NCBI RefSeq assembly: GCF_000143415.4
Contig: NW_003314305.1
Span: 1,460,834 to 1,524,833 of the forward strand
Direction: 5' to 3'
From: Selaginella moellendorffii
Lineage: Eukaryota; Plantae; Lycopodiophyta
DNA: 64,000 nt
Of this stretch, positions 1 through 64,000 are shown one piece after another (the stretch's first letter is position 1; the number at the start of each line of letters is the position of its first letter). The notes below the pieces were generated by a model. The model was not told the origin of the DNA. It ran no database searches and saw nothing but the letters and a program-made list of their open reading frames with translations. Made by a program: the position numbers and the translations under genes.

Positions 1-1853
1 GTCCATTTCTTGACGAGTCCTTTGTCTTCCTGTTCTGCGGCCCACACTGTGACCAGCACCTTGCCTCCTGTGCTCACTATCCTCAGAAGCTCTACGATTG
101 CTTTCCTCCGCCTCTTCTCGGTGCTAAGGTGGTGGAGCACGGCGATCGAGATGGCCGCGTCGAAGCAGCCTGTTCTAAACGGTAAGTTGACAGCATCCGC
201 GACGAAAACTTCGTGGCCTCTTCGTGCGCAGATGGAGATGAGCTGCGGACTCACATCGCAGCCGATGAAGAAGCAGCTGTCGTTGAGGCCCAAGTACTTC
301 CCGTTTCCACAGCCAGCGTCGATGACCATCGAGCTCGGGGGCAGCGAGTCGAGGAAAGCGGCAACTCTGGGCCACTTTGCAAACCTTGTGGAGCTGAAGT
401 GTGGAGCAATGGCGTTGTAGACTTTGTGAACGAAAGTTTTCTCTATTTCCGGCGTTACGAGGTCATCTGGATCGGCTTCTTCTTGATCAACACTTTCAAC
501 TATCTCTGGAGCTCCAGAGTCGGATTGAGAATGGCACTGAGAATCGCAATACTGCCGAAAGTTGCAACGACAGGGACCATGACGAACCTGCAAAGATGGT
601 CGCAAGGAGAGTTACTTTGAAGAGACAAACCAAACCTTTCGGAATGTATAGGAGACTCTTCTCGACTCTCGCGGGACGCTCTGACCAGATACGAGATCAA
701 ACTACACAGTCGACATGAAGCGTTGGCAAGGAAACGAAGAATACGAGATAACAGACCTTGTGATGCGGTATATAGTGGTGCCATCCATACCGTGACTCTC
801 CGGATAGAATCAGCAATGATCTTTGCGGAAGGAACAACGCCTTTCTTTCAAACTCCGGCGACACACCTTCGCTCGCGTACTTCCTGAACTCCATGACACA
901 AGGGCCAGCCAGAGAAAGAGAGATTATTGAGCCTTGGAACGCGGAGTGAGTGTCAATGTGCGGGGACAAGCCCACACCACGAGGATATTCATTAACCTAT
1001 GAAAGAAAGAAAGACTCGAAAGTTTTGAGACGACGACACAAAGTTGCAAGAGCAAAACGTACCGTAAGTTGGTCGAAAGGAAACGTCGCCTCGGACGTTT
1101 CCTGGAGCTCAGCAATCGAGGAAATCTTCTCGAGCAATGGCTGGAGAAAGTCTGGGAACTCCCCCAAAAACTTGGAGGTGTCCACATTTCTTGCCTGGAG
1201 AAACAATCCAGTTTTTAGAAGATCGCAAGAGATAAAAACGAAAGGAGTACGTTGTATAGAAACTCGTATCCATAATGCTGGACTCGACGCTTCGCAAGAG
1301 CTTGCCACGGCCTAGCATCGACCTCTTGAAGAAGTCTCTGGGAAAAAAAAAATTCCGATGAAAGATCTCTACAACTGGAGATCCAAGAAAGTTTTTGATT
1401 CTCACCTCTTCTTCCCGCGATGATATAAACTCCGTCAGCAAAGAGAGGCCTGGAATTCCCAGCTCCTGAGCCGAGGTGCTCACTGGTACCTCAACCAACT
1501 AGCGAAGAAAATCTTGTCAAAGACGAGTAACGAATTCCTCAATACTCGAGAAGAACAGAGAGTCTCAATTGGCATACCTTGATTCTCTCACGAGGAGCTG
1601 CGAATTCGATCACCAGCGCGCGCTCCCCGAGCGCTCCACAGCATTGCCGATTCCACGCATCCCTGGCCGCCGCCGCATCCGCCTCCCTCTCAAACGACAC
1701 GATGACCCTAGCCTTGCTCGAATCCGCGGCGCAAGCGTCCAGTACCGGCCCAAACTTGGAGAATGCCGCTTTCACGGATTCCAGAGCTATCCCCAAGCAA
1801 TTCGCAACATAGAGATGGCGCGTGGCTCCCACAGCTCGCGCAAAGCCCTCCAT
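1..1853 (-). CDS. ALKBH8: ALKBH8-type tRNA wobble-uridine modifying enzyme: RRM + AlkB 2OG-Fe(II) oxygenase + Zn site + TRM9 methyltransferase in one spliced ORF; 3' end runs off the window
   Basis: Exons read RRM (HLYVANC...VIVSF), AlkB motifs GLSPHIDTHSAF, SRYGWHHYIPHHK and RRVSYTFRK, then CRCNFRQYCDSQ in frame with PEIEKTFVHKVYNAIAPHFSSTR, DAGCGNGKY and ISIAVLHH. GT-AG introns. Confidence 0.93.
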
Positions 1854-2062
1854 CCCCAAGAACCCTAAACCCAGAGCGAGAAAGAATCAACGGCTTGCAA
1901 CCTGACACCTGAAAACATCGAATCTACACCGTCCGTCAGGGCAAAATTTAAAATCAGCCGTTGGATGCAAACGGGCATCCTAGGTGGCATCTTGTGAGCC
2001 GTGGATTCTATCAGAGTGGAACTTTTGAGGGTTTTGCTCGCCATAGCCAGGGTTGAATCGCA

Positions 2063-3333
2063 ATGCCGCCAGTCCAGCGCTTCGCGATCGCAATCGCGCT
2101 CGCGCTCTTGATCGTAGCAAGGGTCGATGCGCAAGTGGCACGGAAGGAGAATATCAAGTACCTGCGCTGCGCGGTGTGCGAGCAGATCTCCAAGCAGCTG
2201 TTCGAGAAGGTTTCGGAGAAGAAATCGATCAAGAAGAAGGTGAGAAAAAGGCAAGAAAATCTAGTGCCGGGGCTGATCGCGTCTGGCAGCTCTCAGAATT
2301 CGAGATTATCGAGCTAGCGGAGAATATCTGCAATGTCAAGAAGCGGGAAAGCGAATGGATGTTCTTCCTGGATATCGTGCGAGAAGGAAACAAACTCAAG
2401 GTGGATTCTTCTCCTTTTCTTTTCTGTGAGATGATGGAGTTGTGCTCTGGATCTCAGCTCGTGGAGCAGCCGGAAGAAGGAGAATGCAACACCAAATGCA
2501 GGACGATCGAACGAACGTGCCAAGAAGTATGAATTTTTCTTTTCTTATTTCACGAGATATTTAGAACGAAATGGAAAATTCTCTGTAGGTGATCGGAGAC
2601 CATGACACCGATATCGCGGAGTTTATCCACACACACTTACGCGATCTATCGGAAGAGGCCATTTTCAAGTCACTTTGCAAAGAAGTCACCAAGTCTTGCT
2701 CATCCAAACTACCAGCGCTTCCGAAAGTAAGTTTTGCCTTTTCTAAGCCTCCAAACACGATCAAAATGCCTGCTTTCCAGACGCTAGATTTGGGAGAGCC
2801 CTTCACGCCAAAGCCCACCAAGGACGCGGACATGGCTAGACTGATGCGTTCCATGGGTGTAAGTTTTAGACCTTCATAGCCAAGCGCTCGATTCTTTACT
2901 CTATTTGTTTTCATGGTTTTCACAGGACATGCCTGGAGGACAAGGAATGAAAATGTATTCCAAGGACGACCTCATGAACATGAATAACTATCCGGGTGGT
3001 GACCCCGACGATGACGATGACGACGACGATACCGACGAAGGAAGCAAGCTTCAATCACTTCTTAAGGTTCTCAACTTGCCTTTTCTTTCATTGCCTCGGT
3101 GCTAAAAGATTTCCAAAACACCGCAGAAGCAAAACTTGAAGAACCCTGCGAATCCAAAGAACCAACCCAAGCGAAGCATGCTAACTCAAGTTCTCGATCA
3201 CGTACAATCGATTGGCCGTGACACGTTGAGCAGTGCTAGGAAAACGAAGGACAAAGTAACCAAGTATGTCAAGCGATGGTGGCGGAGAGCCAAGTCCTCT
3301 AAGCAGCGCCAGGCCCAAAAGGTGGATCTTTGA
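2063..3333 (+). CDS. Secretory-pathway saposin-B/Canopy-like ER protein (resembles Arabidopsis SES1/At4g29520); multi-exon
   Basis: Signal peptide, YLRCAVCEQI, ENICNVKK..EWMFFLDIV, GECNTKCRTIERTCQEV, acidic tract, C-terminal KVDL (KDEL-like). Confidence 0.8.
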
Positions 3334-3344
3334 TGAAGTGAGCT

Positions 3345-5097
3345 TTACGAGAGCAAGATTTCCGAGGCAGCGGCGGCTAGCAGCACCGATCCCAGCGCCG
3401 CCAGCGCCAGAACATCGTTTAACTTAATAGAGAGCCTGCTCAAGAAGTAGAGCTTGTGTTCTTCGGGATTGCCTTTGAAACCTCGAGCTATCATAGCCTG
3501 GAAAAAAAACAAAGCTTTCAACGATGACAAAGGAAGATTTGCGTCCTACCTCGGTTATATGCTCGGCATGAATGAAGAGATTTTTGAACAAGCGACTTAC
3601 GAGTGTCCCAAGATCTGCCAAGAAAGAAAAGCTCGAGTTTTTAATGAAAGAGAAGCGCAAACTTACGTTCTAGAGTCTCTCGCAGCTTCAACGATTTCCA
3701 CTGCACGCCCCGCGAAGCCACGGCCAAGGCAATGTTTCGCACCTGGAAGTGAGTGGAAATCCATCACGCTCGCTCCGAAAAACCTCTCGGGGTAACGTAC
3801 CTCGTCGAAGACAAGACCGGTGAATCTAAGCGACAGTAGCAAAGTGAGTATCATCTCGTCCACAGCAACGCCGACTCTTTGAAGTGGACGAAGAAACCAT
3901 CGCAGCCCGGCTGCTAGATCCTCTGGAGTGGTCGTAGCGATACAAAGACTGGCACTTTGGAGCACCTGGAAACAAAGAAACATGAGCGTTTGCTCTGAAG
4001 AAACTACGAAAGCTTACCGTGAATGACAAACACGCAGCCGTGGTAGCGAGTGCTACACCTTTGGTCGTGAGCTGGAAAGGCCCAAGCTTGAAGAAAACGT
4101 AGGAGTAGCGATTCAGTGCTGGAGGCAGCGGAGGCAATGAATCCACGCTCGGTGGTGGTGTTCGAACTTGCATGATCGGTGTGACACCATCTGTCGTCAA
4201 AGCTGCCATCACGAAAAGCAATCCACAGAGCAATGTTGTTCTTCCCAACTGGTCCTGTGAATCGAGAGAGAAACGCTGGATGTTACTGGAGATTTCAAGG
4301 AAGAAAAAAAGGGACGCTAGAAACGAACCTGCCATACTCTCTTTGGAAGACACGAAACAGCTGCTGTGGAGAGGAGGGCGACCACGCCTAGTCGAAATAC
4401 TGCGTGTGCTCGCGAAGATAAAACGATCAAGCCAAGTAACCAAGCCTGCAAGCTCAAACCTGATTTAAACGGGTTACCATCACGAAGAACAGTAGAAGAG
4501 AAAACTCTCTATAGTAACAGACAAAGAGTATAAGCACGCGAAGAACCCGCGGAAGAAAAGAAGAGAGATCACGATGATCCAAGCAAAAGTTGGCAAGAAA
4601 AACCACAAAAGATAGACTTAATCACGAATTTTCACGAAAACTATCATCCAAGCACGAAGAGAAAAGAGAATTTTCCACAAAACTATCATCCAAGCACGAA
4701 GAATAAAAGAGAAAGGAAACTACGCAAGGAAAAGAGAATTTTCCACGAAAACTATCATCCAAGCACGAAGAACAAAGAGAAAAAAGAGAGAAACCTGTTT
4801 AACTCGGGGATCCAGCGAATGCAAGACCGTAACTGGAGAAGAAATGTACTGCGCCAGCGGCGACGATGTCGCAGTGGCCACCATTCTCACAATCCGCGCA
4901 CCGATCGGCTCCTGGTTGCCCAGACTCTTGGCCCAATCCGCAAAACCCCGACCCCGGGACTGCGCCGCCGCAGCGATCGTGAAGCGGCAATGGCGCTTGC
5001 AGCTAATCCACACTGGAATCGTCACAAAATCCCTGGCAAAGATGGAAGAAGAAGAGAAGCAGTGGAGCGCATTGGCGCCCGGCGCAAGAAGAGACAT
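3345..5097 (-). CDS. ABCI12: Chloroplast ECF-transporter T component (CbiQ/EcfT family), ABCI12-like
   Basis: Transit-peptide-like N-terminus; ATSSPLAQYISSPVTVLHSLDPRVKQ, QSASLCIATTTPEDLAAGLRWFLRPL, LLSLRFTGLVFDEVR, AMIARGFKG. Confidence 0.88.
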
Positions 5098-5234
5098 CGC
5101 TCAAGAATTTAGGGTTCTTGGCACAATGATACATTTTTAGGGCTCTTCAATCAAACAGGGGATGGAAAGAGGTGCGTTCTAGAGTCTCGATTCCAGTCCA
5201 TGGCCGGCGCCAGATAGGAGATTCCAGCTAAGGC

Positions 5235-7280
5235 ATGGCGCTGAGGCGCTGTGCGCGGCGTGGGATCGTGGGAGCTCTCGCAGCCGATGCCATCGCCTTT
5301 TCTTCTTCGTCTAGGGTTCTATCCCAGCTGGGCAGCAGCTGGGAGCTTCGATCAGCGCTATTCTCGACGATTTGCGCGCCCAGGGCCACCGAATCGACGC
5401 TCCTCCCGTGGAAGAGATCCATCTCCCTATTGCGGCAGCGCCGTGGAGTGGCCACCGACCACTCCACCGAGACGACGTTCGCGGAGAAATGGAGGATCGC
5501 GCAAGAGAAGATGAAGCAGGCAGTGATGGAGAAGCCGCGAGCAGTGGTGGAATCCGTGAAGAACAGCGAATTCGCCGAGGGGACGAAGGGAGCGCTATCG
5601 GCTGTGTCAGCTCCAGTGGCCAAGACGCTTGTGAGCTATCGGGAAGCTCTCAAGCTCCAGATCGAAGCGTTTTGGAGGAGGAACTACTTGGTTGTGGTGG
5701 GAGCGGTGGGGCTGGCCGCTTGCCTTCTCCTGTGGAAGGTGATGTTTGGGATCGCGAGCTTGTTCGTCTCGCTCTCGGAAGGGATGGCCAAGTATGGATT
5801 TCTCGCATTGGCAGCAGCAATGGTCACCTTCAGTGTAAGAGATCATCGCTTTTTCTTCCATCTCTGATCTTCCATTGTGAGTTTGTATACTATTCCTCGT
5901 TCTCGTTTTCTATCTTCCATCTTTTCTTTGATGTTCTTCCTACATTGTGAGTTTTCTAGCCTTTGAGCTTCTATCTTCCATCGCTTCTTCTGCCATTTTG
6001 AGTTTCTATGTTTTTCCTCCTCGTTTCTCCGGGGCTTCATCTTCCATCTTTTCTTCCTTCTTCTGCCATTGTGAATTTTTATGTTTTTCCTCGTTCTCGG
6101 AGCTTTTCTTTCTTCTCCCATGGTGAGTTTCTAGCCTTTTCCTCGTTTTCGTTTCTTTGGAGCTTATCTTTTCTTTGATTTTCTCATTGTGAGTTTCTAT
6201 GCTTTTCATCGTTCTCGTTCTTTCGGAGCTTCTATCTTCCATCTTTTCTTTGACCTCAGTCATTTCTATCGTTCTCGTTTCTTGAGAGCTTCAATTTCCT
6301 CCATTTTGAGTTTCCAGCCTTTTCCTTGTTCTCGTTTCTTTCTATTTCTCCATTCTGACTTTCTATATTTTCCTCGTGCGAGTTTCCCTTTTCCTCGTTC
6401 TCTTTGATTTGCTTCCTCCATTGTGAGGTTCTTCCTCGTTCGTTTGTAGTTTTTGGTTTTGTTTTTAGTTTCTTTCCTTATTCTAGGAAACTATTATAGC
6501 TATCGTGGCTTCCTCTCTTCTTTTCATTCTCTTCTTGGTTCTAGTTTTGTTCTTGTTCTCGTGCACTAACTTAGTTCCTTTGCTTCTGGTGCAGGGAATG
6601 GTTTTGAAAGCGAGATACACGATAAATCCCGATGCAGTCTACAGAATTGCGATGCGTAAGCTCAACACTTCTGCGGACGTGCTCAAGGCTCTCGGCGCTC
6701 CTCTTTCCGGGACAGACATTCGTGCCTACGTGATGACCGGAGGTGGCCTCCGGATCAACAACTTGAAGCCTCGAGTGAGCAGCAAACGGTGTTTTCTAAT
6801 CTTCCCCATCCAAGGGTCGGAGAAGCGAGGACTCGTGAGCATCGAGACGAAGAAGAAACAAGGCCAGGCAAGTTCTCTCTTCGTCTTTCGGAAGTCGCTT
6901 CGATTCTTCACTCAGATTTTTTCATTTTCGTTCTTCGTTCTTCCAGTTTTCCCTCATCCTTTCTTCGCTTCTCTTCTTAAAGTTTCGTTCGTTCTCCAAT
7001 GCTATTCTCCTATCTTTCTGCTAATCTCAGTATGACTAACTTTCCTTCGTTCGTCTTCCAGTATGACTTCAAGCTTCTAGCGGTGGACATCGCCGGGCAC
7101 GAAGGAAGGATCTACGTCGCCGGCGACGAGGCCGAGTATAAGATTGGCGGCGGCCTCATTGCCGAGCTGCGAGATCCAATCGTCAAGGCGATGGCAGCAC
7201 AGAACGAGTTTGAGGCTCAAGACGATAAAGAGGAGAAAGAGATGGAGGAGGCGCCTGCGTTGAAAGCTAGTGAGAGCTGA
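5235..7280 (+). CDS. Mitochondrial inner-membrane Tim21-like protein (plant family); 3 exons
   Basis: Presequence-like N-terminus, two TM segments, RYTINPDAVYRIAMRKLN..LGAPL..FPIQGSEKRGLVSIE..YDFKLLAVDI. Second intron has a GC donor. Confidence 0.75.
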
Positions 7281-7679
7281 TTCCTCACAACATCGTCTTT
7301 CTTTTTTTGTAGGTTTTCAGAGACATCAAAAAATAAATCCTTGTGTTTTTTCATGAGAGATGATTTGTAGTCGAGAGTTGAGATCTTTTGTTCTAGTATT
7401 GTTCCAAACCATCTCTTCAAGCAAAGGAGCGCTCCTCTGCAAACATGTCCTTGAGCAACTTATATGCAGTTCTTTTTTGTTCTTCATTACCTTTGAATCA
7501 GATAAATGCAGCATGGATTGCTCTATACATTTTCAAACAATTAACTTTGTTTCCTAAAAACTAAGCGAATGAGTTCATACTAGAAAATGCTTTTTCAACT
7601 CTATGTGATATGAACCATATTACAGAGAAGTAGTAGCAGCTTTGAATAAATAAGCTTCTACATCAAAGTAAATATTTCA

Positions 7680-7931
7680 CTAACATACGCACTCGTAATC
7701 CTCATTGCATGGAAGATTTGCATAGCACCCACTGGTTCCTGGGCCGCAATAAGCTCCACAAACACATTCAAGCTTGTCACACATTCCTCCAAGGCAATCA
7801 AATCCCTCCCGACAATCATCGCTACTCTGGCAGCTATCTCCACATCCTTTTAGCTGTTTAGCCTCAGATCCCATTTTTGTGTTAGTGATGATCAAAGCTG
7901 CAAAGAAAACTAAGAAGAAAATCGCCTTCAT
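7680..7931 (-). CDS. Small secreted cysteine-rich peptide (12 Cys)
   Basis: Signal peptide MKAIFFLVFFAALII followed by a 12-Cys mature region; single exon; TATA-like sequence upstream near 8016-8022. Confidence 0.75.
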   Translation of the reverse strand: MKAIFFLVFFAALIITNTKMGSEAKQLKGCGDSCQSSDDCREGFDCLGGMCDKLECVCGAYCGPGTSGCYANLPCNEDYECVC

Positions 7932-8445
7932 ACTTGTTGGAAAGTATGTCTTCACTAGAGATTGTAATACTTGATGGAAAGTATGTTTTCACTAGAGATT
8001 GGAATGTGTGGAGTTTATATAACAAGTGACATACTAACTTGAGCTACCAACAACCTTCTGTCATGTAGTGTTTGTTGGTTTCTTTGTTTTGGATAATCAA
8101 GATGCAAGTTGACAAAAGTCTTAGGAATAGCAAGATTTTACTAATTCAAATTAATGTGTGATTATTCAGCATGAAAGTCAGCTTTGTAATACCTATGTTA
8201 GTATTTTAGTTATTCCACTTTTGGGTTTAGAGATTATTGTAAAGTATCTAGAAAAACTTATTTTGGTTTGGCTTAGGAGAGAGGTTAAATATGTGGTTTT
8301 AAAACGAATAGGCTAAGCCATAAAATATTCTGAAATATCTTAGTGGTTCGTGTCTTTCTTTAAAATTAAGCTTACCTGGACGAATAGCCACGTGGCAGTG
8401 TCATAGTGGACGCACCCATTTGTCTTTAGGGTTAGATTGGGGGCG

Positions 8446-9638
8446 ATGGTGATGGAGTTGCCGCCAATGGATCTGGTGACTAAGGTGCTCGATTCCTCTG
8501 ATCTCACCGGTGAGAAGGCTGTGGTGGCCAAGATGATGAAGGAATTACAGGAGAAGCATCCCATACAGCTCCAGTACGACGCAGATGTCTTGCTCCACGC
8601 TTTGTGTAAACCCTGGGAAGTGGTAAGCAAAAAATTCTATCTCGTAGTTGGATGCCTCTCCTTTACAAAAGAAAGTGATTTTTCTCACTTTCCATCTGTT
8701 TTTTTTCTTTCTTTCTTTCTTTCTTTCTCTCCAGGGTGGTCACGCTTACGATTTTAAGAAATGCCATCGCCAATTAAGAATCACCGATCCATATCAAACT
8801 TATTCGACAGACCAAGTCTTGCTTCAAGTACGTTTCTCTCAAGCTCATGAAAGTTTTCATTTTTATTTGTTTTGCCAGTGGCACGAGAGAGTAGTAGCAG
8901 AAAGAGAGGCATGGAACAGGCAAAGGCAGCTCAAAGCACACATGCTCTTCCTTCTTTCCAATCTCCAAGTTGCGGAGAGGCAGCGGCGTCGCACCATAGG
9001 TTCACAAGCGCTCTATCTCTCAATCGTCACCGAGCTGCGTTGAGGTTTTAGTCAAGTCTATCGCGAGCCAGATGAGGTGACGATTTCACAACTTTCCTCG
9101 TGAACTAACATCTCGCTTCTCGTGTTCTTCCATTTTTCTTCTTCCAGAGAAGCGAAGACTTACGCATCCCCAAGAGGAGCCTGCTGATTTCAAAGAATCG
9201 AGCGGCAACTTAAGGCTCTTGATCGATACGTACTTCGCGAAGAGACCCTCGGAGCTTAAGTTGCTGGAGCCAGTGGCGGAGGTGATTGTCAAGCCAGAGG
9301 ATCCTCCCGCCGAGCCGGCGACGATGATAGTCAAGCCCGAGGAGGATACTTCCACTTCCAAAGACCCAGCAGTGCTAGTCAAGCCGGAGGATCCTCCAAC
9401 CGAGCCAGCAACATTGCTACCGCTTCGCAGCTCTACGCCAAAGATTGTCATGGAAGTTCCAAGCCCAAGAACAGGTTCTTCTTTCTCTTCTTTTCGTTGG
9501 TGCTGGAAGGAAAAAACTCTTCTCATGTTTTTTTCTGTGATGCAAACAGTGGCTTTGAGGCAGGAAGTGAAAGACCTCGATCTGTTCGACGAGAAGCTCA
9601 CGCCACCCGAGCCAGAGGCACCAAAGAAGAAGAAATAA
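8446..9638 (+). pseudogene. Uncharacterised multi-exon gene, probably interrupted by an in-frame TGA at 9041-9043
   Basis: GT-AG intron pattern joins coding-like exons. The frame continues past the TGA into a KPEDPP-repeat exon and ends in PKKKK. No family recognised. Confidence 0.45.
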
Positions 9639-10237
9639 AAAAGTCCAGTCCAAATGCCTTGGAAAGAAACGAAGAAATCATTCCATTGTTTTGGTGCTAA
9701 CACAGGTAACTTGAGTCTAACTGAGTCCTTCAGGTTGAACGTCGTCTCCATGGTCTCGTTTCCGTGCCAAAGGTTCTTAAACATCACCAAGTTCGCCGCC
9801 GACCAACATCAAAGCCATATGGTGATACGATTTCCTTCACCTTACGGTATGTCGTGATCTTGTGTAGAAATTCCTCTTGACACTCACTTGGTTGGAACTT
9901 CGAGAACAGGATTTGTGAACGCACTGATTCCTACACACAGACGTCAGCCATTCTTGTGTCGAAACCCAGCAACTTGCATTGAATTCCGACGTCAGAGATC
10001 GTCGAGTCCGGCCAAGATGTTGGCGATAATGCCAAGGTTGGAGAGCAATCCCTGTGAATCGCAGCAAGAAAAAGAATCTGATCCCTTGGCCTTGAAGTGA
10101 CTCGGTCAAGTGAACTTGTCTGCCTGCCTGATAGTCGTATTATAATTCTATATGCTCTCCATTAAGGATACATTTTACAAATATTTCTACCTCATCCTTT
10201 CTTGCTTCTCAAAAGGTGGTAAAACAACAATATGGTG

Positions 10238-11710
10238 CTAGATAAGCCACATCCAACTCGCAACCTCACCAACAAAAACGCCACTAAGTAGAGCAAGTAC
10301 TAGAATGTTCCCAAGAGCACTTTGTTCAGAGACCTGTCTCAGCAAAGGTAAAAACGACTAGATCCGTATTCACTAGTACCTTGTAGCCTTTGGGAGCGTT
10401 TACAAACACGCAAACGCTGAAGTGGCCATTCGATGTCCCAAGAAAAAAGCAAAGGACTATTGTCCACCCTTCATACTGGCTTCCAAAGTAAAAAGCAGGA
10501 ACGAGTGCGAACCTTACGAGGACCAGCCAAAAGAGCATTGTCCTGTTTTTCAGCTTTAAAGAGTTGAGGCATATGAAGTATCGACCAGCCATATCCCCAA
10601 CATTGAATACTGTAACAAGTGTTACCACATACCTGTAAAAGTTGGCAAGGATTATTCAAGGATTGATTAAAAAGTGATAAAAACAAAAATTACCATGATC
10701 TTAGTTGATGTGTTTGGCTATCCTTAGCTAGAATTCCTGGAAATATTGCTAATGTAACCACGTGAATAATGAAGATGTTGAACACATAATCCAGATTGGC
10801 TTTAAGGAGTTTGGTGTTGCTTAATCTTGGTTCGGTTTCTATTGCCTCGTTTTGGACCCGTTTTGTAAAACGTCGAAATACAAAGATGTATAGTACCACA
10901 CAGACCAGCTCAACAATTGCGGAGATAAAGAAGAAAGCAACTGCAGGAATAAAAACATCAAATCGAGAAAGAAATAAAGATAAAGATTCTATTTCCTGAC
11001 ACTTACGAGCTCCTTTTCGTAGTCCGGCTCTATCTTCTGCAAATGAAGCTTTGGTTATTAGCCTCATGCATGATGTAGCAACACCAGAAGCAGCTACACC
11101 TGCAGTAAAAGACTGATAATATATTAAGTTATCTGCAGAAAGTAATCACATTTTTCAGATACCTGTAAAAGTCCGGTGTGGGTGTAAGATAGCACCCCGA
11201 CAACTCCAGCTTCAACACAGCCCCCAGATGTACCAAACAAGGCAGTTCCGATGCATACACCAACGTAGGTTCCAAAGCTCCCGAGACCCGAACAAGCTAG
11301 ATCCAGCTGAAAGAAACAACAATTTTAACGGTTTATCCTCCACTATACGATGGTCCAAACTTACCACCGGGATGAAGAGCGAGACGAAAAAGAAGAGCCA
11401 AAATCCACATACGACGCGATACTGTGTGATGATCTCTGATTCAAATGCAGTCAAAACTCCCACCACAACCATCGAAATCGGCTGATAAACAAGCGGAAGA
11501 ACTCTGGATGGATAGTAATCCTGCAAAACACAGGCATATATAGAATCACAAAGAGACAAGTTACTTGTCTCTTTGTCATACCGAGAAGACTTGTAAATAA
11601 TAATCCATAGCAGACAGCATGCTGTTCCATGTCAGGACAGCACCCACTCCCAAAATCCAGCACGTTAAATGCCCCAGTAGCGTCGCTCTTGCTCCAGTAG
11701 TGGGCTCCAT
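10238..11710 (-). CDS. Equilibrative nucleoside transporter (ENT/SLC29 family)
   Basis: CWILGVGAVLTWNSMLSAMDYY, YYPSRVLPLVYQP, RLITKASF, VTLAIFPG, FNVGDMAGRY, LGTSNGH; multi-exon. Confidence 0.9.
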
Positions 11711-12083
11711 TCACCTCGGAACCCTATAGCTTTTCACGATTGGAACAAGGAACAGATAGCGCAAAGGCGAAGCAAATTACCGGCAGTACAATCTCCTGAT
11801 CAAACGAAGCAAAACCATTGCAAACCAGCCACCATTTCCTTAAAAGCACCAGAAAGAACAAGCATTTCTACCTCGAGATCCAGCAGCAATGGCAGACCGG
11901 CAATCACAACTGCTATGTCCCGTTTGGGTTATCCAGCACAAGAATTCCAAGGCCGGAAGAACTCCGTAAGTCATGCTTCCTGTGCTGGCCCCTCACAACC
12001 TTGTTTTCTTTAAAACCTCGGCTAAGATAAGAGTGCATGAGCGCGAAATAAACCGTCTCTAGACCGAGATTTGTTTCTCTTGC

Positions 12084-13870
12084 TCTGCCTTCAGATCCCG
12101 CACGAGGACTGCGCTTCCAAGCACCGCGTGCAAAGTTCACGATCGTACAGAGCAGTAGCGGCCAGCAGTCGTGAAACGAGCAGCGGGGAAGTATCAACCA
12201 GTGTCGCCAGGAGCTCTGGAAGAGAAGGAAACAATGTCGGTGATTGTAGGAATGGAGACCTGAGTAATCTGGTTCGAGCCCCTCGAACGCCTGTTTCAGC
12301 CGAAAGGTGGCTGGAAAACATCGAGAATCTCATCTCGGCAGAAGGTCTCAGATTGTTTTGTATAAAAATGACACCTACAGCATAGCCACTTGTATCTACA
12401 ACCATTGTATATAGTTTGTTTAGATCCGCAATATTGCACCTCGGCCTTAAGTCGACAACATGTTGGTGAAGTTACTGACCAGCCTTGCTTCACCAACATG
12501 TTCTCAAAATTCTCCAAGTTCACATCGTCAACATCGACCGCTCAGAAGTTGGAGCTGTTCCTGTTTTATTCAATAGCTTACCTCTATACGAGATCAAGGA
12601 CTCTCTGGATAATGTCCCTTGAAAGTGGATCGCGAACAAGACGACGGCCCTGTTCAAGCAAAAGCTCCGGCTCAAACTGATGCATACGATCTTTTCCTTT
12701 TTGGACCGGAATTCCGTAGCTCGCCTATGCTCAACATTGTCAAGTGCCTGTGAACCCACTCATTATTCTTCTGCGACGAGTAAATGGACACTCACTTGAT
12801 CAGGCCCACGAGAGAAGACTTTACCACGCCGCTGAGGAAGAGTATAAAGCAGCGCCAGATCCGAGCTCAACGCCACCTGGACGTCCGAGTCTATGAGAAC
12901 GTCCGACCGATGCACAAAGAAGAACGAGATTGAGATTTGATGCCCGGGACTGGGAAGTATCGAAGCGCTGGTATACAAAGGTCCGTAGTCTTTGGAACGG
13001 TGGCATTAAGAGACAGTCTGGCTCAAGGAATAGTCGATGTGATCTTGTACTCGAGTGCTGAGAGCTCCTGAATGGAAACAGGGTGTGCGATGATTGAATC
13101 TGCAGGAGCTTATTGAAAGTGCTGCAGAAAGAAGAAATGGAGCGCTTGCCGTTCCATGACAACGAAAGCTGTGCAAGGCCAGATATCACGTCACCTTGGA
13201 GAGGTCGGCGCGCCAGCCAAGAACGGGAACAACCGGGTGTCCTTCACGGTCCAATCCTCATCGTGTGATACACAAACCATGCACTGGATCAGTTTCTGGA
13301 AAAAGTGATGGAGTTAGACAAGAGTTGTTCGTGTTGGCGGGGGATCAAAGAGCAAGATCTTGGATCGTTGCATTCTCACAAATATTCGACCTCTCGTACG
13401 AATGTCGCAGGCGTCCACCACTGGAATCCAGACTTTTAAGAGGAATGGAGCTTCAGTATGTAACGAGAGAGATGCTGTGCGACAGCTTTGTTTCAAAATG
13501 GGGCTGGAGAAGTGAAGCATCACTGTGGCACTTGCGAAGAAGTCCGAGAAACCAATCCTTTCTATGTCGACCTTGCAAAAGCGTGTGAGAACCCGATTGA
13601 GGAGGATGCAGACACAGATTCTGGATCGGAGATGGAAGAAAAAGAGGAACCAAAAGCAGAGAGGCTTAGTTTCCAGAAATGCGAAGTGTGAATTGACCCG
13701 CTGATCGCTGCTCCACCAGGTCGCCAGGTAGCCGATCTCGGCAAGCTCAAGGTCGTGAAGGCCAAGTCAAGATTTCCGCGTCGGCAATGCGGCCATAGCT
13801 GCGCCAGTCGCTGAAGGTAAACCCTAGCTGCACGAAAATTGATCCTCAAGAGTTTGAGTTGAGTGAGTTG
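12084..13870 (+). pseudogene. Heavily eroded copy of the ZNFX1-like gene (upstream copy)
   Basis: Collinear nucleotide matches to the reverse complement of 19.5-22.4 kb (e.g. gaggactgcgcttccaagc; cacggtccaatcctcat..acaaaccatgcactggatcag; DTDSGSEMEEKEEPKAE), with many deletions and frameshifts. Confidence 0.85.
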
Positions 13871-14077
13871 CACTTTTACGTTTGAATGTTAAAGTTGCAT
13901 TTTGTTGCACGAAGACACGTGGCATATCCTGCAAGTGATCACGATCACCAGCAGCACTCTTCCGGGCGAAGTTGCAGTAGTTCACACAATCACGCAATGC
14001 AGGCTACCATCAGGAATACTAAACTAGATGGTTTTATTTAGTAGTAGATTGTATTTCAATACAGTTCTTCTGACTGA

Positions 14078-15586
14078 CTAATTATTTGCAAGTTGAGCTC
14101 CCAGATGTCGGGCTAAAGCCACAATCGTCAAGGTGGGATTCCAAGAGCCACATTGGATTGGCAGGATAGCATTACCTGTCAGGAATACATTGTTGGTGCC
14201 TTTGAGTTGGTAGTTGATATCCACACTTTGTTCAATTGGCATTGTGGAGCTTTCGTTTATGATGATGGAACTCCGAACGTCTCCGGGAAGTGTTTTCTTC
14301 CATTTGTTGCATGAAGAATCCCAGAAGTCAATTCTACCTTGAGGAGATAAGGCTCTCAAAACATCTTGCATTGCGTCCTCCATCCTGGTTTTAACGGCTT
14401 GATCTGCTTTGGATTCCTTCACGTGAATCTTGATGTTATCACAATTGAGGTGGTCTCCGTTGGTCCTTTCAACCCCTGATTCTGTGTTCTCCCCGAATTC
14501 TCCAATCCCAATACAAACCAAGATAACAAACCCTTCTTTAGATGATTGCATTTGTTCTTCTGTTGGATTTGCCACTAGATCTGGTGCAAGTCTAGTGGCT
14601 GTTGCTTTATTTTTTCCTGGGTCTGGGTTATCCATTCCTGTCACCTGGATGTGATATTTTTGACCTTCAATGTAAAGGGCAGAAAGCTCCAAATGTTGTG
14701 GAGGAGATAATTTATAATCTTCTCTTGGAACGCGAGCAACAAGGGAGCTAATAAATTGACATACCACAGTTTTGCCGATATGATGAAATGTTGGAAACGA
14801 GTTGAGTACTAATGCTGTAGATGGAATAGCCCCCATACATAATACCAATTTGTTGGTATCATAGAGTTTCACTTCTCCTCGACTTGTTTTTAAAGCTGTT
14901 GCAGTGCCATTGTTGTTAACAATCTCATAGACCAAACAATTTGTAGCAATCTTGAAATTTTTGTGAGACTTTGCCAGAGACAGTAACGGAGCTGCAGTGC
15001 AAAACTTCTTACATAAAGCTCCTCCCATAGCCAATGGTGCAAACATAACCTTTTTGTCGTGTATATTGTCATCCAAAAGATTTTTTAGTACCGCCTGGAG
15101 TTCTCCCTTATATACTTCAGATGAACTGACAACTTGGAGTAGATCTTCTGCCGCTTCCAAAAACTCACGAAGACCTTGAGTAAAAGATAATGGCCATGAA
15201 GTTGTTGATTCTAGACATGGCTTGGGACACCAGCCACTCCATACTAGCGATTTCCCACCAAAGAATGGGAGAATTCCTCGTAGCAACTCTACTCCTGGAC
15301 TTTGTTGAAATTGCCATGGGAATGTTTCACATGTCCCCCGCAAGATACTTTTGAAGATTGGATGGAGGTTTTGTACATGATCTGGCAAAAGGAATCCACC
15401 ACGTTCCAAGAGAAGAATTTTTGCATCTGGACTACGCTGCAACAGCTCAGTGGCAAAGCCCAAAGCACAAAAGCTGCTACCAATTATAATAAATTCATAA
15501 CCTTCACTTCGAGCTTGCTCCCATTCTTCTTCTCGAACAAAGAATGCATCCTCCAGAACTTTAGAAGCATTAGGATCTGCTGACAT
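14078..15586 (-). CDS. Intronless FAD-dependent GMC-family oxidoreductase (pyranose-oxidase-like, microbial type)
   Basis: 502-aa ORF with YEFIIIGSSFCA (Rossmann-like), KILLLERG, FFGGKSLVWSGW, LKGTNNVFLTG and SWNPTLTIVALA. Confidence 0.85.
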   Translation of the reverse strand: MSADPNASKVLEDAFFVREEEWEQARSEGYEFIIIGSSFCALGFATELLQRSPDAKILLLERGGFLLPDHVQNLHPIFKSILRGTCETFPWQFQQSPGVELLRGILPFFGGKSLVWSGWCPKPCLESTTSWPLSFTQGLREFLEAAEDLLQVVSSSEVYKGELQAVLKNLLDDNIHDKKVMFAPLAMGGALCKKFCTAAPLLSLAKSHKNFKIATNCLVYEIVNNNGTATALKTSRGEVKLYDTNKLVLCMGAIPSTALVLNSFPTFHHIGKTVVCQFISSLVARVPREDYKLSPPQHLELSALYIEGQKYHIQVTGMDNPDPGKNKATATRLAPDLVANPTEEQMQSSKEGFVILVCIGIGEFGENTESGVERTNGDHLNCDNIKIHVKESKADQAVKTRMEDAMQDVLRALSPQGRIDFWDSSCNKWKKTLPGDVRSSIIINESSTMPIEQSVDINYQLKGTNNVFLTGNAILPIQCGSWNPTLTIVALARHLGAQLANN

Positions 15587-16589
15587 TTTGGAACACTCGG
15601 ATAGAAGAGAGAAAGCTATGTCAGCAATGCAAGCAGGATAGGCTCAGAAGGATGTGATGGAGAAGTGCTTTTATCCTGAGATGCAACAGATGGTTATAAC
15701 ATAATTGTTACTAACATATATGATGGAAAAGTATGTCTATTCTGTTTGGAATACATTCTAGGTAGGTAGGAGGAGTGTATTCACCAGACTCGTCCAAATA
15801 AAAGATGGCAAATAGTTGTCAGCAACTTATAAAAAGGTGATAAGTCCTTGTTGCCGACCTATATAAAGTTTCACACCTTGGACGAGGATCACGCAACTCG
15901 CGCGGGAGCAGGAGGGAAGCCAACACGCCTGGCGTGGACTTGGAATAACAAAACATACAATTGCAAATTGTACATAGGCATGTCAAGCTGTTGGATTTTT
16001 GTTTCAAGCCAACGATGGCGTATAGGAAAAGAAAAGACTCACTAGGACGGACAGGCAGGGCAGAAGAAGATTACGGCTCCTGATCTTGCACCTCCTCCAG
16101 GCAGTGAATCCACTCTGGCCATTGCCTCTGGACCGTGGCACCAGGACGCAGTAAAATGTTTAGCGTACCACGGAAAGGACGAGAAACTGAATCGAGGCCA
16201 ACCTGAATCCAGAAGAATAGGCATTCCTCTCCTAATCATCTTTCATGGCTTCCGCATTTCCCATTCCCAGCAACGACACCATTTCTTTGGAACTTTGGAC
16301 CAAGCCATGCTTGAGAAACTTTTCAGAGGTATGAGACCTTGAGATGAAATTTTAAGTAAGTGATTTATCTCCCATGGCCATCTTTCCTTTCTCTCTTCTT
16401 TGTTTTCCCACTTTTCTTGGGTTGAGTTTTTCAGTATTTTGATTAAGTTTTTCTTACAGGGTTTTCTTTTGTTAAAATAACCGTGACTCCGGCAAAACCT
16501 CCATTGGAAGAACAAACTAGAGATTACAAACATCTCACTAAAAACTATTAAGTGGTCTACTTCATGGATATGGTCCCCTGATAACTTAA

Positions 16590-19500
16590 TTAAAAATCAC
16601 CATAACGAGAGATGGCAACGTTGCCTTGCACTGGAATGTGATGAGATCCTCCAATCACTGCAGTGCAATCCGGACACCTCGACTGCTCCATTGGACGGCC
16701 ACACTCTCCGACCACATAGATGTGACCATTCGGGCATTTGTACCACGTACCTCCAACGCTCCCAAGCGCGGCTCTCAATTCCACCGCTTCAATCTCCACA
16801 CTTCTCTTCATCTTCTCGGCCTCACTCTTAATCCTCACTGCGTTCTCGTTCCCGGGATCGTGCCCTAGCACCGCCTCACAGATCGCCACCGCAGCCGCAA
16901 ACTTTTGCAGATTTGTGAGCGCCAGAGCCCACTGCACCATCGCCTGGATCGCGAGCTCCACACCGGCGTTTGCGACGAGATCACTGGGTGAAACGTTGCT
17001 TGGAAGAGGAGTGTAGCTGCTCGAGCTCGAGGTGTCTGATCGAATTGTCGAGATCTCGGACGAGAGTGGGCTCGACTGGACGATCAATCTCAGATGGTCG
17101 ATTGCTTTCTCGAAGTCTTTGGCCTGGCAATACGCTGTTCCAATCCCAAGGTGGGCCTGGAAGAGCCCCGACTCGACCTGGATCGCCTCGGTGAAGAGTT
17201 CTATGGCCGCCGAGTGATTCTTCTTCCCGAGGTGCTGGAATCCCTGGTTTGTCTTGTAATTCGCCATCACTCTCCTCTTGACTTGCTCGATCTCTTGGAG
17301 CTTTGCTTTGACGATGTTTGCGTAGCGGTGAGTTCTCCGGATTGGAGTCTTGCATAGCGGGCTGGGGAAAGAACACGATCAACCAAGAAATCTAGCATGG
17401 ATCAGACTCTTCTTACGTACCAGGACTTGAGAAGGATCGCCGATTGATTGTCGTCAGACTCCATCCATCGATCCAAAGTCGACACTTCAAACAAATGGCC
17501 GCAATCTTGGAGCTGGATGAATCGATCAGATCTATCGCTCTCCCCCAAACTTGTGAGCGAGATTGGATCTCGAGTTTCTGGATCGCAAATCCGGCACTTC
17601 GTCGGGCAAGGCTCGCCGCAAAGCCCAATGCATCGGTGGCGACACGTGGAAAGCCGCCTCCTACATGGCATGTCGCACCGTCCGCGCTGGCATGTTTCGT
17701 GGCACTTTAGCTCGCACTTGAGGTGGCGGCATCTCCAGGAGCATCTTTCCCGACACGGCCGACATGGCTCTCCACAACGCTTGGAGCACTGGCTGTGGAC
17801 GCAGCGCTTGTCGCATGGTCGCCGACAAGGTGGGCAGGGGACCGAGCAACTGTCCTGGCAGAGGTGACCGCAAGGAAGATCCCGACCGCATCTTTGCTGA
17901 CACGTAATATGCTTTTCTCCACGTTGGCACCGCCCACACGTCCCCTTGCACCGGTGCTGGCAGCCCTCTAGGATGGCGTCACATGACACACTGCATGAGA
18001 AGGTGGCGGGGTCGTGGAAGCATCTCATCCGTTCCCCATGTCCACATGGCAGCTCCCTGACCACCGATTCGCAGCATTTGGTCTCACATGGCCTTCCACA
18101 GCTGCTCGGGCATGGATGGCCGCAAGGGAGAGGTCTCGGGCAGGGACTCGAGCACGCGACCTCTTCTACCTTGGTCGCGCATGGAATCCTTTGCTCGTGA
18201 CCACAGCTAGGGTTTATCTTCGCGACGAGGATCTGGCAGGGCCGGCAGGGGCGATCGCCATGGCAGAGGTTGGCGCAGCTATGACCGCATTCTTCTCGGA
18301 TTTTCTCGCATTGCTTGGGACAGATCACGGCGTCGTGCGATCCCGGATGGCATCGTCTCGGGCAAGCGTGGCCGCATTCGAGCTGGAATTCGCAAGGTCT
18401 GTTGCATCCGCCATCGCCGACGAGGCGGAAATCTTGGATCTTCCGGACCGGGGTCTCGGTGTCGGGGTGATTCTGGCAGCGCAGCACCAGTGCATCACCG
18501 ATCGAGTGCTGCTCCTGGAGGATTTCGAGGATCTTGCGCCAGAGATCGCTCTTCCGGGTCAGTAATTCCGCGTTGCCGAACATGTAGAGGCCCTGGCGAG
18601 CTCGCGAGAGAGCTACATTGATCCGGTTGGCGATGTTGAGGAAGCCGATCTTTCCAGCGCTTTCTTTGTCCGGGATTATGTTGCTCCTCACCAGCGAGAG
18701 AAGGATTATCGTGTTCTCCTCGCCTTGGAACTCGTCCACACTGGACACTCGCGGCAAACTTCCATCAGCTCCAGGAACATCTATGGAAGATGACGAAGAC
18801 GATGATCCACGATTTCTCCACGAAGGACTATCTGACGACGATGATGATCCACGATTTCTCCACGAAGGACCATCTATGGCGGATGACGAGGAAGGACGAT
18901 CTGAAGTTGCTCCTCGAATGCTCGAAGAAGTAGCGCCAGATCGAAAGAAGCTGTGCTCCGCCAACCTCCGCTGGATCTCCTTGACTTGTCCCTTATACAT
19001 GGCGAGGATGGTCACGTCCTTGGCATCGTAGCAGGCTTGGTTGAGAAGATAGACACAGAGCTCCACCACGAGTCCGGCTTCAATGGGATTGATCTTGGTC
19101 GCGCCATCTTCTTCGTCGCCGCAATCCTGCTGCTCGAGAGCTTTGTGATCCAGGAAGAACAAGCTCGACTTCATGCCTTTGATATCCTCGTACTCGGAAG
19201 CTCTGGCATGGTCCTTCAAGCTGGGATAGATGGTGCCAGAGATGAGCTTGGAGATGCAAGGCTTCATCCTTCGCTGGGTTTGGAGCATTACGTGCTGGAT
19301 TCCATTCTTCACCATCCGCTCGAAGAGAGAGACCTCGAGTTTGTGCTTGGTGGCGAGCTTGTAAGTCGCCACAGAAGGACGGAGCTGCAAGTGATCCCCG
19401 ATGAGAATAAGTTGGCGAGTGTGCTGCGTGAGGCATGCAAGTACGTGACTCTCGAGCACCTCAGCCGCTTCTTCGACGATGACAATCTCTGGCTGGAGAA

Positions 19501-22500
19501 CGGCCAGCATCTCGTTCAATCGAGCAGCCCCGGTCGTCGTCATTCCCACAACTTTGGATTTTCTCAGTATCGAGAGCTGGATTTCTCGCTGGGCTTCCTC
19601 GTTCGCCTTGCAAGCGGCGAGGTAGTTAAGGGTGTGCCGGGCAAGTTGGCGGCGAGCTTCGGTGTGGATCTTCAGGAGCCAGTACTGATGAAGCCTTCGT
19701 CTTTCTCTCACGGGAAGGCTCCACAGGTCGGGGTCGTCAACAAAGACATCCAGTGGGATTTCTTCTTGGATTTGGTTGGAGGAACTGGCTGCGTCGAAAG
19801 AAGCAGCAGGGACAGATTGGTCTTCATCTACCTCCACAACCTTGCGCTTGCCGCGATCCGCCTGCTGATCCGGTGGAGCAGCGATCGTCTCGACAATCGG
19901 AGCTTCAGGGTTGGTATCGTCCCTTACTTCGCATTTTTTCTGGAAAGTCTCAGCTAGCCAGCCTCGGATCCTCGCACTAAGCGCACTGCCTGCTTCGTCA
20001 CTTTCTGCTTTTGGTTCCTCTTCTTCTTCCATCTCCGATCCAGTATCTGTTTCTGCCTCCTCCTCACTTGAGCTCTCATAAACATTCCCATGGTCAGCTG
20101 GCTCTTGATCCTCGTCCTCGAGGAGATCAAAACGATTGTAGTTCTTCTTGTCCTTCAGTGTCACGGACTTCTTCTCAAGTGCCACAGTCTTTCTCTGGAT
20201 GCTTTCCCCCTCCAGCCAAGCCTTCACCCCTCCAGGTCCATTTTCAAACAAAGCTTTTGACTGTTCATACGTCGCGATCTCAAGAAGCCGCTCTCTCGTC
20301 ACGTACTGAAGCTCCATTTGCCTCTTGCAGTTTTCGATGGCCTCTTCGAAAGTTTCCATTCCACTGGCGGAAGCCATGGACATTCGTACCAGAGGTGGGC
20401 TCAACTTACAGTCCTTTCGAATATTTGCGAGAAGGCAACGATCCACGGTCTTGCTTTTTGATCCCGCGCCAACACGAACAACTCTGGTCTCGAACTCCAT
20501 CACTTTCTCCAGGAACTGATCCAGTGCATGGTTTGTGTAGCAGACAATGAGGATTGGACCGTGAAGGACACCAGGTTGTTCCTGTTCTTGACCTTTCCAA
20601 GGTGACGTGATATCTGGCCTTGCACAGCTTTCGCTGAAAAGATTTGCTAGCAGTGCTCGCACGATCAGGAGGCCAACGAAAGTTTTGCCAGTGCCGGGAG
20701 GTCCTTGAATGAGTGCGAGTCTCTTCGTCAAGGCATGTTTGATCGCTGCTTTCTGGCTCGCATCCAAGGTACAAGACGGCCAATCCGGCCACTCCTGAAG
20801 TATGTGAAATCTGGATCGACCGAGTTCTTCTTTCATTTCAGGAAACGTAGCCTCGAAGTCGTAGAAGTCTCCTCCAGCTCGGTGCACCAAGTATGACGGT
20901 GGCTTTACCTCTTGATCCAGCGCGACAAGGTTGTCATTGAACGGTAAGCACTCCATTTCTTCTTTCTGCAGCACCTTCAAAACGTGGCAATAAGCTCCAA
21001 AGTATGCTCCTGTAGATTCGATCATCGTATACGCTGTTTCCTGGAGCTCAGCACCATCGAGTAAGATCACGTCGACAAGTCCTTGAGCCAGCTTGTCTCT
21101 CGATGCTACCGTTCCAAAGACTACCGACCTCTGGAAGTTGTCGGGACTGAAGCATACCAGCGCTTCGAACATGAGACGCTTCGAGTTTTTCCAGTCCTCG
21201 TCAACCATTCTTCGTCGCCGCGTTCCTCGAATATCGAATCTCACTCTCGTTGCAATGCCTTCTCGGACGAGAACCACCTGTATCGGTCGGACGTTCTCAT
21301 AGACTCGGACGTCCAGGCGGCCTTTCGCTCCGTTTTGGTGCTGCTTTATACCGTTCCTCAGCGGCTCGATGAAGTCTTCTCTCGTGAGCCTGAAGTGAGT
21401 TTCTAGATACTCCGTCGCGGAAGAATAACGAGTGTCTGTCTTGTTCACAGGCACTTCTGATGGAGCGACAATGTTGAGCAGCTCTGGGTTGGTGGGGATG
21501 ATAGGCGAGCTGCGGAACTCCGATCCCTGCAAGGCACAAGGAGAAAGATCAGTACTTCTCTTCGAGACAACAAGGTCTTAAAAGACTTGCCTGTAAGCAC
21601 GCATCCGGGTTTGCTGCCGTGAGTTTGAGCCGGAGCCTTTGCTTGTGTTCTAACAGGGCCGTCGTCTTGTTTGCGAGCTCCACTTTCAACGGACATTCGG
21701 GAACAAGATCCAGAGAATCCTTGATCTCGTGCAGAGGTACGTGCTTCCAGCCATCGAGAGTTCGTTGCTGAATCTCTTCTGCCAAAAGCAGGAACGGCTC
21801 CAGCTTCTGTGCGGTCGGGGGTGTGAGATTGTTGATGTGAACCTGGAGATCTTTGAGGAAGCTCGATCCAAGCAGCGAACCGAAGATCAAGTTGGTGTTG
21901 TGCTTGAGCATGCTGCACCGGAATCCTTCCTTGGTCAGCAACTTCACCAGCATGTTTGCCGACTTGAGGCCGAGATGCGGACTCGAGAGAACGTTTTGAA
22001 GCGCTTGGAGTCCTTTCGCCGAGCTGAGATACTCGATGTTGTCGGCCGAGTGCTGTTCAAGCTGCGTGATCAGCCACCTTTCGATGTGAGGCCCCGAAGC
22101 AAAGGTGGTGCTTGTGGCGTTCGAGGAGCTCGAGCCGTGCGAGAACCTACACAGGTGTCCATTTCTACAATGCCCTTGCTGAAAGTAGTGACATTGTTTC
22201 CTTTCTTCTCTTCCAGAGCTCCTGGACGGTGGTTGATACTTTCCCACTGCTGCTGGCTGCTGCTCTACGGTCACTCTTCCAGAGCTCCTGGCCGGTGGTT
22301 GATACTTCCCCGCTGCTGGTTTCGGAATGGCTGGCTGCTGCTGCTGCTCTACGATCACGAACTTTGGCATGCGGCGCTTGGAAGCGCAGTCCTCGAGCAC
22401 GAGAGCCAACTCCAGATCCGATGGAACGGCGACGAGCTCCTTGGTGTCGTCCTCGAACATGACGGCGGCCGGGGTTTGCAGCCTGTCAAACGTTTCTCTC

Positions 22501-22759
22501 GCGACTGTGAGAAGCTCCGCGAGGCTTTGGTGCTCGGCGAAGCGGACGAGTCGAGTGGTTTCATGGTACCGCAGCTTCACCAGGCGATTGGACGCGACCT
22601 CCTGCTGGGATGGAAAGTGGTCATCGAGGCAGCAAAGCTGGCAGCAAACTTTACCTCTGGAGCGCTGGTTGACGACGATGATCCATCTCCAGCTACCAGA
22701 GCACTAAGATTCAACGGAAGAACAACACAGCCATGGCGCTTCCTCGTCTCTCTCGCCAT
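16590..22759 (-). CDS. ZNFX1: ZNFX1-like protein, about 1997 aa: PB1 - CCCH - helical region - UPF1-like SF1 helicase - NF-X1 zinc fingers - RING-like - TPR - RZ finger. Exons 22759-22655, 22601-21591, 21526-17421, 17361-16590
   Basis: All SF1 motifs are intact (QGPPGTGKT, CYTNHALDQFLE, IVEEAAE, LIGDHLQLRP, VDEFQGEEN, NRINVALSRAR). Repeated CGHxC fingers, QDCGHLFE..KSCPLCK and WYKCPNGH..GECG..CPDC..IGG. Splicing (one GC-AG intron) restores one frame. Confidence 0.92.
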
Positions 22760-23261
22760 CGCAGCGATGGGGAGTGAGAGAGCTTGGTTGATCTCAATAC
22801 GTTGGTCTCGATCGTGGTTCTTTGTTTCGCGCTGAGGTGGCTAGCAGTCTTGCATCAATGGGAGAGACTAGACGTGCATTCTTATGATTTAGCTATAGAT
22901 GCCAACCTTGTAAGCGGGAGATTCGACTGTGAAAGTGAAAGCTACCGTGGTTTCACGAAATGTAGCCTCAGGGATGACGTGTCACAGCTAGGTCCTACGT
23001 GGCAATCAGTGCTCAAGTAAGTATAAACCAATACTATGATTAGATTTTATGAGAAAACCATACCTTTAAATTAGTATTGTTTGAGTCGGTAATGAACTAT
23101 AGATGAAAATGACAATTTATTAGTTAACAAAACCGCGCGTCCAACGAGGCGTTGAACCATTGATAGATTTTCTTGGATGACAAAAAGAGTGATTTTCGCG
23201 ACGCTCGTCGCTATCCAATCTATCCGTCTGTCTAGACATCTATATACTATACATGCTTTCC

Positions 23262-25169
23262 TCAACACGGTGATCTAAATCCCATGTAGTCACCCCGCTC
23301 ATACTGCTTCCACACGTCCATCCCCCCAAAACCAGCCATGAGAAGCGCGCTCAAGCCCATGACACTGGTCACCAAGAACACGATGATGGACGCGCGGCCA
23401 TACCTCTGGATGGCTCTTTGCACCACCAAAAGCCCCACCAGCGAGAAGACGAAGCAAATCCCCGAGAACCACAGCGCAAACTCCACCGGGATCCTTCCCA
23501 TGAGCCAGTACTGTGCCACCGACAGGGACGACGAGAAGAACACCATGAACGCGCTCGTTGCAGCCGTCACCTGGTAAGGAGAACGAAGAGTGAAGCTCCA
23601 TCACGATGGAGGAGGAGCGATGAAACGAGGAGAGTAACGTTACCTGAGGCGGCATTCCCATCTCCAGAAGAATGGGACTGATGAGCATCCCGCCGCCGAT
23701 TCCCAGCAAGCCACCCAAAATCCCCGCTAGCAATGCCATTAGTGGAAGCGTGAGGTGTGCCCTGTTGGATCGCGACGAGTTCCACTTGCTCGGGTTCTGG
23801 ATAGATATACGCAAATAACGAAGTCATGAAAAGCCAAGAACAGTATCATAGTTTGCATGGAAAAAGCTGCGAACGAAATCAAAGCTTGTGTAATGACGAG
23901 AGAAATGGAAAGGCGCGCAGTGGAGAGATTCGGGCAGCCGAGAAAGCATTCAGGACAAAAGAGAAACAATAAACCAATCAACCAACATTTGTCCTAGAAA
24001 AGTTCCAGCAACAAACAAACTCTTAGCACTCGAGACAAGGAACTTCACGTCCGATTGACACGACTACTGACACAAGGCACAGATAACCGGAAGATTTGTG
24101 ATCTTCTACCAGGAAGACGATAAAAATGAATGAATTGGAGATGAGAGCTTACCTTTACAGTGGACACGGTGGTTTCCCGGATCGTCCAAACCGTGAAAAG
24201 GAGCGTGAGAGGGAGCTGCGATCCCGTGATAAGCCAGTATCCCAAGCCACATTCGTCCAAATGGAAGTATCCCTGAGTCAAAATCTAGCTCTTAAGACGA
24301 GAGAATCGAGAAAGAGAGAGAAAAAGAAAGGACCTTACCTCGCTTGTCTTGCTGCCTCGCAAGAGCTGCACGGCGAAGAAGAAGAGCCAGACGAGCAGCA
24401 ATCCCGCGAGCTTGAGAGCTGGAAACCCTACGGAGCAGCACCCGAGCTTCTCTGAATCGGGAGCTCCCTCCTCTGGCGGATCCATGGCGGCAGCGGCGGC
24501 GCGGGGACGACGATGGGGAATTTCGGCGGAATCGAGAAGCGGAGCCTCGGCATCGTGATATTTCGCGCTCTTGCCCTCTCCATCGCTGGAATTGGAGCCG
24601 GATTCGGCCTTCCAGAGGCGAAATCCGCAGTTGAAGCTCCGGAATGTGACGAACGCGAGCGTGATCGTGAGGAGGAGCGTGATGAGCCAGCCCGGGAACA
24701 TGAGATTGCAAAGAACGCCCAGGCTGATCCCCAGGAGCATGTTTGGCTGCATGAGGAGCGCGGCATCGAAATCTATGAGCGGCCGCTCGTCGTCGAAGGG
24801 ATCCCGCTGGAAGGCGCTCCACATCATGTTGGCGATCATGCCGCCGAAGATCATGAAATTGGAGAGCACCGCCGCGGTCCTGGTGTTGAATCGCAGCAAC
24901 AGATTGAAGAGGGGAACGTAGAGGCCGCCGCCGCCGATCCCTCCCGCGCTGGAGACCGCGGCGCCGATTGCCCCGAGAATGGAGGCGATGATCGTCCTGG
25001 CGTCGGTGAAATCGACGAGACGTGCCTCGCTGCCATCGCGAAGCAGATTTGGCGAGAAATTCCGGGGGGAGGAGGAGGAGGATAATCTGCCCGCGGCGGC
25101 AGCGATGCACGCGATGAGCGCGAGGGATGCGCCGGCGCCACAGCAGAAACGGTACAGATTGGAGCTCAT
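23262..25169 (-). CDS. Sulfite exporter TauE/SafE family membrane protein
   Basis: SSAGGIGGGGLYVP, IDFDAALLMQPNMLLGIS, GILGGLLGIGGGMLISP, TAATSAFMVFFSSSLS, C-terminal YMGFRSPC. Confidence 0.92.
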
Positions 25170-25283
25170 TACCGCGCCTCTCTTTCTTTCTTCCTCTTTC
25201 TCTGTGTTAGCCCTAGAAAGAGTTTTATGATTAGGGCAAGAAACAATTTTGAAAATGCTATTAACCAATATTTAACGAATTGT

Positions 25284-25355
25284 GTGGCTGTAGTTTAGTG
25301 GTAAGAATTCCACGTTGTGGCCGTGGAGACCTGGGCTCGAATCCCAGCAGCCACA
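25284..25355 (+). tRNA. tRNA-His(GTG)
   Basis: GTGGCTG/CAGCCAC acceptor stem, anticodon arm CCACG-TTGTGGC-CGTGG, T-run downstream. Confidence 0.95.
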
Positions 25356-25625
25356 TCACTCTTTAATTTGTTTTCACTAAAAGCTTGATCGCCTAGGTTA
25401 AGAGCCTTGAGCTAGGCCGGCTTATACTTGAAATTTTTAGAGGTCAGTTTATTATTGTATATAATTAAGACTTGAAACTATGAAATAAAGAATATTAAAT
25501 TTAAAATTATATTAGAAATAATAATTAGTGTGAAAATGTTATGCCCAAAATTAGGCTGCTGCGATTCGAGCCGAGGTTCTCCACACATCTTATTATTTAG
25601 TTCAAAACAAAGCAGTTTAAAAATA

Positions 25626-25697
25626 TATCGGAGCCAGGTTTCGATCCTGGGACCTGTGGGTTATGGGCCCACCACGCTTCCGCTGCGCCACTCCGAT
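25626..25697 (-). tRNA. Initiator tRNA-Met(CAT)
   Basis: Minus strand ATCGGAGTGGCGCAGCGGAAGCGTGGTGGGCCCATAACCCAC...GGATCGAAACCTGGCTCCGATA; A1:U72 pair and GATC T-loop typical of eukaryotic initiators. Confidence 0.95.
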
Positions 25698-25829
25698 TCT
25701 CTTTTCTCTTATCTTTTTTGGCTTATATTTCAGCGCGCCAGTGTTATTAACTTCGATATCTTAGCAAAAGTTCCTTAAATATTGTGACTTAGCAAAGTAA
25801 CGCGTTTCTTCGCCCCTCTCTCATTCGCG

Positions 25830-27052
25830 ATGGCGAGAGACACGAAGAAGTGCCACATGTGGCAGTGTTGTTCTTCCTGTGAATCTTAGTGCTCTGGTAG
25901 CTGGAGTTGGATCATCGTCGTCAACCAGCGCTCCAGAGGTAAACTTTGCTTCTACTTTTGTTGTCTCGATGACTTTCCGTCCTAGCAGTTCCAATCGCCT
26001 GTACCATGAAACCACTCGTCTCGTCCGCTTTGCCAAGCACCAAAGCCTTGTGGAGCTTCTCATAGTCTCGAGAGAAACATTTGACAGGCTGCAAATCCCA
26101 GCCGCCGTCATGTTCGAAAGGAGCTCGTCGCTGTTCCACTGGACCATGCTCGAGGACTGCTCTTCCAAGTTTCGCGTGCCAAAGTTCGTGATCGTGAGCA
26201 GCAGCAGCCAGCCATTTCCTCGCTGAATGTACTGACATTGTTTCCTTCTCTTCCAGATCTCCTGACACCCGGTGGTTGATACTTCCCCGCTGCTCGTTGC
26301 AGGAATGGAGACCTGTGTATGATCTCGCACGGCTCGAGCTCCTCGAACGCCACAAGCACCACCTTTGTTTCGGGGCCTCACATCGAAAGGTGGCTCCAGC
26401 GAGATGTACAGTTCGAGGCCAGCTTTGGTGTCGATCCGCAACTTCACCAGCATGTTTTCCAACTTGATACCGAGGTGCGGGCTCGAGAGAACGTTCTGAC
26501 GCGGAACCGAGAAATCACCTCCCGGTGCTTGAAAATTCGAAAGTTGTGATAATGATGATGCGCGGAGCTTCTCGGCAGAACGACTTCGATGCCTGAGATT
26601 GTCGTCAAAGAAGCGGCTGTGGTGCTCGAGAGTTACTTACTTGCATGCCTAACGCAGCACAGTCGGCAACTCATTCTCATCCGGGTGCAGTGTGACGACT
26701 TACAAGCTCGCCACCAAGCATAAACCCGAAGTCTCTCCCTTCGAGCGGATGGTGTAGAACGGAATCCAGCACGTAATGCTCCAAACCCAGCGAAGGATGA
26801 AGCCTTGCATCTCCAAGCTCATCGCTGGCAGCTTGAAGGGCGATCCGAGCGTTTCCGACTACGAGGATATCAAGTCTTCCTGTTCTCGAGCAGCAGGATT
26901 GCGACGACAAAGAAGATGGCGCGACTAAGATTCGAAGCCGGAGTCGTTGTGGAGCTCTGTGTCTATCTCCTCAACCAAGCCTGCTACGATGCCAAGGACG
27001 TGACCCTCCTCGCCATGTATAAGGGACAGAGGTTGGCGGAGCACAGCTTTGA
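25830..27052 (+). pseudogene. Second eroded ZNFX1-like copy (PB1 region plus helicase motif II-IV region) with internal micro-inversions
   Basis: Starts ATGGCGAGAGACACGAAG like the intact gene and keeps intron 1; matches YHETTRLVRF, SPFERMV, QTQRRMKPCISKLI, VVELCVYLLNQACYDAKDVT; contains stops and frameshifts. Confidence 0.88.
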
Positions 27053-27299
27053 AACATAGGTCTGTCGAAGGTTTAGCTGAATGTCAAAGTTGAAGAAAGC
27101 TTTCATCGATGAATAGTTCAAAACCCTCGGTCAGCTCCAGGTACGATAGTTTTTTTTTTATAAAAAATTGAAGTACTGCACACTTTATCACCCAGTACAA
27201 TCATTCCACCAAGTTGGGGGAGCGGAGGCTCCCCTTATGTTCATCCACAAGCTAGGCCTACCTCGTAGCCATTCAAGGAGAAGCAACGAGCCTTCTTTA

Positions 27300-29050
27300 A
27301 TTCCCTCAGATGAGAGGGACTTAGTCCCCTCATATAGGAGGGGTTAAATCCCCTCAATAGTCAATCTGTTAATCCTTAAGTCACATTCCTTGTGACTTGC
27401 CACACCAGTCCTATTCAGCTAGAGGCGGCCTTACAGCCAAGCCACTAACTATAACATCCTGTCACATTGCATCGATGAGGAAAGGTCCAAAGGCTGTCCA
27501 TTGGCCTACCTTAAAGTAAGATTGGCTCTGATACCACATAAAACAGACTCGAGGTCGGATAACCTACCCCCACCCCTAAGTTCTCCATCCAGCCAGCCTG
27601 GCCTCCTAAGAGGAATCAGCCTCAGACCAGGCCCCATATAGTGAAAGTTTCATTCAATGCGAAAGTTCACTTAGTCACGTTTGTGACTTCATGGCTCCAT
27701 CCAAGCATCAAGTCCCATCTTTAGCCTAAAGGACATCTAAGATGTCCTTAGATGCATTTCTGGGTCTCTCATACCCAACCGAACTCCCTTAGTTGGTCTT
27801 TGCTCCTACTTAACCGTGTCGGGTCACTTTCTCTCTACCTGACCGGGTCATACCAGACCAAACAGGTCACATTGGGTTCATCTGTGCCTCACCGAGTCCT
27901 ATCGGGTCCATATGGGTCATGTTGACAATACCCAATACTTAACGGGTCCAAATGTGGCACCTGTAGCCCACTCAGGGCTCCTGAAGGGTCAAGGAGGTCA
28001 CTTCTCCAAAGACAAGCCCTCGAGATCCAAGACAGTCCACTACGGGACTTATCTGGGACACCAAGTCCATATACTTTGGTTTGTGACCTCAAGGCAAACA
28101 TCTAAGGGTCATGAGAGGGGTCCTCTAGCCACCCACGAGCTTGAACTCACTCAAGGACTAAGTCCCCAGACTAATGTCTGTCCATCCGATCATCTGACAT
28201 GTTCAAGCTCACTTCCCCTCTCTACAGGTTGTTACACTAACCCGTTTGGTCACTAAGTCCCACCATGCTTACATTGGTCCCACAATATGTCTTGGTCTGG
28301 AGCTCCATTAGCCCACACAAGAAGGCTAAGTCCATTCGTCCATATCCATCTCCCATTTGATTCATATTCCTCATTCCGGGCCTGAGTCTATGTTTAAGTC
28401 CTCAACAACTTACACAAGTCCAGCTATGGCTCTTTGTGCTCGAGTCCTCAACAACTTACACAAGTCTAGCTATGGCTCTTTGTGTTCGAGTCCTCAACAA
28501 CTTACACAAGTCCAGCTTCTAGACTTGTCATTTGAGGCTTGGAACCCTCCATCCAAGCCCTAAGGGCACGAGCATGGGTCTCATCCCCTCCATAACGTGT
28601 TTCTCGATCCATGTGATCGCCACTCTATGAGTAGAATGAGTCTAGAACTCAAGGATGAGGAACCTGACCCACCTCCAGCTCACTCGCTGCCTTCATCCAC
28701 ATCAAGAGCACCATAAGCCATGTCAGGCCCAATCAGGCCCCCATAACAAGTGGAACATGGCCTAGACAAGGGTTAACGACAAACAAGTTCGGGCTCCAAA
28801 ATGGATCTCAAATCACCCAGCTAGATTCACCAACCATGTTAGATTCAGTGACTTCGGGTAGTTCAGGAGTTCCCTTCCCAACCGGGGGACTCTCTCCATA
28901 ATAATCACTTACATGTGACCACGAACCCCCCCCAACAGAGAAAATAAGTCTTGGGATAGCATACAATGTTCTAGCCTTTTAGAGAGAGAATCTTTAAATG
29001 GCTATAACTCTCACCACAGGTGTTTGTTTGACATGGGAGTGGTGCTGTTG
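27300..29050 (-). mobile_element. Probable LTR-retrotransposon relic with tRNA-iMet primer-binding site
   Basis: TGGTATCAGAGCCAA on the minus strand at 27522-27536. Flanks are non-coding and repeat-like; boundaries and a clean TG..CA LTR were not resolved. Confidence 0.45.
28396..28518. repeat. 46-bp tandem repeat, about 2.6 copies
   Basis: Unit gagtcctcaacaacttacacaagtc(c/t)agctatggctctttgtg(c/t)tc. Confidence 0.85.
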
Positions 29051-30337
29051 GATTCGTCTCACTCTAAACTTCAAGAATATTTCATTTTTAATCTAATTTA
29101 AAATACTTGAAAATCCATGATATTTCCTTTTAGCTAAGTTTAGTGTTATGCTTCATAAATGTTTAGACACCAAGGGGGTAATCAATGTATTCAAAAATAT
29201 AATAAATTATATTCATCACATTACAAATATTTATGTTAAATTAAACATGAAAATATTTTTATTTTGCTACTAGCTAGCAGCAAAAATGTGGCAGCAGTTA
29301 GAGTGCCAGCAGTCAAAGTGTTGATTGTCAAAGTCATAGTAGTGAAAATGTATCAAGCTAGCACGTTTGTCAAAAAAATTAAGTTTTGAATAAAATATCT
29401 TCATCCACATCAACAAACCTAAGTGGATGGGCAATAATAGCAATCTTGCATTAGTTTCATAACAATAATTAACATGTAGCAACAACAACAATACAAATAT
29501 GGGTAGAATGAAATATAAGTATGTATGAAGGTTGGTTTTAGCTGTGCACACTATTGCTACCATTACAATAATGTAATAGTGTAGCTATATTATGCACAAT
29601 TAAAGACATCCATTACATTTCTTCATCCTTCAAATTTTTTTACTTCTTATATAGTTAATAGAATAAATTTTCCATGTAATAATAGGTATTGTTACATTGA
29701 AATAAATTAGACAATGATAACACCCTTGCTTTGGCTTTACAACAACACTCAACATGTAACATCAACACAAACAACATGAATAAAGTGAAAAATAAGTTTG
29801 AAATGAAAGTTTGGGTTATCACCATACATTTTAAGTTCCTAAATTTATAATTTTTTAGATTTCTTATTTATAAATTACTCTATTCTTTTTCAAAATTTCT
29901 TTATTCTTTTTATTAAATATATGGTAAATGAAATATTGAATAAAAGTATTTATCATCAAGCCTTGGTAAATAACTTTACTTCTACTGTTATAAATATCCT
30001 TTGCCATAGCAAGAGTTTAAGGTTTTTCGGGCCTATGTAATTCTAAAGATTACATATTTCAACAATGAAATATTAGGTCTATCATAACTTCATGTGTGTC
30101 AAGTATATTTTTATGTCTAAGAATTATGTTATTGTATGTTAAATAAGTTTCAGAGAGAAACATTATGAGTAATTTATATCTGTTCAAATATATTAAATTT
30201 TAAGTATGTTGAACATATTTTATCGGCATCTAAATATATTAGCTAATCATGTAGTATGTTTCATTGTTTATGAAATATGTTGTTGTAAGTTTTCTGAGCT
30301 TGAAAGATATGCAATTTAAATATTGCATCGATGTTGC

Positions 30338-30347
30338 TATATATATA

Positions 30348-30388
<41 letters not shown>

Positions 30389-30475
30389 ATATATGTATGT
30401 ATATGTGTATGTATATATATGTATATGTATATGTATGTATATGTATATGTATATGTATGTATATGTATATGTATG

Positions 30476-30510
<35 letters not shown>

Positions 30511-30692
30511 GTATGTATATATATATGTATATGTATGTATATATATATGTATATGTATGTATATATATATATATGTATGTATATATATATGTATGTATAT
30601 ATATATATATATGTATGTATATATATATATATATGTATGTATATGTATATGTATGTGTATATATATGTATGTATATGTATGTATGTATATGT

Positions 30693-30725
<33 letters not shown>

Positions 30726-30979
30726 TATATGTATATGTATATATATATGTATATGTATATATGTATATGTATATGTATATATATATGTATATGTATATAT
30801 GTATATGTATGTATGTGCGCACACACACACGTGTGCGCACGCACACACACACGCGTGCGCACGCACACACACACGCGCGCGCACGCACACACACACGCGC
30901 GCGCACGCACACACACACACATATACACACACACATATATATATATATACACACACACATATGTATATATACACATATA

Positions 30980-31072
<93 letters not shown>

Positions 31073-31440
31073 ATATATGTATATATGTATGTGTATATAT
31101 GTATATATGTATGTGTGTATGTATATATGTATGTGTATATATATATATATGTATGTGTGTATATATATATATATGTATGTGTGTATGTATATATGTATGT
31201 GTGTATATATATATATGTATGTGTGTATATATATATATGTATGTGTGTATATATATATATATATGTATGTGTGTATATATATATATATATGTATATATAT
31301 GTATGTGTGTATATATATATGTGTATATATGTATATATGTGTATGTATATATGTATACGTGTGTATATATATGTGTATATATGTATATCTATATGTGTAT
31401 ATATGTGTATATGTATATATGTATGTATGTATGTATGTAT
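30338..31440. repeat. Compound (TA)n/(TG)n/(TATG)n/(CA)n microsatellite, about 1.1 kb
   Basis: Direct inspection. Confidence 0.98.
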
Positions 31441-34400
31441 AAAATAGTACGTGACCTACACTTTTTTTACATATTAAATTTGTATTTGAATATATATATC
31501 GCATATTTTATATCATACAAAATATCCAAGGCATAAGGATTTTTGTACCATTCTTTAGTCGTCATCGGTCAAATGTTAAATCCATACATCTCTATCAACC
31601 TAGCTAGCTACATCAGATGCAATTTGTTAGCCTCTTACTTTAGAAAATTTTCAAGTCTTTATTGTCAAAAAATTAATATGTTGCAGTCCACTCGAAATAA
31701 GTTTTAATAGTTCTTCAGTAAAAAATAATATATACATGCTACAATCAAGTCCATTTTGTTAAGTTAGGACTTCTATATTAGCATAATTTAAATTCACAAA
31801 CTTGAACTTCAATCACAACTTATACTTCATCTTTGACTATAAAATTTAAAGAAAAAAACAATTTCTAACATTATTAATTCATACAAATATGAAAATTTAC
31901 CTCTAATGCCTAACCTAACATTTTAAATTATCTTTTATATGTGTCTTGGGCAAACAATTAAAGTGAAGAATATAAATAAATCTAACTTCATCCAACAAAC
32001 CACCAAACTCTAATGAGAAAGTGCACAAATTAGCACAATGAGTTATTATGTATTTTTGCTCATAACAAGTCAACACTTAATTAGCTTGTATGCTTTCAAA
32101 AAGTTTTTTGTATAGAAATACCAAATTTTTTAGCAATTAAAGTAAGTTAAAATGAATTTACCTTTCTCCCTGTTGCACTCGTTATACAAGATGTGTATTT
32201 TTGTCTACCAAAAACTACTACAACATAAAATAGAAAAGGCTTCATAATTGATTTTCAGCCAAATAAAATCAATTAAAAACAACAAATAAAATTATTTAAA
32301 AATAGAAAACTTAGAAAATCAAAATTTACCATGCACATGTGCTCACAATCTCATCGTTTAGCGAAAGCCTTTTATCATCCTTAAGGCACCATAATTTTGT
32401 AGGTTGCAACACAGTCAACATGTCCCTTGTCAATGACAGCTTCTCTAATTTTTAAGTTGTCTTACTTTTCAACTACCTTGATCAGTTAGTTTTAAAATGC
32501 ATATCGTAAAACAAATGCATGAATGTACTTGTTGTTGGTTTTGCAATTTTGTAGCTTCCTCAGTTACTTATATTATTGCTTTAACTTCAAGTCTTTTTTG
32601 TTCACTTCAACAAAGGTATTTTCCAATAATTTATCAAGTGATGAGTATATTTTCTCAAGGAGTAGTTACAGAATTAATCAAAACTGAAATGTTAAATGCG
32701 TTGAGTTACCTTACTCTGGAGTTCCCCTTGGCTACACTAACAACTTTGGACCAAGAATTATAACTCTGAATAGAACATTTCATAGACCAATCAACTGGCA
32801 ACTTCATCTGTGTATTCCATCTTAGAGTTGCGGTATGTACAATTTGCGAGTTCTTCTGAAGCATTTATTCCTAGACTTCCTCATCACTCACACTCGCAAT
32901 CTAACCCTCTTCTCTATTTCTACAGCCTTCCCTTTGTGTTGAGGAAATTGATGGAAAAAACACAGCTATGGAGAGTATAGCTGCTCCAAGCCTTTCATTG
33001 CAAGCTCTAGGAGCTTGTATTGCGGCAAATGGGCATGAGGTTTTTGTTCTGGTTTAGGCGCCACTGTGGCACATGACTTGAGTGGTAACAACTTTGAAGG
33101 TTTAGTGCTTGTTTCTTTGATTGGTGACCTCCTGAGGGGGGAGGAAGCTGTATATTTGTTTGTTCTAACAAATGAATCAGCTTAATCTTAAAACTTGAGA
33201 TGCATATGTACGAGATAAGCATTCACATAATGTTCCTCCCGCCAAGCCTTCTGATGAGCTTCATCTAAGGCCAAAAGCTGATTGTGTCGAGCATGAAGTT
33301 GCTCCTAATGAGCAAGACGAATCCATTCTTGAACTTAGAATTGTTTGTAACACACATATAGGGCATTGCTTTGTTTAACAAGAGCATAATTAGAAATCAT
33401 TTCATTTAAGTGAGTACAGTCAATTGCAAGAATGGAAGATCTGAAGTACTTGTTTTTCATCTTTCTAGTCATTTTGTTATTTTAGCCCATGTGTACTAGT
33501 TTTTTAAAATCTAGTTTGAATTAAAAACTAAATATTATTTGTTGTGTGAGGGCCAAGTGTATGGCTACGATGCCGTATACTAATATTAGTGTAGTGGGAT
33601 TTGGTAGCCGTCGGATTGGTTTCAATCCGGACCACTCACTCTTGTATATAAGCTAGAGTTTTTGGGTTAATTGATATGCACATTTCTGTATTCCCTTTCC
33701 ATATTCCATGCACTCACATTAGTGGAGGTGAGGGGCACCTTTGATTGTCCCTGAAGAGTGTTTGGATTTGGGATTTTGGTTTAGATTTATCTTTTGCATC
33801 GTCTAGATCTAGCTGTAAGCAACTAATTTTTTCCATTCTACTTTAGTCACTTAACCGCACCTCCAACCACTTGGAGGAGTCTCATTCACAACCTCCATAA
33901 GTCCCTCTCAGGACTTGGGGTTTGTTAGCCCTAAGAATAGCATCCATGCCACTCAACCTTTGCACTTGGTCCAAGTGCTCCACGTGTCCGGTCCCATGAC
34001 TGACACCCCAAGGCACCACCAATGTACCAGCCCATTACGCTAGGCCATGCCTAATTACCGTGGTTACATCGGTGGTCCAACACCACCTGCATTGCAATCC
34101 CGTCTCTCCAAGACTAGGCCATCCATCTATGAGTGGTTATCCCAGATCCACTCCTTAGCATCCTTAGGATGCCCGCAGACATGGGGAATAACCTTCCCCA
34201 ATATCTCCTTTCTGGTCCCCACCAAATCCCTTTCTGTCCTTGGCCGTGTTCGCCAACACTGCCACTGAATCAAGGCCTACAGGCCCGACCATTAAGTCCC
34301 ACGGTCCTTTAGGATTTCCTCACCGCACGATTGTATCCTTGGTCACTACACCAGAGAACTACTCCTCTTCCTTTCCACAGTCTGGGCCTTTGGGACAACA

Positions 34401-34816
34401 TTTCGGAACACCGTGGCCTTATGCAAGCCTCGTGGGTACTCTCCCCGCCTTTCGCCTTTGGGTGCTCTAACCATGGGCTTAGAGCGAGGTTCCATTGAGC
34501 CACGCCTAGTATCCAAGTAGGTAGTGCCACCCACACTTGGACTGGGAGCATCGGCCAGTCGATCTCCCGGGGGAACTAGAGCCGGCTCTTGAATACTTCA
34601 CCAAACTACCCCGTTTGTCGGTCTATATTCACTCTAATCTTGGACTTCTCAGTGGTCAGCTCATCACCCAACACTGGGTATGGCCTTCTTGGGCCAAACT
34701 GGCCTTTCCTAGCCAAACTAGCTCCACTGTAGTCCTCCCCCTTACTATACTTTTGGAGCTCACCAAACCCCCCAGGGTCTGGGAAACGAACGCTTTGGGC
34801 TTTCACCCTCTCAAAC

Positions 34817-35411
34817 TTGGACTCGGACTCGGACTTAGACTCGGACTGACTCGGACTCGGACTCGGACTCGGACTCGGACTCGGACTCGGACTCGGCCTC
34901 GGTCTCGGCCTCGGCCTCGGCCTCGGTCTCGGCCTCGGTCCCGATCTTGGTCTCGGTCTCGGTCTTGGTCTCGATCCCGGTCTCGGTCTTGGTCCCGGTC
35001 TCGGTCTCGACCTCGGACTCCATCTCGGGTCCTTCTCGGACTCCGTCTCAGATTCCATCTTGGATCCATCTTGGACTCTGTCTCGGTCCATCTCGGACTC
35101 CATCTCGGGTCCATCTCGGACTCCATCTCGGGTCCATCTCAGACTCCATCTCGGGTCCATCTTAGGTCCAACTCGGACTCCATCTCGGACTCGATCTCGG
35201 ACTCCATCTCGGGTCCATCTCGGGTCCATTTCGGACTCCATCTCGGACTCCATCTCGGACTCCATCTCGGACTCCATCTCAGACTCCATTCGGGTCCATC
35301 TCGGACTCCATCTCGGGTCCATCTCAGACTCCATTTCTGGTCCATCTCGGAATCCATCTCGGGTCCATCTCGGACTCCATCTCGGATTCCATCTCGGGTC
35401 CATCTCGGACA
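34817..35411. repeat. GGACTC hexamer array grading into a 12-mer (TCCATCTCGGAC) array upstream of gag
   Basis: Direct inspection. Confidence 0.92.
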
Positions 35412-36777
35412 CTTCCATGTGTCATGTGTTGGTCCTTTTAGGTCCCTTTTTGGAGCCTCGCTTATTACTCGTTTCGTGCTCGTTCCTCGAGCACTTCGTT
35501 GAGAGTTCCACTCCCACTCTCGACCTTTTCAAGTCGGAGCTTTTATTCCAAACGTGTTACACTCGTTTGGCTTTCACTTCAGCCACTACCATGTGGCACC
35601 CTTCCAGCTCCACTTTGGGGCCTAGGGATTTTGTGTCTCACGCTAGCTTTTTCCATTTCCTTTCTTTTGTTCTTCCCTTTTAGAATTTTGGTTTAGATCT
35701 AGCTTTTTGCATTGTCTAGATCTACCATTTTCTTCTAGCTTTTTGTCATTTCTCTTCTTTTGCTTTTTCTTTTTCGTTCATTTTCATGGCAGATCAGCAA
35801 TCTCCTCCTTTGACTCTAGAGCAACAGTTAGTCCAATTGCTTGATGTTATGCGCTTGCAATTGAACAACCAAACTCAATTGATGGTAGCATTCACGACAC
35901 ATGGTCCAACTCCTCCTGCTCTTGGTGCCAATCCTCGCGTTCCGCCGGAGTTCTTTCGTGGGAATCCTGGGGATGATGTGTACCATTAGTTCGATCACTT
36001 CACGGTGATTACCACATATCATTCTTGGGATGATGCTCGATGTTTGCATGAGTTTCCCACATGTCTCCAAGGGACGGCGTTGCAGTGGTACAATAGATTG
36101 AGCGCGGCCACTTGTGGGGATTGGAGTGTTCTTCCGGACGTCTTCAAACGTGCCTTTGGACATGCCGACGATTGTGATGATGCTTTCCAACAATTGCATT
36201 GTCTTCACCAAGGGCCATCTGAGTCGGTGATGCAATTTAGCATTCGTTTCCGAAGTCTTTTACTTTGTGCGGAGCCTAATATGTCGGAGTGGATCAAGCT
36301 AGGAATGTTGTGGCCAGCACTTTGTCAAGATCTTGTTGGACTTGTGCATGCACTTGCTCCTACCACCCTTGATGATGCTCTTCGCTTGGCACAACATTAT
36401 GAAACGTCGCCTCTTCCACTTCTCGCTGCACATCCTTCAACTCCACTTCCTATGAGTGATGGTCCTGTTCCAATGGAGGTTGATGCTGCTGCTACTCGAG
36501 TCCAAGGACAAAGGCGAGGACGTGGTCGTGGCCATGATGTTCGTTGCTGGGCATGTGATGAAGTTGGTCATACTTATCGGTGTTGTCGGCACTTTCCGGA
36601 TTGGCAACCTCCATTTCCTGGGTGGAGACCTTGGCATCAACAACGTCCCATTGGTGCTATTGCAGTGGAAGGTTTGGACACCACGGTGCACCCGGGAAAC
36701 GAGGAGTCGTGCGAGTAATAGAGGGACCTTGCGCGAATAAGTTAGTGACCCCTTCATTTTTCTTTTGGGAGTATTAT

Positions 36778-37783
36778 CAAGGGGTTCACTCGCCACCGGT
36801 TCATCTAGTGTTTATTTTCCAAGCTCGTTTTTATAACAAGAGGTCTCCTATTGTAGCACACATGAATTTGGAGCCAAACTCCAAGCCCGTTGCGCTACGA
36901 AACAAGGGTTCGGTACAATCCCATGAGCACCAGCTCCCCGTATCCAGCACCTACACGCAAAATGGTGTCAGACGGAGTCTGGCACCATTTTGGCATACCG
37001 GTGGCCTAACGCGAGGAGGAGGGTACTCCACCGACTAGAGTAGCATGGAGCTTAGGCTTAGACCCAAGCCAGATGCAGAACAAGGAGCGACACAGCCCAG
37101 CGGGAGCCAAACTAATATCTCAAGTGGTCGGACATGCATTCCAACCACTATCCCTACTATACATTTGGAACCCCACATAGCGCCCCCCCCCCCCCCCCCC
37201 TCTTGAGGAACACACGCTTTGGGCTTTCACCCCAAGCCTCCCTTAGTATCAGGAGTTAGTCTCTGGGACAAGCTCGAAACTTACTAAATATGGAATATGG
37301 AATGGCGCTAGATTGCGAATTTGGACACGGGACGAACACCAAGCCGATCTCTACATTCCGTAGATATGCCCAATGAGCTAATCTAAACACTTTCCATAAA
37401 TAGCACTTGGGACCGAAATGAGACTAACACAAAGGGCATGATAGTAAGGGTGTTTGGCAGACACGGTAAGCTATCATCTAGCGAATATTGAGGGACTAGT
37501 CTCAATATCGCGGGGGTTTTTGTCACTAGCAAGTGCAAGACAAACAAGACGGGAACTCCTTACTGGGCTAAGTATGCTTAGCTAATAGCACGTAGGAATT
37601 CCGTCTTTATACTTGTCTGGTCTAAGTACACTTGAAATGCCTAGTTAACTCCACTAGCACAAGAGGGGTTACTAAAGGGATCCAACTGTACCGATCTCCT
37701 GCTGTCATGGCAATAAGGAAAGAGTGTCCGTAAGGACTAGTCGACAAGTATCTTTCGATACCCGAAGTCACATTCGCGACACC
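36778..37783. mobile_element. About 1-kb insertion of unknown class between gag and protease
   Basis: Flanked by TATTAT on both sides (36772-36777, 37784-37789). Removing it joins the post-gag sequence to ILSVLVDIGSS. Confidence 0.55.
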
Positions 37784-40667
37784 TATTATTCTCTCCGTGT
37801 TGGTTGATATAGGTTCGAGTTTATCTTCTATTGCTCGACCTGTTGCCACATATTGTCGTCTACACTTGTGTCATGCAACGGACCCAATTTTTATTTTTTA
37901 TGGCAATGGCTGTACACATGCATGTGCACGAGATGAGGCAGACCTGGTTGTGTGTGTGGGCGATCTCAAGCTTGAGCTGCAGTTGTTGCAAGTGGTGCCG
38001 AGTCAAGCTTTTGACCTCATTCTTGGTATGGATTGGTTGCAGCACAATCATGCCAAATGTGACTTTGAGGCTTCTCCCCCCTGTCTCATACTTCCTTATG
38101 TTTCATCCATTCCTCTCACTTCCGTACCTCCTCGTCCCTTTACTTTTACCTTTGCTTCCATTACTTTTTTTCCCCCACTATTTCCTCCTGTGTTTCCATC
38201 TTGTTCTGCTCTTCCCTTTTCCAATCCCTCCAATGATCTTTGTGTTGTAACTGTTGACCGGCTCATGAATGAGTATTCTGATCTCTTTGAATTTGACTTA
38301 TCGTCTGGGGCCAAGATTGTCACACGTCATCCCATTCCAACCGGGGATGCTCGTCCAATCAAGGTTCCTGTTCGTCGACGGTCACCCAAGGAGATCAAGA
38401 TTTTACATGCAAACGTCAAGGAGATGTTGGAGAAGGGTGTTATTCGGAAGTCGCGGAGTCCTTAGACATGTGAACCTCATCTTGTGACGAAGCCTGATGG
38501 GAGTATTCATTTTGGCATCGACTATCGTCCGTTAAATGAAGTGACGATCCCGGATGTGTACCCTCTTCCTCACATTGCTGATCTCTTGGATCGTCTAGGG
38601 CGAAGTCGTTGGTTCACCAAGCTAGATCTTACTTCTGGGTATTGCCAAGTACCGATAGCCGAAGAAGATATTTCTAAAACTGCTTTTTGTACACCGTTTG
38701 GTTTATATGAGTTCTTGGTGATGCCGTTTGGTTTAAACAATGCTCCAGCAACTTTCCAACAAATGATGGATGAGGTTCTTTGTGATATGTCAGAGGTGAC
38801 TGCTGACTTCATTAATGATGTCTTGATTCAATTAGAGGGGACATGGGAGGAGCACATTCATGATGTGTGTAAAGTGTTGGATCAGCTACGGGACATTGGT
38901 TTAAAGCTGAAGTGGTCGAAGTGCGTGTTTGGGTCTAAGGACACCACTTATCTTGGGTACTATATTTCTTGTGAGGGTTTGCAAGTTGATCTTGACAAAC
39001 TTATACCCATTCTAAAGTTCCATACTTTGAAGTGTGTGAATGATGTGCAGTGCTTCCTAGGCAAGGTGCAGTATCTCGGTCATTTTGTGAATCATCTTTC
39101 TGATCGCACTGCACCATTGCAAGCGTTGCTGAAGTCATCAACATCATCTTTCATCTGGTCTTCAGATTGTGAGCGGGCGTTTGTGGATCTCAAAGAGCTG
39201 TTGACGACTCCTCCGGTTTTGGCATATCCTGACTACACTCGACTTTGGTCTTGGAGGTGTGTTAATGCAAGAAAGCCCGAGTGTGCCTGGTCAGCGTCAT
39301 CCCATTGCATATATAAGCCATACGTTACAACTAGCAGAAGTGAACTACTGCACGATAGAGAATGAGTGTTTAGCCACAGTTTGGGGTTTCGAGAAACTTC
39401 ATGCATATCTACACGGTTCTCGAACGTTATTTGAAGGTGACCATGCTACCATTACTTCATTATTGAAGTGGAAGAATCTGGTTGGTCGTACTACTCAGTG
39501 GGCTTTGAAGCTTTAGATATATGATTTTGATGTTGTTCATCGCCCAGGGAGTTCTATGGCTGATGCTAATGCCCTTTCTCGAGCTCCTCTTCCTTCTCCA
39601 CTCTCTTCTCATGTTTCTGATAAGCCTATTGTTCCAGCATTTGTGGATTTTCTAGATGAGGATTCTGTGCCGTCGATGATTGCTATACTTGACATTCAGT
39701 GTCCACAAGGCGCAAAGCAAGATCTACCTTCTCTTGATGAGGTTCATGAGGCTCAAAAGATTGAGCCGTGAATTCAAAGGCTTCGAGATGCATTTGAGAA
39801 TCCTGCATCACTTGCTGATGACTTGCCTTTCCGGCATTTACATTCTCAATATCGCCTTAAAGGTGGCCTTCTTTATTTTGTGCGAACAGATCCTGGTGAT
39901 CATTTACGGCTGGTGGTGCCTTTAGTCTTTATTCCATGGTTTCTCCATGCGTACCATGATTCTTGTTTTAGGTGGGCATATGGGACATCGTTGTGTGACC
40001 GAGAAGCTGCGCAGATTTTTCTATTGGCCGGAGATGCGACGTGATGTTATCCGGTATGTGCGTAGCTGCGTTTGGTGCCAAGCTCGTAATACTCCCCCTT
40101 GTGCTACAGAAGGACGGTTGGAGTCAATTGTAGTTTCTTGTCTGTTTGAGTTGGTGGTGTTTGATCTTATGGGACCTTTTCCACGGTCGACTGTTGGCAA
40201 TGAGTATGTTATTATTGCTTCTGACTACTTGACTCATTGGGTGGAAGTTGGTGCTCTTGTTAGCGCCTCTGCAACTGCTGTTGGATACTTCCTCCTCAAT
40301 TGAGTGGTGTTCCAGCATTCTTGTCCAGAGCGGATTCTTTCGGATAATGGTCCTGCATTTATGGTTGAGGCATTCTATGTTTTGATGTCTCGGTTGAGGA
40401 TACGCTACACTTTCACGAGTGCTTATCATCCACAATCAAACAGTTTGGTGGAATGGCTCGTTCAAACATTCAAAGGGATGATTGCGAAATATGTGAACTT
40501 TCAGCATTCGGATTGGGATGGTTATTTGCCGTCTTTTCGGTATACCTATGTCATAAGGGTGCAGAGTTCTATTGGTGCTTCACCATATAAACTTCTATAT
40601 GGTTATGATCTAATATTACCAACGAAGTTGGTTTACCTTTGCGATTGCCACGAGCTCTCAATGCTAG

Positions 40668-40767
40668 NNNNNNNNNNNNNNNNNNNNNNNNNNNNNNNNN
40701 NNNNNNNNNNNNNNNNNNNNNNNNNNNNNNNNNNNNNNNNNNNNNNNNNNNNNNNNNNNNNNNNNNN
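40668..40767. other. Assembly gap (100 N)
   Basis: N run. Confidence 1.
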
Positions 40768-41400
<633 letters not shown>

Positions 41401-41540
41401 AGTATATACTCTACACCCTAAAAAATTTATAAAAAAAAAAACTAAAACCGGTTCATTTCATTTCAATAAACTGTGAAATGAGTATATTAGTATCATTTTC
41501 AACTTGCTTTTGAAGATTGTTGCAAGGAATCACAATATTG

Positions 41541-41585
41541 CAAGGTGTAAGGATTCTAGTCCTTACACCTTGTGTGCCAACCTAG
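41541..41585 (+). mobile_element. Candidate Helitron 3' terminus
   Basis: Hairpin CAAGGTGTAAGGA-ttctag-TCCTTACACCTTG ends 9 nt before CTAG, which is followed by T. Confidence 0.5.
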
Positions 41586-42952
41586 TATTAAGAGGTTTTT
41601 TTTTCTGAAAACACTAACAGCACTACAGCAATGCAAAAAATTGTGCTTAAAACAAACCTCATTGTGAGAGCTAAAAAGGTTGTTGTGGGAACAATAATCT
41701 GAACTGGTTCCAACTTATTTTTTCATACAATAGTGAAGTGTTATGTAGATTAGCAAGACTTCAGTATAAATATCAAACAACAGAACTATAAAGTTAAAGC
41801 ACATTGCAAAGCATGGAGGTTGTGGAGGTTAGCAGTACCTTTCAGTTCTTCATTGCCCACCAATAGCATTTATCCATTCAGTTGCACAGACACATGCCCT
41901 AAAATGAGGCTCACAGAGAATATACTTACACATGAAAGAATATAATCATATGTTATAGTATTATAATTATTTTTGTAACACTAAATATTAATTAATTAAA
42001 ACTTAAATTTAATAAATTACCACTTATTAGGTAACACAACAATTTAATGATGTGGCAACCTAAGAAAAAGTTAGCTTTTTTCGTACTCATTCAATCCAAT
42101 AGCTATGGTGCGTAAAGCTGAAGCATCATCATCAAACCCAAGTGACACAAGTGCAAAGAATGCTCAATTCTAGTCAAGCTTTACTTCTAATGTTAAAAGA
42201 AAACTTTGTGACTTAAAAGATAATAAAGTTGTTCAAAAGAAGTTTAAATTCAGCAATGAAAGGTTTTTTTTTTTTTCTCTCATTTTAATTCATTCATTAC
42301 AATTTTCTTATAGGAGATATGTCCCTAATGACAGGTCATGTAAAAAGTTGAGCTGCTTGGGTGTTCACCCACAAAAATTCATTTACAGATTTAACTCAAT
42401 TGGAGAAATAAACACATTCATTGCACAAAAGAAAGAAGAACTAAGCATTTAGAAAGAGCAACATAAACTCCAACCACTTTCAGGTACTATAATGCTTAAA
42501 ACAATAAACACTAATTTTTATTTATTGTAGGCTTTGCAAAACTCATATAGGATAAACTTGGAGTGGAGTATAAAAAGGATGCAATTTGCAAAGCCACTAG
42601 ACCAAATACTAACATTCCAGATTATGTTTTAATGATGCTACACATTAGATATGGGATGCCAATAGAAATATGTTCAAAACAAGAGTCAATTTTTGTTCAA
42701 AAGCTTCTTGACATGCTTATGAAGGCATGTAAGAACACTCATTAAAGTCCAGAAAATCCAATGACTTACAACAAGCTACTATTCTAAATAGATCTTGCAT
42801 TTGCTTTTGAGAAATATAATATAATGAATCCATATGAAACTAACCAAAATTGGATTCTAACTATTATGCAATTTGTAGAGCACCATATTTTAAACAGTTT
42901 AAATTATTTTTCATTAGTTTATTCTATAAATCTTTAAATCAAAAAATTAAAA

Positions 42953-43240
42953 AAAAAAACAACATTTGCCCAACTGACCAATATTGTGACTATTTTGTTT
43001 GCCTGCCCACTGAGGTGTAAACAAGCTAGCCCTCAATTTGTATAATTTAAAATATTTAAATAGATAGAACTTAGAAAAGTAAAAAACAACAAGCAACTTA
43101 ATTCTTTTTCACTAGTTTATTTTACAAATTTTTAATCAACAAATTTTAAAAAACAACATTTGCCCAACTGACTAATGTTGTGACTATTGTGCTTACTTGC
43201 CCACTGGCATGTAAACAAGCTAGCCTCTAATTTGTAAAAT
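42953..43240. repeat. Two degenerate direct copies of a unit of about 90 bp, spaced about 195 bp apart
   Basis: aaaacaacatttgcccaactgac..gcccactg..tgtaaacaagctagcc occurs twice. Confidence 0.7.
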
Positions 43241-43780
43241 CCAAAAGATTGAAATAGAAAGAACTTAAAAAAAGAAACTAAAATAAACACTATCAACCTA
43301 TTCCAAAACCCTGACATACAAACATATATATACCCTCACAAAAAAAACTAAAAATATATGCATCCTTATCAGTAATTCAAAGAATATACTTCTTTTTAAC
43401 AATCAGACCTTATTTTGGAAAATATTAACCAAGAAAAAAAAGAAAACACCTAACCTCTTCCCATGGTCTTTCTTGACAATAAATTATGATCCTATGATTA
43501 TGCCTTGGGTCATGACATAAGAGTAATGCTTGTGACATGTCATAATGATGTAATAAGTTTGTGCAATGCAATTTTTTTTGTAATACTCTTTCATTATTTT
43601 TTTCAATTATCTTCAAGTTTAAAAGACAAATGCAACATTGGGTCACAAGGGTTTACAGTTTCTGGAGGCAGCTCTTATATAAAATGTATTCTTGAAAAGT
43701 GAAACTGCAGTTTCTAAAATATATATATTAGAATGTTAAAAGGTAAAGCTATTAGCGATTAAACTTAAACATTTTTATAT

Positions 43781-44202
43781 AAACTGAACCTGGTTGCATG
43801 GAAGTTAAGCAGCAAATCGTTCTTCTCCTCAGAGGCCAAACTAGAGCAGCTGTTGCTACTGCTCATAATTTTCATCAGCTTTGTGAAGCATGAGCCTGTT
43901 GGACCCTGGATCCCATGCTGAACTGTGTGTTTGATGTGTCGTCAATGCAGTTGTCGGCAATTGTGTACCACGCCACTAACTTACCAATGTCTGAGACGCG
44001 TTCCTTGAGTCCATATGGATTCATCACACATGCCACGAGAGCGTACTTCTCATTTACCAGCATCTGCTTCTGGAGCTTCGTCTCTGGATGAGCGCATTGA
44101 AGAGCCCAAGCGTCCGATCTCATCATAGGCCAGGTGGTTTTTTGAGAGGGAAGGAACAGCACACCTTCGATAAAACTCCCTGATGGGCTGCTGATGAGCC
44201 AT
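43781..44202 (-). pseudogene. Microbial terpene synthase-like (MTPSL) 5' fragment, copy 1
   Basis: MAHQQPIREFY..., NEKYALVACVMNPYG, WYTIADNCIDD; frameshifted and 3'-truncated relative to the 53.4-54.7 kb copy. Confidence 0.8.
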
Positions 44203-46084
44203 TTTGCAAAACACAAATGTAAGAAAGAACTGAAGCAAAGAATGATACCTCTGCCTCCAACTTATATACACTAACAAGTTGTTCGTATTCAAGGTAATCA
44301 GAATTATTAATTTCAAGAAGTCTAACAGTAACAGATAACTAGCACTGATCTTCCAAGCATATGTATCTCAAACGATCGTGAAAAACAAGATTTTTCTATG
44401 AGGCCTTTTGAATGGTTGAGGTCATGACGGGCTGATGGAGCATTGTTGAGTCAACAGTGTTTTTGTCAAAAGACGACCTTGATAATTGGCGTTGTCCAGG
44501 AGTCTTTGCTCAACCAAGTTTGCCGCTGTTTTTCTAGCAGTTGTTTAGCTTAGTGAAGAATGATAATTCTATGAACCAATGCTAATCAACAATGAGAATA
44601 CTAACAAGTCGTTAGTATTCAACGTTCAGAATTACTAGTTGCAACCATTCCAAGCACATGCAATTTCGACAAAAGATTGGAAGTCTTCACCAACCTAACA
44701 GTAACAGATGACTTGATACATGAAAAACACGTTATGACTGTTGACTCAACAATGCGCCCGTCATGACCTCAAAGGACTCAGAACAAAATCTTCTCAAAGG
44801 ATGACATTGACAACTTTTATTCTAGGCTTGCAGAGATCAATCCATTGGGTTCGAGAGTCATTATATTGGTAGATTCATGTCATGCTCATTCTAGAAGAGT
44901 GTGTTCTTTAGGGCCATCAGGGCCAAGCATATTCTTTAAATATTCAGTCAGACATTAGAATATTCTGTTTTGATGTGGTGATATAAAAAGTATATTCTCA
45001 CAATAGAGTGCTTTTTTTCATTTCAGGTGATTATGTCTTGGGTTGGGTCTTTGTCATGACTTTGTCCTTTGTCAAGTATAAGAGTAGTTTTTGTGACAAT
45101 GTCATAATGTAAGTCTGTGCAATGCAAATTGTTCGCTGTAATACTCTTTCACCTTTTTTTCTGACTTCCTTCTCAAGTTTAAAAGATAAATGCAACAATG
45201 GTCACTCACTGGAAGTATCCTAACTGTATTCAATAAAAAATGTATTCTTGGAAAAGGAAACAACTCCTTTATGTACTTAAACATTTTTAAATAATTGATA
45301 TGTTGTATGATTTATATTCTCTTTTAGCTATAGTCTACTTATATGTTTTGGTTGATATTTGTTTAAATTGAAATCCGCATTGCACATGGTGAGAGTGATG
45401 GATGTCTTGCTGATCAGGAGTTTCCTAGGGGACCACGATACACGAGCCTTGCCAAGTACACGAGCAATGAGGAAGATGAACCTCCAGATGGTGATTGGAG
45501 GCAAGAGAAACTGAAGCTGCAGAAAGCTGAGGAGAAAGAAGCAATGCTGAAAAGCAAATGCTAAAGATGTAGAAGAAACCCTGCAAAGGCCTAGAGGTGA
45601 TGGCAGAGTAGACTTGATCTTTTCCCTGTTTTTCAGATGCACAAAGAGCGGTGAGAATGCCAATGGAGTGGCAGAGATGTGAGATTGGCAATCGTAGTTT
45701 ATGTCACTGAGGGTGTGTGGCAGAAAAGAAGCCTGATCATGAGGCTGAGATGCAGAAGCCTGAACATAAGGCTGACCTGCAAAAGCCTGAACATGAGGCT
45801 GTGATCCAGAAAGCCTTAGCATGGGCTTGGAAGAATGGCGATTGACCAGAAGATCATGGGGAGTTCTTGATGGAGAACAAGTGCATTTCCTGATCTAGTA
45901 GAGATTAGAGAAGATCTTGTTGTTCGCTGGGGGAGTGTTGGAGCATCACTCTTGCCAACTCACATGGCCATATCATCTGCCAGCTAGGTCTAGGGTTGTG
46001 TCTGTTCGTTTCTGTACAAATACCTGAGAGCAATGAAGCGCTGAGTACTTCCGCTGTGATTCTCTGATTTCTATCACTCTGGGT

Positions 46085-47418
46085 TTTCCCCTCTCCAAGG
46101 ATTCCCAGTGCTGCAGCTGGAGCTGGGTCCAGTATAGTGGCATCCGGAGGATACCGTGGTACTGTTTGGGCGGTGATCAGTTTCATGCTTTATTTTGTTA
46201 AAGTGGAACTTTTCATTATCCCACTTATGGTGTGTGGCCATATGCCATTTTTATAACAACAATAAAAAATTGAAGTTTTAGCTTTATAATTTATAAATTA
46301 AAAACTTTTCATATGATTTTGTGTTATAATATTGTGAAATATAAAAAATAAATTAAAAAACTGATAGAAATATTAATAAATATTAATTAAGTACTAGGAA
46401 ATGACATATGGACACATGCTAATTAATGTCCCACTTTACTGAATAAATTCCACTTTAACAAAATAAAGCATTTTCTACCATGGTAGCGTTCCGTGCTCCA
46501 CGTCCAGTGCATGTTCCCCACCATATGAGCCCCCAGAAGGGGTGAGCTGGAGCTCCTTGACCTCAGGCCACTCACTTATCTCACTGTAGAGCTCCATGAA
46601 CTCGTCATTCATGGCTGAAATCATGTCACATGCTTCGAACATTGCTTCCTGGAAAGAACACCCCCTATTCACACAGATCACCCACTCGTAGCTCCCCTGC
46701 ATGTATTCCATCCGGAGCGATCCAATGTCGTTCGGCCAGGCCCCGAAGTGACTCCATCGCACACATCTGCAGGCGCTGGAACTTGGGATTATTGAGCAGG
46801 CTGTCTGGAAGCTCCATGTTGAGGGTGTACTCGAGCAGCACCAGCAGAGGCAAAGCGGCAACCGAGGCCCTCCTTTGCTCGATTTATTCTTCCAAGCTCG
46901 ATACCGGTCTTTCTTTGTTCTTACCTTTACGTTGAAGTTGCTTCATGTTGGCTGCACACGTCTGCTTTACTGTGTCCGCAAATCTTTCCTGCTGCTTCAC
47001 CGTCATTCCCCTACGGAAACTCTTCCACAATTCTGCGAAGAAGAAACTGAACCTGGTTGCATGGGAGTTAAGCACCACATCGTTCTCCTCAGATGCCAAA
47101 CTAGAGCTGCTGTTGCTACTGCTCATAATTTTTATCAGCTTCGTGAAGAAGTCATGAGCCTGTTGGACGCCACGCCACGAACTTACCAATGTCCGAGACG
47201 CGTTCCTTGAGTCCATATGGATTCATCACACACGCCAGGAGAGCGTACTTCTCATTTACCAGCATCTGCTTCTGGAGCTTCGACTCTGGACGAGCGCATT
47301 GAAGAGCCCAAGCGTTCACTGATTTCGTGATTTCGTCGTAGGCTGGGTGGTTTTTGAGAGGAAAGGAACAGCGCACCTTCGGAAGATAAAACTCCCTGAT
47401 GGGCTGCCGATGAGCCAT
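46085..47418 (-). pseudogene. MTPSL pseudogene, copy 2 (Asp-rich motif deleted, stop at 46884, MITE insertion)
   Basis: Aligns to the 53.4-54.7 kb copy; retains NDIGSLRME. Confidence 0.85.
46185..46471. mobile_element. 287-bp MITE with perfect 24-bp TIRs and a 4-bp TSD (TTTC)
   Basis: ATGCTTTATTTTGTTAAAGTGGAA ... TTCCACTTTAACAAAATAAAGCAT. The paralogous empty site near 53660 has a single TTTC. Confidence 0.93.
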
Positions 47419-48990
47419 TTTGCAAAACACAAATGTAAGAGAGAACAGAAGTGAAGAATGATAATTTCTAAGGACCTCTGCCTCCAACTTATATCCAATG
47501 TTAATCAACAAGTCGTTAGTATAATCCATGGTAATCATAATTATTAGTAACAACCATTCCAAGCATATGCAAATTTGAGTAAAGCCTCGAAGTCTTCACC
47601 AACCTAACAGTCACAGATGACTAGTAATCTTCCAAGCATATGTATCTCAAACGATACGTGGAAAAAAACGTTAGCTCGTCATGACCTCCTCGAGTCAAAA
47701 AACGACCTTGACACTGGGAGTCCTTGCTGTTCCAAGTAACAGGCTTTGTTTTCATTCTTTTCTCCATCCATATTTCGGCCTGATTTTGCCACTGTTTTTC
47801 TAGCAGTCGTTTGTCTGATGCTCCCACGTCTTCACAGCTCCGGACCTCCTCAAGAGATGACAGAGTGACATCAATCCATCAAGAGCCATTACATTGGTTT
47901 CTTTGTCATGCTCACCGGAGTGGACCTCCTTATTCTAGAACATTGCAACAAATTTTACAAGTTAGTCATAAAGTCCCAAAACAGATGATTATCTTTCTGG
48001 CTTTTGAAACTGTATCTGCAAAGTTCTTGGGCCAAATAACTAGATGCATAAATGACAAAGTTAATAACTTTTAAAGTTTGTTGCTTATTAGGCTAGAAGT
48101 AAAAGTTGTTGCCTATTTATGTTAAAACACCACACCAAATTAAATAGATGGTCTGTGATTGATCGCTAACCCGAGGATGAAAAATGGATGGCCATACTGC
48201 ATAAATTAATTTATATTTAGCATTTAAAACTCCCTAAGCCATACATACCAAACATGAAAATTCTATAAAAAATTATGCAGTAGCTAATTAATATATAACT
48301 TTGAGTGATAGTTTGTGTACTACTGTACTACTGATCAAAATTGTAAATTTTTAACTTAACATGTACACTTGTATCAATTTACTCAGATTCTACAATGCAC
48401 ATGCTATGATGTTAGTTAATTATAAAGCTTTTAACAAGTAAAAGAAATCATATGATATAAATTATATTTAATATTAGAATGTATAAAAGGGCAATGTTTA
48501 ATGGCAAAAAACTAGGCTTTAAGTGCTTTGAATCAGAAACATTATTGTCTGCAGCTCTTAAACATATAAGAAGAGCTTTGTGGTGACAACTATGTATATA
48601 ACATCTGTTAAAATAACATATTTTATGAATATTATATAAAGAATATGCTAATCAAAACTTTATAAGTATGCCTTTTAATTTTTTAGATTAATTTTCTAAA
48701 ACATTTTATACTTTCATTTAAACCCTTAACACATCTCACCTTATTCAAATTTAAGTTTAAATTAAATTAAATAATGTTCTACCTCAAGTGTCAACAATGA
48801 CTCAACAATGATCTTTTGAATTGGACCACATAATGAGGTCCCAGCTATGAAGAATGTGACAAATTAACACTATTTTAATATTTGTACACAAAAACTGTCA
48901 CCATAACCTTTTTGACTTCGTTGTGATCTTTCCATTCGTATAGACTAGAGAGAAGTATAAGCTGCTCGCTGCAATGAATTTGTTCAGACG

Positions 48991-50715
48991 ATGGGCAACG
49001 CACTTGACTGCCAGCAGTTTCTCATTACGGCCTTCTGGAATGGAGGCTCGAGCTTTGACGCATGGCTCAACATCGGCTCTACCAAGGTTTATCTTTCTCC
49101 AGTTTAATTAGATTTTTCAAATGGATTCATTCCATGTTTTCTGGCAGATCGCTCAAATTCTGCTCACAATTCCCTTTTCTTACGCACAAGCAGGCCTGCC
49201 CTCCGCAATAGCATTTCACGTGCTCCACTTGCTGATGGGCTGGTGGGCAGTTTACATAATTAACATCCTCTACCTGACGTATCAGAAGAAGCAAAACCCT
49301 CCGCTCCAACACAACCAAAAGCGCAATACTCAGGTTACATACTATACTTCTAGCTCAGACTCTACTCGGAGTCTCGGATTGGTGATTAGTTTCCTTCTTT
49401 TGCAGCTGCATGAGGTGTTGGGTGGGCTTCTAGGCAAATGGTGGAGTGTGGCAACTCTTGTCTTGATGGTGCCGTGTCTATTCACTGTGTGTGTTATTCA
49501 GCTTCATGCCTGTAGCAAGTAAGTGATTTAATTCTTTGTAGACTTTGCCTTATTCTGCTTATAACTTCAGTATTGTCTTCGAAATGAATGATCAACTTCC
49601 AAAAAGAACATGGACTGTGATATTTGGCGCCCTCTTCTCCCTGTCCATTATTATGCCATCCGTTCAAAACTACAGAGCCTGGTCTTTTCTGGGAGTCATC
49701 GCAACTGTTTATACTTCATGTTATCTGGGGCTTGCAGCACTATTCCATGGAAAAGCAAGTGTCTCTATATAATTCTCTTTCAGTAGTATCATAATCTTTG
49801 TCGTGCAGGTCTCAGATGTTCAAATGTCTCTTGCTCCCCATGGCTATACAGGATATTTTAGTGCTCTCAGCAATTTTCTGGCAGTTGGAACAGAGATGAT
49901 ACCTGTGTAAGCATTTTATTGAAGCGGTTCATCGTCATTTTTATTTTGTTTTATCTAACTTTGGTTTTCCAGAGAGCTCATGGACGCAATGTGGAAACCA
50001 GAAGACTTCAAAACTCCCTGGTTTTACGGCATGATTTATGTTTTTATGGTGACGATGCCAGCAAGCATGACTACCTATGGGGTCTTTGGCGACCAGACGT
50101 TGTCACATCCGTCTACTTTGACGTTGTTTCCAAAGTCAAAGTTTCGGGACATTGCAATAGTTATGTTGCTTCTGCACCAGGCAAGCTTTTATAGTTTCCA
50201 GCTTGGTATGGACCTCATCACCTGTCATTTGCAGTTCGTCGTGTTTGGCATTCTGAGCTGGCCGCTCTACATGTTCTGCGAGAAGTTCTTCAAAGTCCAA
50301 GACTCACCAAGCTTCACAAGGAGATCTTTGTTGAGAGTACCTGTGTTTCTAGCGATCTGGTTAGCCGCTCTTGCATTCCCTTTCCTTCAAGTCTCAGCGC
50401 CTGCTGGCATATTCGGAGCCTGGAGCATATACATCATTCCTTGCATTGCCTACATCGTGATATTCTGGGAGAAAGCTTTGAGTGGTGTAAGTTATGCTCA
50501 ACTCAACCTCTTACTGATTCCTGCACCACAATTTCTCCCAGGTGCCCCAACCTGCCTTTCCGAAATTGAGCTGGGAAACAACCTTCAGCATCAACCTGAG
50601 CATCATAATCTGGATGGCAGCGATGAGCGGAGTCGCATTATGGGTCAGCATAGCAGCCTACATAAGACAAGGTGAACAAGTCGGCATATTCACAAAATGT
50701 TACATGTGCAAGTAA
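48991..50715 (+). CDS. Highly diverged AUX1/LAX-family permease, intact 8-exon ORF
   Basis: FWNGGSSFDAW, AQILLTIPFSYAQ, EVLGGLLG, VIQLHAC, KRTWTVIFGA, NYRAWSFLG, ELMDAMWKP, LRVPV and GIFTKCYMC all parallel AUX1/LAX motifs. Splicing (two GC donors) gives no stops. Confidence 0.88.
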
Positions 50716-50829
50716 GCCTGGACAACTACAAGTTTGCATATGCCCTAACTCGGCACAACATTTGACCTAATTTCAAAACATTCATGAAATTTTTTGACAA
50801 TGGTGAGAGGTAGTCAGAGCAACCCACAG

Positions 50830-51840
50830 AGCCGAGGTCTGTTACAAACTTGGCGCCCATTTGCTTTGATGAGGGCCATTGTTCCTGCTGCAATCCCAGC
50901 CCATACCACAGAGTAGAAGAACTGGAATATGTCGTGACCGACTGTTATGCAAACCAAGTTAGAGCATTTTGGTATTGTGGTCGAGTTTTGGTTTGCTTAC
51001 CTTGACGCGACGATAAGGTGGTCATGGTTATACCGGTGAGCATCACAGCAGAGGCAAACGGAAGATACTGAAAGCGTGACATTCAGAAATCTGTTAGAGC
51101 ATCAGCATTGAACAACGACGTCTACTTACAGCCAACGCTTCCAATCCATTCAGCTTGAATGGTAATGGCTTGTTTTCAGCAACAGTGTAGCGGCCCGCCA
51201 CAAGATCCATAGCGTCCTGTGCATTTTATATTTTTATCATTTTCCGAGAAATTGTTGTGACTCGAGGGTTGGAAATGCATGTACCTGTCTGATGCCGTCT
51301 GTAAAATTGTTGAAGAAGTAGCGAGTAAGGGCGTTGAAGCCATCAGGAATGAGGCCAAATACAGTAGGCTTCCCATATCTATACAGCAATAGATGAAATC
51401 ACAGCTCACAACCAGGTAACTTAGAGCCACACCTTACAAAATCTCCTTTTAATGCATTTTGCATGCTTATTTCATCCCCGTGGTCCGCCCACACTGATCA
51501 ACAAACTTTTGATCAGTTTTTTTCATCCAACTGGAAGCCAGATGGTGGACTTATAGTTTTTAAACTTCTTATCGAAAGCTGAACTGCTCCGGATTGTTTC
51601 CGACGATTTAAAGACACCCAACTGCTGAAGTTGACTTTCCAATGCTTTTCTTCCAAACGGACTCTGCGAAGAAAACGCGTACTGGTTCCTGACTGGTTCT
51701 AGCTGTAGTTTCAAAAATACTTTGATGTCAATACACACCTGAGTGACATTTGTTCGATCTAAACAGTCGACACAATTTGTTCTAATAATGCCTTGCTGCA
51801 CCTGTATAACCTCTCCAACTGGATTAGTCAAAAAGAACCT
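50830..51840 (-). pseudogene. SAC-domain phosphoinositide phosphatase, 3' fragment
   Basis: QQGIIRTNCVDCLDRTNVTQ (CX5R) and WADHGDEISMQ; N-terminal SAC exons are absent. Confidence 0.75.
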
Positions 51841-51869
51841 GTAAGAAGAATAAGGATATGAGCATCAGA

Positions 51870-53026
51870 TTTGCCTTCTCTTACACATACTGTTGTTGTG
51901 AGAAATCTTCTTTTGATGCGTCGTAAAGAATTGACAGTCGCTCGAAGTGTATGTGACCACATATACGGTGAAAATCATATTGCACATACCTGCAGAAAAA
52001 AGATTAAGTTTGCAAAAATGAAGATGAATACATTAGTACCGGAGCTTATCAGTTACCAGACTTTGCATAGCATTCCGAGTAGGCAAGACTTAGAATTCCT
52101 TTGCTACCTTGCTGGTTAAAATCAGATGTCGTAAAAACTTAAACGCCACTGTTTAGCAACAATGAGTTCATTAGACACACCGAGGACATTGACAACCTGA
52201 AAACCACATTAAGCAGCAGGTTTGAATAGACGTTACAACATACATACATGATCCAGGTACTTGACAGTGCAGCTAAACAATTGCTGTTGCACGATACTCG
52301 ATAAATTTGACACAGCTACCTTCTCGACTTTCTCGCCCAAGTCGGAGAAATATGACTTGTAGCGCTTCAAATCTGCTGTTGGCAGACAGAAGCACCAACC
52401 TGTAAAACGGAAATTTGAAACTGCAGTTCCAAGAGCTATTTGACAGTAGCCTACCGTATGTTCTTGTTCCTGAACATCAGGAGCTTCACGCAGCAGAGTA
52501 CCATGTCCGACTCAACGGATTGCTCATGCACTTCATCCAGTATAAGGACGTTGTACCGAGAGGCTACGGCAATCCCTCTAGCTTTAAGCTGTTCTGGGAA
52601 AACACCAGCCGTCTGGAAGACGATTTTGGACCTGCAACATGCATTTCCTTCATTCGCCAATCAAATGAAGAACCAGACAGTACCTAGCACTTGATTTGTT
52701 CAACTGTCCAATATGAAATCCAACTTCATCCCCTAGATCACATCCTCGCTCCTCCGCCACCATCTTGGCAACAGACACCACGGCAAGGCGTCGTGGCTGC
52801 GTACAGAGAATCGGAGAGAACTCATCCTCGAGCAACATTTGAGGAGCTTTTCGCTGCAGAAATCCAAGCAGTTGAGCAACAAGGGGCTGCGATGAAGAAA
52901 AATGCCCACGAAACCTGATTCAGTCTCAGCCAGAATCAGTGTCACCCTGTTCGAGCTCACTTTATCAACGATCGTCTGCCGGTGCAGCCGCACAGGGAGC
53001 CTCCGCGATCGGGCAACCTCTGACAT
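51870..53026 (-). pseudogene. DEAH/DExH RNA helicase (DExH8/CCCH-helicase type), 5' fragment
   Basis: [48 protein letters not shown]; Walker A is disrupted and the second RecA domain is missing. Confidence 0.78.
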
Positions 53027-53412
53027 CAAATGCGAAGATTTAGGGTTTTAAGCTTCCAAAATAATTGACCTAATTTTAAGTTTTTGTTGACGATTGTGAG
53101 GGGTTAAAAGAGAGGTATGGGTTGGGTCTTTGGTCATGACTTTGTGACATGTCATAATTAAGTTTGTGCAATGCAATTTTTTCTCTTTACGTTGTAATAC
53201 TCTTTCATCTATTTTTCCGATTTCTTTCAAGATAAATGCAACATACAAGGGTTTACAATTTCTGGAGGCAGCTCTTATATAAAACGTATGAATCTTGAAA
53301 AATGAAACTGCAGTTTCTAAAAGATATATATTTAAAAAGCTATTATCTCTTTTATGTACTTAAGCATTTTTATATAAATTAATATGTAATTCATAAGTTT
53401 ATAATGTATGAT

Positions 53413-54690
53413 TTATGTTCTCTTATATATGTTTTTAAATGTTTTTGTTGATATTTTTTTAGATTGAAATCTGTATTCTGGTGGTGAGATGATTGATGGA
53501 TGTCTTGCTCCTAGGGGACCACGAGCCTTGCCAAGTACTTTGGAGGATTTTCCCCTTGAAGCTCCAAGGGTTCCCAGTGCTGCAGCTGGAGTTGGGTCCA
53601 GTATAGTGGCATCTGGCAGCATCCGGACGACACCGTGGTACTGTTTGGGTGGTGACCAGTTTCTACCATGGTAGCGTTCCGTACTCCACGTCCAGTGCAT
53701 GTTCCCCACCATATGAGCCCCCAGAGTGTCCAAGTAAGGGGTGAGCTGGAGCTCCTTGACCTCGGGCCACTCACTTATCTCGCTGTAGAGCTCCATGAAC
53801 TCGTCATTCATGGCTGAAATCATGTCGCATGCTTCGAACATTGCTTCCTAGAAAGAACACCCTCTGTTCACGCAGATCACCCATGGCAGGCTGTGCTCGT
53901 AGCTCCCTTGCATGTATTCCATCCGGAACGATCCAATGTCGTTCGTCCAGCCCCCGAAGTCCATCGCACACATCTGCAGGTGCTGGAACTTGGGATTATT
54001 GAGCAGGCTGTCTGGAAGCTCCATGTTGAGGGCGTATTCGAGCAGCACCACCAGAGACGAAGCGGCAACCGAGGCCCTCCTTTGCTGAATTTATTCTTTC
54101 AAACTTTGTACCGGTCTTTCTTTGTTCTTACCTCTACGTTGAAGTTGCTTCATGTTGGCCGCACACATCTGCTTTACTGTGTCCGCAAATCGTTCCTGCT
54201 GCTTCACCGTCATTCCCCTACGGAAACTCTTCCACAATTCTGCGAAGAAGAAACTGAACCTGGTTGCGTGGGAGTTAAGCAGCAAATCGTTCTCCTCAGA
54301 GGCCAAACTAGAGCAGCTGTTGCTGCTGGTCATGATTTTCATCAGCTTCGTGAAGAAGTCATGAGCCTGTTGGATCCTGCTGGATTCCATGCTGAACTGT
54401 GTGTTTGATGCGTCGTCGAGGCAGTTGTCAACAATTGAGTACCACGCCACGAAGTTACCAATGTCTGAGACGCGTTCCTTGAGTCCATATGGATTCATCA
54501 CACATGCCAGGAGAGCGTACTTCTCATTTACCAGCATCTGCTTCTGGAGCTTCGACTCTGGACGAGCACATTGAAGAGCCCAAGCCTTCACTGATTCTGC
54601 GATTTTGTCGTAGGCCGGGTGGTTTTTGAGAGGAAAGGAACAACGCACCTTCGGAAGATAAAACTCCCTGATGGGCTGCCGATGAGCCAT
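53413..54690 (-). pseudogene. Near full-length intronless MTPSL pseudogene, copy 3 (nonsense codons at 54091 and 53848)
   Basis: Class I terpene synthase motifs DNCLDD (Asp-rich), NDIGSFRME (NSE/DTE) and WxxxxxRY lie in one frame broken by two stops. Confidence 0.9.
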
Positions 54691-55446
54691 TTTGCAAAAC
54701 ACAAATGTAAGAGAGAACAGAAGTGAAGAATGATAATTTCTAAGGACCTCTGCCTCCAACTTATATCCAATGTTAATCAGCAATGAGAATACTAACAAGT
54801 CGTTAGTATCCAAGATAATCAGACTTATTAATAACAACCATTCCAAGCATATGCAATTTCGACAAGAGACTGGAAGTCTTTGCCAACCTAACAGCAACAG
54901 ATGACTAGTTATCTTCCAAGCATATGTATCTCAAACAATACGTGAAAAACACGTTGCGACTGTTGACTCAACAACGCTCCATCCAGCCCGTCATGACCTC
55001 AAAGGACTCGTAACAAAATCTTCTCAAAGGATGACCTTGACTGCCGTTCGGTTTATGGACAAGCCAGCTCGGCAGTCCGGGCCATGAGATTTCTTCAATC
55101 ATCGATGCACGATGACAGACTGAGATCAATCCATGGGGTTTGAGAGTCATTATATTCGTTTCCTGGTAGATTCACGTCATCTCACTCTAGAACATTATCT
55201 CTAAGTTATGTACTTGTAGTCATAAAGTCTCAAAACGATGATTACTTATCTGGCTTTTGAGTTGTGCTCAAGTTTGTGTTAACTTAAGTGCTAGTAACTA
55301 TGTTGCTTCTTTGGTTTTAACCAAAATTTATTTGTTGTAAGTAGTATCCAGGTCTGAAAGTAAAAGTAAAGCTAAAAGTGAAACTCAATTTGTCCACTAG
55401 CATTTAAAACTCCCCAAACATGGTAAGAAGCTATGTTAACATATGA

Positions 55447-56832
55447 TCAATCATTGGGGAATCTAAGTAGAGTAATTTGATATTCCGTGTAGACGAGGAC
55501 TAAGAACTTGGTGATCTCTTGCGAGACGATCTTCCACTGCGTGTTCTTGCCGCTCTGGTTGTGATCCGGGTGGTAGAGCCGCAGCGCCTTCTTGAGCGCC
55601 GATCATGGCGACTGGACGCTCTCGTCGACGATCCGATCGCGATCCGCGGGATCCAGCCCCGGCGGCGGATGCTCCGCGAGGAGAAACTCGAGGAACTTGG
55701 ACAGGTTGTGCTTGTTCTTGGCGAAATTGGCCTCGAGGCGCATGGAAACTTTGGTCTTGAGCTCCTCGTGATCCCTCTTCCTCATTGCCAGGGCCTGGTA
55801 CGCGCTCTTCATCCTCTCCACGAGCTCGGAGAAATTCTTCCTCCTCTTGTGCTGGAGCAGTGAATCGCCAATGGCGATGGCGCTCGTGTAGGCGCTCTCG
55901 CCCTGTTCTTCCAGCCCCAGCGTGACGAGGAGCTGCCCCACGCCTCCCAGCGCGAGAACCCGCGCCTCCTCGTCGCAATCCCTCGCCAGGCGCTCCGATT
56001 CGCGGAACTGATCCAGCGCGCTCACCAGGATCTCCAGCCGCTGCTCCGGATCCCGCGATCTCCCGGCCAGCTCGCGGAAATCCTCGCCCTTCTTCCTCGC
56101 CTGGATGGATTCGCACAGCCGGCGCTTGAGCTCCACGCGCCGCTGGAGCTCCCGGAGCTCGTGCCGGAAGTCGCGGAAGGCGCGGCCCTCGCATTGCGTG
56201 GCGGCGACCTCCAGCGGCGCCGCGCAATCGCTGAGGATGCCCAGCGCAGCGAGGAAGGATCTTACAGCCTCGCCCCTGTCCGCGTCCTGGATCATCTCCT
56301 CGGCCTTGCGGAGGAGAGCCTCGCAGTACGCCCTGTGAAGAACAGCGCTGGCGTGGATTGAGCCTTGGGGGTGGCGCTGGAAGATCTTGCAAGCCTTGGC
56401 GAGGCTGGATTCCGAGCCGAGAACTGGATCGCTGGCCGCGATGGCGGCAAAATCCAGCAGCGCCGCCTTGATCCACGCGATCCAATCTTTGGACTGGATC
56501 CCCGATCCGTAGGAGATGGCGTCGAGGGAATCCCTCACGGAGCTGGATAGATGGAAACTAGCGACGTCCTCGCCGCAGCAATCGTGGCAGAGGAGCGCCA
56601 CCATCGCCAGCCGCCTGTGCGCCGACGGCAGGTTCTTGTGGCACCTGGATCTCTCGGCGCGGTGCTCATCGCCATCGCCAGAGCCATGGGAAGATCGATC
56701 GAGGTGAGAGAGAGCAGAGGAGTAGTCCGCCACTGCCTTGCTCAATCGAGCATACCTCACCAGGGGCGAGAGATTCTCCGAGTCGCTCCAGAAATGCCTG
56801 TTGCCTCTCTCGCGCAGCGAAGAAGCCGCCAT
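55447..56832 (-). CDS. GC-rich intronless TPR-like helical protein with a C-terminal J-domain-like HPD segment; in-frame TGA at 55603-55605 (possible pseudogene)
   Basis: SLRERGN..AVADYSSAL..CHKNL (TPR-like). After the TGA the frame continues ALKKALRLYHPDHN..SQEITKFL. Confidence 0.6.
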
Positions 56833-57096
56833 CTCCGCGAAGAAACCTCTCTCTCTCCCTCCCAAGTTTGCATGACAGTCGGTCACGACATATTCCAGTT
56901 CTTCTACTCTGTGGTTTGGGTTGGGATTACAGCAGGAACAATGGCCCTCATTAAAGCAAATGGACGCCAGTTTTGTATCGGCTCTATCTGACTATTGTCA
57001 AAAAAAATTATGAATGTTTTAAAATTAGGTCAAAAGTTTTGAAAGATCGAGTTTTCGCGTAAACATAACCATATGCATTGTGGCTTTTCGATTGCT

Positions 57097-58900
57097 TACT
57101 TGCAAATGTAACATTTTGTGAATATGCCGACTTGTTCACCTTGTCTTGTGTGGACTGTTATGCTGGCCCATAATGCGAGTCCGCTCATCGCTGCCATCTA
57201 GATTATAATGCTTCAGGTTTATGCTGAAGGTTGTTTCCCAGCTCAACTTCGGAAAGGCAGGTTGGAGCACCTGGAGTAAAAATGAGAAATTGTGGTGTAG
57301 GAAGGAGTAAGAGGTTGAGTTGAGCTTAACTTACACCACTCAAAGCTTTCTCCCAGAATATCACGATGTAAGCAATCCAAGGAATGATGCAGGCTCCGAA
57401 TATGGCATGAGGAGCTGAGACTTGAAGGAAAGGGAATGCAAGAGCGGCTAACCAGATTGCTAGAAACATGTCAGGTACTCTCAACAAAGTTCTCCTTGTG
57501 AAGCTTGGTGAGTCTTGGACTTTGAAAAACTTCTCGCAGAACAGGTAGAGTGGGGAGCTCAGAATGCTTGGTATGGACCTCATCACTTGTCATTCGCTGT
57601 TCGTTCTGTTCAAACAGAACGAACAGCGAATGACAGGTGATGAGGTCCATACCAAGATGGAAAACTGTAAAAGCTAATTGCCTTGTGCAGAAGCAACAAA
57701 ACTATTGCAATCCCGCGGCATGTCGTGCGACCAGTGGTGGTTTTGAGCCCGACGATTCCACACAAGGAAGAAGGAATTCTGATAGAACCTTCAAGAAGGA
57801 AAAACAAAAATATACACGCTCTTTTTTTACAATAACGTTTGTGGCCAGAAGGGAGCAAGCCATCCGAAGACTTGAGCTTGTCCCGAAACTTTGACTTTGG
57901 AAACAACTTCAAAGCAGACGGATGTGACAACGTCTGGTCGCCAAAGACCCCATAGATAGTCATGCTTGCTGGCATAGTCACCATTAAAACATAAATCATG
58001 CCGTAAAACCAGGGAGTTTTGAAGTCTTCCGGTTTCCACATTGCGTCCATGAGCTCTCTGGAAAATCAAAGTTTAAAAGTCTATAAATAAAATAGAAATG
58101 ACGATGACCCGCTTAAAAAATGCTTACACAGGTCTTATCTCTGTTCCAACTTCCAGAAAATTGCTGAGAGCACTAAAATATCCTGTATAGCCACAGGGAG
58201 CAAGAGACATTTGAACATCTGAGACCTTCACGACAAAGATGATGATACTACTGAAAGAGAATTATATAGAGACACTTGCCTTTCCATGGAATAGTGCTGC
58301 AAGCCCCAGATAACATGAAGTATAAACAGTCGCAATGACTCCCAGAAAAGACCAAGCTCTGTAGTTTTGAGCGGATGGCAGAATAATGGACAGGGAGAAG
58401 AGGGCGCCAAATATCACAGTCCATGTTCTTTTTGTAAGTTGATCATTTCAAAGACAATGCTGCCATATCATACTGCAAGTTATAAGCAGAATAAGGCGAA
58501 GTCTACAAAGAACTAAATCACTTGCTACAGCCAGCAAGCTGAATAACACACACAACGAACAGATACGGCACCATCAATACAAGAGTTGCACACCATTTGC
58601 CTAAAAGCCCAACACCTCATGCAGCTATAAAAGAAGAAAACGAATCACCAACCCGAGTAGAGTCTGAGCTAAAAGTATAATTTACCTGAGTATTGCGCTT
58701 TTGGTTGTACAGTGGGAGCGGAAGGCTTTGCTTCTTCTGATATGTCAGGTACTAGAGGATGTTAATTATGTAAACTCCCATCAGTGCGTGGAGCACCTGA
58801 AATGCTATTGCGGAGGGCAGACCTGCTTGTGCATAAGAAAAGGGAACTGTGAGCAGAATTTCAGCGATCTGTAAAACAAAACATGGAATGAATCCATTTG
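57097..58900 (-). pseudogene. Inverted, degraded copy of the AUX1/LAX-like gene (exon 1 lost, indels, amidase-fragment insertion, fold-back)
   Basis: Reverse-complement match to 49.1-50.7 kb including introns. Confidence 0.9.
57567..57656. repeat. 44-bp near-perfect inverted repeat (fold-back)
   Basis: Arms 57567-57610 and 57613-57656 differ at one position. Confidence 0.95.
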
Positions 58901-59307
58901 AAAGATCTAGAGAATGATCCAGGTATAGCTTAGTTCTGTCATTAAACATTACCCTTTTAAATTTTAATATTAACAAAGTACTCTTATTATAATTTATATG
59001 AATTGATTTTCTTTCAATTGTTAAAAGCTTTAACATGTGAATAAGGAAAAACATTAATCACTGGAGAATCTAAGACTCTAAGTAGAGTTAATTGATACAA
59101 GTTCTAAGTTGAAAGTTTACGATCTTGATCAGTAGTAAATCTTAGGGAGTTTTAAATTCTAAATATAGATTATTACATGCATTATGATCATCCATTTTTC
59201 ATGGGTGATCACATACCATCTATTTTGGTGTGGTGTTATAACATAAATAGGCAACAACTTTTACTTCTAGCCTTAGTTCTATGGAAGTTACTACTTACAA
59301 CAAATAA

Positions 59308-59407
59308 NNNNNNNNNNNNNNNNNNNNNNNNNNNNNNNNNNNNNNNNNNNNNNNNNNNNNNNNNNNNNNNNNNNNNNNNNNNNNNNNNNNNNNNNNNNNN
59401 NNNNNNN
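59308..59407. other. Assembly gap (100 N)
   Basis: N run. Confidence 1.
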
Positions 59408-60104
59408 TCCACTACGGTGAGCAGGACAAAGAAACCAAGGTAATGACTCTTGATGTCACTCGGTCATCTCTTGAGGAGATCCGGAGCTGTGAAGACGTGG
59501 GAGCATAAGCCAAACGGCTGCTAGAAAAAGTGGCAAAATTAGGCAGCAATATGGATGGAAAAAGAATGAAAACAAAAGCCTGTGACTTGGAACAGCAAGG
59601 ACTCTGGATAACGCCAGTCGTCAAGGTCGTCCTTTGACAAGACTTTTCTGTGAGGCCTTTTGGATCCTCATGACTGGCTGGATGGAGCACTATTGAGTCA
59701 ACAGTCATACCGTGTCATTGCATGGTCGCTACTAATAATTCTGAACCTTGAATACTAACGACTTGTTAGTATTCTCATTGTTGATTAACATTGGTTCCAA
59801 ACAACGGCTAGAAAAACAGCGGCAAACTTGGTTCAGCAAGAACTCCTGGACAATGCCAGTCGTGAAGGTGGTCCTTTGACAAGACTTTAGAGGTCATGAC
59901 GGGCTGGATGGAGCATTGTTGAGTCAACAATCGTAACGTGTATTTCCTGTATCGTTTGAGATATATACATATGCTTGGAAGTTACTGTTAGAGTTCCAAT
60001 CTTAAATTACTAGTTAATAATTATGATTACCTTGAATACTAACGATTTGTTAGTATATATAAGTTGGAGCGCTTCAGTTCTTTCTTACATTTGTATTTTG
60101 CAAA

Positions 60105-60192
60105 ATGGCTCATCGGCACCCCATCAGGCAGTGTTATCTTCCCAAGGTGCGTTGCTCCTTTCCTCTCCAAAACCACTTGGCCTACCACAAGC
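60105..60192 (+). pseudogene. MTPSL 5' stub, copy 4, with its upstream region (inverted relative to copies 1-3)
   Basis: MAHRHPIRQCYLPKVRCSFPLQNH; 59.7-60.1 kb is the reverse complement of about 44.2-44.65 kb. Confidence 0.8.
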
Positions 60193-61379
60193 TATCTGTA
60201 AAATTAGGTCAAAAAGCCCAGGTTAAAGCCCTAAAGCTTTGCATTTGGGTGAATGACTTGAGAAGAATGAGGCTGTATGTATAGATTGCTGGGCAACAAA
60301 ACAATGGGTGTTGCAAATCACTTGTGAATGTTAAATTTTTTTGAAGTATTTAACAATAGATCTTTTGAGTTCATCATATACGCACGAGAACCAGACGAAG
60401 TACCTTTCGAGAAACTACGGCCTCGAGATAATTGGGAGCAGTTAACTAATATCATACAAAAAGGGGTTGATTATTTGTTAGTTTTCAAGCTTGTATACAG
60501 GAATGCAGTGTATTATTCTTTGACGTGTACAAGGGTCATTTTAAAAAACCTGTAACTCAGAGGGAGTGCAATCATTGATGAGTGACCCCCTGGGGCTCTA
60601 GGTTACCTGGTTGTGACATGTGGTTTCATTTAATGCTGTATGAATATGGGAATTGTGTGAGAAAACGTGCTCACACTCTGCTGTGGGAAGAGATGAGGAA
60701 TGAAGAGAGAGAACATGAGCTAGCTAGCTTACTAATATGGTGTGCAATTCGTAAAAGGGTGAGTGTTACTGTGGTAGATTTCACTCACAATACAGTGTCC
60801 ATGTGGCAGTTTTCTATTGGTTCAGCATTAAATATCATTTGAATGCCTCATGGATACCCCATTGGCCCGATGGGTTGATGATGTCCCCATAATATGAACA
60901 ATATGCTGTATATAGATGCCATATATCATCAAGTTTGACCCCATGACATAGGGATTCATCAGGTCATAGGGTTTAGGAGACACTTCTTTGCCTTAGCGCC
61001 TTATTTTAGTGCTCTGTTATTCTGCATGTTTCTTGGTAGTAGATGTGAAAGGTAATTTAGTTTGCTAGTGATTGGTTTCAAATGTTTTTGTGGGCAATGT
61101 TGGAAGTGGCTTTGATTTACTACTCAATTGCTCTCTATGGACTTTCAAGTTCCTACCATAAGTATAGTTCCTTCCCTAGTTTACTTCAAATTTGTGTCAC
61201 TAAAACTTTTTTTTCCATGTTTACTGGAAGATGTGGAGGAAGACGAGGTGGATGGCCTTCCATATAATTTTAGTGATTTGTACTGTGGCTCTAATATGGA
61301 TAGTAACAATGATGCTCTCCCAGAGGTTTGTTTAGTTTCCAGTCTCATAGATTCATGATTTGCATGTTTCTAGGCCTTC

Positions 61380-62600
61380 TATAATTTTTTGCAATTGAGG
61401 GGATTTAGTAGTCCAGCTGCATTTGGCACTTGGATGCACCTGAAGATCCTAGAGACTAAAACTATTGCTTACCTGGCATGCTATTTTAGAATTTCCAAGC
61501 CAACACTATACAAATATATGTGGCTTGTTGATTCAAATTGGAGAGGTGCATATTATAGAGTACCACCTGAAGAGGTACTTCATCACTTTCAAACTAACAA
61601 TGCCATGAATCAAGGTGGCACAAACTGGGGGATTATCAATTCCCGATTTAACTGTCGAATTGGAGGATACTAGTTTAGCTGATGCCAAATTTGTGAGGCC
61701 TTAGCCACTCACGATCCAAGTAGGCTGGAATAGAGGTACATGACAAGGATTCGGTGATGAATTTACAGGAATGAGAAGGCTTATGCACTTTGCCATATGG
61801 ATTGTGAGTATTCTTTTATTTCTACTTTTTGTTAGCACATGTGGTAATATGTTTATTGTAGCATATTGCAAGCTTGTAAGCTATGGTTTCTATGTACATA
61901 CCATTATTTGCAGAGCAACTCATTATATTGTAGCTAGCTACCTCCAAAGAATCCCATGCAATATTCAACTCATATGTGCAGGTTGTTCATCGATTTGGAA
62001 GGCCCAAGCGCATCTGGAGCGATAATGCTCCAAAGCACAATGAGGTTGAGAGGGATATGGTCTGCTGTTGGGGTCCTACAACTAAGAGCTTCATATGTGG
62101 GACATCAACACGTAACCAGATACTCACAACGTTAGAGTGTTTCCAAATAAGGACTAAATCAAACTTGTTTTGCAGCGCATAAAACATTTGTGGAGAGAGC
62201 TCTTTGAGTGTGTGGTGTGGTTTTATAAACATCTTTTTGAGTTCATGGAAAATATAGGAATTCTTGATATATTTAATCCATATCACAACCAAAGTCTACG
62301 TTGTGTCTTTGCTCCATACCTCAAGAAGGATATTTTATATTGGGTTGCAACCTAAAACCTCCACGAGGTCCGTCCATATCAATGTGGTGATTACTTTAGA
62401 TCATTTCATGTTCCTACAACCTTATTTCAACCAATGGAACGAGAGCTTGGGTAAGAATTTTGGTAATGTTACAGAATTCTTTATAAATTGTGTTTTTGTA
62501 GGATTATGACGGCTGTTGGTGGAAAAAATATTGAAGACCTTTCTAGACCATTTCTCTCTAATGTTGAAGGTGTAACTCTGTCAAAAGTAATCTTTAGAGC
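61380..62600 (+). mobile_element. Decayed intron-containing integrase-like (DDE) transposase gene
   Basis: HDP..RIR..Y..ALCHMD, RFGRPKRIWSDN, SFICGTSTRNQRIKHLWREL, LFEFMENIGILDIFNPYH..VFAPYL..(W)NLH; contains stops. Confidence 0.6.
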
Positions 62601-64000
62601 AAGAATAGAATAATTTCTTTAAATCTATTTCGTTGTGTTTGGCTACCTTATAGGCTCTTGGCACTATTTGAAACCAGGCATTTTTTATGCATCGGGAGGG
62701 ACTCAACTTGGATAAGCAATATCTATTTCATTTAAATTTAACAATGGAGTGTGCAATGGTTAATATTGTGGGTGTAAATCTACCACTTTACATCAAAAGT
62801 GTCTTGCCTACAATAACACCAGTGAAGCAACAAGCTTTGGAAAAATTATACTTGGCCATACTCAGAGAAAATTAAGTGTTCTTTAGTGTACATTTCAAAT
62901 TTAAATTCAATTCTTGATTTCTTCAATTTTAGGGTTCCCACGTCTGGAATTAGGGTTTACCCCAAGTCCCCCATATTAATTGTGCCTTGGATATAGAGCG
63001 ATTTTATTTTATGACATGATTTTATCAATGGTTCATTCATTCTTCGCATCATTTAACCAGAGGCAAGGCTTCTAGTGCACACTCCCCCGATTGCAAGACC
63101 ACTACCCAAGCAAGAGTGCCACAACTGTGATGGTGGGTAACTTCTCCTTGATTAAGTTTGCATAACCAATCCCTTGTAGTTTCTAGGCTTGAAGCAAGAA
63201 TATTACACGCCTCAACAACAATAGACATTATGCAAGAAACACTTTGCAAGCATGCAACCAAGCACTTGATGTTTCGCAATCGGTATTACTAACAGTCCCA
63301 TGAGACACATGCCAGCCACTTGATTTTCCAAGCTCTACAGCAGGGACATCAACTCCAACAACATCCCATCCGTAGTTCTTGACAACATTTGAGCAAGCAA
63401 AGCGTTGCCTAACATTGCATACACTGCAACATATGCAAAACCTCCAACATGTTTCATTCTCCTCACCTTCCTTGGAAAGTAGTAGCCCAAACGTCCGAAA
63501 TAAGCAAGTCTGGATGCCTCATACCCACAGTGTTGTCCAATTTGGAATGCTACTACCAACACCAACTACAGGACGTGCTCACGAAACTCTATATAGTGCC
63601 ACTGCTACCAACCCTGCAACTCCACTAGCTGCTACAACTCTCGCAACTCCATCTACCGGTACAAGTGCCAATACTTGGCTATCTACCTCCCGAAGCAACA
63701 AGTGGTCTAGCTTGGTAAGTTTTTCATTTATACCTATCTTTTTTCCATGTGTTTTTCTGTGTAGGGTGAGTTGACAATGCCGCCACACTAGCGAGCTTAT
63801 AGTTCCCCATCAGCATTCCACAACTACTCCCAATGATCGACATCATCATCTAGTGGAGCTTCGACATCCAGATATGTTCAAGCTAACCCTCAAGGTGGGC
63901 TGCCATGTGAGCCACAAGTATAACATGACCTCATGCATTCTTCATTTTTTTTTTTTGGATTTGTTTAATTCATTTTCATTTCACTGTGCCAGACTCTCTC

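What the first reader, a model, noticed from the sequence alone, without database searches (positions are those of the whole stretch)
16590..22759. Plant ZNFX1-like RNA helicase/E3 ligase with an added PB1 domain, CCCH finger and TPR module
Seen: one spliceable ORF of about 1997 aa with PB1 (conserved Lys in LVKLRY and an acidic OPCA-like FEDDTKELV motif), a C-x7-C-x5-C-x3-H finger, an intact UPF1-like helicase, an NF-X1 finger array, a RING-like region, TPRs and a terminal RZ finger (CPNGHIYVVGECGRPMEQSRCPDC..IGG). Known: ZNFX1 acts in dsRNA sensing and antiviral immunity in animals and in heritable RNA silencing (C. elegans ZNFX-1, S. pombe Hrr1). The RZ finger of RNF213 is a catalytic-Cys E3 module. 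PB1 domains drive polymerisation of p62/NBR1 and Aux/IAA-ARF. To my knowledge flowering plants lack ZNFX1, and canonical ZNFX1 has no PB1. Inference: a lycophyte RNA-triggered ubiquitin ligase that self-assembles or docks on NBR1 through PB1, linking foreign or aberrant RNA detection to condensates or selective autophagy. This would be an immune or silencing arm lost in angiosperms.
Basis: partly seen in the sequence, partly recalled or inferred. Interest (0 to 1): 0.92.

Follow-up and report, generated by a model that had tools for sequence, protein, structure and literature searches.

The report
Plant ZNFX1 helicase-ligase with PB1 domain
This Selaginella gene encodes an intact plant version of ZNFX1, the animal antiviral RNA helicase and ubiquitin ligase, with an extra PB1 docking domain and CCCH RNA finger; this form runs from streptophyte algae to ferns, no angiosperm version was found, and no paper found describes it.

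Summary
A four-exon minus-strand gene (22759..16590) gives an open 1998-aa protein: PB1, CCCH finger, ZNFX1-type ARM domain, SF1 helicase, NF-X1 finger stalk, Miz/RING-like domain, TPR and RZ finger. Each domain is supported by Pfam, by alignment to vertebrate ZNFX1 or by a fold match.

The RZ zinc ligands and the catalytic Cys/His pair keep the human spacing.

The fusion is not a lycophyte invention. PB1 with a CCCH finger sits on ZNFX1 orthologues of a zygnematophyte alga (Mesotaenium), a liverwort (Riccia), the Selaginella paralogue and ferns. Marchantia shows PB1 only, on a truncated model. Ginkgo has neither, and no PB1 is on record for the conifer orthologues. No angiosperm orthologue appeared in two searches. 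The tree follows the species tree, which argues for vertical descent.

The proposed mechanism (PB1 polymerisation or NBR1 docking) is untested. This copy's acidic PB1 motif is partly degenerate.

The RNA test failed. Contigs from four RNA-like runs show none of the sense junctions. They show a nine-intron antisense transcript across 18090-22790.

The scan noted the same architecture on another piece of this genome (s1-410727).

Verdict: a real gene, and a new variant of a known family. No paper on plant ZNFX1 turned up in my searches. Interest is moderate to good.

The parts
22655..22759 (-). Exon 1 (aa 1-35, ATG at 22759); poorly conserved N-terminal leader
   Evidence: In-frame ATG and a strong donor AG|GTAAAG at 22654. 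No RNA support. The JGI model of the allele uses a different small intron here.
22605..22654 (-). Intron 1, 50 nt, GT-AG
   Evidence: Phase-0 junction joins the ATG exon to the PB1 frame. It is retained in the RNA contigs, which are antisense.
21591..22604 (-). Exon 2 (aa 36-373): PB1, linker, CCCH and ARM in one uninterrupted exon
   Evidence: A single 338-codon open frame. PB1 is therefore physically fused to a ZNFX1-specific domain.
22350..22580 (-). PB1 domain (Lys45 in beta-1; partly degenerate OPCA at F85-E100)
   Evidence: Pfam PB1 31.7 bits. AF2 model pLDDT 88 with b-b-a-b-b-a-b topology. The twelve best Foldseek PDB hits are all PB1 domains: NBR1 2bkf E 1.4e-5, TM 0.75, then p40/p67phox, AtNBR1, PKCiota-Par6 and Cdc24.
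22134..22202 (-). CCCH zinc finger, C173-x7-C181-x5-C187-x3-H191
   Evidence: Weak Pfam hits below cut-off. The finger is at the same place in relatives and scores above cut-off in Mesotaenium, Calypogeia, the Selaginella paralogue, Adiantum and the fern transcript.
21591..22100 (-). ZNFX1-type armadillo (ARM) domain, aa 204-373
   Evidence: AF2 pLDDT 93.7. The only clear PDB match is 9eve, the ARM domain of human ZNFX1: E 2.9e-3, TM 0.70, rmsd 3.1 over 170 columns. BLASTP alone found nothing.
21527..21590 (-). Intron 2, 64 nt, GC-AG
   Evidence: Phase-0 donor CAG|GCAAGT. It keeps a segment conserved in orthologues that the JGI model skips. The two alleles differ by a 5-nt indel here, whereas every indel inside an exon and upstream of the frameshift at 17724 is a multiple of 3.
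17421..21526 (-). Exon 3 (aa 374-1742): helicase, NF-X1 stalk and first half of the Miz domain
   Evidence: Open frame of 1376 aa. PDB 9q9z (ZNFX1) matches at E 9.6e-168.
21011..21316 (-). ZNFX1 domain (PF25396)
   Evidence: Pfam PF25396, 75.3 bits.
18569..20767 (-). SF1/UPF1-like helicase core (AAA_11 + AAA_12) with an acidic insertion
   Evidence: Pfam 101 and 130 bits. Helicase motifs intact. UPF1 structures match at E 3e-32.
17576..18406 (-). NF-X1-type zinc-finger stalk
   Evidence: 46% identity over 304 aa to felid ZNFX1 residues 1321-1617, E 8e-71.
17300..17548 (-). Miz / Z-RING-like E3 domain (DCGHLFEV ... C-P-L-C), split by intron 3
   Evidence: Aligned with vertebrate EDCSHIFEV...CPICQVPI. 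The last zinc ligands lie in exon 4, so exon 4 must join exon 3.
17362..17420 (-). Intron 3, 59 nt, GT-AG, phase 2 (TG|C rebuilds Cys1742)
   Evidence: Donor G|GTACGT and acceptor ccccag|C. No RNA contig covers 17200-17599.
16590..17361 (-). Exon 4 (aa 1742-1998, plus stop)
16812..17252 (-). TPR module between Miz and RZ
   Evidence: TPR_1 38 bits, TPR_19 38 bits, TPR_2 35 bits. It aligns across all streptophyte orthologues but not with the vertebrate linker.
16617..16754 (-). RZ finger: C1951, H1955, C1971, C1974 (zinc ligands); C1962 and H1983 (catalytic pair)
   Evidence: Pfam 85 bits. RNF213 RZ matches at E 3.5e-11. Spacing is identical to human C1849/H1853/C1860/C1869/C1872/H1881.
18090..22790 (+). 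Spliced antisense transcript across the 5' two-thirds of the gene. Introns: 19910-20330, 20487-20543, 20602-20653, 20769-20841, 20944-21015, 21395-21450, 21593-21656, 21737-21791, 22155-22216
   Evidence: Joints occur in contigs of four runs from four studies, six of the nine in all four runs. All nine have GT..AG on the plus strand. No ORF runs across the exons. JGI annotates an antisense 593-aa model here.

Best explanation
This is the Selaginella moellendorffii copy of a streptophyte ZNFX1 orthologue. It is one of two lycophyte paralogues, and it is intact.

By homology it should work like animal ZNFX1. The SF1 helicase binds single-stranded RNA in a nucleotide-dependent way. The rigid NF-X1 finger stalk connects the helicase to a two-part E3 module. 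That module is a Miz/RING-like domain that engages the E2, plus an RZ finger whose Cys1962 takes ubiquitin by transthiolation, with His1983 as general base. Ubiquitin chains then drive clustering and entrapment of the bound RNA.

The plant lineage adds three parts. A CCCH finger probably gives a second RNA contact. A TPR linker probably docks a peptide or partner. An N-terminal PB1 most likely adds a second oligomerisation or docking interface next to the ARM domain, which is the dimerisation interface in human ZNFX1.

Shown here: the gene structure, every domain, the catalytic residues, vertical descent, and the distribution among plants. Inferred: RNA-stimulated E3 activity, the partner of PB1, and the biological role (antiviral or aberrant-RNA surveillance).
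For: - Open 1998-aa model and Pfam domains.
- PB1 fold: pLDDT 88, and the best PDB hits are all PB1 domains.
- The ARM model matches the human ZNFX1 ARM crystal structure 9eve at TM 0.70.
- The helicase matches the ZNFX1 cryo-EM chain 9q9z at E 1e-167.
- Stalk plus Miz are 46% identical to felid ZNFX1 residues 1321-1617.
- The RZ ligands and the catalytic Cys/His keep the human spacing.
- The mechanism of human ZNFX1 comes from bioRxiv 10.1101/2025.10.14.682297 and bioRxiv 10.1101/2025.09.05.674436.
- The streptophyte clade has 100% support and its topology follows the species tree; the window pairs with the paralogue SELMODRAFT_408664.
- PB1 scores above the Pfam cut-off in Mesotaenium, Marchantia, Riccia, the Selaginella paralogue, Adiantum and a fern-like sequence.
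- That fern-like 6.4-kb contig carries PB1 through RZ in one uninterrupted ORF.
- The two alleles give pN/pS of about 0.37, which indicates purifying selection.
- PB1, CCCH and ARM share one exon, and intron 3 splits the Miz domain, so all exons belong to one gene.
Against: - No sense-strand junction was seen. In four RNA-like runs the contigs over sense introns 1 and 2 are unspliced and carry antisense splices. Positions 17200-17599 are uncovered.
- This copy's OPCA motif is degenerate (D-D-T-K-E), so head-to-tail homopolymerisation is less likely than in relatives.
- The tail after the RZ finger is shortened relative to all orthologues.
- This copy has the longer branch of the paralogue pair, 0.81 against 0.57.
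- The other haplotype in GCA_000143415.2 carries a 1-nt insertion that would shift the frame in the finger stalk.
- No biochemical or genetic data exist for any plant ZNFX1 in the searched literature.
Confidence: 0.6

Rival explanations
1. Same protein and same chemistry, but the role is endogenous small-RNA silencing memory rather than antiviral defence. In C. elegans, ZNFX-1 marks silenced transcripts in perinuclear condensates. Here PB1 would serve as the condensate scaffold.
For: C. elegans ZNFX-1 acts in RNAi inheritance within condensates, and the paper also names Hrr1 (PMC9276528, listed). The locus itself is overlapped by an abundant spliced antisense RNA, which could form double-stranded RNA with the mRNA. 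The paralogue locus also carries an antisense gene model over its 5' end.
Against: There is no expression, localisation or small-RNA data. Per bioRxiv 10.1101/2025.10.14.682297, C. elegans ZNFX-1 lacks the RZ domain. This protein keeps a full RZ catalytic set, as the vertebrate immune protein does.
Confidence: 0.25
2. This particular paralogue is drifting towards loss. It would be weakly or never expressed in sense, with the locus now mainly producing an antisense non-coding RNA.
For: No sense junction appears in four runs, and coverage of the 3' exons is low or absent. Further signs are the degenerate OPCA, the shortened C-terminal tail, the longer branch, the frameshifting 1-nt insertion in the other haplotype, and a 12:26 synonymous to non-synonymous count among SNPs seen in the RNA contigs.
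Against: A 5997-nt frame with no stop is very unlikely in a dead gene. All catalytic and zinc-binding residues are kept. The full allele comparison gives pN/pS of about 0.37. Three exonic indels between alleles (39, 3 and 12 nt) are in frame, while the intron indel is 5 nt. The RNA contig over 17666-18067 agrees with the window and lacks the insertion.
Confidence: 0.12
3. The PB1/CCCH part or the TPR-RZ part belongs to a neighbouring, separate gene, and the 1998-aa protein is an artefact of joining.
For: No transcript evidence exists for the junctions.
Against: PB1, CCCH and the ZNFX1-specific ARM domain lie in one exon with no stop. Intron 3 cuts through the Miz domain, whose last Cys-x2-Cys is in exon 4. 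Orthologues from an alga to ferns have the same order, and one fern-like 6.4-kb contig holds it all in a single ORF.
Confidence: 0.03

Closest known systems
Vertebrate ZNFX1 (NFX1-type zinc finger-containing protein 1; PDB 9q9z, ARM domain 9eve)
   Same: Same order of ARM, SF1 helicase with the ZNFX1 domain and an acidic insertion, NF-X1 finger stalk, Miz/Z-RING and RZ finger. The RZ catalytic Cys/His and zinc ligands have identical spacing. Stalk plus Miz are 46% identical.
   Different: PB1 and a CCCH finger are added in front of the ARM domain. The helical linker between Miz and RZ is a recognisable TPR module, and the vertebrate linker does not align with it. The tail after RZ is short. 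The residue aligned to human Phe1575 (Miz, mutated in the catalytic-dead protein) is Leu.
C. elegans ZNFX-1 (and S. pombe Hrr1, named with it in PMC9276528)
   Same: Same helicase family, with roles in RNA silencing and condensates (PMC9276528, listed; own knowledge for Hrr1).
   Different: C. elegans ZNFX-1 lacks the RZ finger, and this protein has it. I do not know of PB1 or TPR in either protein, but neither was searched here.
RNF213 (RZ finger E3 ligase)
   Same: The RZ finger matches RNF213 chains at E 3.5e-11, with the catalytic Cys conserved.
   Different: The rest of the protein is unrelated: RNF213 has a dynein-like AAA core, this protein an SF1 helicase.
PB1 scaffold proteins (NBR1, p62/SQSTM1, p40/p67phox, PKCiota-Par6, plant ARF-Aux/IAA)
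   Same: Same beta-grasp PB1 fold. The best structural hit is NBR1 PB1 at TM 0.75. The beta-1 lysine is present.
   Different: Sequence identity is only 14-24%. The OPCA motif is degenerate in this copy. None of the eight plant PB1 families in the 2020 survey is a helicase: the words helicase, NFX1 and zinc finger do not occur in PMC7051960.
Streptophyte ZNFX1 orthologues in public databases (SELMODRAFT_438270 and 408664, Adiantum L7F22_015804, Mesotaenium ME000680S09086, Marchantia Mp5g14410, Ginkgo Gb_08232)
   Same: SELMODRAFT_438270 is the other-haplotype allele, 97.5% identical in DNA. The non-seed-plant proteins share the PB1-CCCH-helicase-TPR-RZ plan.
   Different: The public model of the allele is garbled over about 150 aa by a 1-nt insertion, and it skips 31 conserved residues. 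The Ginkgo protein has neither PB1 nor CCCH in a direct scan.

Membership tests
ZNFX1 family | SF1 UPF1-like helicase core (AAA_11 + AAA_12) with intact ATPase motifs | tested here: met
   Pfam 101 and 130 bits. GPPGTGKT, VEEAAE, QRRM and VDEFQG are present. 9q9z matches at E 1e-167.
ZNFX1 family | ZNFX1 domain (PF25396) | tested here: met
   75.3 bits against a cut-off of 27.
ZNFX1 family | N-terminal ARM domain (homodimerisation interface in human ZNFX1) | tested here: met
   The AF2 model (pLDDT 93.7) matches 9eve at TM 0.70, with no other hit above TM 0.5. Dimerisation itself was not tested.
ZNFX1 family | NF-X1-type zinc-finger stalk after the helicase | tested here: met
   46% identity, E 8e-71, to felid ZNFX1 residues 1321-1617. 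The Pfam zf-NF-X1 model gave no hit at E up to 1.
ZNFX1 family | Miz / Z-RING-like E3 domain | tested here: met
   C-x-H ... C-x2-C is conserved in alignment. The residue aligned to human Phe1575 is Leu. Activity was not tested.
ZNFX1 family | C-terminal RZ finger with catalytic Cys and His | tested here: met
   Pfam 85 bits. C1951, H1955, C1962, C1971, C1974 and H1983 have the human spacing.
ZNFX1 family | RNA-stimulated ATPase and E3 ubiquitin ligase activity | not testable with these tools
   Needs recombinant protein.
ZNFX1 family | Orthology (groups with ZNFX1 of other lineages, vertical descent) | tested here: met
   The streptophyte clade is supported at 100% and opposes the animal clade; the branching order follows the species tree.
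PB1 domain (PF00564) | Profile match above the gathering score | tested here: met
   31.7 bits against 23.6, covering 79 of 84 profile positions.
PB1 domain (PF00564) | Ubiquitin-like beta-grasp fold | tested here: met
   b-b-a-b-b-a-b topology at pLDDT 88. The twelve best PDB hits are PB1 domains.
PB1 domain (PF00564) | Type B lysine in beta-1 | tested here: met
   Lys45 in LVKLRY, conserved in 5 of 6 aligned sequences and Arg in Marchantia.
PB1 domain (PF00564) | Type A OPCA acidic motif (Y-x-D-x-D-G-D ... D-x-D/E-L) | tested here: inconclusive
   The window has F-E-D-D-T-K-E ... S-D-L-E-L, where the G-D core is replaced by T-K-E. Relatives keep the canonical motif.
PB1 domain (PF00564) | PB1-PB1 binding (homotypic, or to NBR1) | not testable with these tools
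   Needs binding assays.
CCCH (C3H1) zinc finger | C-x7-8-C-x5-C-x3-H pattern and a profile match | tested here: inconclusive
   The pattern is exact (C173, C181, C187, H191), but all Pfam scores are below cut-off, with a best of 21.0 against 24.6. The orthologous fingers score above cut-off in five relatives.
TPR repeats | Profile match above the gathering score | tested here: met
   TPR_1 38.4 against 27.8, TPR_19 38 against 25, TPR_2 35.2 against 27. Consensus TPR structures match at E 2e-30.

The most novel reading that the evidence does not exclude
Streptophytes kept an ancient ZNFX1 RNA-entrapment system and gave it a PB1 module. RNA-activated ubiquitin ligase units would polymerise head-to-tail, or dock on PB1 autophagy receptors such as NBR1, sending foreign or aberrant RNA to condensates or selective autophagy. 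This arm lost PB1/CCCH in seed plants and was then lost entirely in angiosperms. In Selaginella it would be further controlled by a spliced antisense RNA over its own 5' half.
Probability: 0.15. Interest if true: 0.8.

Novelty: new variant of a known kind. Interest (0 to 1): 0.55.

Why it matters
Since 2025, human ZNFX1 has been described as an RNA-activated, two-site E3 ligase that polymerises and entraps viral RNA. Its deep evolution has only been followed on the animal side, down to choanoflagellates.

A well-supported plant clade would show that the machine predates the plant-animal split. This clade keeps all catalytic residues and adds a known polymerisation and docking domain (PB1) and an RNA finger.

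It would also give tractable models, Marchantia and Ceratopteris, for asking what ZNFX1 does outside interferon biology.

Finally, it points to an RNA-surveillance component that was not found in flowering plants. That bears on why angiosperm antiviral defence looks so dominated by RNA silencing and NLR receptors.

The PB1 fusion also adds a ninth, unreported PB1 protein family to the eight catalogued in plants.

Tried and rejected
1. phmmer of the PB1 domain alone against 1.84 billion representatives gave one hit, a low-complexity repeat protein (P0216) that is spurious.

2. A region-restricted search with the paralogue's N-terminus found only itself and one Mesotaenium protein. This reflects the word-index limit and says nothing about absence.

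3. The ESM Atlas look-up returned only generic AAA_11/AAA_12 clusters without taxa.

4. BLASTP of the ARM region against felid ZNFX1 found nothing. The question was settled by a fold comparison instead.

5. RNA test of the three junctions: no sense junction was found, and antisense splicing was found instead.

6. Horizontal transfer from animals is rejected, because the tree follows the plant species tree.

7. The antisense strand as a protein-coding gene is rejected. No ORF crosses its exons, and the synonymous to non-synonymous pattern is no better in any plus-strand frame.

8. The JGI splice choices for intron 2 and for the finger region are rejected. The first deletes a conserved segment, and the second is a frame-shifted read-through forced by a 1-nt insertion.

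9. Eight paper searches were run. None that combined ZNFX1 or ZNFX-1 with PB1, plants, land plants or Arabidopsis returned a paper on a plant ZNFX1.
Full report
**Observation**

The minus strand between 22759 and 16590 holds four open pieces. They join through three short introns with standard signals:
- intron 1: 22654-22605, GT-AG
- intron 2: 21590-21527, GC-AG, with the classical donor CAG|GCAAGT
- intron 3: 17420-17362, GT-AG, phase 2, which rebuilds a Cys codon

The spliced frame is 5997 nt and 1998 aa with no internal stop.

Pfam finds these domains:
- PB1, 31.7 bits (cut-off 23.6)
- a weak CCCH finger, with an exact C-x7-C-x5-C-x3-H pattern but scores below cut-off
- the ZNFX1 domain, 75 bits
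- AAA_11 and AAA_12, 101 and 130 bits
- TPR repeats
- an RZ finger, 85 bits

The helicase motifs are intact.

**Which organism**

The best database hit is SELMODRAFT_438270 of Selaginella moellendorffii. Its locus is 97.5% identical in DNA to the window, which is the level expected of the second haplotype.

The protein identity of only 86% comes from the public gene model. That allele has one extra C at the position of window 17724. The model runs out of frame for about 150 residues to absorb it. It also skips 31 residues that are conserved in orthologues. The only RNA contig over that site agrees with the window.

**Each part tested against ZNFX1**

- Helicase: it matches the cryo-EM chain of ZNFX1 (9q9z) at E 1e-167 and UPF1 at 3e-32.
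- Finger stalk and Miz/RING-like domain: 46% identical over 304 residues to felid ZNFX1 residues 1321-1617. That protein has the human numbering at the eight published residues I checked.
- ARM region (residues 204-373): there is no pairwise sequence similarity to the vertebrate N-terminus. An AlphaFold model (pLDDT 93.7) nevertheless has a single clear match in the PDB, the crystal structure of the ARM domain of human ZNFX1 (9eve, TM 0.70).
- RZ finger: it keeps the four zinc ligands and the catalytic Cys/His pair. The spacing is exactly that published for human C1849, H1853, C1860, C1869, C1872 and H1881. Here they are C1951, H1955, C1962, C1971, C1974 and H1983.

**The additions**

The N-terminal 90 residues fold with confidence (pLDDT 88) as b-b-a-b-b-a-b. 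The best PDB matches are all PB1 domains, led by NBR1.

The beta-1 lysine (K45) is present. The acidic OPCA motif is partly degenerate in this copy (F-E-D-D-T-K-E), whereas relatives keep Y-x-D-x-D/E-G-D/E.

The TPR module aligns across all plant orthologues. It does not align with the vertebrate linker between Miz and RZ.

**One gene or several**

PB1, CCCH and the ZNFX1-specific ARM domain lie in a single exon. Intron 3 cuts through the Miz domain, whose last Cys-x2-Cys is in exon 4. The exons therefore cannot be separate genes.

A 6.4-kb Logan contig of a fern-like species carries PB1, CCCH, helicase, TPR and RZ in one uninterrupted frame.

Between the two Selaginella alleles, the indel in intron 2 is 5 nt. 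The three exonic indels upstream of the frameshift are 39, 3 and 12 nt. A further 3-nt indel lies next to the stop, where the alignment is unreliable.

The full allele comparison has 34 synonymous and 42 non-synonymous differences, and 23% of sites are synonymous. That gives pN/pS of about 0.37, meaning the gene is constrained but not tightly.

**Transcripts**

Contigs of four RNA-like runs from four studies cover 18090-22790 well. They show nine GT..AG introns on the plus strand, and sense introns 1 and 2 are left in.

This is a spliced antisense transcript with no ORF across its exons. JGI annotated a 593-aa antisense model at the same place. The paralogue locus also has an antisense model over its 5' end.

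Coverage outside the antisense span is thin. One run covers 16800-17199, and one contig covers 17666-18067. Nothing covers intron 3. Sense expression and all three junctions therefore remain unproven for this gene.

**Distribution and descent**

With the window's exon 3 as query, the best non-self hits come from the following groups:
- a fern (Adiantum)
- liverworts (Calypogeia, Riccia, Marchantia)
- the Selaginella paralogue
- a second fern (Ceratopteris)
- the zygnematophyte alga Mesotaenium
- Cryptomeria and Ginkgo
- after these, hundreds of animal ZNFX1

With Ginkgo as query, the only seed-plant hits are gymnosperms: Ginkgo, two Cryptomeria proteins, Taxus and two unnamed transcripts. All remaining rows down to 970 bits are animals.

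No angiosperm appears in either list. That supports loss in flowering plants but does not prove it, because only the best 120 rows within a length band are shown.

A maximum-likelihood tree puts all streptophyte proteins in one clade (100% support). The branching order is alga, liverworts, Selaginella pair, then ferns plus gymnosperms. This means vertical descent with a lycophyte duplication.

PB1 scores above the Pfam cut-off in Mesotaenium, Marchantia, Riccia, the Selaginella paralogue, Adiantum and the fern-like transcript. Ginkgo shows neither PB1 nor CCCH. The N-terminal module is therefore ancestral to the clade, and it appears to have been lost before the whole gene was.

**Mechanism**

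Two 2025 preprints describe human ZNFX1. It is an RNA-activated helicase whose Miz/Z-RING and RZ domains form a two-route E3 ligase. It dimerises through the ARM domain and polymerises. It entraps RNA through K63-linked ubiquitin chains.

Every element needed for that chemistry is conserved here. The most likely reading is the same core mechanism, with PB1 as an extra oligomerisation or docking interface and CCCH as an extra RNA contact.

Whether PB1 binds itself, the paralogue, NBR1 or something else cannot be told from sequence. This copy's weakened OPCA motif argues for an asymmetric role, with the basic face only.

**Novelty**

The proteins exist in public databases under automatic names. 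However, no paper holds both ZNFX1 and 'land plants'. The papers that hold ZNFX1 together with PB1, 'plants' or Arabidopsis concern animal ZNFX1 or unrelated subjects, going by their titles and the passages I read. The search for ZNFX-1 with Hrr1 and plants listed nothing on a plant homologue either. The 2020 survey of PB1 families does not contain the words helicase, NFX1 or zinc finger.

The scan itself flagged the same architecture on another piece of this genome, and also a helicase-less NFX1/RING/TPR/RZ protein.

I class this as a new variant of a known kind.

Noticed in passing
window 18090-22790, + strand: An abundant spliced antisense transcript with nine GT-AG introns (52-73 nt, plus one of 421 nt) lies over the 5' two-thirds of the ZNFX1-like gene and ends near the sense start codon. 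It has no ORF across its exons. JGI annotated a 593-aa antisense gene here, and the paralogue locus (L003 2811-4044) also has an antisense model. It could form double-stranded RNA with the mRNA of an RNA-surveillance gene.
   Followed up: partly
window 17724 (L001 about 13086): The other haplotype (GCA_000143415.2, GL377567.1) has one extra C in a C-run inside the NF-X1 finger stalk. This would shift the frame before Miz, TPR and RZ. The public model SELMODRAFT_438270 hides it with about 150 out-of-frame residues. It could be a real null allele or an assembly error. One RNA contig supports the window's version.
   Followed up: partly
window 21527-21590: Intron 2 is a GC-AG intron. The public model uses an upstream GT donor instead and so deletes 31 residues (VELANKTTALLEHKQRLRLKL...) that are conserved from liverworts to Ginkgo.
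   Followed up: yes
window 22337-22361, 22255-22265 and 20591: In-frame length polymorphisms between alleles lie in low-complexity linkers: a 39-nt tandem duplication (13 aa, KFVIVEQQQ...), one extra Gln codon, and a 12-nt insertion (RRAS) in the helicase insertion.
   Followed up: partly
window about 22210-22330 (aa 132-168): The linker between PB1 and CCCH holds an internal tandem repeat of the form PAA(V)GKYQPP(A/S)RSSGR. Its function is unknown.
   Followed up: no
L002 (Logan contig of SRR32617121), 125-6100: The gene caller started this fern-like orthologue inside the PB1 domain. The frame is open from an upstream ATG at 125 and then encodes a complete PB1 (36.9 bits).
   Followed up: yes
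relatives P0020/P0025 (Marchantia Mp5g14410 and Mp5g14460) and P0009/P0010 (Mesotaenium ME000680S09086 and S09085): In both species the ZNFX1 orthologues come as closely related pairs with neighbouring gene identifiers. One member has PB1 and the other does not. These may be tandem duplicates with different N-termini, or truncated models.
   Followed up: no
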